Virus record (IMG/VR): IMGVR_UViG_3300031953_000026
Location: 1-49,617 of that record
Strand: one strand, 5' to 3'
DNA: 49,617 nucleotides
DNA from: a virus
Taxonomy: Duplodnaviria; Caudoviricetes
The position numbers were made by a program, and so were the translations under genes. Below the pieces are notes generated by a model that was not told where the DNA came from, did not search any database, and saw nothing but the letters and a program-made list of their open reading frames with translations. Position 1 is the first letter of the stretch. Each line of letters starts with the position of its first letter. Of this stretch, positions 1 through 49,617 are shown piece by piece.

Positions 1-148
1 AAAAGAGGGTATAGTCCGTATGATACGGTAAACAAAAAAGAAAAAGGACTGATCAGTAGTTTGGATTTTGCCTTGAAAAAGAAGTCGGTAGAGGTTGGGT
101 TTAAGACTATGGAATCCTATACAATAGCCGTTAAGCGATTTAAAGAAT
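1..148. repeat. Terminal direct repeat copy 1 (circular assembly overlap)
   Basis: 1-126 is identical to 49470-49595. The match continues to 148/49617 with two mismatches (127 G vs A; 147 A vs G). Confidence 0.95.
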
Positions 149-933
149 GGTTAGTTGATAATGGGTATAAACATTTGCCGGTTCATAAAGTCGATAAACG
201 CATTGTTAATTTATACCTCAATCATATAGCCGCCCTCACTTCTAACCGATCCCGCAACAATTACAAATCTTCTTTGAGTGCTATTTTTACCGTATTGGAG
301 GATAATGATTATATCGATAGGAATTTTGTGAGGAATATCAAGGACCTGAAAACTGCCCCGAAAAGAGATCCCACGTATTCAGATAAACAAGTAGAAGATA
401 TTACCGATTATTTACAAAAAAATGACAGGGTAATGCTTTTATTTATCTGGTTCGTGTCTTATATGTTTTGGCGGCCAAAGGAAAATTGTCGATTGCAGGT
501 AAAGGACGTAAACCTGGAACAGCGGTTAATTTACGAAAAAACCAAGACAAAGGGTTTAAAGACCAAACTAATCCCGGATATACTCTACGATGATTTAAAG
601 GAATATATCAAAGGAGCGCAACTGGAGGACCTTCTATTTACTCCCAACGGACCAGGAACATGGGAAAGGCAATTGGACAACAGGCGGGGGTACTTTACCC
701 TGAGATATGCCCGGTTAAAAAAGAAAATGAATGTGCCTAAAGAATACACTGTTTACGGATTTCGGCACACGGGAATTACTAAGATTTATAAAGCACTTAT
801 TGAGGATCACACCAAAGACAAAGCCCTGGAGATATTAGCGAGTATTACCGGGCACACTTCTAAGGCTATGCTGGATTATATACATTTCGTAGATGCGAGT
901 TTGCCGGATGAGTATTCAAAGTATTTAAAATAA
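1..933 (+). CDS. int: Tyrosine integrase, C-terminal part (full gene runs 49224 across the junction to 933)
   Basis: Catalytic motifs: R in WRPKE, HxxR-like GFRHTG, TGH and LDY. SAM-like core region. The frame is open from position 1 and continuous with 49224-49617. Confidence 0.92.
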   Translation, partial: KRGYSPYDTVNKKEKGLISSLDFALKKKSVEVGFKTMESYTIAVKRFKEWLVDNGYKHLPVHKVDKRIVNLYLNHIAALTSNRSRNNYKSSLSAIFTVLEDNDYIDRNFVRNIKDLKTAPKRDPTYSDKQVEDITDYLQKNDRVMLLFIWFVSYMFWRPKENCRLQVKDVNLEQRLIYEKTKTKGLKTKLIPDILYDDLKEYIKGAQLEDLLFTPNGPGTWERQLDNRRGYFTLRYARLKKKMNVPKEYTVYGFRHTGITKIYKALIEDHTKDKALEILASITGHTSKAMLDYIHFVDASLPDEYSKYLK

Positions 934-992
934 CCGTATATTTACGCAACAGTACTTTGAGCGCATGAGCGTACCAGTCAAAGTCTTTTATT

Positions 993-1022
993 AAAGCCAC
1001 TCAGTTAACGGGGTGGCTTTTT
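993..1022 (+). terminator. Rho-independent terminator downstream of integrase
   Basis: AAAGCCACTC-AGTTAACG-GGGTGGCTTT hairpin followed by a T-run. Confidence 0.75.
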
Positions 1023-1108
1023 AGATCCCAATAATAAGTCCACAAACTTATATCAGGGTGTTATAAGGTTTTAGACTAATCATTCCAATGTAAATTTTAT
1101 CCTGTTTA

Positions 1109-1141
1109 TTTGTTTTATTCCATTATTATTTTGTATATTTG
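1109..1141 (+). promoter_or_regulatory. Bacteroidota sigma-A-type promoter driving accessory island 1
   Basis: TTTG (1109-1112) and TATATTTG (1134-1141) match the -33/-7 consensus TTTG/TAnnTTTG. Confidence 0.7.
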
Positions 1142-1164
1142 TGTTCACGGTTTAAAATAATAGT

Positions 1165-1392
1165 ATGGGAAATTACTTAAACGGTTATGCAAAGGTTGTC
1201 TGTGGATACTGCGGCATTCATAGGACGCTTGAAGGGCACGACGGCTGCATAGGAACACTTCCAAATGTGATGAATGCCTGTTGTGGCCACGGGGAAAAAG
1301 AAGCTGCTTATGTCCAGTTTTGGGATAAGAAAAGAATAGCGGGTAATGAAGCGTTGAGATATATTAAAGAAAATAAGATGGAAGGCTATTGA
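1165..1392 (+). CDS. Small Cys/His-rich (probable metal-binding) phage protein
   Basis: CGYCG...HDGC...ACCGHG motifs; lies directly downstream of a promoter. Confidence 0.7.
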   Translation: MGNYLNGYAKVVCGYCGIHRTLEGHDGCIGTLPNVMNACCGHGEKEAAYVQFWDKKRIAGNEALRYIKENKMEGY

Positions 1393-1477
1393 CTACAACG
1401 GATGCGTATAAAGTTTCGGTTGCCTGTGTGCAAACTGACTTCGGCAACTGAACTTTATGCGGTGTTGTGTGTTGTGC
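1391..1477 (+). other. attC-like imperfect hairpin (putative recombination site)
   Basis: AAC (1397-1399), arm CGTATAAAGTTTCGGTTGCC (1405-1424), loop, arm GGCAACTGAACTTTATGCG (1443-1461), then GTT (1464-1466). One bulged T and two G-T wobbles on the + strand. Confidence 0.6.
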
Positions 1478-1502
1478 GGGTCGCTAACTAAAATTAAATA
1501 AA

Positions 1503-1757
1503 ATGGAAATAACCATCAAAATAATCAATCCGTTTAAAAATATAAAAGATTGGTTTAAATATGATAAGAGATTTTGGGAATTATGTACGATAGAAAGAAG
1601 TGTTTTAGGCTTGGATGATATTGACAGGAATTATTTTCATTGTAGATACATTAGACATCGTTTCACGGGAAAATCCTTAAGCTATGATGGTTGGGGTGAT
1701 AAATTACGCCAAGTAGCAATATATCAAGTTAATGGTCAATATCATAAATTACCTTAG
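1503..1757 (+). CDS. Hypothetical protein (putative gene cassette)
   Basis: 84-aa ORF flanked by complementary GTTGTGTGTTGTGC / GCATTACACACAAC ends. Confidence 0.7.
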   Translation: MEITIKIINPFKNIKDWFKYDKRFWELCTIERSVLGLDDIDRNYFHCRYIRHRFTGKSLSYDGWGDKLRQVAIYQVNGQYHKLP

Positions 1758-1766
1758 CATTACACA

Positions 1767-1814
1767 CAACGTACCGCTAAACACAACTCCAAATAAACCC
1801 ATTGTGTTTATATC
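1767..1814 (+). repeat. 48-bp dispersed repeat copy A
   Basis: 42/48 identical to 19961-20008. Confidence 0.9.
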
Positions 1815-1838
1815 TACCAACCCCTCACTTTAAACAAT

Positions 1839-2054
1839 ATGACATATAAAGAAATAAAGGATAAACACAAATTGACGGACCACGACATCGGCTTGATGTT
1901 CGGGTATAAATCCGGGCATAGTTTCACCTCTTCCCACAAATTCAAGGTAATTGTAGCAGGGATAGAACGGCTTTACAATGTGTTTTTGAAGGATAAGGAG
2001 TTGAACAAAAAGAAAGTAATTAGAGCTGTAACCGATAAAATAAAAGGGATATGA
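1839..2054 (+). CDS. Small putative HTH DNA-binding protein
   Basis: EIKDKHKLTDHDIGLMFGYKS resembles a helix-turn-helix; ATGA overlap with the next gene. Confidence 0.55.
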   Translation: MTYKEIKDKHKLTDHDIGLMFGYKSGHSFTSSHKFKVIVAGIERLYNVFLKDKELNKKKVIRAVTDKIKGI

Positions 2055-2245
2055 AAAATTTAATTGATTTATATAAAGAGCAAAGGGATGAATATTCAGC
2101 AAAACTACTAAAAAATATAGAAGATTTTTCAATGGCCGACACTCAAGAGGAAATGATGATTATTGCAAAAAAAGGAGCTGGATTTAAATTAATGCTTGAG
2201 CACGCAGAAAATGAAATTGACAAATTAGAAAAAGCTAATCCCTAA
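2051..2245 (+). CDS. Hypothetical coiled-coil protein
   Basis: 64-aa ORF translationally coupled to the previous gene. Confidence 0.6.
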   Translation: MKNLIDLYKEQRDEYSAKLLKNIEDFSMADTQEEMMIIAKKGAGFKLMLEHAENEIDKLEKANP

Positions 2246-2291
2246 ACCAATAGTTTAGATAATGAACTTAGAATAAACTAAAATTAAAATT

Positions 2292-2627
2292 ATGAGATTA
2301 ATATCAATGACCGATTACGTGTTAAATTTAGCGCAATCAAATTCGCACGAAGATTACTTTAAAAAGGGTATGATGATTTTTTACGCTGAATTTTTAACAC
2401 AGCCTTTAAGCCTTGAAATGTTCGTATCTTCAAATAAAGAGGATATTTTATTTGAAGATGTCGAAATAAAAGAATTTGGGAGGGTTGTTGTTAGAACTGA
2501 CTTTGAAGATGTTACAATTGCAAATACCAAAATAGGGACAATGCCTAACTGGAAAATTGAAGATCTGGTAAAATATAAATTAATACTAACAGATTCAGCA
2601 AGCAAGCAATTTTGCCTTGAATCCTAA
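2292..2627 (+). CDS. Hypothetical phage protein (MRLISMTDYVL...IEDL type)
   Basis: 111-aa ORF with an A-rich leader; its stop overlaps the stop of the convergent spanin-like gene. Confidence 0.7.
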   Translation: MRLISMTDYVLNLAQSNSHEDYFKKGMMIFYAEFLTQPLSLEMFVSSNKEDILFEDVEIKEFGRVVVRTDFEDVTIANTKIGTMPNWKIEDLVKYKLILTDSASKQFCLES

Positions 2628-3283
2628 AACCTAATCAAATTATAGCTCACACCAATCCCGATATAAGGTGCTAAACTAAAGTTAGCCCCAAGACCATATC
2701 CCACCTGTAAACCGATTCCTAAGCGCTTGGGGCGTTCCTTGAAGGTGTAACTATCCAATCCTATTGTTTTGATTAGTTCGTTTGAATTAACGGCTTCTAT
2801 GCGATATTCGGAATTAAAAAAGCCTTTGGTTTTCCCGATTACAAATGATAATGTATTCGGGATTTCAAGGGTGTTTATTTTTAGTCCTTGATCAGTCGCA
2901 AACCCCTCTACAAAATAGTTCTTAGATTGGGATCTGAATCTCGTATCTGAGTAATACGGGATAAAAACAGAATCCACTTTGACTAATTGCGTGATATTTC
3001 CCGCTGCATCCACTTTTTTAAACCCACTTACCATGCGTTTTAATTGCCGGGTTGAATCTATTTGTTTTGTGAGCAGGATTTGAAGGGATTCTTTCCCGCC
3101 TTGAATTGTTTTTCTGTGGGCTATTTCCTGTCCGATTTCATTTTTGTAATAGGTAATGGTATCATTTAAATACTCCGTGACCGACTCCGTGTTTTCTGCG
3201 GTATTTCTGCGATTGTTGCAACCGTCGAACAACAAGAATAATAAGAGAGTTATTATCAATAAATAAATGAGGTGGTTTTTCAT
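2624..3283 (-). CDS. Spanin-like / Rz-like lysis protein
   Basis: N-terminal TM with possible lipobox (FDGC), coiled coil, C-terminal GLQVGYG...YIGIGVSYNL beta-strands; lies at the end of the late operon. Confidence 0.6.
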   Translation of the reverse strand: MKNHLIYLLIITLLLFLLFDGCNNRRNTAENTESVTEYLNDTITYYKNEIGQEIAHRKTIQGGKESLQILLTKQIDSTRQLKRMVSGFKKVDAAGNITQLVKVDSVFIPYYSDTRFRSQSKNYFVEGFATDQGLKINTLEIPNTLSFVIGKTKGFFNSEYRIEAVNSNELIKTIGLDSYTFKERPKRLGIGLQVGYGLGANFSLAPYIGIGVSYNLIRF

Positions 3284-3286
3284 AAC

Positions 3287-3332
3287 TTCGTCTAAAGTTC
3301 GTCTAAAATACGTCTAAGTTCGTCTAAAGTTC
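3287..3332. repeat. Four tandem ~11-bp repeats TTCGTCTAAAG
   Basis: TTCGTCTAAAG TTCGTCTAAAA TACGTCTAAG TTCGTCTAAAG TTC. Confidence 0.9.
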
Positions 3333-3566
3333 ATTTTTCAGTTTTTCAATGTATAAAGTCGCATCCATCATTTCCTCTTGAAGATGATTCAACCACTCTA
3401 ACAAGCTTAAATCTTTCCGGTCTAATGTAACACCGTATTTCTTTATCCCTACCTCTGAACGCTCCTGGAACTTATCTACGACCGATTGAACAATGGTATC
3501 TCCGCCCGATGTGTTGTTTTCGCTCTCAAAATGTATATGCGATTTAAAATCATCCCTGTAACTCAT
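3324..3566 (-). CDS. Conserved phage protein, all-alpha NTP-pyrophosphohydrolase-like (GIKKYG...LQEEMMDATLY)
   Basis: EExxD acidic motif. Probable start is MSYRDD at 3566, because the longer ORF-track start runs through intergenic repeats. Confidence 0.55.
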   Translation of the reverse strand: MSYRDDFKSHIHFESENNTSGGDTIVQSVVDKFQERSEVGIKKYGVTLDRKDLSLLEWLNHLQEEMMDATLYIEKLKNEL

Positions 3567-3623
3567 ATATTTTACAATTTTGTATGTATTTGTCAAGTAT
3601 ATTGTACCGTTTACGTGACTTTT

Positions 3624-3677
3624 AGTCCACATATACACTAACTTTATTTAAATTAAGTCCACATATACACTAACTTT
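3624..3677. repeat. 22-bp direct repeat AGTCCACATATACACTAACTTT x2
   Basis: Copies at 3624-3645 and 3656-3677 (32-bp period). Confidence 0.9.
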
Positions 3678-3715
3678 TGTTCCTTGAAATAACGATATTT
3701 TGTTTATTTGTTCGG

Positions 3716-4996
3716 TTAAATAACAACTTTGAAAATCGTTCTGTTGGTATCTAATTTGCTGACTGATTTTGCATTATAAGCTTCGAGTTGATGAATGATA
3801 TCATAGCCCTCAATATCGGAAACGTCCTGCAAATCAACGGCAATTTTATTAATCCTTCCGCCCCTGCATAAGAAGTAGTTTTGACCCGCTTTCCCTGCCA
3901 GATTTAAGGCGTTCTCACTGTATGAATTTGCTCCAACCATAGAAGATGAACGTGCGCTGAAATCATTGATATTAGTGGCGTGAATATGCCCGCCTATCAT
4001 AAAATCAATTTTTATTCCGTTCAACGAATACCGTCCTATTCCCGCTTGCGCTTTTGATTGTTGGCTGGTCATTTTGCTGATGTCGTGTGCTACTAACCAA
4101 TTTAATCCGTCAATTTCAACTACTTCTTCTACCTTGTCTAAACTGCCAAAAGTGATCCCTTTTATTTTTGAGTATTCCAGGATTTGTTTCAGGCCATCCA
4201 TAATAATGAAATCGTAATTATCACTTAATCCCTCATTGCTAAATGGCATTTCTTTTCCGGCCCTGCTTTCGTTTCCTAATACGGAAACAATTGTAATTTC
4301 ATAACCTGCATTTCTGACTTCTAAAATAGACTGCAGTATAATATACCGAACTAAAGAGGTGGCTTTTGCTCTATTGGTTGAAGCGTTTAAAAGTTCATCC
4401 AATCTACGGTCAGAATTTAGAAGATCGCCTGTGAATAACATAGCGACCTTTTTATAATTTTTTAACCTGAAATCTTCCAGACATTGCGAAATATAAAACT
4501 TGTATCTTTTTGCCAGTACATTGAAATCATATTTATTATGCGGCAAATCTACCAGTTCATTTCCGTGCAGATCCGTTGGTTGAATCACACCTACTCCTGA
4601 TGCGTTCAGGTTTCTTTTAAGGGGTTTTAACTTAATTGTTTTTAACGCTTCTCCGTGTTCTTTGTAAATTTCCAATTGGGATTTTGCGAACTCTCCCAAA
4701 GCATTTTCCAATCGTGCGTGCTCCCGAAATGATTTGTCTTTTATTCTGCTTAGATCCCTGTATTTTTGAAGCCCTTTTTTGAATTTTACATTTTCTCCAA
4801 CAACTTCTTTATCAGCAATTTTCCTATTCAACATATCGCCGATATGCTTTCTGAAAGAATCCATTTCCACATATTCTAATAAAGCGTGTTTGTGGTGCAG
4901 GAATTTTGCTACTGCTGATTTATTTCCTTGTAATTCAGAATTGTTTAAATATAAATCAAAGGCTTCTTCAATGTATTCGTCATAATCTAAAACCAT
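3716..4996 (-). CDS. Calcineurin-like metallophosphoesterase
   Basis: Motifs DLH, TGD, GNE, AHD and GHIH in canonical order, after an N-terminal helical region. Confidence 0.8.
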   Translation of the reverse strand: MVLDYDEYIEEAFDLYLNNSELQGNKSAVAKFLHHKHALLEYVEMDSFRKHIGDMLNRKIADKEVVGENVKFKKGLQKYRDLSRIKDKSFREHARLENALGEFAKSQLEIYKEHGEALKTIKLKPLKRNLNASGVGVIQPTDLHGNELVDLPHNKYDFNVLAKRYKFYISQCLEDFRLKNYKKVAMLFTGDLLNSDRRLDELLNASTNRAKATSLVRYIILQSILEVRNAGYEITIVSVLGNESRAGKEMPFSNEGLSDNYDFIIMDGLKQILEYSKIKGITFGSLDKVEEVVEIDGLNWLVAHDISKMTSQQSKAQAGIGRYSLNGIKIDFMIGGHIHATNINDFSARSSSMVGANSYSENALNLAGKAGQNYFLCRGGRINKIAVDLQDVSDIEGYDIIHQLEAYNAKSVSKLDTNRTIFKVVI

Positions 4997-5034
4997 ATAA
5001 GGGGGGATTGGTTAATATTATATTGGGGTAAGAA

Positions 5035-5361
5035 TTATGCTTTATTATATATTTCGTTTGCTTTTTCTATTGCTGCGTTTTGGGCTTCTGCTCTTGAATC
5101 GGAATTACCACCACCTCCGTAATTATCATTGGTATCTGTATTTAAAACTACCCATTCAAAGGTGTTTATAAAATCCAATTCATCATCCACGGCTCTTTCT
5201 ACAATAACTTCAAATTCAACATTATCGAGGAAGTCTAAATAAATACCCCACTGCATTGATGAGTGTAAATCACGAAAATCATTGTACAATATTGAAGCAT
5301 CGTGGCACTCGTTTAAATACCACTTTCTAAAATCGCTTTTGCACTTTCCAGTTAATTTCAT
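5035..5361 (-). CDS. Hypothetical protein, LTGKCK...SMQxGxY...AIEKANEIYN family (paralog 1)
   Basis: Shares terminal and central motifs with 36285-36605 and 36617-36973. Confidence 0.75.
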   Translation of the reverse strand: MKLTGKCKSDFRKWYLNECHDASILYNDFRDLHSSMQWGIYLDFLDNVEFEVIVERAVDDELDFINTFEWVVLNTDTNDNYGGGGNSDSRAEAQNAAIEKANEIYNKA

Positions 5362-5477
5362 CCCTTAAAGTTTTCGTTTGATTTTACATTATAAATATAC
5401 TATAAATCAAGCAATTACAGGGTTTTTAACGTAATTATTCGACGAAATACCCACTTCTAACGGTTAGGGTTACTGTT

Positions 5478-5924
5478 TTACTTAAAATATAAGTCGCTTT
5501 CCTCTTTTCTCCTGCGGGTTAACCCCAATAAAGTTTTACCTTTTGCCTTATTCCACTGGGAAAATTGATAGGCAATATCTGGATCACAAGGATTTGAATT
5601 AATGCGTTTTAGAAGTGTTGAAGATTTAAGATTTGTGGCTCCTAAATTATAAGTAAAAGATACGATTGCATCCCATTGGTTTTGATTTAAACAGACATTT
5701 ACAAGCATTGCGATTTCCTTCTCAAATCCCGATACAATGACCTTTAAAAGTTCCCGGCCCTTTTCCTCAGTAATACTTGCATCGTTCATTGTCACCTTTG
5801 AATTGTCGGGATAAAACGTATTCCCATAACCGATTGTCGGTACTCCAACGGCATCTAAATAAGGATTGCTTCTAAACCCTTCAAACTTTGCTATTAACCT
5901 GATTCCTGATTCACTTGTTTTCAT
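5478..5924 (-). CDS. Endolysin, GH24 (T4/RrrD-like) lysozyme
   Basis: FEG...YLD..GVPTIGYG catalytic E-D-T motif; NQWDAIVSFTYNLG; GLTRRR. Confidence 0.95.
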   Translation of the reverse strand: MKTSESGIRLIAKFEGFRSNPYLDAVGVPTIGYGNTFYPDNSKVTMNDASITEEKGRELLKVIVSGFEKEIAMLVNVCLNQNQWDAIVSFTYNLGATNLKSSTLLKRINSNPCDPDIAYQFSQWNKAKGKTLLGLTRRRKEESDLYFK

Positions 5925-6283
5925 TTCGTGCTTCCGTTTGGGGTTGTGTTAATTAGTAAGGTATTTTCCTTCTCTAATTCGTGGTTTCTTTTCAATAATT
6001 TAGAAACCTCTGTATGTAAGTTTCTGTTATCTTCCTGCAAAATCCTCATGTCCTTTCGTTGCTCAATGTTTTCGTTTTTTAAATTCTTTATCTCGTTAAA
6101 CAACTCCGCAAATTTTGGATCTATTTGTTTCGTCAAAGTATCATATACTTTCTGAACGGATTGAAGCGCCCCGGCTTCCTGTTCTTTGGCGTTTATTTTG
6201 CGCACGTTCCACCCCGTAACAAAAGCACCTAAGCCTCCTAAAAGTGATATAATGGTTTGCCAGTTTTCGATAAAAAAATTCAT
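5921..6283 (-). CDS. Putative holin (single TM plus coiled coil)
   Basis: N-terminal hydrophobic helix; coupled directly upstream of the endolysin. Confidence 0.55.
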   Translation of the reverse strand: MNFFIENWQTIISLLGGLGAFVTGWNVRKINAKEQEAGALQSVQKVYDTLTKQIDPKFAELFNEIKNLKNENIEQRKDMRILQEDNRNLHTEVSKLLKRNHELEKENTLLINTTPNGSTK

Positions 6284-6295
6284 AAAATGAGGGGG

Positions 6296-6739
6296 TTAAT
6301 AGTGTTTATGTGGTTTACTTGGATCTCGCACCTGTTCAAAAAATAAATCTATATACAATCTTCTTATAGGTTGGTTGTTGAATAAATAGGATGTTTTTCC
6401 TGTTTTAATCTCCGCCATAATATTATAAGAACACAGCGGGCAATGGTCAACTTCCAGGTGATGTCCTATTTCGTGATAAACTCTAAATATCAATTCAAAG
6501 TCATCTTTGATATTGCTATCTATGGTAATCGTGCAGATTCCGTTTTTATGCCAATGTTCATTTTTTGCACCGGGCAAAAACAGGATTTTATTAATGGTCG
6601 AAAGTCGCTGTTTTACTTCAATTCCCCTGCTTTCTGCCTGAATTACGAACCCGTCTAAGAGTTCCGCAGTAACCACCGGCCAGTTGGATTTTTGAGCAAA
6701 TGAGCTGCTACACATCAGGAACAGGATTACGTATTTCAT
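6296..6739 (-). CDS. Secreted metzincin-like zinc metalloprotease
   Basis: Signal peptide; HEIGHHLEVDH (HExxHxxxxxH) followed by a Met-turn-like NIMA. Confidence 0.7.
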   Translation of the reverse strand: MKYVILFLMCSSSFAQKSNWPVVTAELLDGFVIQAESRGIEVKQRLSTINKILFLPGAKNEHWHKNGICTITIDSNIKDDFELIFRVYHEIGHHLEVDHCPLCSYNIMAEIKTGKTSYLFNNQPIRRLYIDLFFEQVRDPSKPHKHY

Positions 6740-7119
6740 CTTCGTTGGAATATTGAAATAAGGGTATAATTAAGTTTTCCTTTTCGGTTGGTTTCAATGT
6801 AAAAGGTCGCTCCTAAACTAAAGGATAGTGCTCCTAAATTCCTGCCTATAATGGCTTCGGGGTCTTTGTACTCCCCACCTATTAGAATAGGAATGTTTGC
6901 AGCCAAAACACTACCAACAATACCCCATCCGGTTCTATTGCCTGAGAGCCACATTCCTGTTCCATATCCGGCTGCTCCGTAAAATGCGCCCTGTGCCGTA
7001 TTACGCCCCATTAGTTCATAATTGAAGGTCATTTGTTCATCGGTCTGGATATTCCAGTTGCTTTCCTGTGCCGATAGATTAAGGCTGATAAGCAGTAAAA
7101 GGGGGATCAAGTATTTCAT
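6736..7119 (-). CDS. Signal-peptide membrane protein, Gly-rich helices
   Basis: Probable start MKYLIPLLLLISLNLSAQ at 7119; Gly-rich hydrophobic segments. Confidence 0.65.
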   Translation of the reverse strand: MKYLIPLLLLISLNLSAQESNWNIQTDEQMTFNYELMGRNTAQGAFYGAAGYGTGMWLSGNRTGWGIVGSVLAANIPILIGGEYKDPEAIIGRNLGALSFSLGATFYIETNRKGKLNYTLISIFQRR

Positions 7120-7220
7120 AAGTTGAAGTATATGGATAGGCTTATAATTATAAGTAATATGGTAAATACCCAAAGGAATATTTTCCAGGTCGGCTGTTCT
7201 TTGTCAAAGTAGTTTTTCAT
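7116..7220 (-). CDS. 34-aa single-TM peptide (not in ORF track)
   Basis: MKNYFDKEQPTWKIFLWVFTILLIIISLSIYFNL; its TGA overlaps the next ATG (ATGA). Confidence 0.55.
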   Translation of the reverse strand: MKNYFDKEQPTWKIFLWVFTILLIIISLSIYFNL

Positions 7221-7246
7221 AATAAGGGTTCTTTAGTGGGTTCATA

Positions 7247-8164
7247 TTATATCCAATTGATTGATCTCAGTAAATCATAGGCGGATTCCCCTTTTTGAAG
7301 CATAGCTAAATAACTCCCGTGTTCATTGTCCGACATAGTAGGTTTGAATCCGCCCTTTTGTGCTGTGGTCAAATCCATTTTACGAGGTTGGATGCGTATA
7401 TCAATCATATAAGAATTTGCGATATCATTTGCAAAGGTTTCTTTTACGATGTTCATATCCACTTCCTGTTGTTCTTCTGGCCTGTAATAAAGATAAGTAT
7501 CCAAGAAAGGGGCTGTTTCAAAATATTTTATCCCGTTGATCTGGAACGCCCTTATGTAATCCATTTGAGCAACCGTATTAGCATAGTAAGCGTTCCTTTT
7601 TAAATCCGTGTTATCGCTCTCCCCTTGATGCCTCAATAATACCGCCCTGATTTCCTTGCCGGGGTTTTCAGCTATGATATCGTTTATTGCAGGGGTGGCA
7701 TACGTTTTTAAAAACATATCCAGTAAGTTGTCGCTGTTGTATGCACTCCAGTTTGATGGCCCTGAATACAAAGCAGTACCACCTCTCATTGCTTTAACGT
7801 AATACACTTTGTTTGCCGTGTGCTGTTTTAAGAGAGGGCAAAGGGATATCTCCGCACCAAAAGTCCTATCCGTTGGCGTATATTGCGTGGTGTTCACACC
7901 CGCGCTCATATCTTCCATTACCCCATCGTCCGTGAGGTTCATAATTGGCTTGTTATACATCCTGCAATTTGCGGGGGTTTTGCTATACGCCATCTTTGTT
8001 AATCCCGCAGCGGTTATCTGGTCTGTTGCCACTAACCTGTCGGCTTCTCCCTGTCCCCCGTTGGATTGTGAAAACTCCAATATCACGGGGACAAAATCCG
8101 TCACAACCCCTATCCCGAATTTTTTTAAACTGCTCGCGCCCGCTATGGAAAAGAAACTACACAT
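7247..8164 (-). CDS. SGNH-type sialate O-acetylesterase (SASA/CE6-like), probably tail-associated
   Basis: SQSN, QGESD and DNEH (DxxH) motifs. Confidence 0.8.
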   Translation of the reverse strand: MCSFFSIAGASSLKKFGIGVVTDFVPVILEFSQSNGGQGEADRLVATDQITAAGLTKMAYSKTPANCRMYNKPIMNLTDDGVMEDMSAGVNTTQYTPTDRTFGAEISLCPLLKQHTANKVYYVKAMRGGTALYSGPSNWSAYNSDNLLDMFLKTYATPAINDIIAENPGKEIRAVLLRHQGESDNTDLKRNAYYANTVAQMDYIRAFQINGIKYFETAPFLDTYLYYRPEEQQEVDMNIVKETFANDIANSYMIDIRIQPRKMDLTTAQKGGFKPTMSDNEHGSYLAMLQKGESAYDLLRSINWI

Positions 8165-9026
8165 TGTCTATGATAAATTGTTTCTCAGTTCCTGTAAATA
8201 ACTGAGGATTGATAATCACGTGTTCAAATTCCGCAGAAATATCCGCTACCGTATCAAAACCCGTATTATTCCTACCACCTAAAGCCCATACCGTAGTTGG
8301 ATTGTATGCCGTTATACTTGAAAGCACATCTCCTGTGGATGGGATTTCTGTAACTCCATCGTAGAATTTAACAACCCCTGTTGCCTTGTCTATCTCTATA
8401 AAGAAATCTTTAACAGGGTAAGGACCTGCCCCTGAGAAAACTGCTGCATCAGAAGTATTTACTGCTAATGTAGTAGTCCCCATTTTGGTTAATACCTGTA
8501 ATTTATTGGCTGCGTTTATCGCAGCGACAAAAAAGTGGTTTCCCGAACTTTGTCCAAACATATAACAGTTCGTATCTATCTCTAAAGGCTTCATCCTTAC
8601 GAACACGGAAATCCCATCGGTGGCAGCGTTCAAGAAACTCATTGTACTTCCTAATGAAATTCCATCATTTTCTGCCCGTAGTGTTTTTAGTTTCGTGCCT
8701 GCGATATATTCGGGCGTTCCTGAGGTTATCCCTGTTATATAATTTCCTTTTGCTCCATATTCCCCTGTAAACACACCAACTGTTTTATTGGTGAAGTTGT
8801 ACCATTCTCCTGTGGGTTGGATTTTACTTACCACAGTTGATGTTGCTGCATTAACCGTTATATTTTTAACCGTAGATGTTTGTTTTTCCACCCCATCTAC
8901 AAAACTCTTACAAGTAATTGTGTGCGCTCCTGCGGTTGCACCGTTCCAAGTAAATGGATATGTAGGTGCGACTGTTCCCTCTCCTATCAATGTTCCTTCG
9001 TGGTAATATTTTACTGTTGTTGCCAT
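8157..9026 (-). CDS. Tail accessory / receptor-binding protein: partial Ig-like domain plus LamG/ConA-like domain
   Basis: N-terminal VKYYHEGTLIG...YPFTW...GAHTITCK Ig strands; C-terminal ISVFVRMK...ALGGR LamG-like pattern. Confidence 0.7.
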   Translation of the reverse strand: MATTVKYYHEGTLIGEGTVAPTYPFTWNGATAGAHTITCKSFVDGVEKQTSTVKNITVNAATSTVVSKIQPTGEWYNFTNKTVGVFTGEYGAKGNYITGITSGTPEYIAGTKLKTLRAENDGISLGSTMSFLNAATDGISVFVRMKPLEIDTNCYMFGQSSGNHFFVAAINAANKLQVLTKMGTTTLAVNTSDAAVFSGAGPYPVKDFFIEIDKATGVVKFYDGVTEIPSTGDVLSSITAYNPTTVWALGGRNNTGFDTVADISAEFEHVIINPQLFTGTEKQFIIDNV

Positions 9027-9029
9027 AGT

Positions 9030-11471
9030 TTATAGTGCTGTTATTACTTCTACCCCTGCATCGCTTACAGATATTTTGTATAATGTGCCGTTTGGACTTT
9101 GGCGGATTCCGTATTCTTGAACTAAATCACCCGATAAATATGCAGGGTATGGATTTTGGAAAATAATCCTGAAACTACCCCCTTCTTTTATTCTTGGCAA
9201 CTTTCCTTCTACGGTATCTAATGCCACAAAACCATTTGTCCCATCCCATACAGTGAAGGTTAAATCACCCGTACCACCAAATGAGCATATTATTTCCTCT
9301 CCACCTAAGAATATATTTTGGTTTATCGTAACAAATGGGCTTATTCCTGTGAACATCAACATCTTGCTTTTATCGCTCAAAATCAAAGTATAGGTATTTT
9401 CTGTAATAATTTTAACAGGTCTTGGTACTCCTATATCCGCAACCCATCCTTCATTGGTCAGTTTTTCCCTAACGGTTGCCGTTACTGTTTCAGTAACCGT
9501 AGCGGTTAAATTAATCGGGTCGCCCTCTGTAAATACTTGTCCTTCCGTTGGGGTGTCTAAAGTAACAGGATAGGTCGTAGTTCCCGCAACATTTGGGGCA
9601 GGCACTAAACCGTCAACCGTATTTGTAAAAGGACTGTAAACCGTTGGAATTGGTTTGTTTAAAATAAAAGCATCTGAGGTATTATCGGTAACATTCCAAT
9701 CGGGCTGCACGTTCATTTCTCCTGAGCCCCCTGTTGCGGTGCTTTCTAAAGAACCATTAAAAGAAATAACATCGGTTGCCGTTACGATTCCTCCTAACCA
9801 TCCTTTTAGAATAGTTTTGGGATTGGTTTGTTCTGGATAAGTTCCTGTTACCCCTGTTAAACTCGGTGCTAACTTATTATTCCCTGTGGAAATCATTTGA
9901 AGTTCTCCGTTCAAAGGTGCTACTCCTGCATTTAGAATAATGCTTATTTCCTCGTTTGCATTAGCTGTGAATTGCAATATAAAATCGGTAAAATCGGCTG
10001 CGATTAACGTGTGTTGTGAGGTATTTGCAAGGGGTTTGATAGTTCGGGTGGTGGCTGTTCCTCCGCTTGTTGTAGGTAATAACCGCCTGTTTAAAAATAT
10101 CGTAACATTCACCCCACTTGCAGCCGCTCCCATACTTCCCCAAGCCCCACCGCTCCAAATCTCGATCCCGTCCACCGTGGTTTCAAGGCTCAAATTAACA
10201 ATCCTCATTCCATAGGCTGCGGGTTTCTCCGCTCCAAAATCAAATGCCCTAAAACTCAAATCTGCTTTGGTTGGGTCAAGCTCTGTAAAAGAAACCCGCT
10301 TTATGAATTTATGGCTGCCATCCACCTTTTTTACAACAGCTATTTTTCCGTTGAAAGTAGCATCTAATTTCGCTAAGGCATTGGAATAGTCATTGGCGAT
10401 ATCGGTCAGATAAAACCCGTAATCAGCGGGGATATCCTCATAATCACTTCTATAAATAGCATCGTTAACTGCTGTGTCATCGTAAACGGTATCTGTAAAG
10501 ACTGCGTTAAGTGGAACAGGGGTCAACAAGTCAGCGGCATTGGCAGGGGTGATTCCTAAGGCGGCTATAATCTTCGCAGAGGTCAGGGCATCCAGTTCTT
10601 TTTTAGTCAGCAACGTATAGTCCTCAATAGTTCCGGCAATTGTGCCATCGTAGAAATAATAAGCTTTACCCGCTCCTACATTTGCATCTTCGCTTGCATC
10701 GGTCACTTTTATAACATCGTCTGTAAGTTGTGAGTTTTGATCTGCGAGCATTAAAGTAATCGTGGTGTAGGTGTGATCTACATTGTCGTGGTCTAAGGTG
10801 TCTGCGTAGTCTTTAGCGGCTTGGAGGGTGGCTGTGTCTTGAGAATCTGTATAAACAACAGTGGCTAAGCCGCTTAAATCCTGGTCCCCGGTGTTTGTTC
10901 CTGAAAGGTCGTTTATTTTAGCGGGTATTCCCGATAATGAACCCCAATCAGCCGTAACAGACGGGTTTATTTCGTTATAACTTGAAGTCAAAGACCTGTC
11001 TTCACCATCGTACAAGTAATGAGTAAGCGCAACTCCATCTATGATTATCACATCCCCAATATCGAAAACATAACTGTTTACATTGGTAATAAAATCAGCT
11101 AAAGTAGTTTCAATTGGTTTTATTACATCGGTAATAGAGTACTTTGGGATTTGGCTCACTTCAAGTTTTCCTGTAAGTGGATCTAAATCTGCTTTATTGG
11201 ATAAATCTCCTGTAAAACCTTCAACCGTAGCCTTTAAAGCATCGGTAAATGGGTTCGTGTTTGCGTTGCGCTCATTTGCAGCCTTTACCTCCGCATCGGT
11301 CATGGCTTTGTAAAATGGTAAACTATCCGATCCCTGTGATAAAGATTGCCCAGCATCATTACTGATACCTCCGGCTTGTGGTAATTCATTGATACGGGTG
11401 TTTAAAGCGTTCAGCTTTTCCCCTATCTTGTTTTTAAAACTCTGGAACAATGTTTTTATATCTATTGCCAT
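9030..11471 (-). CDS. Tail fibre protein (mosaic)
   Basis: Fibre motifs KADL..GK...SQIP, NTGDQDLSG, NVQPDW...DAFILNKP and GLVPAP; lies after the baseplate genes. Confidence 0.8.
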   Translation of the reverse strand: MAIDIKTLFQSFKNKIGEKLNALNTRINELPQAGGISNDAGQSLSQGSDSLPFYKAMTDAEVKAANERNANTNPFTDALKATVEGFTGDLSNKADLDPLTGKLEVSQIPKYSITDVIKPIETTLADFITNVNSYVFDIGDVIIIDGVALTHYLYDGEDRSLTSSYNEINPSVTADWGSLSGIPAKINDLSGTNTGDQDLSGLATVVYTDSQDTATLQAAKDYADTLDHDNVDHTYTTITLMLADQNSQLTDDVIKVTDASEDANVGAGKAYYFYDGTIAGTIEDYTLLTKKELDALTSAKIIAALGITPANAADLLTPVPLNAVFTDTVYDDTAVNDAIYRSDYEDIPADYGFYLTDIANDYSNALAKLDATFNGKIAVVKKVDGSHKFIKRVSFTELDPTKADLSFRAFDFGAEKPAAYGMRIVNLSLETTVDGIEIWSGGAWGSMGAAASGVNVTIFLNRRLLPTTSGGTATTRTIKPLANTSQHTLIAADFTDFILQFTANANEEISIILNAGVAPLNGELQMISTGNNKLAPSLTGVTGTYPEQTNPKTILKGWLGGIVTATDVISFNGSLESTATGGSGEMNVQPDWNVTDNTSDAFILNKPIPTVYSPFTNTVDGLVPAPNVAGTTTYPVTLDTPTEGQVFTEGDPINLTATVTETVTATVREKLTNEGWVADIGVPRPVKIITENTYTLILSDKSKMLMFTGISPFVTINQNIFLGGEEIICSFGGTGDLTFTVWDGTNGFVALDTVEGKLPRIKEGGSFRIIFQNPYPAYLSGDLVQEYGIRQSPNGTLYKISVSDAGVEVITAL

Positions 11472-11473
11472 TT

Positions 11474-12475
11474 TTAAAAATTGGTTGCAGTTTCTAATTC
11501 AGCGGCAAGATCCAAATCCCTCAGCGCTTTTATTTCTGATTCCTTTGCGTAAAATGCAGCGGCTTGTCCGTTTAACTTATCGCTATTCGCGGCCTTGAAC
11601 GTGGATTTTCCTTGTATGTAAGAAGCCTGTGTATCATCTGTAACAGATAGATCGCTTTGCGGCCTTGCTTGCAGTTCTATTTGGTTAATCACCTCCGCAA
11701 CTATTTCATCCATATTATACAGCATAACTACCTTTAGTTTTAGATTAATTTCTACCCTGTTCCTCTTTATATCTACTTTGAAACCATCATCTACATAACA
11801 CTGAAATCCGTTTCCATTGTAGACGAAATGCCTTAATCCATCCTTTGCTAATAACCGATTTAAAGCGTTGATTTTGATTGTCATATCTGCCTTAGATGCG
11901 TAGATACCATTGACTTTAACGTTTAATTCCTGCGGGTTTCTGTATAGACTTAACACGTTGCTTTTGTAGGTTGTTTCCTTGCTTGATTTTAGTTTTTCTA
12001 CTTCGTATAAAGTCGCAGTTTCTATCAGCATTCCAAATTGAGCAAAGAAATCATATCCGTCAATCCGTACCGACCCCGAGCCTGAAATTGTCGGTAGCCC
12101 TCCGCTTAAATCCGGGTTTAATTCAATAAACCTTATTTTTAAGGTCTTCCCTCCACGGTAACTTTTAACTACTTTTATTTCGTCTAGTTTCACTTGAAAA
12201 TTCCCATAATTGGTTATCAGGGTTTGGGTGGTGGTAATCGCTTTTAAAGCTTCAGAAGCGGTCTTAAAATCAACCCCTAAGCGTTCGTCAAAAAAGCAAT
12301 CCAGGTTAATATCCCTTTTGCCAAAATAAATATCATCAGCGCTTACTAGTGGCTCTGTGATATCCCCCCAATCATAAGTTGCATCCCCTTGACGTGCTGG
12401 CATATCCAATACCCCGGAAATAAACTGTGGTACTAATCCAAGTGTTCTAAAATCTATGTTATTGAATGTTATCAT
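11474..12475 (-). CDS. Distal-tail-like / minor tail protein
   Basis: Two repeated IDG.DF..FG modules; position in the tail module. Confidence 0.65.
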   Translation of the reverse strand: MITFNNIDFRTLGLVPQFISGVLDMPARQGDATYDWGDITEPLVSADDIYFGKRDINLDCFFDERLGVDFKTASEALKAITTTQTLITNYGNFQVKLDEIKVVKSYRGGKTLKIRFIELNPDLSGGLPTISGSGSVRIDGYDFFAQFGMLIETATLYEVEKLKSSKETTYKSNVLSLYRNPQELNVKVNGIYASKADMTIKINALNRLLAKDGLRHFVYNGNGFQCYVDDGFKVDIKRNRVEINLKLKVVMLYNMDEIVAEVINQIELQARPQSDLSVTDDTQASYIQGKSTFKAANSDKLNGQAAAFYAKESEIKALRDLDLAAELETATNF

Positions 12476-14925
12476 GCGCCTCTGCCTTTATAATTACACA
12501 CCCATTTAAACCCATCAAATATGAAGATCCAACAATCCCCTAAATCAATTTGCTTATGGGTTTCATTTACCCTAAACCTCATTTGTTTGTTATCTGAGGT
12601 AGATACATTTACATCTCCATTGTTTCTCCTTACTTCTATTTTACGCCCTGATGATGGGTTTTTTGGTAATTTTACATTTAATAAAACCGTGTTGTCACAC
12701 GAAATAAACTCATCATAAATTTCACATTGGTAGAATGTAAAGTTTGGAATTACCGTAATCCCTACATTCCTACCAAAAGATTTAAGGCTCCAGAATACAC
12801 CTCCAAAGGCAGGCGCTCCATTATAAGTAGTAGCATTGATTACCCTTCCAACAACCCCGGCAATAAAATTACTGAACAGCCAATTTGCGCCCGATGTCAA
12901 TTTTCCAGCACCTACAGCAACAATAGCACCTACCCCTCTTTTTTGTGCCGTTAATAGTTGTCCGGTATAAGTGTCAACTTCCCCGGTATCTATTCCTGGA
13001 AAATCAGCTTTTACTCCATTGCTTGAAAGTGTGGCACTTGCAGGCTCTTGAAATGAATCCCCTGACCTGGAAGCTGAAATATTTCCGTTTTGGGAATCCA
13101 ATAAGATGATTTGTTTGTATTGTCTATACCCGGCATCCCCGTAAATAGTAATTGGGGAAACCAGTTTTATAATCCCATCCGTTCCGTTCAATTGCGCCCT
13201 TGGTTCTACCTCTGTTTCATCTGTAGATTCATAAACAGCCTGTGATACAATTTGCCCGTTTTGAATGATCCAGTTTCCAATATTGGCATTTTCAGCGAGG
13301 ATGGTTTGGGTTGCGATAATATCAAAACTATCCCCTATCAGTTGCCAGTTGGCCTGAATGAATTCCCCTCGTGTATGATCCGAACCTAGGAAATAATACC
13401 AGAACTTTTTCCCTGATTGGTCTAATAAATAAACATAATCAATCCGGTTTTCGTTGTTGTAGTAATAAGTGGTAGGGCTATGCGCCCCCATATTCACATA
13501 TACGGCCTGTTTGAATTTTATATTGTTGAACACCCGGTTAAACTGCTCATTCCAATAGCGGTTGTTCTGATAGATATTATTCCGTATATCTTTCTGGTTG
13601 TTCATTACCTGTGTAAAATATCCAACCGTTGTTTGATTACCTACATCAATACTGTATTCAAATTCATTGTTTCTTTTTTGAACCAGTGATAATATGCGGG
13701 TTTGGAATTCTACCCCAAAATCATCATCCTGAATAGTGATAACATCCCCTATATTCAAATCGGTATTATTCTGTCTTAAATTAGGGTGATGGGTCGCTAT
13801 CTTATAGATCACATTGGGCTGTGAATATTTATCTATGTACTCGTTTGCCTTTTCCAATAACTCCGCTTCTGCGTTGTCTATGTAGGTTTGAGGCATTTTA
13901 AGATTGATGAATACATAGGTATCTCCTACCCTTGGTTTTAAGATGTCGTTTGGTAGCCTTAAATCGCTATCATCCGTATAAGGTATTAAATCAACCGATT
14001 TTGTGGTGTGGTTGTAATTGGCTATCTCGAATTCACGCCCCGCAAGATCCCCCGTGTTAAAGATTACTTTTGCTTTTGCACCTCCAATTAATTGCTGGTT
14101 AATATCAAAGTCTATCCCGGTATCGGTAAAAATATTGTATTCGGTCAAAGTACTTACATTCCCCCTAAACCTTGGATAGATATCTTCAAAGGTTACGGAT
14201 CGCTCGATAGTGCCGAAAATATCCACGTTCTTTTCAATCTTAGGCAGTTTTAAACGCTTGCTTCCGTATTCGTTTGTGATGTTTCTTTCGCTTCCATACG
14301 CATACAACACGGTTACTAATTCAGCATTAGTCAGGGTTTGGCGCTCTATATCTCTCAACTCTTTTTTATACCTGAAAACAAGGTCTGTTTCAACTCCTAT
14401 CTTTTTCCGAAAAGTTAACATCTTCCCTTTTACAGTAAATTCACAATCAAATTCCCCTGCCAAGCGTTGAAGTGCAGAAAGGCAATTTTCGTTATTGAAA
14501 TTGATGTTTTTAGATTCCGTTTCCTCTACATAATCGGCATAATAAAGTCCATCCGTATACACCCGGTTAAGATTGCTTAAAATACGGCTGACCATATCGA
14601 TAGCATTGCCAAATAAAAAGAATTCAGCCTCATCATCTAACATTACCTGAACGTTCTTTAAGATGTATTGGTCACTCTTAAACTGTAAGTTGTAAGTGAA
14701 CGAGTTTTGGCTCTTTTTGACGTTAGGCTCATCTAAAATGGTGTAGACTGAATCCTTGAATTCCGTAAAATCCCCTATTTGAATATCCAGTTTATCCCCC
14801 TCGGAGGTAAACCGGGACATCATTAAATCTTCACCTGAAATGCTTTGGCGCAATTCGGTTTGGGAATCCACTTCTAAATCGTGGATTATGGTTTTTACTT
14901 CTGCTATGTTTCTGTATATAATCAT
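12472..14925 (-). CDS. Tail tip / Tal-like baseplate hub protein
   Basis: VTVLYAYGSERNI, FEDIYPR and FNTGDLAGREF motifs; immediately follows the TMP gene. Confidence 0.8.
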   Translation of the reverse strand: MIIYRNIAEVKTIIHDLEVDSQTELRQSISGEDLMMSRFTSEGDKLDIQIGDFTEFKDSVYTILDEPNVKKSQNSFTYNLQFKSDQYILKNVQVMLDDEAEFFLFGNAIDMVSRILSNLNRVYTDGLYYADYVEETESKNINFNNENCLSALQRLAGEFDCEFTVKGKMLTFRKKIGVETDLVFRYKKELRDIERQTLTNAELVTVLYAYGSERNITNEYGSKRLKLPKIEKNVDIFGTIERSVTFEDIYPRFRGNVSTLTEYNIFTDTGIDFDINQQLIGGAKAKVIFNTGDLAGREFEIANYNHTTKSVDLIPYTDDSDLRLPNDILKPRVGDTYVFINLKMPQTYIDNAEAELLEKANEYIDKYSQPNVIYKIATHHPNLRQNNTDLNIGDVITIQDDDFGVEFQTRILSLVQKRNNEFEYSIDVGNQTTVGYFTQVMNNQKDIRNNIYQNNRYWNEQFNRVFNNIKFKQAVYVNMGAHSPTTYYYNNENRIDYVYLLDQSGKKFWYYFLGSDHTRGEFIQANWQLIGDSFDIIATQTILAENANIGNWIIQNGQIVSQAVYESTDETEVEPRAQLNGTDGIIKLVSPITIYGDAGYRQYKQIILLDSQNGNISASRSGDSFQEPASATLSSNGVKADFPGIDTGEVDTYTGQLLTAQKRGVGAIVAVGAGKLTSGANWLFSNFIAGVVGRVINATTYNGAPAFGGVFWSLKSFGRNVGITVIPNFTFYQCEIYDEFISCDNTVLLNVKLPKNPSSGRKIEVRRNNGDVNVSTSDNKQMRFRVNETHKQIDLGDCWIFIFDGFKWVCNYKGRGA

Positions 14926-17900
14926 CCTCTTGCTTCAAATTCTAATATTCCACGTTCTACCGTTGCCATCCTACTATCTATGCTTTCTAAATAAATGTTA
15001 TAACTTGTATTGTCGGCTATCTTGCTTAAATAGGTACTGTTCTGGATTGCTATTGTAACCCCTTGTCGTACATCTAAGCGCATTGCGTTTAAATAACCTG
15101 CCAATAGGTCGGCTGTGTCTTCCGTGATATTTGTGATAGCCCCTGATAATCCCGTACGTTCATCCCTTGTATCTCCAAACACATCAAACCCGTTGTTTAC
15201 TGCAATATCTCTGGCATCTTGTAATGACTGATTGAATTCATCTGTTAAACCTTGCGCCTCTTCAAAGAATGCGGCAAAATCATCTTGCCATGTTCCATCC
15301 CCTCCTGAATCAAAAGAGGCTGCCATATTTTCTTGTAATTTTTTGAATTGAGCAGAAAATATTTCATCAAAAATAAGTTGTGCCAACACATCTTGCAACA
15401 CGGTTGAAATGGTATCTCCCATTGCTACTGCGGCATCTTCTCCGGCCTGAAATGCTTCTACTAATGAGTTTCTAAGGTTGTCACCTAATCCCCCTGCAAG
15501 GTCGGAAACAACCCCTGCGATTTGTTCCCGTGCTTTTTCAACCTGTTCCTGCCAGGCTATCGTATCGTTAAGGAGTATTTTTGTAGCATCGTTCACAAGA
15601 TTCTGATCTACTAAAGTTTGTGCCAATTCAACATTTAAAGATCGCACACCGTCTTCTGTGGTTTTTATCAATTCAGGATATTCACCTAACAAATCGGTAA
15701 ACGTATCTTTCTTTTTCTTACCTCCAAACAACCCTACGATTCCCCCTGCAATACCTCCGACTATTCCCCCAACAATAGTTCCAATAACAGGAACAACAGA
15801 ACCTATTGCAGCACCTAAAGCTGCTCCAGACCCAACGCCTGATAAAACACTATTCATATCAACAGCGTTCCTTTGTCCTACCTTCGCTTGTCCGTCTTGT
15901 AGTGCATTGAGACTTTCCGCATAACTTGAATTGGCATCTTTTAAGGCATCGATTCCGCTTTGTATCTTAGATATATAATCAGTTGTAAAAACGTTCTCCG
16001 TGGCGCTTTCCTGTATTCTGATTTGCTCGTTTAAAAGCCTGTTATAATCCTTTTGTTGAGAAATAACAGAATTGTAATAATCGGCCTCTGCGGCTTTTCT
16101 TCTTGCTGCGGAATTGATAATAATATCTGCCAACCCAATAGCCCCGTTAATTCCAGATGTTATTGCTTCATCCGTAGAGGCATCGCCCTTCATCATCTTA
16201 AAGATACCCTCTAATTCGCCCCCAACGTTTTGAAGTCCATCCACTAAATCGGCCATATCCTCAGCCCCTAAATCCCTAAGACTGCCTGATAATTGTCCTA
16301 AATTGGCTGATATTTCTGAAATGTGTTTTTGCCAGATAGCCTGGTTAGCATCTGATATTTTACCGAGTATTTCAGCTTCTTTATCTGATCCTTTTTGAGT
16401 TTCTTCAAGGCGTTTTTTCCAATATGAAATATAATCCCTTAAACTCTCAAAGGTCATTTCTGATAAAGCACGGGTTACATCGCTGTATAAATCTTCTTCC
16501 TGTGTCAGTCCTTTTTGAGCGGCTTCCAGGCGTTTTTCCCACATTTTTATAGGTCCTTCTAAAGAGCCTCTATCTTCTTTACTCGCTTCTTTAAAACGTT
16601 GTCTTAAATCATCTAAGGTGCTTTCTATAAATTTTATAGAACTTGTATTTACCTCAAAATCTATAACGATTGGCGCTGTGGTAAGGCTTCCAACACTACT
16701 GACCTTATCCCTTCCTTTTAAATCCAATCCCGCTGATTCTGCGGCTGCGGCTATCGCTTGTTGGCGTGCTGCGGATGTGGTTTCTTGTAATTGTTTTTGC
16801 AGGAATTGACTGTAAGTTGTACCTAATTTCATCAGGTCGGCAAATTGCGATTGTGCTGCGGCTTGCCCGATTTGGTTTACTACTGCCTGATAGGCTTCAT
16901 ATTGCTTTTTGCGATCATCTAAAGATTTGGCATAAACATCTTTATCTGGAACCCCGGCTGATCCACTTCCTCCTTTTGTGTTTAATTGCCTAAAGCGTTC
17001 CTGAGCGTATTTTTTTATTTCCTCCAGCTCACTATCTAAAAATGGTTTTAAAGATTCTAAATTATCAGTTTGGTTTATTTGTGTGAGTTGGTCAATTATC
17101 TTGCCCCGTGCCGTAATAGCATCTTCAATCTCTTTTATCCCTGACCCTGTATAAGTGGTTAGGTCGGATGCGCTCATTGCAGCATTTATCTGCTTTATTG
17201 CCTCAATTCTTCCGGCTGTGGTTTTTAATTCTGATTGTGATAACCTCCTATTTTTTGAGGTCATATTATCAACCAATAAGGTTTGTGCTTCCAGTTCTGT
17301 ATTTAAAAGGGCTTGTTTCCCTACACTCTGAGAAAGTGCGCTTAAATATTCAGTAGCAAATCCCTTTAAAACGTTTTTATATTTATCTCCTGAGTTTAAT
17401 GTCCTATCAAAAGCACCTTCAACACCTGTAAGTTGTGCTTTTACAGAATTCAGGATTTCATCATCATTTGCCTGATAATCTATTTGAAGTTCAATCCCAT
17501 TATCCTTGGCGACTACTTCTAATTCTGCTAAAGATTGCGCAAATTTATCTTTATAGTCGTCTATGTTTATTTCTATTTGCCCTTGTTCTCCTAAAGCGGC
17601 TTTTAAATCTTCCTGCCTCTGTTCAAATTTATAACGTTGTATGTACGCCTCATTAACCTGATTCAATACATTTAAAAGATCCTGAGTACTGGCAGTTTCA
17701 GATTCAATCCCTCTTATAAAATCAGGGTAATTCTTTAGTATTTCGTTTTTGATCCGGTTGTACTCAGCGCTCCCCTCAGCAACACTTAAAAGTTCACCTC
17801 TTAATTTTGCAAGTTCAACCCGCTGCTCGTTAAAACTTTTCTTTAACTGTTCGCTATCTTCTAAAGCACCATTTAAAAAACGTGCAATCCCACTACTTGC

Positions 17901-18917
17901 CTGTAATACTGAATTCCCTATTTCCTCCGTAGTGGCTTTAATCCTGTTCCCTAAGATAGCCCACTCATTCGCATTAGAGCCTGCCATAGATTTAAACGCC
18001 TTGTCCGCTGCCCCGGCAGAATCTCCTAACTGTTCCAGGTCTTTTGCTGCACTTGCGGCATTAGGTCCGGCAATACCAAGAATGGCGCTCATCGCCTCCA
18101 TCCGTCCGGTAAGTTTCTTTAATTCGGTTTGACTTCCTCCCGCCTTGTCATAGATGGCTTGAAAGGCGTTTTGCAAGGTCATAGATTTGGCTGCACCGTC
18201 ACCCAATACTTCTGAGACTGATTCTATCCCTGAGCGTATTTGAGTCATTGCCTGAGCAGTTGGCACACCTTGCTTTGTCAGGGATGCAACGGCTGCCAAA
18301 AGTTCCTGATATGAGAACCCGGTGGCGGCTGCAAGCGGTGCTGCCTGTGATAGCGTGGATGATAACTGCTCAAAGGTGGTCTTACCTAACTTAACGGTGG
18401 TGAACATCGCATCGGCTACCTGATCGGCTTCCTCAGCACTTAATTTAAAAGCGTTTAAAGTAGTAGTAATCCCATCGGCTGCGGTCTCCGTAGATGTCAC
18501 CCCTGCGGTTGCGGCTTTGGATGCCGTTTCAAGTAATCGCATTCCGGCTGCACCATCATAACCCGCTGAAACTATCTGGTAATATGCCTTGGCTAACTTG
18601 GCAGGTCCATCGGGTGAATTCTTGGAAAGTGCGAACACCTCCGCTGATATGCCTTTAAAGTTTTTTTGGGTGGCATCTGAAATAGTTTCCACCTCCTTCA
18701 TTGCGGTCTCGAATTCCCGCATCATTTTGAATGCTGAATTTGCGATTGTGGCAAAGGCTGCGGCTGCACCTATGGAAAGGGCAAGGAAAGGGTTTATTCC
18801 CGCTATAGATTGACCTAACTGAGAAACGATCCCAACGGCATCTTTAGCGCCTGATTGCAGGCCGCTGTTATCCATTCCCGTTGCGAAATACAATGAATTA
18901 TCTCCCTTTACAGCCAT
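14922..18917 (-). CDS. Tail tape measure protein (TP901-type core)
   Basis: 1331 aa, Ala-rich helical; TVKLGKTTFEQL core motif; Gly-rich TM segment. Confidence 0.92.
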   Translation of the reverse strand: MAVKGDNSLYFATGMDNSGLQSGAKDAVGIVSQLGQSIAGINPFLALSIGAAAAFATIANSAFKMMREFETAMKEVETISDATQKNFKGISAEVFALSKNSPDGPAKLAKAYYQIVSAGYDGAAGMRLLETASKAATAGVTSTETAADGITTTLNAFKLSAEEADQVADAMFTTVKLGKTTFEQLSSTLSQAAPLAAATGFSYQELLAAVASLTKQGVPTAQAMTQIRSGIESVSEVLGDGAAKSMTLQNAFQAIYDKAGGSQTELKKLTGRMEAMSAILGIAGPNAASAAKDLEQLGDSAGAADKAFKSMAGSNANEWAILGNRIKATTEEIGNSVLQASSGIARFLNGALEDSEQLKKSFNEQRVELAKLRGELLSVAEGSAEYNRIKNEILKNYPDFIRGIESETASTQDLLNVLNQVNEAYIQRYKFEQRQEDLKAALGEQGQIEINIDDYKDKFAQSLAELEVVAKDNGIELQIDYQANDDEILNSVKAQLTGVEGAFDRTLNSGDKYKNVLKGFATEYLSALSQSVGKQALLNTELEAQTLLVDNMTSKNRRLSQSELKTTAGRIEAIKQINAAMSASDLTTYTGSGIKEIEDAITARGKIIDQLTQINQTDNLESLKPFLDSELEEIKKYAQERFRQLNTKGGSGSAGVPDKDVYAKSLDDRKKQYEAYQAVVNQIGQAAAQSQFADLMKLGTTYSQFLQKQLQETTSAARQQAIAAAAESAGLDLKGRDKVSSVGSLTTAPIVIDFEVNTSSIKFIESTLDDLRQRFKEASKEDRGSLEGPIKMWEKRLEAAQKGLTQEEDLYSDVTRALSEMTFESLRDYISYWKKRLEETQKGSDKEAEILGKISDANQAIWQKHISEISANLGQLSGSLRDLGAEDMADLVDGLQNVGGELEGIFKMMKGDASTDEAITSGINGAIGLADIIINSAARRKAAEADYYNSVISQQKDYNRLLNEQIRIQESATENVFTTDYISKIQSGIDALKDANSSYAESLNALQDGQAKVGQRNAVDMNSVLSGVGSGAALGAAIGSVVPVIGTIVGGIVGGIAGGIVGLFGGKKKKDTFTDLLGEYPELIKTTEDGVRSLNVELAQTLVDQNLVNDATKILLNDTIAWQEQVEKAREQIAGVVSDLAGGLGDNLRNSLVEAFQAGEDAAVAMGDTISTVLQDVLAQLIFDEIFSAQFKKLQENMAASFDSGGDGTWQDDFAAFFEEAQGLTDEFNQSLQDARDIAVNNGFDVFGDTRDERTGLSGAITNITEDTADLLAGYLNAMRLDVRQGVTIAIQNSTYLSKIADNTSYNIYLESIDSRMATVERGILEFEARG

Positions 18918-18980
18918 CTTCTAAGTTTTACTGCAAAGTACTTTGAGGGAAGGGAAAAAAGGGGTTTTTAAGGGCTGAGT

Positions 18981-19005
18981 ATGCGTAGATACCACGAGTT
19001 TGATG
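18981..19005 (-). promoter_or_regulatory. 25-bp motif upstream of TMP (copy A)
   Basis: ATGCGTAGATACCACGAGTTTGATG; 23/25 identical to 27100-27124. Confidence 0.65.
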
Positions 19006-19108
19006 AGGTGGTTTTCATGGGTTTAAAAAATAAATAAAACTATTCTTTGATTATGGTTACTTATTCATTAAATAGATGTATATTGCAGTATCTTAAAACA
19101 GAGAAACT

Positions 19109-19267
19109 ATGACAACTCAAAAAATAGAGCAACTAGGAAACGAATTTTTTATCACAACTTATTTCAGTGATGAATACACACCTTCAAGAACTTGGAGAAA
19201 AACATATAAAACTATAAAAGGGGCTGAAAAAGCATTAAACATACATTTAGAACTTAGAAATGCATAG
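19109..19267 (+). CDS. 52-aa hypothetical protein (KTYKTIKGAEK motif; not in ORF track)
   Basis: MTTQKIEQLG...ELRNA; lies downstream of a TATATTG promoter-like element at about 19079. Confidence 0.6.
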   Translation: MTTQKIEQLGNEFFITTYFSDEYTPSRTWRKTYKTIKGAEKALNIHLELRNA

Positions 19268-19439
19268 AGATATTACACTAATAACAAGGGATTTCAAAAC
19301 CGAGATCCTTTGTTATTACAAGGAAACAAACGGAGGTGTATATGATGTTTATGTAGCGTCTAAATGCATAGGTGTAAGTTTATCTTATAAAGAGTTAAAC
19401 ACCTTAAAACAAGTACTTAACTGCACGGAAAAACAATAA
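19260..19439 (+). CDS. 59-aa hypothetical protein (not in ORF track)
   Basis: MHRDITLITRDF...CTEKQ; overlaps the previous stop codon. Confidence 0.5.
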   Translation: MHRDITLITRDFKTEILCYYKETNGGVYDVYVASKCIGVSLSYKELNTLKQVLNCTEKQ

Positions 19440-19446
19440 TAAAAAC

Positions 19447-19473
19447 CAGTTGTAAAGTAATCCTTTACAACTG
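19447..19473. repeat. 11-5-11 palindrome copy 1 (putative recombinase site)
   Basis: CAGTTGTAAAG-TAATC-CTTTACAACTG, perfect arms. Confidence 0.85.
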
Positions 19474-19489
19474 AAATTAACCAAACAAA

Positions 19490-19744
19490 ATGAGAAGATT
19501 AGAAGATTTAGAGGAATTGAATAATTACGATATGCATCAGGTCACTATTGATTTGATACAAGATGCTCAAGAAGTCATTGACGAACCAAGGTCACCTGAA
19601 CATATAGGAGCGTTTGCTTATAAGATAAGTACATTTTTAGAGGTATTGAACCCCGTATTTGTTCACGATATAAAGGCAATGGATTTATTGTTTAATGTGT
19701 TAAATGAAGAACAAGAGAAACTTAATAATTCAGTTGTTAAGTAA
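19490..19744 (+). CDS. Acidic hypothetical protein bracketed by palindromic direct repeats
   Basis: 84-aa ORF; its stop codon lies inside the spacer of the second palindrome. Confidence 0.7.
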   Translation: MRRLEDLEELNNYDMHQVTIDLIQDAQEVIDEPRSPEHIGAFAYKISTFLEVLNPVFVHDIKAMDLLFNVLNEEQEKLNNSVVK

Positions 19745-19757
19745 TCCTTAATAACTG
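19731..19757. repeat. 11-5-11 palindrome copy 2
   Basis: CAGTTGTTAAG-TAATC-CTTAATAACTG; same spacer and orientation as copy 1. Confidence 0.85.
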
Positions 19758-19818
19758 AAACAGGTTTTTTAATGTTGAACAACACATTGAGAATAACAGT
19801 AAACAAATATTAATAATT

Positions 19819-19953
19819 ATGGTTTTAAAAATAGTAGATAGAAAATACTTAATAGGGGGTAAATGGTTTAGGTATCAACGAATGATAGGCGTAAAAGATT
19901 TAGGATTTAAAATTGCTATTGGAAGATATGAATTTAGATTCTATTCAGTTTAA
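19819..19953 (+). CDS. 44-aa hypothetical protein (not in ORF track)
   Basis: MVLKIVDRKYLIGGKWFRYQRMIGVKDLGFKIAIGRYEFRFYSV; ends just before the 48-bp repeat. Confidence 0.45.
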   Translation: MVLKIVDRKYLIGGKWFRYQRMIGVKDLGFKIAIGRYEFRFYSV

Positions 19954-19960
19954 TTGCTGC

Positions 19961-20008
19961 CAACGTACTGCTAAACACAACTGCAACTAAACACAATGGG
20001 TTTATATC
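19961..20008 (+). repeat. 48-bp dispersed repeat copy B
   Basis: 42/48 identical to 1767-1814. Confidence 0.9.
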
Positions 20009-20024
20009 ACTTATAACATATCAA

Positions 20025-20183
20025 ATGACCAAAGATAAAAGAGGCGGCAAACGTGCCGGAGCGGGTGCGAAGCCGATGTACAACGAACCAACGAAATCGG
20101 TGCATTTCAAAGTGCCTGAAAGCAAGGTGACAGAGGTAAAAAGTATGGTTAACAGGTTCTTGGCAGCCTTTAAAATTAGATAG
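20025..20183 (+). CDS. Small DNA-binding protein (RGGKRxGAG motif plus RHH-like strand-helix; not in ORF track)
   Basis: MTKDKRGGKRAGAGAKPMYNEPTKSVHFKVPESKVTEVKSMV... Confidence 0.7.
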   Translation: MTKDKRGGKRAGAGAKPMYNEPTKSVHFKVPESKVTEVKSMVNRFLAAFKIR

Positions 20184-20184
20184 G

Positions 20185-20436
20185 ATGATAACAGATGAAG
20201 AAATAATAGGATTGGGTTTTAGAAAAATAAAATCCTATAAGAAAAAGAAAGAAGGTATAAGTGCATTTATATGGGAGTTAGATGGATTTGAATTAACAAT
20301 AGAACAGAATTTAGGTGCGGATGATTCTGAAACTTTTAAACCTACATTAAGAGTAGGATGTCGCATATTTACATTTAATGAAATAGAAGAAATAGAAAAA
20401 TTACTAAAAGCCTTATGGATAACAAAGGAATATTAA
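20185..20436 (+). CDS. Hypothetical phage protein
   Basis: 83-aa ORF in a tightly packed operon. Confidence 0.65.
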   Translation: MITDEEIIGLGFRKIKSYKKKKEGISAFIWELDGFELTIEQNLGADDSETFKPTLRVGCRIFTFNEIEEIEKLLKALWITKEY

Positions 20437-20708
20437 AAATAAACGTTTTGTTTTACCACGGTACTAATTCAGAAAATATACAAGGAATCATAGAAAACGG
20501 ATTTTCAGAAGATTCTATAAGTTGTGCCACAATGGATAGGTATTATGCTACTGGATATGGTGATAGTTTAATCAAATTCAAATATCCTGTAAACATTACA
20601 TTTAATAATATATTTTATTTCATTAAAGAGTATTTTAATAAATCTCTTACTATTGGAGTATCAGGATTCAAACCTAATTATATTAATTTAATTCCGTATA
20701 TTAGATAG
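20415..20708 (+). CDS. Putative minimal ADP-ribosyltransferase-fold protein
   Basis: FYHGT...I..IIENGF, followed by an S/T strand and A.GYG; pattern of H-Y-type ART domains. Confidence 0.55.
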   Translation: MDNKGILKINVLFYHGTNSENIQGIIENGFSEDSISCATMDRYYATGYGDSLIKFKYPVNITFNNIFYFIKEYFNKSLTIGVSGFKPNYINLIPYIR

Positions 20709-20721
20709 CTTATACCAATCT

Positions 20722-21366
20722 ATGTACATCCTAAAATTCAAGGCAAACAAATCTAAATACTTTCCGGATGCGCTCGCATTTTCAAGGGAGTTGGGAGGTG
20801 CTTTGAACAACGGGATTGTAACGATTGAGATTGTTAATGTATTGGAAGCATACGCACAAATAAGGAGTTTATTCAGCTTTATTCAGCATTGGAAAGGTAC
20901 GACTGCCACCTTTAATGGCAAACCCGTACATCCTTACCAATTCCTTTTACACGCTCACTGGATAGGGGATTGTTACGATTTGAGAAAGATAGATAACAAC
21001 TGCGGGAACGGTTGGGAATGCATTAAAATAGATAACCTGTTATATTCTGTAAGTTCGCCTTATTTCAAAACCAAAACATACTGGTATCAATACGGGAATT
21101 GGAAAGGCTATAAATGGATGGTTGATAAAGATAAAATCTATAAGGTGTTGTTTGATTATGCCGATAACAAAGGGATCACTTCTTGCCCGTTTTTTGATGA
21201 AACAAAGCTGCGGTTGAACGTTCAAAACTTGCCGTCCTTTTTAATCCCTGATAATGTAACCTTTGAAATGGTATTCAGGGAAAAATGGGTTGACGGTCAA
21301 TTGTTAAGCGTTCCCGATAATATCAGGCATTTAAACGAATATAATAAAGTGGTTAGATTGGGGTAA
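20722..21366 (+). CDS. Hypothetical protein, Trp/Cys-rich
   Basis: 214-aa ORF; no motif recognised. Confidence 0.7.
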   Translation: MYILKFKANKSKYFPDALAFSRELGGALNNGIVTIEIVNVLEAYAQIRSLFSFIQHWKGTTATFNGKPVHPYQFLLHAHWIGDCYDLRKIDNNCGNGWECIKIDNLLYSVSSPYFKTKTYWYQYGNWKGYKWMVDKDKIYKVLFDYADNKGITSCPFFDETKLRLNVQNLPSFLIPDNVTFEMVFREKWVDGQLLSVPDNIRHLNEYNKVVRLG

Positions 21367-21424
21367 TTTCCCCCACATTTCAATATAGTTTATTTTGTTA
21401 TATTAGCATCTAAACTATACTATA

Positions 21425-21820
21425 ATGAAAAAACTATTTTTTATCCTGCCTTTTATGTTGTTTTCCTGCTCTAAAGATGAATTGACAAACGTCCCAGACC
21501 ACGACCTTATAACGGTCAACACAACTACTTTTGTATCTGAAAGATACGATATCAACGCACAAGATACGGATGCTTCAAGGGATGTTATCAGGTTTCGGAG
21601 TGGCAAAATAGAATACTTTACCTCAGATGATTACGGGAATATTCAAGGTGGCACACGATCTACAACCGGAGTTTATAAGCTGGATTACCCGCTCATATAC
21701 GATATCCTGGCAGTTCATATCTTTGATGAGGAAAGTATCACCATAACCAGGAACGGCACTGTAATATCATTCTATGCGGGTGGTAAGCTGTTTACGGATA
21801 GTTTAGAACGGTTTGATTAA
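21425..21820 (+). CDS. Lipoprotein (superinfection-exclusion candidate)
   Basis: MKKLFFILPFMLFSC lipobox followed by SKD; own promoter-like TATATTAG just upstream. Confidence 0.75.
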   Translation: MKKLFFILPFMLFSCSKDELTNVPDHDLITVNTTTFVSERYDINAQDTDASRDVIRFRSGKIEYFTSDDYGNIQGGTRSTTGVYKLDYPLIYDILAVHIFDEESITITRNGTVISFYAGGKLFTDSLERFD

Positions 21821-22098
21821 CCTCTCATTGCGCCCGATACGATAGAGTTAAAATCCATCGGTTGCTTTTTCTTGTCCTTCTCTTTTTGGTCCTTGCTCTT
21901 GTATTTAGGAATGGATGCATTCAACAACATTAAATTCTGAAAAGATAAGCCGCTTAACACGTACTCAAAGGAGTAATTGTAGTAATGGGATATAGACCCG
22001 ACTAACTGAAAAGGGTTGAGCCTTTTAGGGTCTTCTCCGGCATCTTCATCATCATCGGATTTATCTGGCTTGCAATCTGGAAAGAGGTCAAAAAAAAA
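21817..22098 (-). CDS. Tail assembly chaperone GT extension, reached by -1 frameshift
   Basis: T9 run (+ strand A 22090-22098). The -1 frame is open from there to TAA at 21817: ...LNPFQLVGSISHYYNYSFEYVLSGLSFQNLMLLNASIPKYK... Confidence 0.8.
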   Translation of the reverse strand, partial: FFFDLFPDCKPDKSDDDEDAGEDPKRLNPFQLVGSISHYYNYSFEYVLSGLSFQNLMLLNASIPKYKSKDQKEKDKKKQPMDFNSIVSGAMRG

Positions 22099-22478
22099 TC
22101 AGTCTGCATTTTTAGGGATGTTTCGTGGAAGATCCCGAAGATTTCTTTTGGGGTGCAGTTCTTTTTAAAAAATGGTTCGTACCACTCAGGGTAATCAGAT
22201 TTGGTACTGGAAATGATACATATCACTTTTACCATTACATCGATGTGATTTAAGGCTTCTGTAATAGCTAATTCCTTGGCTTCTAATACCTCTTTTGGCA
22301 ATCCTTGAAGATGGATGGCACAATGTGAAAGGGTTTCAAGTGTTGGGGGTTTTATGACAAAGTCAAGGCTCTTTTTATCCTTCATTTTCTCAGGTAACAT
22401 GTCGTTTTCTACCACGTCAATGGTATACCTGCTCGGCTTTTCAATAAGAGCAGTCAGTAACTTTGCTTTGTCGTTCAT
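22002..22478 (-). CDS. Tail assembly chaperone G
   Basis: Lies downstream of the tail tube gene; IKPPTL motif; slippery site near its end. Confidence 0.8.
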   Translation of the reverse strand: MNDKAKLLTALIEKPSRYTIDVVENDMLPEKMKDKKSLDFVIKPPTLETLSHCAIHLQGLPKEVLEAKELAITEALNHIDVMVKVICIISSTKSDYPEWYEPFFKKNCTPKEIFGIFHETSLKMQTDFFLTSFQIASQINPMMMKMPEKTLKGSTLFS

Positions 22479-22883
22479 TTAGTTGGGGTTTGTATTTAAT
22501 TCTTCACCTGTTAAGGCAAAATATAAGTTTTGGAGTTGGTGTACGTATTTTAATCTAAAGTGATCACCTTTGAATCTTACACCCGAAGCACAACCATCTT
22601 TGCTTTCAACTTTATTTAAATCATACCCAAAACGATAATCGCCTATTAGATCATATTTCCTTCTGTATTTTGAATCATAAGATAATTCAAAACCTAATAT
22701 TTCTAACCAATTTTCATTCAATAGAATTGGCTTAACTTCATTCCATTCTAAATAATCAAATGTTACCCATTCAACATAAGGATGCTCTGTATCAACGCCT
22801 GTTATTTCGTGGACACTTTCGCTTTCGTCTAAATAGATAGGCAGTTTAACTAAATTACCAATCCTCAATTCGTTTGCTTCCAT
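22479..22883 (-). CDS. Accessory protein, ELRIGN...YVHQLQNLYFALTG family (paralog 1)
   Basis: Termini match 35128-35526; inserted between tail tube and chaperone genes with its own promoter-like TATCTTTA. Confidence 0.8.
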   Translation of the reverse strand: MEANELRIGNLVKLPIYLDESESVHEITGVDTEHPYVEWVTFDYLEWNEVKPILLNENWLEILGFELSYDSKYRRKYDLIGDYRFGYDLNKVESKDGCASGVRFKGDHFRLKYVHQLQNLYFALTGEELNTNPN

Positions 22884-22941
22884 AAGATAACTTACTAACG
22901 GTTAGAGGTATAAAGATAGTTTATTTAAGGATATAAACCAC

Positions 22942-22970
22942 AAAAAACCCCGCCAATTAAAGCAGGGTTT
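22942..22970 (-). terminator. Rho-independent terminator after major tail gene
   Basis: Minus strand AAACCCTGC-loop-GCGGGGTTTTTT. Confidence 0.75.
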
Positions 22971-22992
22971 AGTGATAAAAAAGCAACAAATA

Positions 22993-23535
22993 TTATACAG
23001 TTGTTTCAGCACCTAAAATGTAAGGATTTCCCTTAACACCTGCGCCACTCTCGGGAGTGTTGGCCGTTACGGTAATCTCTACTGCGGGCAATCCGTTTTT
23101 GGTGATGTTACCCTGATCCCTTGCCGATACCTTACCATAAGGTATTTTAAGGACCATTTGTTTTCCTTCAATATCCTTACCCATCATTTTCATAGATAGG
23201 TAGATGTTAGGAATGGAACGGGGGGCCATCCATTTTCCCTCATCATCTCCGCCTGTCTCGGTATTGATTTCACCTCCCATAATAAGCACACGTTGTGCAG
23301 GAGTGATCCCGTAGGCACGTACTTTAATGGTAGTTGGTGAAGGGGAATCGGTCAGGGTGATATACGCATCATCCGCCTCTGTTGGGATATTCGTGTCATT
23401 TCCAGTAGACCCCTCTATGGTTACACTGTTTACCTCGATATCGGTAAATTCTGTTAAGGTTGCACCCATAACCCCGTCTCCAGGAGCGCCAAGGCCAAGG
23501 TATGCAACACCTAAAATGTTATCTGTTTTTGCCAT
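22993..23535 (-). CDS. Major tail tube protein
   Basis: 180 aa, beta-rich; follows the tail terminator gene and is followed by a terminator. Confidence 0.8.
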   Translation of the reverse strand: MAKTDNILGVAYLGLGAPGDGVMGATLTEFTDIEVNSVTIEGSTGNDTNIPTEADDAYITLTDSPSPTTIKVRAYGITPAQRVLIMGGEINTETGGDDEGKWMAPRSIPNIYLSMKMMGKDIEGKQMVLKIPYGKVSARDQGNITKNGLPAVEITVTANTPESGAGVKGNPYILGAETTV

Positions 23536-23541
23536 TGTAAT

Positions 23542-23940
23542 TTATTTAATTGATTGAAATGTTAAACGTAAATTGTAGTAACTCATCCCATCCCTGTCTT
23601 CATCCAAAAAGATCCCTTTGTCATCTTCTACCTGAAAGTAAAATGTGCCATCAGAAGTCCTTATATGGGAATCATCCAGTAAATCGGAAATAATAGGTAC
23701 TATTTGCTTGAATCGTGCTAAATTGAAACGGCCTGTCGATACCATAGGTACAAAAACATTCACATTACAATAACCACTTTGAACGTATAAATTAGGGTTT
23801 GTGAGCACATTGTTTGAAACGCATTCCCCTTGATAATCCAATGGAGGGTTGCCGATAAAGAGTTGTGGTATCTCATCGGTAACTACCCCTACATTTAAGA
23901 GGGTAAATAAGGCTTCTTGTATGCTAAGGCTTAATTGCAT
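23542..23940 (-). CDS. Tail terminator / tail completion protein
   Basis: Size, position, and NVNVFVP...YYNLRL pattern. Confidence 0.7.
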   Translation of the reverse strand: MQLSLSIQEALFTLLNVGVVTDEIPQLFIGNPPLDYQGECVSNNVLTNPNLYVQSGYCNVNVFVPMVSTGRFNLARFKQIVPIISDLLDDSHIRTSDGTFYFQVEDDKGIFLDEDRDGMSYYNLRLTFQSIK

Positions 23941-24352
23941 TTAATAAATCTCTTATTTGATTGTCTTCCGGTGCGCTTCCTGAAATAACGTCAAAACCTT
24001 TACTTTCAACCGCTGCGGCATAATTCATTCCTGCCACTCCGATTAAAACATAGCCTCTTGGATATTCCGTTGCAACCTCTGCGGCTGCTTCCTTTGCTTT
24101 TGACCTTCCTTCCTCTTTTCCTCCGTTAAAACTGGATTTAATAGGTTCTCCGTCCTTCAATATCACATACCCAATAGAACTCCTCAGGTTTCCGGTTCGG
24201 TCTTTATAGTTGCCCGTTGAACGTGCTTTATTTATAAATAACTCCCCTTCATATTGAAGTGCTTCCAGTGTTTTTTGCTCAATGGAATTCACTTTTTCCT
24301 TTAAAAAATCCTGAACCACATTCAGTTTGAACAATGGGTTTAATCCAGCCAT
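23924..24352 (-). CDS. HK97 gp10-like neck/tail completion protein
   Basis: DRTGNLRSSIGY and AGMNYAAAVE motifs; probable start MAGLNP at 24352. Confidence 0.85.
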   Translation of the reverse strand: MAGLNPLFKLNVVQDFLKEKVNSIEQKTLEALQYEGELFINKARSTGNYKDRTGNLRSSIGYVILKDGEPIKSSFNGGKEEGRSKAKEAAAEVATEYPRGYVLIGVAGMNYAAAVESKGFDVISGSAPEDNQIRDLLNAIKP

Positions 24353-24639
24353 ATCGCACAATGAGATTGATAATTCCATGCGCTTGATATACCGATTTCT
24401 CTGCCATCGATAACCATCTTTTGCCCGTTCAGCAAATGAGGCGTTTCCTTTAATTGGTCTAGTACAGGACAAAAGAACTTAGCAGAATAATTAAGGGTAT
24501 TTGAACCCCCTCCTATTCCGTTAGCTGGTTCGTACCTTCCTTTTTCAATGGTAAATTCAGTAGTTGAAATTACCGGGATAGGGTCATTGCTTTGGGTTGT
24601 CAACCGTATTACTGCGGTATGTGGATAGCGACTTATCAC
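24340..24639 (-). CDS. Head closure / stopper protein
   Basis: Position and size in the head-tail joining cluster. Confidence 0.6.
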   Translation of the reverse strand: MISRYPHTAVIRLTTQSNDPIPVISTTEFTIEKGRYEPANGIGGGSNTLNYSAKFFCPVLDQLKETPHLLNGQKMVIDGREIGISSAWNYQSHCAIWLD

Positions 24640-24935
24640 AGTTTTTGCCTTTGTATAAGAGGCTCCCCGTTGTCATAACGTGAATCCCCGTACCTCAGGT
24701 AAATCCTGTTAGCCGATTCTTTCAAAGAACGTACATCATACTTAATCGATAAAGAACCTTCCTTAAATTCCGGGATTATCAGCATCCGCATATAGAGATC
24801 AGCCTCAGCCAATTCTATCGCAGAATCACCACTATAAACAGCAAGAGGACTTACTCCCCTCGCTGTCATAACGGCATCTTTTAACCCCTGACTTAAATCA
24901 GGTACTAAATCATTTAAGAATTCAGCGTTGGTCAT
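24636..24935 (-). CDS. Head-tail adaptor protein
   Basis: EGSLSIKY...ANRIY..YG motif; immediately follows the MCP gene. Confidence 0.7.
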   Translation of the reverse strand: MTNAEFLNDLVPDLSQGLKDAVMTARGVSPLAVYSGDSAIELAEADLYMRMLIIPEFKEGSLSIKYDVRSLKESANRIYLRYGDSRYDNGEPLIQRQKL

Positions 24936-24939
24936 TTAC

Positions 24940-26010
24940 TTATATTTCTACAGTTGCAGTGTCCAAGAAATAGATGTGGTTCACGTTGTTAAGAACTGGC
25001 ATAACCAATCCTTGCGCCTCAGTGAATTCCCTCAATGGGTTTCCTTCACTCCATTTCGCAGCCATCAACCATTGTTCCGGGTATGCGTATGTTTTAGTTT
25101 TAACAGGTCTTGTTTTCTCAGCAAGATCGGCATATACCAAATCCCCGATTACCCCGGTAGTGGTCCAGAAAGAAATAGCACCGTCAACCCAACCTTTTAC
25201 AGTTGAAACAACTCCGTTTTTCTCTACCTCAAAAGTTCTGTTTACTACCTCGATAGCAAAACCAAACTCAGATTGGAACACTTCATTTATTTTCTCTTGA
25301 TTCAAGGAAACACCTGCATCAGCCGGGAAGTTGTTCAAACCTCTGTAAAGGGCTTTAATGCTATCGTTTTTCTTGAGGTTGTTCAAGGTTTGTCTATCCA
25401 TACGGGCAAGAACGATATTATCTCCATTGTCAATACCTGCCTGATAGATTTCTTCAAGTTTTCCGGCTGCATCCGCAGTTACGTCACTCCATACCTTCGC
25501 TGTACCGTAACGGTTCGCATCTGGAATACCGTAATCAACACGAATGGTACGACCTGTATTTTCATCTTCCGGCACTGCAACAACTCCATTAGAGGCTGCC
25601 TGGTGCAACATATATTCAACTTTTTCACGGGCTCCTATTACAGAAGCGTTGTAATCGTCAAATATTCTTGCAGCTAAAGTACTCTCAGCGGTTCCACGTG
25701 CAATTAAAATATCAATCTCAGAAAGATCAGATTCTTTTAAATACCGTTGCAAACCAATTTTAGGTATCTTACCATTGTAAGTCTCTAATTTTCCTCTTGA
25801 TTTAAGTGGAAGGTCGGAATCCATAGATACAATATCAGCAGTAACCCGGCTATTTTTACCAGATACAGAACTAAATTTATGATCTACAGACAATTGAAGT
25901 CTAAGCAATGAATTATATAAATAATTCTGCTCTACACTATTATCTTTTAACGTGGCATTGGCAGTGGATGTCCACCTTGTTACCAGTTCTTTAAATAAAC
26001 TTTCATCCAT
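24940..26010 (-). CDS. Major capsid protein (lambda E-like)
   Basis: ADIVSMDSDLPLKSR, GKIPKIG and VDYGIP motifs; 356 aa. Confidence 0.9.
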   Translation of the reverse strand: MDESLFKELVTRWTSTANATLKDNSVEQNYLYNSLLRLQLSVDHKFSSVSGKNSRVTADIVSMDSDLPLKSRGKLETYNGKIPKIGLQRYLKESDLSEIDILIARGTAESTLAARIFDDYNASVIGAREKVEYMLHQAASNGVVAVPEDENTGRTIRVDYGIPDANRYGTAKVWSDVTADAAGKLEEIYQAGIDNGDNIVLARMDRQTLNNLKKNDSIKALYRGLNNFPADAGVSLNQEKINEVFQSEFGFAIEVVNRTFEVEKNGVVSTVKGWVDGAISFWTTTGVIGDLVYADLAEKTRPVKTKTYAYPEQWLMAAKWSEGNPLREFTEAQGLVMPVLNNVNHIYFLDTATVEI

Positions 26011-26011
26011 C

Positions 26012-26404
26012 TTATTCAGTTATTGTATAAGCGATCCTATCTCCAAGCAGTGCTTTTGTAGCAGCTTTGATAGGGTACTTTAGTGGAACTTCATTTACTG
26101 TTCCGCGTGTCATAATAGCCGCGGATGGCTCACTTGCCAGGATAGATCCTGTAAGAACTCCAACAACTATATAGTCATCAGGAGTAGCAGTAGCGGGAAT
26201 ACTCCCATCTACAGGTTGTGGCACAAATTCTTTTGTGTCAGGGTTTTGAAAAACCACGTGTCCGGCCTGTATCACAGTGTCGGCAAACCCTGTTACATCA
26301 AGCGTACGCCCACCTCTAACGGTCTCTATTACCTTTTCGATAATTACCGTGTCCAGATTGGTTTCCGCAGTGATTACAGCGTTAACTAAATCTTCTCTTG
26401 CCAT
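26012..26404 (-). CDS. Head decoration protein
   Basis: GGRTLDVTGF...AG...GVL...RGTVN; lies directly upstream of the MCP gene. Confidence 0.75.
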   Translation of the reverse strand: MAREDLVNAVITAETNLDTVIIEKVIETVRGGRTLDVTGFADTVIQAGHVVFQNPDTKEFVPQPVDGSIPATATPDDYIVVGVLTGSILASEPSAAIMTRGTVNEVPLKYPIKAATKALLGDRIAYTITE

Positions 26405-26406
26405 TG

Positions 26407-27039
26407 TTAAACTTTTAATTTAAAGGCTTCGACTTCCTCTTTGGAAGGTTCGTTTTTTGTTCCGGGGTTGCGTGGTTGTGGTGGCCTGTTAGGGTCTCTT
26501 GGTGCTTTAAATGAGCCTCCATCGTCTTCAAATTGCTTTGATACGGATTCCATTTGCCCTTCCAAATCTTCTTCCAGGTTCAACAAATTCACATATACTC
26601 CCGGTATGCTTTTGGATTTCAAAAACTCCACGGCACTTGCTTTCTTTTGTGCAGCGGTCTGCACTAATTCAGCTTTTTCCTTTTCCTCTAATTTGGTCTT
26701 TAGTGCTTGAAATTCATCAAGCAAAGCTTTCATTGCGGGATCGGTTACGGTGTTTTTTTCTTCTTCCTTCTTTTGCTCCTTTTTCACAAAGTCGAATTCA
26801 GATTTAAGGTTTTCTTCACGTGTAGCAAGAGACTTTGCAATCTTCTTGTCAAACTCGCTGCGGATTTCCCTGATCTGTAAGGCTTCTTCTAAAGTAGCAG
26901 GTACTTTGAGGTCTTTTATACCCTCTATTTGTTCGGGTTCAATCCCGAATTTTTTAAGCTCCTCGGCTGTACCTGCGTCTTCCAGGGCCAGTTTAAGTTT
27001 CTTAATAAGTTCTTCCATTATAAAATGTTTTGGTTGCAT
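26407..27039 (-). CDS. Capsid scaffolding protein
   Basis: Charged coiled coil with a Pro-rich C-terminus; start may be 27021. Confidence 0.7.
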   Translation of the reverse strand: MQPKHFIMEELIKKLKLALEDAGTAEELKKFGIEPEQIEGIKDLKVPATLEEALQIREIRSEFDKKIAKSLATREENLKSEFDFVKKEQKKEEEKNTVTDPAMKALLDEFQALKTKLEEKEKAELVQTAAQKKASAVEFLKSKSIPGVYVNLLNLEEDLEGQMESVSKQFEDDGGSFKAPRDPNRPPQPRNPGTKNEPSKEEVEAFKLKV

Positions 27040-27099
27040 TCTGATAGGTCGTAAATATAAATGAAGCCCCTTATATAAGTAGGCTTATTTGGCTTGGGG

Positions 27100-27124
27100 A
27101 TGCGTAGTTACCACGAATTTGATG
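27100..27124 (-). promoter_or_regulatory. 25-bp motif upstream of scaffold/MCP operon (copy B)
   Basis: ATGCGTAGTTACCACGAATTTGATG. Confidence 0.65.
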
Positions 27125-27210
27125 TTATTTTGGGTTGTATAACGGTTTGGGGTGTGTAATTGGCTAAAATGTCGTATATTTACTTGTAGGAATTAAAAAA
27201 AAACAAGGTT

Positions 27211-27435
27211 ATGGAATGGATAAGTGTAAAAGATAGAAAACCACAAATTGGACAAAAGATATTAGTTGTTCAAAATCCTAAAACTACAGCCACAAAAGAA
27301 GCGTTATTTGCCGAGTGGGATGGGAATGATTTTAAACCACCTACTCCAACAATGCTTAATGGTGCATCAATAGATAGTAGATGGGTTGATATAATTTATT
27401 GGATGTCATTACCAGAACCACCTAACATTCAATAA
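27211..27435 (+). CDS. DUF551-like protein (moron)
   Basis: MEWISVKDRKP...YWMSLPEPP termini; TATATTTA promoter-like element at about 27175. Confidence 0.85.
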   Translation: MEWISVKDRKPQIGQKILVVQNPKTTATKEALFAEWDGNDFKPPTPTMLNGASIDSRWVDIIYWMSLPEPPNIQ

Positions 27436-27610
27436 ACCCCACCTTGTTATATTTAGTTAGTTCTTTCCTGACCGTTACCTCTGATACGGTAAAGGCTTCT
27501 GCTATCTCTATAATAGCACATTTCCAACTGATGCCACGGGATTTCTTGATTTCCAATAGCAAGGCCATGGTCTTTCTCCGCTTTAATAATAACGCTTTAT
27601 CCCTTTTCAT
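27422..27610 (-). CDS. Small HTH protein
   Basis: AIIEIAEAFTVSEVTVRKEL HTH pattern. Confidence 0.65.
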   Translation of the reverse strand: MKRDKALLLKRRKTMALLLEIKKSRGISWKCAIIEIAEAFTVSEVTVRKELTKYNKVGFIEC

Positions 27611-27818
27611 TGATGTATCTTATGATTCGATCCTCTGATATATGCAGGTAGTATTCCGATAGGTCGTAAATTAATGACCTTAGAGAGCCTTTATGGTTTT
27701 CTATATACCAATTGATGAACAGCCGCTTTTCAGCCTCACAGTTTTTGCCCTGTGATTCTAAAAATTGTTGTTTGGTCTGCTCAACGGTTGCGAGTACCTG
27801 GGAAACTAGATTTTGCAT
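27597..27818 (-). CDS. Small HTH-like protein
   Basis: LIYDLSEYYLHISEDRIIRY HTH-like pattern; overlaps the previous gene. Confidence 0.55.
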   Translation of the reverse strand: MQNLVSQVLATVEQTKQQFLESQGKNCEAEKRLFINWYIENHKGSLRSLIYDLSEYYLHISEDRIIRYINEKG

Positions 27819-27911
27819 TGTTGGGGGGTTGGGGTTAAAAATATATTTCCTTTTGTATTGATAATTTTTGTATATTTACTGGTTAACTAACATTAAATTA
27901 ATTACTTACTT

Positions 27912-28151
27912 ATGACTTATAATAATATAAATCTTAGAACTGCAACAATTCACGACTTCACTACTGATAAAAAAATCCTTGTAGATGAGTTTGGCATTGA
28001 ACAACCTAAAGAGGAATACAGTCAAAACCTTGCTACTCAAACAAGGATTAAAGACCTTTTAGATTATGCAGAACTAACAAAAAACAATGAACTTAAAAAC
28101 GCTGTGAATAAATCTTTTGAAACAGAATTAGCTTCTTTTGGATTTGAGTAA
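27912..28151 (+). CDS. Small acidic protein convergent with MuF (immunity candidate)
   Basis: 79 aa; own TTTG...TATATTTA promoter (about 27852-27878); ends 1 bp from the MuF stop. Confidence 0.65.
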   Translation: MTYNNINLRTATIHDFTTDKKILVDEFGIEQPKEEYSQNLATQTRIKDLLDYAELTKNNELKNAVNKSFETELASFGFE

Positions 28152-28152
28152 A

Positions 28153-29958
28153 TTATTTAAACCTACTTAGAAATTCTATATATCCTGATTCAGAATATTG
28201 AATAGTTCCTTTTATCAATTGCCTTGCTTGTTGTTTTCCTATTTTTACCTTTGAATGTTTCCTAATCGCATTTATTAAACCCTCTACCTGAGTATCATAT
28301 CTTTCATTGATTAGGTAGGTTTCAACGTCTTTTAATACCAAAGATTTATCTGCCTTTGAAATTTCTATAAGTTTATCAAAGTTTCTGACCATTGTATTAT
28401 AACCCGTGTTTGGCCTATCCAACATTAACCCCCTGTTTTCTAATTTACCACCAAGGCGCTCCATAAATTCAGGTAAACGGTTACGGGAAACAAACTCATT
28501 TGAAAGTTCCATATACCTTGTTTGGAGTTTTGTTATCCTGATATTCCCAATCTTATTGGCATTATGCATAATCTCATGATGGAATGTTGACATACCAACT
28601 TCCTGATTATATGTTGTTGGAACACCTCTTTTGATGTTGTTTATTCCTGAAATCACCTGATCTGCAATATCTTTTTTGAGATAAATATCCCCTCTTAATG
28701 TGGTAAACCCATTAACCCCTGCACGTCTTGTTGTTGCTACTTCTTTAAAACCACGTGCAAAATATGAAGGATTGGATGTTGCAAAATCAGCTACAGCCCC
28801 GTTTAACCCCTTCATATCTGTTATATCAATGATATTGATTTTCTTAGGGATCGGGATTGTTTTCTTAACAGGTGTTTTAACCACAGGCGCAACCTTTGGA
28901 ACAGTCTTAACAACACTTGGCGCTATTCCCGGTATTTTAGTCTTTGGATTGAACACGAATTCACTCCCTACATTCTTGAAATTGTCTTTTAGAAAATACG
29001 GTGTGTTTTTATAACTCCGCAGCTTATCAGAATTCGCATTTAGATAATCGGTTGCCGTTTTTGGAACGGTTCTTATTTGATGCCGTCCGTCTATTTTCCC
29101 GCCTCCCAAATACTCCTTGAATTTATCCCTTGGCAATAACAGGGATTCAGAAAAACACAAACAGTTTGGATGCCAGCCCGTAAATAAGAAGTTCTTAGGG
29201 TATGTTCCTACAAGTTCATCACAAATATCATAAGCAGGATGGCTCCCTGATAATTTAACCGTTTGACCTGTTACAAAAGGCATATCCTGCCTCCTGTTAA
29301 AGTCATTGGTTCTATATGCGATATTGATTTCATTCCGGCTTAACCTAAGTGCGTTTTTATAACTGGACCTGTAAATACCTTTGCCGGGATGGTAATTCTT
29401 AGCGGGGTTTGATAACATCAACTTGCCATCTGAATTACGCACCCTTCTAAAATTCCTATCAGGCTCTTTGAGGTACTTCTTTAAATCGGTTGCAGTTTCT
29501 GAGGCGCTGCGTCCGCTTAATATTCCGGACTGCATAACGCTTTCCATACTTTCCTTAGCTTGGTTAGTCAATCCCCAAACCCGATCACTTAAATTAAGCC
29601 CTGCGGCTTTTCGACTGAGGAAAGAAGCAACCGCTCCATCATTGGTCTTTAGGAATTTGTTCAACTGGCCGCTTTTCAGGTCCATTCCCTTAACATACTT
29701 GTTTACAAGCTCATCATTTCCTGTATTGGATATGCCAAAACTATTCGTGATTTGTTGTTGCAGGGTGCGTTCCATATCCCCGTTAAAGTCCAACATTGCC
29801 CTCTCAAACTGCCTGGTTTTATCGGGTGATAGTATTCCTGTGGAGTTCCCTTTGAGTATATGACCAAATATAAAAGAATACCGACTATACAGTCTGTCCA
29901 AGTGCCATTCCTGAGCGTGGAGAAGGGATAATAAGCGGTTTTCAGATGGGTTTGGCAT
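28153..29958 (-). CDS. MuF/SPP1 gp7-like minor head protein with C-terminal HExxH extension
   Basis: LSDRVW, RLSRNEINIAY and CDEL...WHPNCLC MuF motifs; Pro/Val/Lys linker; HHEIMH. Confidence 0.85.
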   Translation of the reverse strand: MPNPSENRLLSLLHAQEWHLDRLYSRYSFIFGHILKGNSTGILSPDKTRQFERAMLDFNGDMERTLQQQITNSFGISNTGNDELVNKYVKGMDLKSGQLNKFLKTNDGAVASFLSRKAAGLNLSDRVWGLTNQAKESMESVMQSGILSGRSASETATDLKKYLKEPDRNFRRVRNSDGKLMLSNPAKNYHPGKGIYRSSYKNALRLSRNEINIAYRTNDFNRRQDMPFVTGQTVKLSGSHPAYDICDELVGTYPKNFLFTGWHPNCLCFSESLLLPRDKFKEYLGGGKIDGRHQIRTVPKTATDYLNANSDKLRSYKNTPYFLKDNFKNVGSEFVFNPKTKIPGIAPSVVKTVPKVAPVVKTPVKKTIPIPKKINIIDITDMKGLNGAVADFATSNPSYFARGFKEVATTRRAGVNGFTTLRGDIYLKKDIADQVISGINNIKRGVPTTYNQEVGMSTFHHEIMHNANKIGNIRITKLQTRYMELSNEFVSRNRLPEFMERLGGKLENRGLMLDRPNTGYNTMVRNFDKLIEISKADKSLVLKDVETYLINERYDTQVEGLINAIRKHSKVKIGKQQARQLIKGTIQYSESGYIEFLSRFK

Positions 29959-29963
29959 AGTTG

Positions 29964-30203
29964 CTATTCTAAATTTTCAGGCTTTAAACAACTCCCGCTT
30001 ATCGGCTGCATCTTCTGACCAAAGGTCAATTGTTGAATCCAAATCTTCCCGGTCCGGGCTATTTGTTGGATTTCTTCAAGCTCCAATTCAAAACAAAAGG
30101 TGGTCGTGCCGTCCTCTGGATTGTAAAAGGCGGGCAAAGTATTATACTCCGGTTGGTTCTTTGCAATCTCTATGTTTACCTGTGGAAATGTAGTTGCTAT
30201 CAT
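29964..30203 (-). CDS. Conserved small phage protein (NQPEY..LPA...QQLTFG..MQP)
   Basis: 79-aa ORF with its own promoter-like TATCTTG upstream. Confidence 0.7.
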   Translation of the reverse strand: MIATTFPQVNIEIAKNQPEYNTLPAFYNPEDGTTTFCFELELEEIQQIARTGKIWIQQLTFGQKMQPISGSCLKPENLE

Positions 30204-30375
30204 TTACTAACGGTTAGGGCTACAAGATACAATATATCAATCAATTAACGCTTCTTTTTGGTCGATGATCCGCTTGGCTATCTTACGATATTTCGGCTTT
30301 TTTAGACTCCTATCAAACGCCCGTTTTTCTTTACGGGTTAATTTTCTCCTAAATGGTTCGTTTACTCCTTCCATA

Positions 30376-31728
30376 TTACACGTTAAAAGTTTCTCCCATA
30401 CTTTGGGTTTGTTCCGCTTTTATTTTATCCAATTCCTCGGATGGGTTTTTAACCATTGGGTTGTGTTGTACGGCTGTTTCTTGTGCCATAGACGCTTTTC
30501 CTCCTGTTGCATTAAGCAAGGTGTCTATCTGCTCCTTGATGTCTTCCGGGATGGATAGTTTGAATTCAATATCAAAGGTTAAATCAGGATCATTGATCCC
30601 TAATCCGTTCTTGATTACTGATAAGATACGCCCTATTGCGGTTTCATAACTGCCACGTTTGCGCTTTGCCTTGTTAATGGCATCTTGCAGCATCAATACC
30701 ATTGCACGTGCTGAAATAGCGCCTATGCCCTTCACATTGTCAAAACTCATATTAGGGGTTTGGGAAATACTGTGTATAAATTCCTGTAACAGTTCTTTTT
30801 CAAGGGTGATAGATTCTACTCCGGTATCTCTCTGTAAAAACTCAGCATCTGATTGAATAACCTGATCGTTATGGACTGCGTGACCTAACAATAAAGATTT
30901 GCCATCATCAGCAATATCGATTAATGGAATATCTTTCCCATCGGCATCTTTCATTGTACCCCCTTTCAATTTTAGGATAGGGAATGCAAAGAAGTTATTA
31001 CTTCCCGCTAATTTAGACACAAGCATTTCCAGTCTATCGATCATTTCTTTCACCTCCCACCATTCTGGTTTGGCCTGGTCCACGAACACAGCCGGGATCA
31101 CTCCGAATGGATGCGCATCTGAGGTTAGGTATTTTTCATCTGAATATTTGTGTATCTCCGTTGCGGTAAAAATCCACACTTGTTTTTCTTCCTTTCCAGG
31201 TAACACGAATTGCCAGTAAAAAGCAACCAAATCCCCATACACATCATATTGAGGTGTAAAACTTCCGTTATCTGAATTATAAAACCTCGCTTTGATTTCT
31301 TTTCCGCTTTCCCCTCCCATTGAGAAGATAAAAACCCCGATAGTAGAACTCATTACGGCCTCTGAGAAGTCCTGTAATTTATTGTTGATACGATTAGCCT
31401 TAAACACATTTAAAATATCGATAGCGCTTTGTTTGTCCGGGTCATTGGCACGAATGATGGGTGCATCCCCAAACAGGAAACTGACCGCAGTATTAACAAC
31501 CTTCTTTTGGTATTGTATTTTAAGGCGTTCAGCAACTACCTTTTTCTTTCCACTGGTATAATCTTCCCGTTTTCCTACTTGTAGATCCCTGAGCTTTCGC
31601 CCTTCATCTTCCCCGCTGTATTCTAACGCATACTCGGTAATCTGTTTTTGGCGTGAGGCATCAAGACCTAAAAAGTCCTTAACCTGGGTTTCATCTTTAA
31701 AATCAAATTCAAATTCTTCTTCTTCCAT
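30376..31728 (-). CDS. Portal protein, SPP1-like
   Basis: FLFG.AP, HPFGVIP, SQTPNMSF and GAISARAM motifs; probable start MEEEEF at 31728. Confidence 0.92.
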   Translation of the reverse strand: MEEEEFEFDFKDETQVKDFLGLDASRQKQITEYALEYSGEDEGRKLRDLQVGKREDYTSGKKKVVAERLKIQYQKKVVNTAVSFLFGDAPIIRANDPDKQSAIDILNVFKANRINNKLQDFSEAVMSSTIGVFIFSMGGESGKEIKARFYNSDNGSFTPQYDVYGDLVAFYWQFVLPGKEEKQVWIFTATEIHKYSDEKYLTSDAHPFGVIPAVFVDQAKPEWWEVKEMIDRLEMLVSKLAGSNNFFAFPILKLKGGTMKDADGKDIPLIDIADDGKSLLLGHAVHNDQVIQSDAEFLQRDTGVESITLEKELLQEFIHSISQTPNMSFDNVKGIGAISARAMVLMLQDAINKAKRKRGSYETAIGRILSVIKNGLGINDPDLTFDIEFKLSIPEDIKEQIDTLLNATGGKASMAQETAVQHNPMVKNPSEELDKIKAEQTQSMGETFNV

Positions 31729-31739
31729 AGTTGGTTTAA

Positions 31740-33065
31740 TTAACTGCCAAAATTCAATCCGGCTGGTTTTTGGGGTTTGCTTATTATTGTTTTGGGTGCT
31801 ATATGAAAAAAAGCTCTCATCATAATTGAATCCCAATCATCAGGAGAACGCCCTATCTTTTCTTTCATTAAATCTTTTGGTATGATTGCAAGTTTACCGT
31901 CCTTATCAATATTTTTCATTTTAACTTGTTCCATTTCTTCTGCAACCTGATCTCTAATATCTTTGTTGTTACATATTTCTCCGGCCAACCTGTTTTGTAT
32001 CATATCAGCCATAATAATTGAACACTGGCTTTTTAAATTATCATAGTTTTCATCATTCAATGCTTTGGAATTATTTACAAATCCTTTGCAGTTTAAATAA
32101 TCCACGACCCCGCCACCTACACCATCTTCATCGGCAACCGTATGAGAACTACTGACACCGTGTTTTTTTTGTAGTTCAATACCTTTGTCAACTACCTCAT
32201 TTACTTTACTTATTGCCATTTCATATCGATGGGTACATAGCCAATTATCCCAAATCCTAAAGACTGTTTTATCTTTCCCTTTCCGGGCAACATCAATGGT
32301 CATATATTTAAATCCATCCCTTTCTATATGCTTAGGATTGAAATAATCCATAATAGCATCCATTTCTATGAGGGTTGAAGGGTCGTCGTCATATTCCCAA
32401 TTGCCATAATACAATCGCTCTTTACTGTTCTTATCAAGCCTGAGCAATGATTTTAAATAAGAGGGGTGCAAGTATGGGTTATCAGTTGGAAGTGATTGTA
32501 TAAACCTCCTGTAATCTTCTAATTCGTTTTCTCTTGACGGTTTATAGAATTCTTTATAAACCCAATTCTTTGCAGGGTTACAAGTACCTAATATTTTAGG
32601 GATTATTCCAAATACGTTTAATTTATACCTTATACGGGATTTTACAACCTGCCAGGCCCGATAAACCAATTGATTACACTCATCAATAAAAGCCCCTGTA
32701 ATTTCCAAAGACCCTAAACTGTCAAAATTAGGATCTGAGGGGTAAAGGAATAAATCTTTTAATATTATTTGGCTGCCATTGATCCAATTGATTGTATTGG
32801 TTTGAGCGTTATAGGTAAATTGATTTCCTAAATCTAAATCTCCAGATAATTCAAAGAACGTGTTTAACGTGGTTTCTTTTAATGTTTTTAATTTTGACCT
32901 TCCCATCAGCCATCTTGAACCGGGATATTTTTGACAATTCTCAATCAACCATAAACAGCCTAATGCACTTTTACCACCACCCGCAGCGCCTCCATATAAA
33001 ATCTCCTCTGTAACATCATCTTTGAGGAAATAAGCTGCGTGTTCTTGCTTTACAAGTAATTTCAC
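31740..33065 (-). CDS. terL: Terminase large subunit
   Basis: Walker A YGGAAGGGKS, Walker B FIDE, TCNP, nuclease DVAR and SPDDWD; GTG start. Confidence 0.97.
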   Translation of the reverse strand: MKLLVKQEHAAYFLKDDVTEEILYGGAAGGGKSALGCLWLIENCQKYPGSRWLMGRSKLKTLKETTLNTFFELSGDLDLGNQFTYNAQTNTINWINGSQIILKDLFLYPSDPNFDSLGSLEITGAFIDECNQLVYRAWQVVKSRIRYKLNVFGIIPKILGTCNPAKNWVYKEFYKPSRENELEDYRRFIQSLPTDNPYLHPSYLKSLLRLDKNSKERLYYGNWEYDDDPSTLIEMDAIMDYFNPKHIERDGFKYMTIDVARKGKDKTVFRIWDNWLCTHRYEMAISKVNEVVDKGIELQKKHGVSSSHTVADEDGVGGGVVDYLNCKGFVNNSKALNDENYDNLKSQCSIIMADMIQNRLAGEICNNKDIRDQVAEEMEQVKMKNIDKDGKLAIIPKDLMKEKIGRSPDDWDSIMMRAFFHIAPKTIISKPQKPAGLNFGS

Positions 33066-33481
33066 TATTCATCAGGATTAATTCCTTCGCCTAAAGAAAT
33101 AACATTTATTGATTGGCCTTTTGTGGTATGGTCAACTTCTTGCTTATCAGCCCAACCAAATCTATTTCGCATATTCATATACCACCCGGTATAATTAAAG
33201 TCTTTTTCTTTCAGGTTTTTTCTCCCCGCAACCTCCCACCAAGTATTAGATTTTAACCTTCCCTTTTTTATGGTTTCGGAAAACTCCGGCTCATCCTTAA
33301 TCCATCTATCAAAAAGATCCCATGAACATTTGGTTTCGCCTTCGCATTCATCAGCGATTAAAGCCCTTATTTCAACATCAGAAGCCCCTACATCGTAGAG
33401 GCTGAGTATATCATCTTTCCAGTTATCCCAAAGGACGTCTAATCCTATCTTTGGCCTTCCGGTATTTTCTGATTTTTCCAT
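33065..33481 (-). CDS. terS: Terminase small subunit
   Basis: GRP...HTH...[10 protein letters not shown]...[17 protein letters not shown]; directly upstream of terL. Confidence 0.85.
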
Positions 33482-33498
33482 TATTGGGTTAATTTATA

Positions 33499-33714
33499 TT
33501 ATTTCTTTTTCCTTGCCCGTTTCTTCTTAGGCTTTTCAGTTGTTTCCATTTTGGAAATAGCTGGTTCAACCACTCCACTAACTTTAACTTCCTCAGCAAC
33601 CCCGGCATCGATAAACTCGTTTGCCCTTTTAGATTCCCGTTCTATAACGGTTTGAGGTACTAAAACTTCTCTCGTGATCTTGTCGTTTACCCTTTTAGTT
33701 ATTCTTATTTTCAT
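33499..33714 (-). CDS. Small basic phage protein
   Basis: RANEFIDAGVAE motif and Lys-rich tail. Confidence 0.6.
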   Translation of the reverse strand: MKIRITKRVNDKITREVLVPQTVIERESKRANEFIDAGVAEEVKVSGVVEPAISKMETTEKPKKKRARKKK

Positions 33715-33912
33715 AATTTATTTTATTTTGTCTCCACGCTGTAGAGGATGTTAACTCAACCCTTGTTAATGCTCAATTCGTCAAATCATAACTTTTCGAT
33801 TCCATATTTGATTTTCCGAACTTTACGCCCTTCTCAGATACCAAATGAATTGTATAGGTCGGTAATCCTATGATGTTTACGCCTGTTTGAAATTTTATGT
33901 ACCTGATACTGT

Positions 33913-34116
33913 TCATTTGTTGTGGATATAAGATTTAATGTTTGACCATACCTTATTCCATATATTAGTAATTTCCCGTCTATTTTTATATATAGTCATA
34001 CCTTCGTAAAACCCTGCACAACTAAAATATCCTACTATAAATAAATTTGAGGTTACATATCTTAACGCAACACTCACTATAACAGATACTAATAGGCCTA
34101 CTGCTATTTTCTTCAT
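33913..34116 (-). CDS. Small membrane protein
   Basis: Two hydrophobic segments. Confidence 0.5.
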   Translation of the reverse strand: MKKIAVGLLVSVIVSVALRYVTSNLFIVGYFSCAGFYEGMTIYKNRREITNIWNKVWSNIKSYIHNK

Positions 34117-34211
34117 ATTCTTTATATTTTATAAAAACTCCCGGCTCTTAAAGTTATGTGGGGATAACTCGGTTTGGGATGCCTTTGATCCAGGAGTTTT
34201 AAATTTGTTGT

Positions 34212-34607
34212 TTATTTCAGTGGTAAACTAATGGTTGACAACTGATAGATTATTTCAAAATGTTTTTCTGTAATCAATCCTATTGAATCTGGATGTGGGT
34301 CGTGAAATAATTTCCCATTTTGATAAATACAAATATGACTATTGCCTCTTAGACTATTTCCAGTTACGCAATAAAAACTATTATCGTACAAATGCCCATC
34401 AATATGCTTTATTCCCCATCCTCTATCTTCTAGCCAATCCCATAACTTTAAGAACCACTCAGTATCTTCATTTTCCTTTGGGTAGTACTCTTGAATTTGT
34501 ATCACATCTTCGGAAGATTCTAAATCCATAAAACAAGCAATTACAGTTGGGTAACAGTTACCTTTTTGAGGTGGATTATGTAATCTAGTTTGAATTAATT
34601 TTTTCAT
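34212..34607 (-). CDS. Putative Cys-His-Asp (papain/C39-like) protein
   Basis: GNC...IAC, G.S.RG.SH..IY and HDPHP. Confidence 0.5.
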   Translation of the reverse strand: MKKLIQTRLHNPPQKGNCYPTVIACFMDLESSEDVIQIQEYYPKENEDTEWFLKLWDWLEDRGWGIKHIDGHLYDNSFYCVTGNSLRGNSHICIYQNGKLFHDPHPDSIGLITEKHFEIIYQLSTISLPLK

Positions 34608-34641
34608 TTTAATTAAAATCGTATTGTATAAAGTATAAAAA

Positions 34642-34728
34642 CAGGCGGGGATTGGATTCGAACCAATGCAAGTCCCAACCTTTTCAGGTCATTCCTACCA
34701 CAGGTCAATTACGGGAAACGCCCGCCTG
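34642..34728 (-). ncRNA. tRNA-like element (non-canonical)
   Basis: 8-bp acceptor-like stem CAGGCGGG/CCCGCCTG and perfect T-arm ATTGG-TTCGAAT-CCAAT; D and anticodon arms atypical; no CCA. Confidence 0.55.
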
Positions 34729-34787
34729 ATTCTTTATCCGTTTGTTATATCCCAAAGTATTTGATCCCTCATAACGGTTAGGTTTAC

Positions 34788-35024
34788 TTAATCATTATCT
34801 TCCAGCATTAAATAAAATAAAGCGTCGATCCGTTGTTTTTGGGTTGCGCTTAAATCCTTGTTGTAAAATTCCAGTAATTGAATGGACGTGTTGATTGCCG
34901 TGTTGCGGGCATCCTTTAAATTACTGTACCCCTCAGAGGATGCATAGGTTTTATTGCCGTTGGTGGCAACTACCTTGATGCGGTGCTTCTTTAGGATATC
35001 CCGGTATTCTATTACTTCTGCCAT
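34788..35024 (-). CDS. YegP/DUF1508-like protein
   Basis: RIKVVATNGN...SSEGYSNLKDA motif. Confidence 0.7.
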   Translation of the reverse strand: MAEVIEYRDILKKHRIKVVATNGNKTYASSEGYSNLKDARNTAINTSIQLLEFYNKDLSATQKQRIDALFYLMLEDND

Positions 35025-35127
35025 TGGGGGGCTTTTAAACTACTTAGTACACGCAATTTAAGCATAATTTTTATACTGACCTAATTTATTTTTTAGCCTT
35101 GTCTAATTATTTGTTTAGGTGTAACGG

Positions 35128-35526
35128 TTAGGGGTGTGTCAGCTCAGTTCCTGTTAAAGCAAAATATAGGTTTTGTAGTTGGTGAACATATTTTGGGATA
35201 GCTATTTCAGATTCAAAACTATTGGGATATTCTCCATGTGCTATAAAAATTCTATTTATATCAAGATGAATAACACAATCAAATCTTTCGTAGTAATCAA
35301 CCTCTGTTAATTTAAATCCAAATTTTAATAACCATTCTTCGGTTAATGGAATTCCACAATAGTTATCTTTAAAAAACCAAGTAAAATCTTCATCTGTTTC
35401 TACTTCTAATTGCTCAAATTGAGCATCTAAAGAAGATATACTATGAACTTCTCCTATTGTAGATATGTCGCTAAATTCCTTCCTACTTGCTATAAAATTT
35501 CCTATTCTCAGTTCACTTGATTTCAT
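35128..35526 (-). CDS. Accessory protein, ELRIGN...YVHQLQNLYFALTG family (paralog 2)
   Basis: Termini and IPLTEEWL motif shared with 22479-22883. Confidence 0.8.
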   Translation of the reverse strand: MKSSELRIGNFIASRKEFSDISTIGEVHSISSLDAQFEQLEVETDEDFTWFFKDNYCGIPLTEEWLLKFGFKLTEVDYYERFDCVIHLDINRIFIAHGEYPNSFESEIAIPKYVHQLQNLYFALTGTELTHP

Positions 35527-35735
35527 TTGCTCCTGAGTTTAAACTCGTTTATCATTACCGTACAGATCCGGTTGATTACCGGGTCCCCGTCGAATTTATC
35601 CACATAATCCTTTTTGATTTCCTGGAGTATTTCCAAAGGCTCTACCTTAAACCCGTTTTCTGTTTTTGTGATGGTGTTGTTCATACCGCTTGTGTTGTTA
35701 AATAAATTCCTAAAATAAGTAATGCGCTCCACCAA
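35523..35735 (-). CDS. Hypothetical protein
   Basis: ORF coupled (ATGA) to the next gene; start uncertain. Confidence 0.45.
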   Translation of the reverse strand: MVERITYFRNLFNNTSGMNNTITKTENGFKVEPLEILQEIKKDYVDKFDGDPVINRICTVMINEFKLRSK

Positions 35736-35763
35736 AGGAGGAATATAGTAAGGGCTGCTTTTT

Positions 35764-36186
35764 TCATTGGTTTAAAGTGTTTATGTCAATTGCTAAATTG
35801 TTTTCTATCAGTCCGAAAACGTCAAAGTGCCATTCAAATAAATACTTCATTAATCCATACGGAGTGTTTATTTGAGTTTTATTTAATCCTATTATAGAAT
35901 CCATTTCAATATTATAATAAACATAAGTTGTTATAGGGATAAATGATGCGCCGTTAATTTCAATCTCTTTTGCGAGGTCTGATAAAGGTCTTAGGATGGG
36001 TTTAAAACTTTTAAAAGATTTTCCCGTTGCTCCACCTTCATAAGTAAAATAAGGTTCAAAATTCATAAAATAATACCCTGTAATTTTAGCCATCCTTAAC
36101 CCTACATAGTCCTGTTTATAGTTGTTTATTTCTATTTTAAGTCCATAAGGTAAATAAGGTGCTAAATGTTTTAGTTCTAATTTCAT
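35764..36186 (-). CDS. Hypothetical phage protein (LAPYLPYGLK...KPILRPLSDL...WHFDVFGLI type)
   Basis: 140-aa ORF with an A-rich leader. Confidence 0.75.
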   Translation of the reverse strand: MKLELKHLAPYLPYGLKIEINNYKQDYVGLRMAKITGYYFMNFEPYFTYEGGATGKSFKSFKPILRPLSDLAKEIEINGASFIPITTYVYYNIEMDSIIGLNKTQINTPYGLMKYLFEWHFDVFGLIENNLAIDINTLNQ

Positions 36187-36284
36187 TTCGATTCTTTTAC
36201 GTGTTCGTTAATCTTATTTATCCAGCCGTTGAAGTTGGAGGGGTGCCAGTTTTCAGGGATAAAATTCGTGGTTAAGTTCATAAT

Positions 36285-36605
36285 TTATTTGTTATAGATT
36301 TCGTTTACTTTTTTAATTGCTGCGGTTCGTGATTCTTTCCTGTTTTTTATATATAAATTGAAATCTGAATCCCCATTAATGTAGATAGCCCATCCTCCGA
36401 TACATTTCGTTAACTCAATTCTTATTCCAACACTATCAAAGAAATCCACATAAACACCGTATTGCATTGATTCAGATAATTCGTAAAAAATATCCATCTT
36501 ATCTGCTTCGCTTGTGTTTTTTAATTCTAAATCAGAAAGTTCTAAATGAGTTCCTTTAAAAAACCAACTCTCAAAATCTACTTTACATTTTCCTGTTAAT
36601 ATCAT
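36285..36605 (-). CDS. LTGKCK family paralog 2
   Basis: MILTGKCKVDFESWF...SMQYGVYVDFFD...AAIKKVNEIYNK. Confidence 0.75.
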   Translation of the reverse strand: MILTGKCKVDFESWFFKGTHLELSDLELKNTSEADKMDIFYELSESMQYGVYVDFFDSVGIRIELTKCIGGWAIYINGDSDFNLYIKNRKESRTAAIKKVNEIYNK

Positions 36606-36616
36606 AATTTCAGTTA

Positions 36617-36973
36617 TTATGTACATTTTAATTTTTCAGATTCGTATATTTCACAAGCCTTTTCTAATACTATAATTCTCGCTTCATTCACATCGTCGGT
36701 AAAATCTAAGTGATAGTATTTATCAGGCGTTTGAACGGTTGCGCAATATTTTTCGGGAAATTCCCCGCAATGAGGAATGAATAAATTAGCGACATCCGGC
36801 AAAATATTTACCGTATCAAAAAATTCAACATATACAGAAAATTTCATCGACAAAGGAAGTCCCTCAAAGTATATTTCATTTCCAAAATAAACGTTTCCGT
36901 AATTATTTATATACCAACTCATAAATTCTTTTTCCGCTAATCCTGTTAATTGCGTTGTTGTAATTTTATTCAT
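36617..36973 (-). CDS. LTGKCK family paralog 3 (divergent)
   Basis: LTGLAEKEFMSWY...SMKFSVYVEFFD...LEKACEIYE. Confidence 0.7.
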   Translation of the reverse strand: MNKITTTQLTGLAEKEFMSWYINNYGNVYFGNEIYFEGLPLSMKFSVYVEFFDTVNILPDVANLFIPHCGEFPEKYCATVQTPDKYYHLDFTDDVNEARIIVLEKACEIYESEKLKCT

Positions 36974-37140
36974 TGTAAGATTCCTTTAGATTTTAAAATA
37001 AGTTCCTGATGCTGGTCATCCGTCAGATCCTGGATCTCCTGATCGCTCATTGGTATTCCGTTCCTATCGGCAGATTCTACCCATTGATCGTCTGATGGGG
37101 TGTTACTGACCTTGATGTTGTCGATGTTTGAGTAATCCAT
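36970..37140 (-). CDS. 56-aa acidic hypothetical protein (not in ORF track)
   Basis: MDYSNIDNIKVSNTPSDDQWVESADRNGIPMSDQEIQDL...; ATGA coupling. Confidence 0.55.
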   Translation of the reverse strand: MDYSNIDNIKVSNTPSDDQWVESADRNGIPMSDQEIQDLTDDQHQELILKSKGILQ

Positions 37141-37141
37141 T

Positions 37142-37333
37142 TTAGTTTGTATCTTTAATTAAATCAGCACTAAACCTCCAGAAGTGTTGCATATTATCAA
37201 ACCAAATTTTAATATTTTCCAAACTATATCCATTTGATTTGGCGTGTTCTACTATATCGCTTTTTATAGGTTTTTCATCTGATGAACCTTCAAGCCACAT
37301 TTCCCAATCTCTATCTCTGTATTCATATTCCAT
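37142..37333 (-). CDS. Hypothetical protein
   Basis: 63-aa ORF in a packed operon. Confidence 0.55.
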   Translation of the reverse strand: MEYEYRDRDWEMWLEGSSDEKPIKSDIVEHAKSNGYSLENIKIWFDNMQHFWRFSADLIKDTN

Positions 37334-37503
37334 AAGTTCTAGTCTAAAGGGATTCCAAAAGAAACCAATGCCATAAAGGTTCCCAATACAATTGCTGTTA
37401 AAATTACTGTCCTGATAACGATTGTTATATTTTTCATGTTGTTTGGTATTGTGGGGGATTGCTCCCCCTGGTTTAAATTATTGTGTATCTCGATATGCGA
37501 TAT

Positions 37504-37662
37504 TTATAAACTCTCCATTTTTAATTTGTGTAGTACTGATATCATTTCTTCATTTCCTAATTGAGCAGAAGCTCCTTGCATTATTTGACAAGCCTTTACA
37601 AATGATATATTTTCTTCTTTGGCTAATTTTTCAACTTCTAATTTTAATCCTTGCTTAGTCAT
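37504..37662 (-). CDS. Small hypothetical protein
   Basis: Probable start MTKQGL at 37662; TATATTTA promoter-like element at about 37690; GGGGGA-GCAA-TCCCCC hairpin downstream. Confidence 0.55.
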   Translation of the reverse strand: MTKQGLKLEVEKLAKEENISFVKACQIMQGASAQLGNEEMISVLHKLKMESL

Positions 37663-37814
37663 AATTTCTATTTGTTTGTTCCTATGGTGTAAATATACAA
37701 AACTTAATTTGATTAAATACCACCACATAGCATTTATTTTATTATAATTGTTTTATTGAGGTATTTTCACTATATTTACAGTCTAATAATAAAGCCTTAA
37801 AAACCCCACTACTA

Positions 37815-38105
37815 ATGAATATTAAAACTTCTGTACATTTGCCTAAAAATTTAACCCAATTGGAATTTAGAATTAAAGACGTTGCCAAGATCAAAAAGAT
37901 TAAGATTTATGAACTTGCCGCTAAAATTGGTAAGGGCTCAACCTATATCAGTAAAATTGACAATGGCAGTGTAAACACTACTATAAATGTTTTGCAAAGC
38001 ATTGCTGATGCTCTTGGTGTTCCTGTTCACGAACTTATAAAACTCCCTGAGGGCTACGGTCATTTCTATGTTAACGGGACCTGGGAAGGGATCAGGAAGG
38101 TATAA
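37815..38105 (+). CDS. XRE-family HTH regulator
   Basis: ELAAKIGKGSTYISKIDNG...LQSIADALGVPVHEL; divergent promoter at about 37771. Confidence 0.9.
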   Translation: MNIKTSVHLPKNLTQLEFRIKDVAKIKKIKIYELAAKIGKGSTYISKIDNGSVNTTINVLQSIADALGVPVHELIKLPEGYGHFYVNGTWEGIRKV

Positions 38106-38408
38106 CTTCAAGTTTAAATTCCTTCCTAAATTCCTGCTCCGCTGCTTCCCGGCTGATATCCTGGATTAATATATCGTTCCTTACTCTTCCTTTTGATCCT
38201 ATGTAACGGATGCGGTGGGTTTGTGGCTTTGTGTTTTTCATAAATTAATTGTTTGGTTTATAATTCTTTTGAATTTCCTGGCAGGCTTCTTTAACAGCAT
38301 CTTTATACCCTTTCTCGTATCCAAGGGAAAACAATTTATTCATCAAGCCAAGAATATAATGCTCTTGGTTAATCCTTCCTGCGAGTAATTTCGCTACTTC
38401 TTTTGCTT

Positions 38409-38624
38409 TCATAATTTCAGTTTAATTAATTTTTCGTAGTAAAATTCCTTTATAATATCAATCTGCGTATAACATTCCTTTTCTGTATAGGTCTTATCGG
38501 GTCCTGTTACTTGTTTTCCCTGCTTCATAACCTTAATTTTAAGCCCGGTGTTGTATTTTGTGGGCTGCGGGGAAATGAAGATCCCATGGTCTTTTAAGAG
38601 GGATTCTTTATGGCCGGGTTTCAT
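38409..38624 (-). CDS. Hypothetical protein
   Basis: 71-aa ORF in an early/middle operon. Confidence 0.5.
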   Translation of the reverse strand: MKPGHKESLLKDHGIFISPQPTKYNTGLKIKVMKQGKQVTGPDKTYTEKECYTQIDIIKEFYYEKLIKLKL

Positions 38625-39008
38625 TTAACCTCTTTTATTGGGTCTGGCAATCCGTAAACTATCGGGTATAAGATTATCTCTATAGCCTTCATTTTTTCTA
38701 AATATTGCTTTTTAGGTAAATAATCAACCGTATTAAGGTGTAAGTGCATGTATTCTCCGTATAGTATTTCCAGTTTTTCTTTCATAATTATATGCTTGTT
38801 GTTTTTGCTTCTTTATAACCTTTATCTAATGCAATTTGTATCGCCGCTACAGCCTCACCAACCGTAACATTGTATTTATAATCCTTTTCCGTAATATCAC
38901 CTTCTAATCCTATTGATTCTTTTAAAATTTCTTCTGCTTTTTTCATAATTTTGGTTTTTAATTAATCTCTATGTTGTTTCTATTTGTTTTTACCAGCCTT
39001 AAAAAAGG

Positions 39009-39545
39009 CTATTTAAATAAATTTAAGGCTTGGTTTATCTCTGCTTCAATACATTCTTTCACCGTTTCAAAATCCCACACCTCCCCCAATAGTTTAGACT
39101 TGTTTTCAGGCGTTTTAACGAACTCTTTTAATTTTTCTACACTATCAGCCGTTTCTTGCTCGTTAATCAATAATGGGTGCTTTAAAGATGCTCCTGATGC
39201 TTCTAAGGCTTCATACTGCTCGCTGTCATTCAAAGAGTTTTTAAAATCTTCGATTACCTGATAAAGCGGTTTTTTCAAAAGGGAGTATATTTTCTTTCGA
39301 GCCAGGTTATCCATTACCGTACTTTTATCGTTCTCTAAAATCTTCATAAACAGATATGTGTACAGCTTTGCAAAGTTTTCATTTTGCTGACATTGCTGTT
39401 TTTCGGCTTGCTTTATATATTCATCTATGGAGTTGTAGGCGTTTACATCTTCCTGATTTACCGGAAAAGGTTTCTTGTTTTCGTTGCCTCCAAACCTCCA
39501 GAAGATCCTGTTTATTGCTGTTTTTATTTTCATTTGATTTACCAT
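39009..39545 (-). CDS. Hypothetical protein
   Basis: 178-aa ORF coupled to the helicase-like gene. Confidence 0.65.
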   Translation of the reverse strand: MVNQMKIKTAINRIFWRFGGNENKKPFPVNQEDVNAYNSIDEYIKQAEKQQCQQNENFAKLYTYLFMKILENDKSTVMDNLARKKIYSLLKKPLYQVIEDFKNSLNDSEQYEALEASGASLKHPLLINEQETADSVEKLKEFVKTPENKSKLLGEVWDFETVKECIEAEINQALNLFK

Positions 39546-40393
39546 TTTTCCTCTTCTTTTATATCACATTCGTACGGGATTACATCGTTGTTTAGCTTGA
39601 AATGAAATTCGTCAAACTCCGGCCCCCTTGCATCTGGCTGGGTAACTCGTACCGGATCGTTCTTGACCGTTGGGTCTGTTCTTTCAACTAAAATAACAGT
39701 TTCGCATTTTTCCTCTATAAACGTTCCTAAATGCCCCCTCGCTTTATTATCTTCTGATCTGGTGTGAATAATGCAAAGTATGTGCATCCCTTCCCTTTTC
39801 CACTTCATTAGGTATTGAATTGCTTTATCGGTTTCAATGACATCGTTTGGATTACGGACTAAATCGGCAATGTGATCTATGATCAGCATTCCTATTTTTC
39901 CCTTGTATTTAGGATCTGAAACAATGTGATCTATAAATTCCAATCGGTGTGCTTTGTCGCTGATACGTTCAATTCCAAAAGGCATATAATTATCATAATT
40001 CGCTCCGGTCATCTCCATTACCCGCCTAAATGCCTTAACTGAGTAATAAGGCCCTTGTTCGGTATCAAAATCAAATACGTATTTATCACCTTCTCTTCGG
40101 CTTTTTATCTCTGGGAAATGTATTGAGGCCTGACCCCCAATATAACACGCAGCTAAAGCGGTTTTTAGAAATGTTTTTTTGCTTTTCTTTTTGGCTTTTA
40201 TCAGGCTTATTTCCCCGTAGGTAAAAGTAGGATTGTCGTACATTTTGCCCTTGTAATCTGTTTTGCCAATACTCAAAGCAACCGGAGGAAATGGAATATC
40301 TTCGCTGATATCCACAAAACATTCGTTAAAGTATTTTTTGTAGTTGAAATCTGTTTCCTGTTCCTCTACTGGGCTGAAGGTTAATTTACTCAT
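39539..40393 (-). CDS. RecA/AAA_25-like helicase-type ATPase
   Basis: Degenerate Walker A (AKKKSKKT), FDTEQG, Walker B LIIDHIADL, IIH and RGHLG. Confidence 0.75.
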   Translation of the reverse strand: MSKLTFSPVEEQETDFNYKKYFNECFVDISEDIPFPPVALSIGKTDYKGKMYDNPTFTYGEISLIKAKKKSKKTFLKTALAACYIGGQASIHFPEIKSRREGDKYVFDFDTEQGPYYSVKAFRRVMEMTGANYDNYMPFGIERISDKAHRLEFIDHIVSDPKYKGKIGMLIIDHIADLVRNPNDVIETDKAIQYLMKWKREGMHILCIIHTRSEDNKARGHLGTFIEEKCETVILVERTDPTVKNDPVRVTQPDARGPEFDEFHFKLNNDVIPYECDIKEEEKW

Positions 40394-41026
40394 TTAAAAT
40401 AAGGTTGTTTGTGATTGGTGGTCTTTGATTCGTTTCATTGCGGCATCGAAATATTCTTTATCAAGTTCGCAGGCGGTCAAATCAAATTTGTAATCGTGGC
40501 AGGCGATGGCTATACTTCCAGAACCTAAGTGGGTATCTAAAATTTTATCTCCTTCTTTTGCATAGTTTTTAAAAAGCCATTTATATAATTGAATAGGTTT
40601 TTGCGTTGGGTGTATTTTTGCCGTTCTTTCTCCGCTGAAATGATGCCATCTAAACATCCTTGTACTTCCTTTTATATTTTGCCAAGCAAGTTCTGCATCT
40701 GCCATTGGATTAGTTCCGTTCATTTTATCCCAAACAACAAAGCCATCTGTTTTCCCTAAATAATCCAAAAAGTAATTGCCTCCCCAAATTATTTGATTTT
40801 TAGAAACTCTTTGCAATTCTGTAAAATATTCAGGGGATGGTATTTCGTCCCAATTTTCAACCTTATCATCTGCTAAATTTCTTAAACTACCCATCCCACC
40901 TTTTGCCCCGCCTTTTACTAATCTATCTCCTAACCCATAAGGAGGATCAACAATAGCCAGATCAAAATAATTATCGGAATAGCGTGCCATTAGCAGCATA
41001 TTATCTTCGTTGGTGATTTGTATCAT
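40394..41026 (-). CDS. Orphan DNA amino-methyltransferase (beta class)
   Basis: DPPY, IHPTQKP and DTHLGSGS. Confidence 0.93.
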   Translation of the reverse strand: MIQITNEDNMLLMARYSDNYFDLAIVDPPYGLGDRLVKGGAKGGMGSLRNLADDKVENWDEIPSPEYFTELQRVSKNQIIWGGNYFLDYLGKTDGFVVWDKMNGTNPMADAELAWQNIKGSTRMFRWHHFSGERTAKIHPTQKPIQLYKWLFKNYAKEGDKILDTHLGSGSIAIACHDYKFDLTACELDKEYFDAAMKRIKDHQSQTTLF

Positions 41027-41730
41027 AATTGCGCTGTTTCTTTTTTACCGTACAATCCTACATTCTGATCCCCGTAGGCTGTCAAATAAGAGTTAAAGTA
41101 TTTTAGGAAATGGTCTGGGTTTGATTGCATCGAGGTATTATCCCCCGGTAATTTCTTTTGCTTAAAAAGTCCGATCAAGGCGTTGCGTATGTCCTGGGGT
41201 TCGTAATCTTTTAAAAGGTCTTTTAGATTTTGCTCAGAATCATAACTAAATGATTTTAGGTTGGAAGGGAGTTTTAAATGTTCCAGTCTTTTAGAATTCC
41301 AATCTTCAAAAAATTCCTTTTTGTTATATTGTTCTTTTGTTATATTGTTATATTGTTTATCTATACTCACCGTGCTTTGACTATGCTTTGTACTGTGCTT
41401 TGACAATGCTTTGTCTAGTGCTTTGGTAGGTGCTTTGGTATTTTCTACAAGGGCAATAATATTTGAGGAATATTGATTTTTGCTTATTTCAATCATTTTT
41501 ATAAACCCAAATTCAACCAAATCATTTAATGCTTTTGAATAGGTTCGCCAATTTTTAACGCCTACTGCCTCCATTACCATTTGAGAAGGGAGGCCAAATT
41601 TTTCCTTCCATCCCAAACGATTACAATGCTCAATAGCAAAAAAGAAAATTGCGGAGTGTATCGGTCTTATTTTCTCTGGGTTTTCAAAAGAGTAATCCCA
41701 AAAACTTCTACTTAATTCATAACTCGTCAT
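41023..41730 (-). CDS. Replication initiator (O/DnaD-like)
   Basis: N-terminal winged-helix pattern (YSKALNDLVEFGFI); internal iterons; C-terminal PDHFLK. Confidence 0.75.
   Translation of the reverse strand: MTSYELSRSFWDYSFENPEKIRPIHSAIFFFAIEHCNRLGWKEKFGLPSQMVMEAVGVKNWRTYSKALNDLVEFGFIKMIEISKNQYSSNIIALVENTKAPTKALDKALSKHSTKHSQSTVSIDKQYNNITKEQYNKKEFFEDWNSKRLEHLKLPSNLKSFSYDSEQNLKDLLKDYEPQDIRNALIGLFKQKKLPGDNTSMQSNPDHFLKYFNSYLTAYGDQNVGLYGKKETAQL
41321..41437. other. Putative replication origin: six TGCTTTG iterons plus an AT-rich tract
   Basis: TGCTTTG at 41373, 41384, 41396, 41407, 41419 and 41431; TTGTTATA repeats at 41321-41358. Confidence 0.75.
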
Positions 41731-41766
41731 ATCAGGGGGATATTTAATTTTTAAAAAATAATTGTT

Positions 41767-42021
41767 CTATCCTAATTCCCAATAGCTTGCGCCAATTCGG
41801 GTTAAGACTGCTTCTGCGGTTTCAAAAGTCCAGTACTTATGCCTGCTATAGAATTTACCTTTATAGGTAAACATCAGGTGTAATGGCATTGAATAATTGA
41901 GTGAATTATGTATCTTTGGCGAAGTGTTCATATAAATTAGGTTTATGTGAATATTAGAAGCCGTTCGGAACTCTAATTCCGGGCGGTTTTGTGCGTTAAA
42001 TATACGGCTATTTCGGTTCAT
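41767..42021 (-). CDS. Hypothetical protein
   Basis: 84-aa ORF between the methyltransferase and initiator genes. Confidence 0.55.
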   Translation of the reverse strand: MNRNSRIFNAQNRPELEFRTASNIHINLIYMNTSPKIHNSLNYSMPLHLMFTYKGKFYSRHKYWTFETAEAVLTRIGASYWELG

Positions 42022-42045
42022 AATCAGGGTTTTGAGGTAGTTTGT

Positions 42046-42843
42046 TTAAAACAAAATAGGATGCTTTTTAGATAATTCTGATTTGGCATATCCAAACTCT
42101 TTTATCTCTGTAAACTTTGTTTTATTCTCTGTGATTAATTTAGTGGCTGCCTTGAAAAAATCCTTTTTAATCTCAAAACCAAATGATTTTCTATTGCAGT
42201 TATCCGCAGCAATTAAAGTACTCCCACTTCCGGCACAAGGATCTATTATGACGTCACCTTCATCTGTGAAGATCTTAATTAGTTTCTCCAACAATTCAAC
42301 TGGTTTCTGCGTGGGGTGGATCTTCTCAGTTTTAGTGTCTTTGGTCCAGTCGATGCAGTTCATTACCATTTTACCGTGGTTGTTGAATTTTGGCAGTTTA
42401 TCCCGGTAGAATAATAAAGCGTATTCACAATTGCCAACAACCCGCATATTTGCTTTAAGGACCTGAGCGGAAAAGTTTTTCCTGAATACCAAGTTTATGT
42501 ATTTATTCAATCCGTATTTCTTTGCTTTTTCTATCAATTCAAATTGCTGCTCAAAGGCACAAAAGACAATCATACAAGGTGCTTTTCCTTTTTCCTTTGG
42601 CTCTTTAATCATCAGTTTAGAACAGAAATGCAAAAATTCTGATATCCTAAAATCCTTATCGGTATCGAAAAACTCCTTTCCCGCCAGTTCGCTTTCACCG
42701 TTCTTATTATCACCTCCTTTATACCAACTTGGATTTGAACCGTAGGCGTTGATTCCGATATTATACGGGATATCCGCAATTACTAATTGGGCTTTCGGCA
42801 TATTATACCTTTTGAAATTCTGAAAATGGTCGTTTATTAACAT
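42046..42843 (-). CDS. Second orphan DNA amino-methyltransferase (beta class)
   Basis: DIPY, IHPTQKP and DPCAGSGS. Confidence 0.93.
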   Translation of the reverse strand: MLINDHFQNFKRYNMPKAQLVIADIPYNIGINAYGSNPSWYKGGDNKNGESELAGKEFFDTDKDFRISEFLHFCSKLMIKEPKEKGKAPCMIVFCAFEQQFELIEKAKKYGLNKYINLVFRKNFSAQVLKANMRVVGNCEYALLFYRDKLPKFNNHGKMVMNCIDWTKDTKTEKIHPTQKPVELLEKLIKIFTDEGDVIIDPCAGSGSTLIAADNCNRKSFGFEIKKDFFKAATKLITENKTKFTEIKEFGYAKSELSKKHPILF

Positions 42844-42865
42844 CGTTTTCTTTGTATTTAGTGGT

Positions 42866-43192
42866 TTAAAGTATCTTTTTTGCTATTCCTAAAATGCTGT
42901 TTTTATCTTTTCGGTACGCTTGAATAATAGCGGTTAGTTCTCCCATCTCCGGGATGGAAACCGTTTTTATAGTATCTATGTAATCATAAAAAACATCGTG
43001 CACCTCTGTGGCTGATTTGTCCTCAGCATCCAAAAAGGAATCGAAATATTTTTCCTGCTTTATCAATACCTTTAAAAATAGATTCCCCTTGTTCCTCAGT
43101 TCTTTATTGTAAATTGAGGTGTGTTTTAACTGCTCTATATGATTCAAGGCTATGGCTGTGCTTATAACTGAATGAACTATTTTGTGTTCCAT
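42866..43192 (-). CDS. Hypothetical protein
   Basis: 108-aa helical ORF. Confidence 0.6.
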   Translation of the reverse strand: MEHKIVHSVISTAIALNHIEQLKHTSIYNKELRNKGNLFLKVLIKQEKYFDSFLDAEDKSATEVHDVFYDYIDTIKTVSIPEMGELTAIIQAYRKDKNSILGIAKKIL

Positions 43193-43371
43193 TAGAATAT
43201 TTTAGTGCCTTTTTTATAATTTAGTTTGATGTGGAAATACTCCCATTTCGTCAATCTGGATTTGTTCATGGGAGTGTTCCCGTTCATTGAAACTCTGATT
43301 TCTTCCCCGCTTTCCCTAATGATAAAACATACTGCATGGGGTTCTGATTCGCTCTTTACAAATAAGGTCAT
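43192..43371 (-). CDS. 59-aa hypothetical protein (not in ORF track)
   Basis: MTLFVKSESEPHAVCFIIRE...KGTKIF; TAATG coupling. Confidence 0.5.
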   Translation of the reverse strand: MTLFVKSESEPHAVCFIIRESGEEIRVSMNGNTPMNKSRLTKWEYFHIKLNYKKGTKIF

Positions 43372-43382
43372 AACGGTTGGGG

Positions 43383-43670
43383 TTACTGGATTGCTATTTT
43401 AGCATTTTGTTTCGCCTCTATTTCGATTAAAATAAAATTGGCGCGCTCTAATGTTTCAACCTCCCAAGCCCAAATTCCAAAAGCTTTATTACTTGGATAA
43501 CTTATACATCCGTAAAGGGTGTTTTCTACACGTTTAAATACTTCAAAGGTCTTACCACCTTCCAAAGATGTTTTAGCGTAAATATAGCCGTATGGTGTGG
43601 CTGTAATTTGATTGAAGTCATATCCTCTTACCTGACCTAATCCTGCGAATTGTGTTTGTAGTTCTTTCAT
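43383..43670 (-). CDS. Hypothetical phage protein
   Basis: FEVFKR...YPS..AFGIWAW motif. Confidence 0.65.
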   Translation of the reverse strand: MKELQTQFAGLGQVRGYDFNQITATPYGYIYAKTSLEGGKTFEVFKRVENTLYGCISYPSNKAFGIWAWEVETLERANFILIEIEAKQNAKIAIQ

Positions 43671-43689
43671 AATGATTTTTATTTATTAA

Positions 43690-44004
43690 TTAATTTTTAT
43701 CATGCTTATTATGGTGTGGTCTGCACCTGATTAAAATATTATTCACCCAATCCCATGCAAGTTCTGATTGGCTGCTTTTTTGGCACTCATTAACTGAAAT
43801 TTCGTGGCTGCAATCTAAATAAGTACCTGACCCGTTATTGCCGCAAATATGCCCTTCGCTTTCATCTTCGCAGAAATTATAACCAAATTCATTTCGTTGC
43901 CATTCCAGGCGGTGCGCTTTGGCTTTTCGGATCTTTCGGTCAATGATTGACTTCTCGATATAATTGCCATCACTGGTTTTATAAGAGTTCACAGTAAACC
44001 CCAA
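43690..44004 (-). CDS. NinG/HNH-like nuclease
   Basis: C..C, DCSH and N....C..HH beta-beta-alpha-Me pattern. Confidence 0.6.
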   Translation of the reverse strand: MGFTVNSYKTSDGNYIEKSIIDRKIRKAKAHRLEWQRNEFGYNFCEDESEGHICGNNGSGTYLDCSHEISVNECQKSSQSELAWDWVNNILIRCRPHHNKHDKN

Positions 44005-44885
44005 TTTTTAATTAAACCGCTATTTTTCTTGATGGCATTATATTCTTTAGACTGAATAAGTATCAATTCGTATTCAGGATAATATTTAGCAAACCTTTTA
44101 ATTTTAGTTTTAGATTTTGCATCCATATAACCTTTTACTTCAACATACTTTTGTTTACCGTTGTTTTCAGTTATAAGGAAATCAGGTAAATAGGATCGCA
44201 CACCTCTTTTTATTTCAAGAAACCAAAAGGTTTTAGGTTCGTGTTCCCAATCTTTTATATCTCCGTTATCTTTAAGAAATTGATAGTAAGCTGCTATATT
44301 TGCTTCCCAGGAGGATCTTGCATAAAAGGTTTTTCCCCCAATACTAATCTTCCCTTTTTTTCCTCTGGAATAAATATTCCCTGATGGTGATTTTTGTCTA
44401 ATATTCATAGATTTAGATGCTCTATCTGATAATTTTTGTCTGTGTGCAGGTTGGTTAACTATACTATTTTCATCCTGCCACATAGCCTTTGAGTTGCGTG
44501 ATATTATTTTTACGGTATCAGTACTATGCTTTTTGCCTTTCATTCCTTTAGGGTGGTCGTTTTGGTCGTGCCAATCCTTCATCCTGTTGGATATACTTGT
44601 AGGTGTTTGGGAATTAATAAAAGGCTTTAGTTCACCTTTCTTATGCAAGTCCTTCATATAAGCTGAGTGCTGAGGTCGTGCTTTTCCTTTTTTAGATTCT
44701 GCTGCTCTTGATTGCCATTCTTTATGAAATTCACTTGAAAGGTTAAATTTTAATTTAAGTTTGGTGGCAGCATAACGTATTTGTGGCTCTGTTTTATTAA
44801 GATTCTCAGAACAATATAGTTTCCCTTTTTCTGGATAATTATCTTTAAGAAATTCAAGTTCTTTTTTAGTCCAATTTTTTATCAT
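43989..44885 (-). CDS. Free-standing homing-endonuclease-like protein (NUMOD-like repeats plus PD-(D/E)xK domain)
   Basis: KGKKHSTDT NUMOD3-like motif; RSSWE...YLPDF...EVKG. Confidence 0.75.
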   Translation of the reverse strand: MIKNWTKKELEFLKDNYPEKGKLYCSENLNKTEPQIRYAATKLKLKFNLSSEFHKEWQSRAAESKKGKARPQHSAYMKDLHKKGELKPFINSQTPTSISNRMKDWHDQNDHPKGMKGKKHSTDTVKIISRNSKAMWQDENSIVNQPAHRQKLSDRASKSMNIRQKSPSGNIYSRGKKGKISIGGKTFYARSSWEANIAAYYQFLKDNGDIKDWEHEPKTFWFLEIKRGVRSYLPDFLITENNGKQKYVEVKGYMDAKSKTKIKRFAKYYPEYELILIQSKEYNAIKKNSGLIKNWGLL

Positions 44886-44941
44886 TCTTGGGGGAATTTT
44901 GAGGGGTTAAAATGAATCCCCCGTGTGGGGGCACTTGTATT

Positions 44942-44971
44942 TGTCCAGTTTTTATGCGCAAAAACTGGACA
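44942..44971. repeat. Perfect 12-6-12 palindrome
   Basis: TGTCCAGTTTTT-ATGCGC-AAAAACTGGACA. Confidence 0.9.
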
Positions 44972-44973
44972 TT

Positions 44974-45378
44974 TTAAAAGGGCAGATCATCAAAATCTTC
45001 CTCGTCTTTTCCAGTTGGTACTCGTTCAGATTCAGGTTGTGGTTTTGGTTTTGTCGCATCTTGTTTATCTTGCACAAATTCAAAGGAGTTCATCAGGATA
45101 ATGGTTTTATATTGTTTCACTCCTTCTTTATCCCAGGATTCCTGTTTGATCCGTCCTTCAACCAATACCTTCATTCCTTTGATAAAGAACTTTTCTACTA
45201 TTTCAGAAAGTTTCCCAAAGGCGGTGCAATTGTGCCATGTGGTTTCAGTCACTTTCTCCCCGTCCTTTTTATAGGTTTCAGAAGTTGCAAGGCTAAAATT
45301 GGAAACTTGCATCCCACTTGGTAAATGTTTGGTTTCAGGGTCATTTCCTAAATTCCCTATTAAAATTACTTTGTTCAT
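44974..45378 (-). CDS. ssb: Single-stranded DNA-binding protein
   Basis: MNKVILIGNLGNDPE...TTWH...DDLPF. Confidence 0.97.
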   Translation of the reverse strand: MNKVILIGNLGNDPETKHLPSGMQVSNFSLATSETYKKDGEKVTETTWHNCTAFGKLSEIVEKFFIKGMKVLVEGRIKQESWDKEGVKQYKTIILMNSFEFVQDKQDATKPKPQPESERVPTGKDEEDFDDLPF

Positions 45379-45380
45379 AA

Positions 45381-45818
45381 TTATAGATATTTACTGTTAT
45401 TTACTTGTTTTTCGATCTCTTCCAGAAAAGCCATATCATTGGGTTCTGGTAAATAAATCCCGGCTTCCTTACTGCTCCACGTTCTGAATTTATCGATTGC
45501 GATTGTGGTTTCGCCTGAGTCTAAATCTGCAAAGCTTCTGAGTGCTTCACGGACTTCACCTGATTTTTCATTGACAAATTCAGTTTTAAAGATTGCCGGG
45601 TTGACCAGTTTCTTAAAAATCTCTTGCTTTACATACTCCATGGTCTCTCCGTATTCTAAGGCAAACCACGAAAACAATAAATGAGCATAGGAATTATGGG
45701 AAACGCTTTTCTTTGGATGCTTCACTTTCAATTCTACTTTTTTATCGTTATCGAGCAAGTATTTAAACCGGGTGATCGCTTGCTCTTTTTCGTGGTTAAT
45801 AGATAGGTTGTAAATCAT
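45381..45818 (-). CDS. NinB-like recombination protein
   Basis: KKSVSHNSYAH, RSFADLD and GIYLPEP. Confidence 0.75.
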   Translation of the reverse strand: MIYNLSINHEKEQAITRFKYLLDNDKKVELKVKHPKKSVSHNSYAHLLFSWFALEYGETMEYVKQEIFKKLVNPAIFKTEFVNEKSGEVREALRSFADLDSGETTIAIDKFRTWSSKEAGIYLPEPNDMAFLEEIEKQVNNSKYL

Positions 45819-46450
45819 TAGAATTGTTGATTATTGGTTAACTCAATGATTATTTTATCCCGTAGGATTACCGCTTCTTCAATCCGTTCTTTCATTATTT
45901 CAATTCTACCTTCATTACGTGGCACTTCTATTTCGTGCCACATTTCCTGACCTTTAAAAATGATATAATTAAAGAAATAGGCTTTCTCAGAATTAGTACA
46001 TAACATTTGCATTTGCATCTGATCTATATAACCGGGATCAATTGCAATCATTCCATTTCTAACCAGCCCAAAGAATTTGTTTGACCGGGGACATTTGATT
46101 TCCAGGATTGCATTTTTACCCGCCAATCCGTCCGGGCTGGCTCCCGCATTTTTGCCGTGTGGAAAGAAGCCGCATTCCTGCACATCTAAAAATTCCAGCT
46201 CTTTTATCTCCTTGAATTTCCTAAAGGCCAACGGTTCTAAAGCATTACCCCGCTGCATATCAAAGGAGGTAAAATCTTCCTCTTCATCTTTCCCAAATAC
46301 GATTTCAACTGCCTTTTCAAAACAATAGGTTTCCCCGGTTTTATTCAGTCCTTTAATTCCCATTAATTCGCTGATCCTGGAGGCTGTGAATTTTCCGCTT
46401 CTGGCATCAAACCATTCCTGGGTACGCTGCTTAATCTCTTGAGTTAACAT
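45818..46450 (-). CDS. YqaJ/lambda-exonuclease-like protein
   Basis: QRTQEWFDAR.G.FTAS, RGNALEP, GASPDG, EIKCP and QMQ. Confidence 0.92.
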   Translation of the reverse strand: MLTQEIKQRTQEWFDARSGKFTASRISELMGIKGLNKTGETYCFEKAVEIVFGKDEEEDFTSFDMQRGNALEPLAFRKFKEIKELEFLDVQECGFFPHGKNAGASPDGLAGKNAILEIKCPRSNKFFGLVRNGMIAIDPGYIDQMQMQMLCTNSEKAYFFNYIIFKGQEMWHEIEVPRNEGRIEIMKERIEEAVILRDKIIIELTNNQQF

Positions 46451-46943
46451 AGTCTATAAATTTAGTTTCGTTTTCTTCGCTTAATTGATATACTTTCCTA
46501 ATGGCATCTACGGTTGCCCCGGCACTCCAAGCCTTTTCAAAGTTTGCCTCTGTAAATACAGGACGTTTCTTTTCGGCTTTTGGTTGGGTCGGCCTGATTC
46601 GTACCCCTCCAACAATTTCACCTTTCATTTTTACGGTGGCATCCAAATACAGCTCAACCGCTATATTATTCCAGTCCTCCACAAAGGGGCTACCTCCTGC
46701 AAATCCTTTTACTGTTTTTGAATTTGTGGCATTTAAAACAAGGGGCTTAATAGATTCCTTGAAATAGGCAATATTGTGGTTTCCCTTTCTCCCTGCCACA
46801 CTCACGTTTATCTCTTGCTTTACATAAGAAATATTAAATATCAAAGTTTTTCCTTCTTCAATAAAATCCTCTAAATCTGCGGTTCCTAAATGGTCGCTTT
46901 TAAATACCTTCCGGTAATGCGTTTTAACGTCTTTAGTTTTCAT
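46431..46943 (-). CDS. Putative single-strand annealing protein (family not recognised)
   Basis: Occupies the SSAP slot next to the exonuclease; KPLVLNATN and GGVRIR motifs. Confidence 0.5.
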   Translation of the reverse strand: MKTKDVKTHYRKVFKSDHLGTADLEDFIEEGKTLIFNISYVKQEINVSVAGRKGNHNIAYFKESIKPLVLNATNSKTVKGFAGGSPFVEDWNNIAVELYLDATVKMKGEIVGGVRIRPTQPKAEKKRPVFTEANFEKAWSAGATVDAIRKVYQLSEENETKFIDYVNSRD

Positions 46944-47199
46944 AATGTTTACTTTTCAATTGTTAATTAATGTGTTTTCAATCCTGATTATCTCGTCGTT
47001 TAACAAGCCGTAAATCCGGCTGTCTAAATAACTATCTATCATCTGTTCATCATTCGTTCTACCATTTCTTCAAATTTCTGTTCCTCCGTGGTCAGGTTCT
47101 TTGGCTCACCTTCCTCCCTGACAATTATATCTTTCAGGTCCTCAATGGAAATATATCCGTCCCTTATAAATTGATTGACCATTTGAAGGTTAAGGTTCA

Positions 47200-47418
47200 T
47201 TATTGCTTTTTAAGGGTGTTCTTCAATTCCTTGATCACTTGATCCTGTAATTTTTTTGGAACACTCCAAAGGCCGTAATTTGAAAACCACCATTTGCGCA
47301 TGGTCTTTTCCGACCTGTTCACTTTTCCGACCAACTGGTTTATAAATTCTGATTTATGATCCAGTTGCAGGAACAACTCTTTTATTTTTTCGGTCTTATC
47401 TTCCATTAGTCCTACCAT
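47200..47418 (-). CDS. Small putative DNA-binding protein
   Basis: VNRSEKTMRKWW HTH-like segment. Confidence 0.5.
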   Translation of the reverse strand: MVGLMEDKTEKIKELFLQLDHKSEFINQLVGKVNRSEKTMRKWWFSNYGLWSVPKKLQDQVIKELKNTLKKQ

Positions 47419-47572
47419 TATTTTTTTGTATTGTGATGGTTAATTACTTTTGTCAATAGCCTTTTAATTGCTATTAATCGGGTTTCCCCTTCGGTGCATA
47501 CACTGAAAAACTTTCCCTGATAAAAAGAGTTTAGGAACATTCCGTTTTGCTTTATTTCTATTCTTTGAATGT

Positions 47573-47860
47573 TCATATCCCGTTGTTTATTTTAAGACTT
47601 TCAACAGCTTTATTGAATATTTCAGTAAATTCCTCTTTTGTTATCTCTGTTTTAATTTCGTTTGTAGCAAAAGCAGATTCAGGAAATGTGTGCCCTATTT
47701 CTTTTAAGTAAGAATTGAACCCTACTTTCACAGCCCTATTTTCACTCATTATAAAATAAGCAGTGTATTCTGTTTTGAAATAATACGGTAAAGTGATTTC
47801 TACCGTTTCATTGACTGTTTTTTTAACCGATAATTGGTAGGTTGGTTTTAAGTTTTTCAT
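47573..47860 (-). CDS. Hypothetical protein
   Basis: 95-aa ORF; EITLPYYFK...EITKEEF. Confidence 0.65.
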   Translation of the reverse strand: MKNLKPTYQLSVKKTVNETVEITLPYYFKTEYTAYFIMSENRAVKVGFNSYLKEIGHTFPESAFATNEIKTEITKEEFTEIFNKAVESLKINNGI

Positions 47861-47879
47861 AATATTTATTTTTAGTTGG

Positions 47880-48161
47880 TTAATAAAATGTTGCGTATTG
47901 TTCTGAGTGGCTCATTGGCTCGTCATCACAAACCCGATCTTCCCTCTGCTCGTTTGCGAACTTGGAAACTTCCTTCCAGATTCTATGTATTTGGCTATCG
48001 CTTAGATTTGTATTGGAATTTTCCTTAACTTCGTCATTGGACAAATCAAAAGAGATATACATGTTTTCTTCGTTGTTGATGAAGCGGTAAACAGTTCCTT
48101 CGATATGTTCAACCTCCCCACCTTGAAAACCCCTTTCAAATTCTTTTTTTTGTAAAGCCAT
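47880..48161 (-). CDS. Hypothetical acidic protein (first early gene)
   Basis: 93-aa ORF downstream of the leftward promoter. Confidence 0.6.
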   Translation of the reverse strand: MALQKKEFERGFQGGEVEHIEGTVYRFINNEENMYISFDLSNDEVKENSNTNLSDSQIHRIWKEVSKFANEQREDRVCDDEPMSHSEQYATFY

Positions 48162-48164
48162 AAT

Positions 48165-48245
48165 TAATTATATTTGCGTTTATATTGTCTGTCCGTGTGT
48201 CCTACAAATATATGTCATTGTACCACATAACAAGACAATGTGATT
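48165..48245. promoter_or_regulatory. Lysis-lysogeny switch region with face-to-face promoters
   Basis: TATATTTG on + (about 48169-48177) and on - (about 48204-48211); several TGTC/GACA half-sites. Confidence 0.55.
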
Positions 48246-48271
48246 GTTAAACTTTTGTTAAAACTATTACA

Positions 48272-48688
48272 ATGTCGCATATGGAGGGATTCGAGATAAA
48301 AAAATTTAGGCAAAAACACAGGTTAACGCAGGCTGATTTAGCTGTATTGGTGGGGGTTAAGACGGGCACGGTGTCTAAATGGGAAAGTGGGATAAGAAAT
48401 ATAGGACAAAGTGCTATAAAAATAATTGAGAACTATGACCCTGATATAGGTGATGCTGTAAAAGAGGAAAAGAAACCAGACCCCAACTATGGAAGCATAG
48501 AAGATGTGATCTCCGCAAAGGTGCTGGAAGATATAATGCCTATAATAGAGGAAACCCGAAAAATGTTATTAAAATCGCTTATGGAGTTAAATATAGAACT
48601 CAGCGAAATGCGCAACACCCAGGAGGAATTATTGCGGCTTCAAAAATTAGTAAAGGAGAAAGTGGACACTATCCAACCTCCGCGCTAA
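48272..48688 (+). CDS. CI-like XRE repressor (HTH plus coiled coil, no S24 domain)
   Basis: LTQADLAVLVGVKTGTVSKWESG; divergent from the early operon. Confidence 0.88.
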   Translation: MSHMEGFEIKKFRQKHRLTQADLAVLVGVKTGTVSKWESGIRNIGQSAIKIIENYDPDIGDAVKEEKKPDPNYGSIEDVISAKVLEDIMPIIEETRKMLLKSLMELNIELSEMRNTQEELLRLQKLVKEKVDTIQPPR

Positions 48689-48989
48689 CCCCCTTTAATT
48701 CTTCTTTAAAATGCATTAGAAGTATTTTCCGCTCATTATAGGTATAGTTGTTCCAGTTGTCTTTAAAGTCTTTATAATTGGTGCGTATTTTGAAGAATTT
48801 CATTCAGTAAAAATGTTGTGGGGTTTGTAAAAATACTACATCGTTGTAGTTATGTTTTTTTAACGTTTTGTTAAGATAGTAATATTAAACAAATTCCTAC
48901 AAATAACATTACGGTTTCCCGTAAATTGTTTATAAGTAGCCCTAAAAATATATGGTTTAAATAAGGTCAACCCGGGGTTTTTCTGACTT

Positions 48990-49219
48990 AATCGAATACC
49001 AAATCGAATACTAATACTGTTAAAAATGACCGAAAAAGAGGTAAAAACAAGCCCGCAGCCCAATGAATACGTTGGGAAAAAGTGTTTTCCGGAGTGATTA
49101 CCGGGGTTTTGCTTATTTTAACAATTAACTAAACCCCCAATAAAACCAAGCCTTACCAGCGTTTTTTGAAGATAAAAAAAGCCAATCGAATACTGAATCG
49201 AATACTGTAAAAAATGACC
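48990..49219. other. Putative attP with paired integrase arm-type sites
   Basis: AATCGAATAC at 48990, 49002, 49184 and 49196. Each pair is followed by AATACTGTWAAAAATGACC. Lies directly upstream of int. Confidence 0.65.
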
Positions 49220-49223
49220 CCGG

Positions 49224-49617
49224 ATGTATCGTAATATTTCCATTTACCCAAAGTTATTAACTACTCAGAGCGTTTTCACTGAGCAGGAGAAAGCACACTT
49301 AACCCGGATTGGGTTTAGGTGGTATGTATATTTTTCCTTTCGAGACCCGGTTACTAATAAATTCAAACGGCAAAAGGCCATATACGAGAATTTAAACAGG
49401 GATTACCCCGATTTTGATGATAGGCTTGCTCAGGTAAAATTAATGCAGCAGGCACTATTAGAATCATTAAAAAGAGGGTATAGTCCGTATGATACGGTAA
49501 ACAAAAAAGAAAAAGGACTGATCAGTAGTTTGGATTTTGCCTTGAAAAAGAAGTCGGTAGAGGTTGGGTTTAAGACTATGGAATCCTATACAATAACCGT
49601 TAAGCGATTTAAAGAGT
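49224..49617 (+). CDS. int: Tyrosine integrase, N-terminal arm-binding part
   Basis: MYRNISIYPK...RWYVYFSFRDPVTNKFKRQK...LKRGYSPY; in frame with 1-933. Confidence 0.88.
   Translation, partial: MYRNISIYPKLLTTQSVFTEQEKAHLTRIGFRWYVYFSFRDPVTNKFKRQKAIYENLNRDYPDFDDRLAQVKLMQQALLESLKRGYSPYDTVNKKEKGLISSLDFALKKKSVEVGFKTMESYTITVKRFKE
49470..49617. repeat. Terminal direct repeat copy 2
   Basis: Matches 1-148. Confidence 0.95.

Follow-up and report, generated by a model that had tools for sequence, protein, structure and literature searches.

The window analysed was the whole of record IMGVR_UViG_3300031953_000026, 49,617 nt from an uncultured brine phage (Caudoviricetes), and the parts of the arrangement, from the fibre gene to the esterase gene, lie on its (-) strand. 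The tail genes comprise the tape measure (14922-18917, PHROGs), a Prophage_tail match (12472-14925, E 1.6e-17) and a weak Sipho_tail match (11474-12475, E 0.051). The first gene after these Tal-like and Dit-like genes (9030..11471) is an ORF for a fibre-type protein of 813 amino acids. The gene behind it, ORF2 (8157-9026, 289 residues), is in the same frame as the fibre gene, the junction reading TAA-ACT-ATG (9024..9032). The ORF2 start has an A at -3, as have 12 of the 21 starts listed. Most of ORF2 is taken up by a LamG/ConA-like jelly-roll head (8160..8834; Laminin_G_3, E 0.011), which is predicted to bind carbohydrate and had an ESM Atlas feature score of 0.97 and TM-scores of 0.67-0.79 to LamG clusters. 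ORF2 overlaps by 8 nt a gene for a SASA-type esterase (7247..8164; Pfam SASA, E 4.6e-4), which found no match among 50,697 phage records and is possibly the third part of the module.

The last 223 residues of the fibre were modelled with AF2 (25-row alignment, mean pLDDT 78.9). The model contained a high-confidence C-terminal beta domain with a terminal SPNG hairpin (9033..9416; pLDDT 76-98 per block of ten). In fold, this part is similar to fibre and spike proteins of phages, the best PDB matches being the Pa223 capsid spike (9NY6, E 2.9e-4) and CBA120 TSP4 (7RFO, E 6.5e-4), with TM-scores of 0.3-0.4. The latter is a weak match (TM 0.32) to residues 1-335 of TSP4, a segment that we take to hold T4 gp10-like domains.

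According to the initial annotation, the fibre contains a peptide resembling the first strands of a bacterial Ig-like domain, and the next gene begins with the remaining strands. Both observations were confirmed with Pfam Big_7 (PF17957). The 26-residue fibre peptide is encoded at 9495-9572 (-), and fibre residues 636-663 matched profile positions 3-30 (E 4.6e-4 for an 81-aa fragment, 0.024 for the whole protein). The start of ORF2, at 8850-9020 (-), matched positions 33-69 with its residues 3-38 (E 2.4e-4 for an 80-aa fragment), and whole ORF2 gave no match. The span first proposed for the fibre segment, 9471-9572, does hold the peptide but includes an 8-residue return linker as well. The scores (21.2 and 22.1 bits for the fragments, 23.2 and 20.2 bits in a six-frame search) were all below the gathering cut-off of 24.1 bits, as expected for half-domains. 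In the whole 49.6-kb record the six-frame search found exactly two Big_7 matches (E 5.1e-6 and 4.2e-5), which lie in adjacent genes. With a profile of 95 positions built from 90 intact domains at bacterial genome loci, fibre residues 635-662 aligned to positions 7-34 and ORF2 residues 3-59 to positions 39-94 (40.7 bits), which amounts to 84 of the 95 positions with no overlap. All strand-forming Big_7 positions (3-30 plus 33-69 of 70) are present only if both genes are counted.

The inserted first third of the domain (strands A, A' and B; fibre residues 634-663, 9483..9572) will be referred to as the predicted socket, and the remaining two thirds (C to G; ORF2 residues 3-59, 8850..9020) as the predicted plug. 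The strand names of both halves were assigned from general knowledge of the Ig fold. The split site is the B-C turn, the turn itself is missing, and the plug carries the last strand in addition to C to F. Both halves weakly matched the same solved chain, 3PDG (residues 2-36 and 33-69, E 0.14 each), and the plug also matched the bacterial Ig domain 9KVU (residues 38-92, E 8.5e-4). Intact Big_7-type domains (in the PDB 9KVU and, by sequence match, 3PDG/3PDD) occur in tandem within one chain in secreted bacterial proteins; here the same family pattern is distributed over two genes and lacks the B-C turn.

The predicted socket interrupts a fibre motif, the front half of which is GLVPAPN (residues 621-627, 9591..9611; mean pairwise identity 0.84 in 17 aligned fibres) and the back half K.L..xGW (residues 668-676, 9444..9470; W invariant in 17 of 17). 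A variable linker (9471..9482; mean pairwise identity 0.22, alignment positions 53-60) leads from the insert back to the motif. That the insertion falls in the middle of the motif, as originally suggested, is evident from its length: motif start and motif W are 56 residues apart here, as against 21 in three uninterrupted copies (the first copy of P0005, P0030 and P0069) and 25 in a fourth (P0013). The insert amounts to 35 residues within a 21-residue motif. It was present in 21 of 75 fetched proteins, of which 18, including this phage's own, were kept once one fragment from this phage and two cluster mates had been set aside; the insert thus recurs in 17 other, diverged fibres. P0028 carries a different beta insert, of 24 residues, at the same motif site. 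Relatives on long contigs are P0042 (WP_240714473.1, Christiangramia lutea), P0072 (WP_299153046.1), P0016, P0024, P0005, P0033, P0015 and P0028.

In the 17 aligned fibres Y26, P33, G36, T40 and G42 are invariant. The inward positions L30, F39 and L47 are hydrophobic in all of them and A49 in 15, whereas the outward positions N46, T48 and T50 are hydrophobic in two, none and none, respectively. Mean identity over 17 proteins was 52% in the insert and only 22% in the adjoining linker. None of the 18 insert-bearing fibres contains a second half in cis, their best match to the intact-domain profile being the first third with at most 9.6 bits. Individual proteins score low for the first third (0.8-9.6 bits, compared with about 41 bits for a second half), and 10 of 17 matched Big_7 at E up to 10. 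In the AF2 model of the fibre the insert was devoid of strand pairing; the model represents a monomer and is compatible with mutual pairing of the three inserts in a trimer.

Another protein starting with the plug was found on a 40.9-kb contig. This protein, P0073 (320 aa), opens with the same half-domain as ORF2 (65% identity over 49 aa; the starts of the two proteins are 58% identical). In this comparison of two proteins the first 60 residues are common and nothing is alike beyond. The payload of P0073 is an unrelated AbfB-like domain with matches to phage virion and minor tail proteins. It was the only other plug-first protein found, as against 17 other socket fibres, but plugs were searched with a 62-aa region and a word index in proteins of 158-506 residues only, whereas full HMMER served for the sockets. 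Single-sequence AF2 of ORF2 was uninformative (mean pLDDT 34.7).

These results suggest that the two proteins are likely to bind each other by folding their halves into one beta-sandwich, so that an exchangeable head, a predicted lectin, would project laterally from the fibre. This reading is favoured because the halves are complementary, the core face is conserved in 17 fibres, a second half in cis is lacking, the insert is unpaired in the fibre-only model, and P0073 exists. Complementation in trans after the manner of pili had been proposed in the initial annotation. On the same grounds its first element is the best-supported reading, whereas the reference to pili is loose, the Tuc2009 system described below being closer. 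The label 'donor strand' is loose as well: the donated part comprises about three strand elements, approximately a third of the domain, and comes from an internal loop.

In the Ig fold strands A and B are antiparallel. Both ends of the insert would consequently lie at one pole, and the insert could leave the fibre as a loop and re-enter it. The plug would begin at this pole and its last strand would exit at the far pole, so that the head would be directed away from the fibre. The fibre probably forms a trimer, given that its counterparts in fold are spikes and tailspikes, and would thus carry up to three sockets. The 3-nt gap between stop and start would couple translation of the fibre and ORF2, and recombination behind the plug would swap heads while leaving the fibre untouched.

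An alternative, which we consider improbable, is that the halves derive from one ancestral Ig domain but now function separately, the inserts of a fibre trimer pairing among themselves or with a different virion protein, and the beginning of ORF2 folding alone or as a homodimer and attaching elsewhere. The ESM Atlas model of ORF2 residues 1-64 had an Ig-like shape without a partner (TM 0.70-0.79, depending on the query), indicating that this segment might be stable by itself or in a homodimer. The scarcity of plug-first proteins points in the same direction, as does the return linker, which is T/V-rich, strand-like and could add a strand. On the other hand, the halves are exactly complementary and adjacent with no further Big_7 half in the record, family-typical core residues are kept in both, and in P0073 the plug start is conserved in front of a different payload.

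Occasional readthrough of the single in-frame TAA would produce one long chain, in which the Ig domain closed in cis around the 150-residue C-terminal domain. Such a mechanism is consistent with the common frame of TAA-ACT-ATG and with the six-frame search, which reads its match across the stop. It appears nevertheless highly improbable: a shared frame has a prior of one in three, TAA is the least leaky stop codon, the same SPNG-type tail ends 12 of 19 related fibres, and P0073, with the identical start MATTVKYY, was called as a separate protein. There is even less likelihood that the halves are decaying, non-functional relics of an ancestral fibre-Ig-LamG gene into which a fibre segment was inserted. 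The low and variable first-third scores would fit decay, but the five invariant positions, the intact in/out pattern in 17 proteins, the higher identity of the insert than of the linker and the conserved plug start of P0073 argue against it.

The least credible explanation is that in part of the population the halves are fused by loss of about 455-470 nt of DNA between short repeats (in the initial annotation a deletion of approximately 9020-9475). The microhomologies claimed for both ends do exist and keep the frame (8 nt at 9489/9018, 6 nt at 9480/9024 and a third one, of 6 nt, at 9452/8999), but they are close to chance level: random same-sized stretch pairs from this region shared at least 8 nt in 92 and at least 6 nt in 639 of up to 1000 draws, irrespective of frame. 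No joint was seen in the contigs of eight of the 13 listed runs (contigs drop rare variants), and such a deletion would take out the motif's back half, which is retained in all 18 insert-bearing fibres.

The split arrangement is not an assembly artefact: contigs of runs X1 and X3, which are possible sources, span it, and X5 record 15 (8764-9687) and X7 record 19 (8943-9300) cover their intervals with zero differences. In another database record of the phage, 35 nt are missing close to the end of the fibre gene; this loss is out of frame and leaves the halves unjoined. A single-base loss at 9467 in run X6, together with the 85-aa protein P0006, was dismissed as a homopolymer error; X6 shows five such indels. 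A hairpin at 9470-9508 was considered as a bypass or recombination signal and rejected (z = -0.97 relative to shuffles); T and V codons are self-complementary. No longer DNA repeats stood out in the flanks of the split segment, promoter and terminator scans gave results at or below chance, and the GC profile ran through the insert without a step.

Several data sets were searched for a second locus containing both genes. Viral contig scans yielded none; the two relatives found, L092 and L093, either stop short of the insert or have different genes behind Tal. In the metagenome scan just this phage's own contig and short repeat matches were obtained. Pattern scans of genome contigs were also negative (the pattern fits 11 of the 18 insert-bearing proteins and misses P0042), as were a search of 331 genomes with P0042 and searches of cultured phages and plasmids. 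Insert-profile searches of 401, 8 and 401 genomes gave four, zero and three weak matches, and six of the seven proved on inspection to be intact domains. The matches listed for the plug profile in 401 genomes were all in frames of at least 411 aa. When 86 domain matches over all loci were then fetched, the plug was at the gene start only in this phage's own copy. Judged by GldC sequence types, the genome samples (the first 401 plus 8 for the insert profile, 401 for the plug, 331 for P0042) are presumably not from Flavobacteriaceae.

In chaperone-usher pili of the FimA/PapA type the G strand is donated by an N-terminal extension, a chaperone and an usher are needed, and the subunits polymerise. 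There, as proposed here, an Ig-like fold is completed by a segment of another chain, joining an adhesin to a shaft; here, in contrast, about three strand elements would come from an internal loop. The whole record contains one socket and one plug, and since neither protein has both, no polymer is possible. No chaperone or usher genes were found among the ORFs scanned, a minority of those in the record.

Phage Tuc2009 offers a closer parallel. In its crystal structure a 25-residue BppU hairpin completes a sheet in the second domain of BppA, giving a composite similar to a titin Ig domain (PMC4742702). There the Ig-like sandwich of an accessory protein with a carbohydrate-binding module is filled in by a short beta element from a structural tail protein. 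The same is predicted here from the complementary sequences and the unpaired insert of the fibre-only model, the module of ORF2 being its predicted LamG/ConA-like fold. The Tuc2009 donor is a C-terminal extension and the acceptor as the C-terminal domain of the accessory protein, whereas here the donor is internal (634-663 of 813) and the acceptor N-terminal (3-59 of 289). Also unlike in Tuc2009, the donor loop is part of a fibre motif, is followed by 150 further residues up to the C-terminus and represents the first third of a Big_7-type domain. No homology to BppU-BppA was seen in Pfam, PHROG and PDB sequence scans.

Klebsiella phages KP32, K11 and KP34 have branched receptor-binding-protein systems that rely on a folded branching domain and the short conserved peptide bound by it (PMC13352976). 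Common features are a docking site on the primary fibre or spike and a secondary receptor protein with a conserved N-terminal segment and exchangeable payload; the corresponding arrangement was found here in two proteins only, ORF2 and P0073. The joint proposed here differs in consisting of two incomplete halves of one Ig domain, and no depolymerase tailspike is evident.

The principle is already known from the Tuc2009 crystal structure; what is new is the predicted socket in an internal loop of the fibre motif. No paper on such a half-Ig socket was found in the literature covered, which included few subscription papers. It is conceivable, if somewhat doubtful, that in Bacteroidota phages half-Ig loops at one fixed motif site serve as standard side sockets onto which heads with the matching half snap. 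Different half-folds (Big_7 in 18 fibres, the insert of P0028) would then form orthogonal pairs of a natural plug-in system through which host-recognition heads could be exchanged along the fibre shaft. Should the joint proposed for the fibre and ORF2 be real, a loop of just 35 residues would suffice for fibre branching, and conservation of an apparently broken Ig fragment would be explained. Receptor modules could be assigned to fibres from sequence alone in uncultured Bacteroidota phages. The two halves would also constitute a compact natural split-domain pair with the donor in an internal loop, a placement unavailable to terminal tag systems. Gene callers can cut such plugs off: one database record begins ORF2 at residue 46.

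The 49,617-nt record, found in brine metagenomes (13 runs listed, four possible sources), carries the genes of terminase, portal, major head, tape measure and endolysin. The tape measure gene is followed by genes resembling those of Tal (12472-14925; Prophage_tail, E 1.6e-17) and Dit (11474-12475; Sipho_tail, E 0.051), the gene of the 813-residue fibre (9030-11471), ORF2 (8157-9026, 289 residues) and the gene of a SASA-type esterase (7247-8164). Because Christiangramia is the named source of two fibre relatives, the host is likely a member of the Flavobacteriaceae. The Dit-like gene ends in ...DLAAELETATNF (11474-11530, minus strand), and an amphipathic helix-like segment opens the fibre (11380-11471, minus strand) and is present too in the fibre relative P0005 and in the related viral contig L092 (13400-13550); the two ends would be a motif pair that possibly forms a helical Dit-fibre joint.

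The initial annotation had proposed that an Ig domain is split between the fibre and ORF2, and the profile matches bore this out. Residues 636-663 of the fibre matched positions 3-30 of the Pfam Big_7 profile, and residues 3-38 of ORF2 matched positions 33-69; a six-frame search found only these two Big_7 matches in the whole record. On a 95-position profile made from 90 intact domains of 30 bacterial genome loci, the fibre covered positions 7-34 and ORF2 positions 39-94. The gap, 35-38 alone, corresponds to the turn between the strands that we take to be B and C. In a PDB sequence search the profile of the ORF2 half (the plug) matched residues 38-92 of 9KVU (E 8.5e-4), and 3PDG was matched weakly by both half profiles (residues 2-36 and 33-69, E 0.14 each). 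The fibre half had been described as an insertion in the fibre motif GLVPAP...W, and this also held: from motif start to motif W there are 56 residues in the window's fibre and 52-66 in 17 relatives, whereas three uninterrupted copies have 21 and a fourth has 25. In P0005 one uninterrupted and one interrupted copy lie within a single chain.

A full HMMER search with the last 223 residues of the fibre yielded 68 proteins, and a word search added P0004. The insert was present in 21 of the 75 proteins collected; omission of P0006 (a frameshifted fragment from the same phage) and of the cluster mates P0072 and P0074 left 18, including the window's own, and all but the later recognised P0042 were aligned. 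Y26, P33, G36, T40 and G42 were invariant in the 17 aligned fibres. The inward positions were hydrophobic in 17, 17, 17 and 15 of the 17 and the outward ones in two, none and none, with V28 (9/17) and I45 (11/17) less uniform among the former. Identity was 0.52 in the Ig part versus 0.22 in the return linker, and the insert-bearing fibres diverge at both ends. None of the 18 carried a second Ig half in cis: on the intact profile a second half scores about 41 bits, whereas their best matches reached 9.6 bits at most and fell on the first third. The split is real and conserved. The 18 fibres probably share one origin, so their number measures persistence and not independent inventions. With P0028 included, SPNG-type tail ends were found in 12 of 19 fibres and other endings in seven.

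The related fibre P0028, from a 16.9-kb Logan contig, is interrupted at the corresponding point of the motif (residues 232-276) by another beta insert, 24 residues long, which presumably resembles the first two FN3 strands; Pfam gave StcE_b-sandwich only (E 0.016). The fibre domain at 9726-10046 (minus strand; residues ~476-582) is 89% identical to that of P0015 and ~40-50% to those of most socket-bearing fibres, indicating recent domain shuffling among them. Tal identity is 80% for L092 and 72% for the related contig L093, and both diverge straight after Tal: in L092 (13452-15101) the first 314 fibre residues are common (54%) before a domain switch, and in L093 (12451-15228) the genes behind Tal are unrelated.

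Most likely the insert loops outward and folds with the start of ORF2 into a single sandwich, and we consider an in-trans joint between the two proteins likely. Strands A and B of the Ig fold are antiparallel, so an A-A'-B piece starts and ends at one pole, which suits an internal loop. By the same topology the plug's last strand would leave at the opposite pole, keeping the head off the fibre, and spike/tailspike fold matches point to a trimeric fibre that could carry up to three heads. In an AF2 model of the last 223 fibre residues (25 rows, mean pLDDT 78.9) the C-terminal domain and the terminal hairpin folded at high confidence and the insert was without strand pairing (block pLDDT 58-78). 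Within the reach of a monomer model, folding of each segment in its own chain, the outcome named beforehand as contrary to the joint, was therefore not seen on the fibre side. In the ESM Atlas model residues 1-64 of ORF2 appeared Ig-like by themselves (TM 0.70-0.79), which is neutral to mildly adverse for the joint.

The plug search (query, ORF2 residues 1-62; 221 candidates of 158-506 residues only) yielded a single protein, P0073, whose first eight residues are identical to those of ORF2, with 58% identity over 64, and which covers positions 39-94 of the intact profile, as ORF2 does. Beyond the plug the two share no sequence. The payload of P0073 is AbfB-catalytic-like (E 2.8e-6), and among phage proteins its matches carry the annotation virion structural or minor tail protein; that of ORF2 is LamG/ConA-like. 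The same plug thus bears two different heads, which, from two sequences, is the only direct evidence for head exchange. No second locus with both fibre-socket and plug genes was found among viral contigs, metagenomes, bacterial genomes, cultured phages and plasmids.

The fibre/ORF2 junction reads TAA-ACT-ATG, which suggests coupled translation; the frames coincide, which would also permit stop-codon readthrough from the fibre into ORF2, an unlikely alternative. A deletion fusing the halves, the alternative offered by the initial annotation, is not supported. The in-frame microhomologies that flank it are near chance level, the contigs of 8 of the 13 runs, which lose rare variants, listed no such joint, and the deletion would wreck the back half of the fibre motif. 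The split junction was spanned without differences by contigs of two runs not marked as sources (X5 record 15, 8764-9687; X7 record 19, 8943-9300). A second record of the same phage (49,561 nt) skips 35 nt after position 9087 (9052-9086, minus strand), in the terminal hairpin of the fibre; its fibre, P0077, is frameshifted (842 residues), and its ORF2 call, P0001, starts at residue 46 with most of the plug gone. This loss, natural or an assembly error, is out of frame and leaves the halves apart. The joint is not a pilus-type donor-strand exchange, to which the initial annotation likened it; pilus complementation polymerises, and its donated element differs from the insert.

The in-trans joint most likely works like that of BppU-BppA in phage Tuc2009, a solved case in which an accessory carbohydrate-binding protein has its Ig-like domain completed by a tail protein (PMC4742702). 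There the donor is C-terminal, whereas in the fibre it is internal, and by position and by homology the joint is not of the Tuc2009 type. Two papers that applied AlphaFold to lactococcal and streptococcal adhesion devices name BppA as well as half-FN3-like modules of three strands, and no internal socket in the passages seen (PMC9692632, PMC9437275). Branched receptor-binding protein systems have a conserved N-terminal docking segment, a logic common to ORF2 and P0073 (PMC13352976). The literature search turned up no account of a half-Ig loop that is internal to a fibre motif; the principle is known from Tuc2009, and the predicted joint would be a variant of it.

ORF2 ends in ...KQFIIDNV and a stop codon (8157-8167, minus strand); the esterase gene, whose product begins MCSFFSI, overlaps it by 8 nt in the +1 frame. 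The end of P0073 (...IQNNMNSFY) has a helix that looks similar by eye; BLASTP left the two ends unaligned. An old frameshift or a programmed shift may divide the lectin domain's final helix over ORF2 and the esterase; no indel was present at the overlap in X5 record 14 and X8 record 26, the contigs that cover it.

A MuF-like head morphogenesis protein of 601 residues (28153-29958, minus strand), without Pfam match, has a C-terminal extension. Its residues 186-330 match a PHROG that bears the label Bxa ADP-ribosyl transferase; as they lie within the head-morphogenesis region, this label may be inapplicable. Behind the esterase gene, a 65-nt intergenic stretch (7155-7220) has ~90% identity to much deeper contigs in all eight runs compared (depth up to ~1,200), and is thus a repeated or conserved element of other brine DNA.
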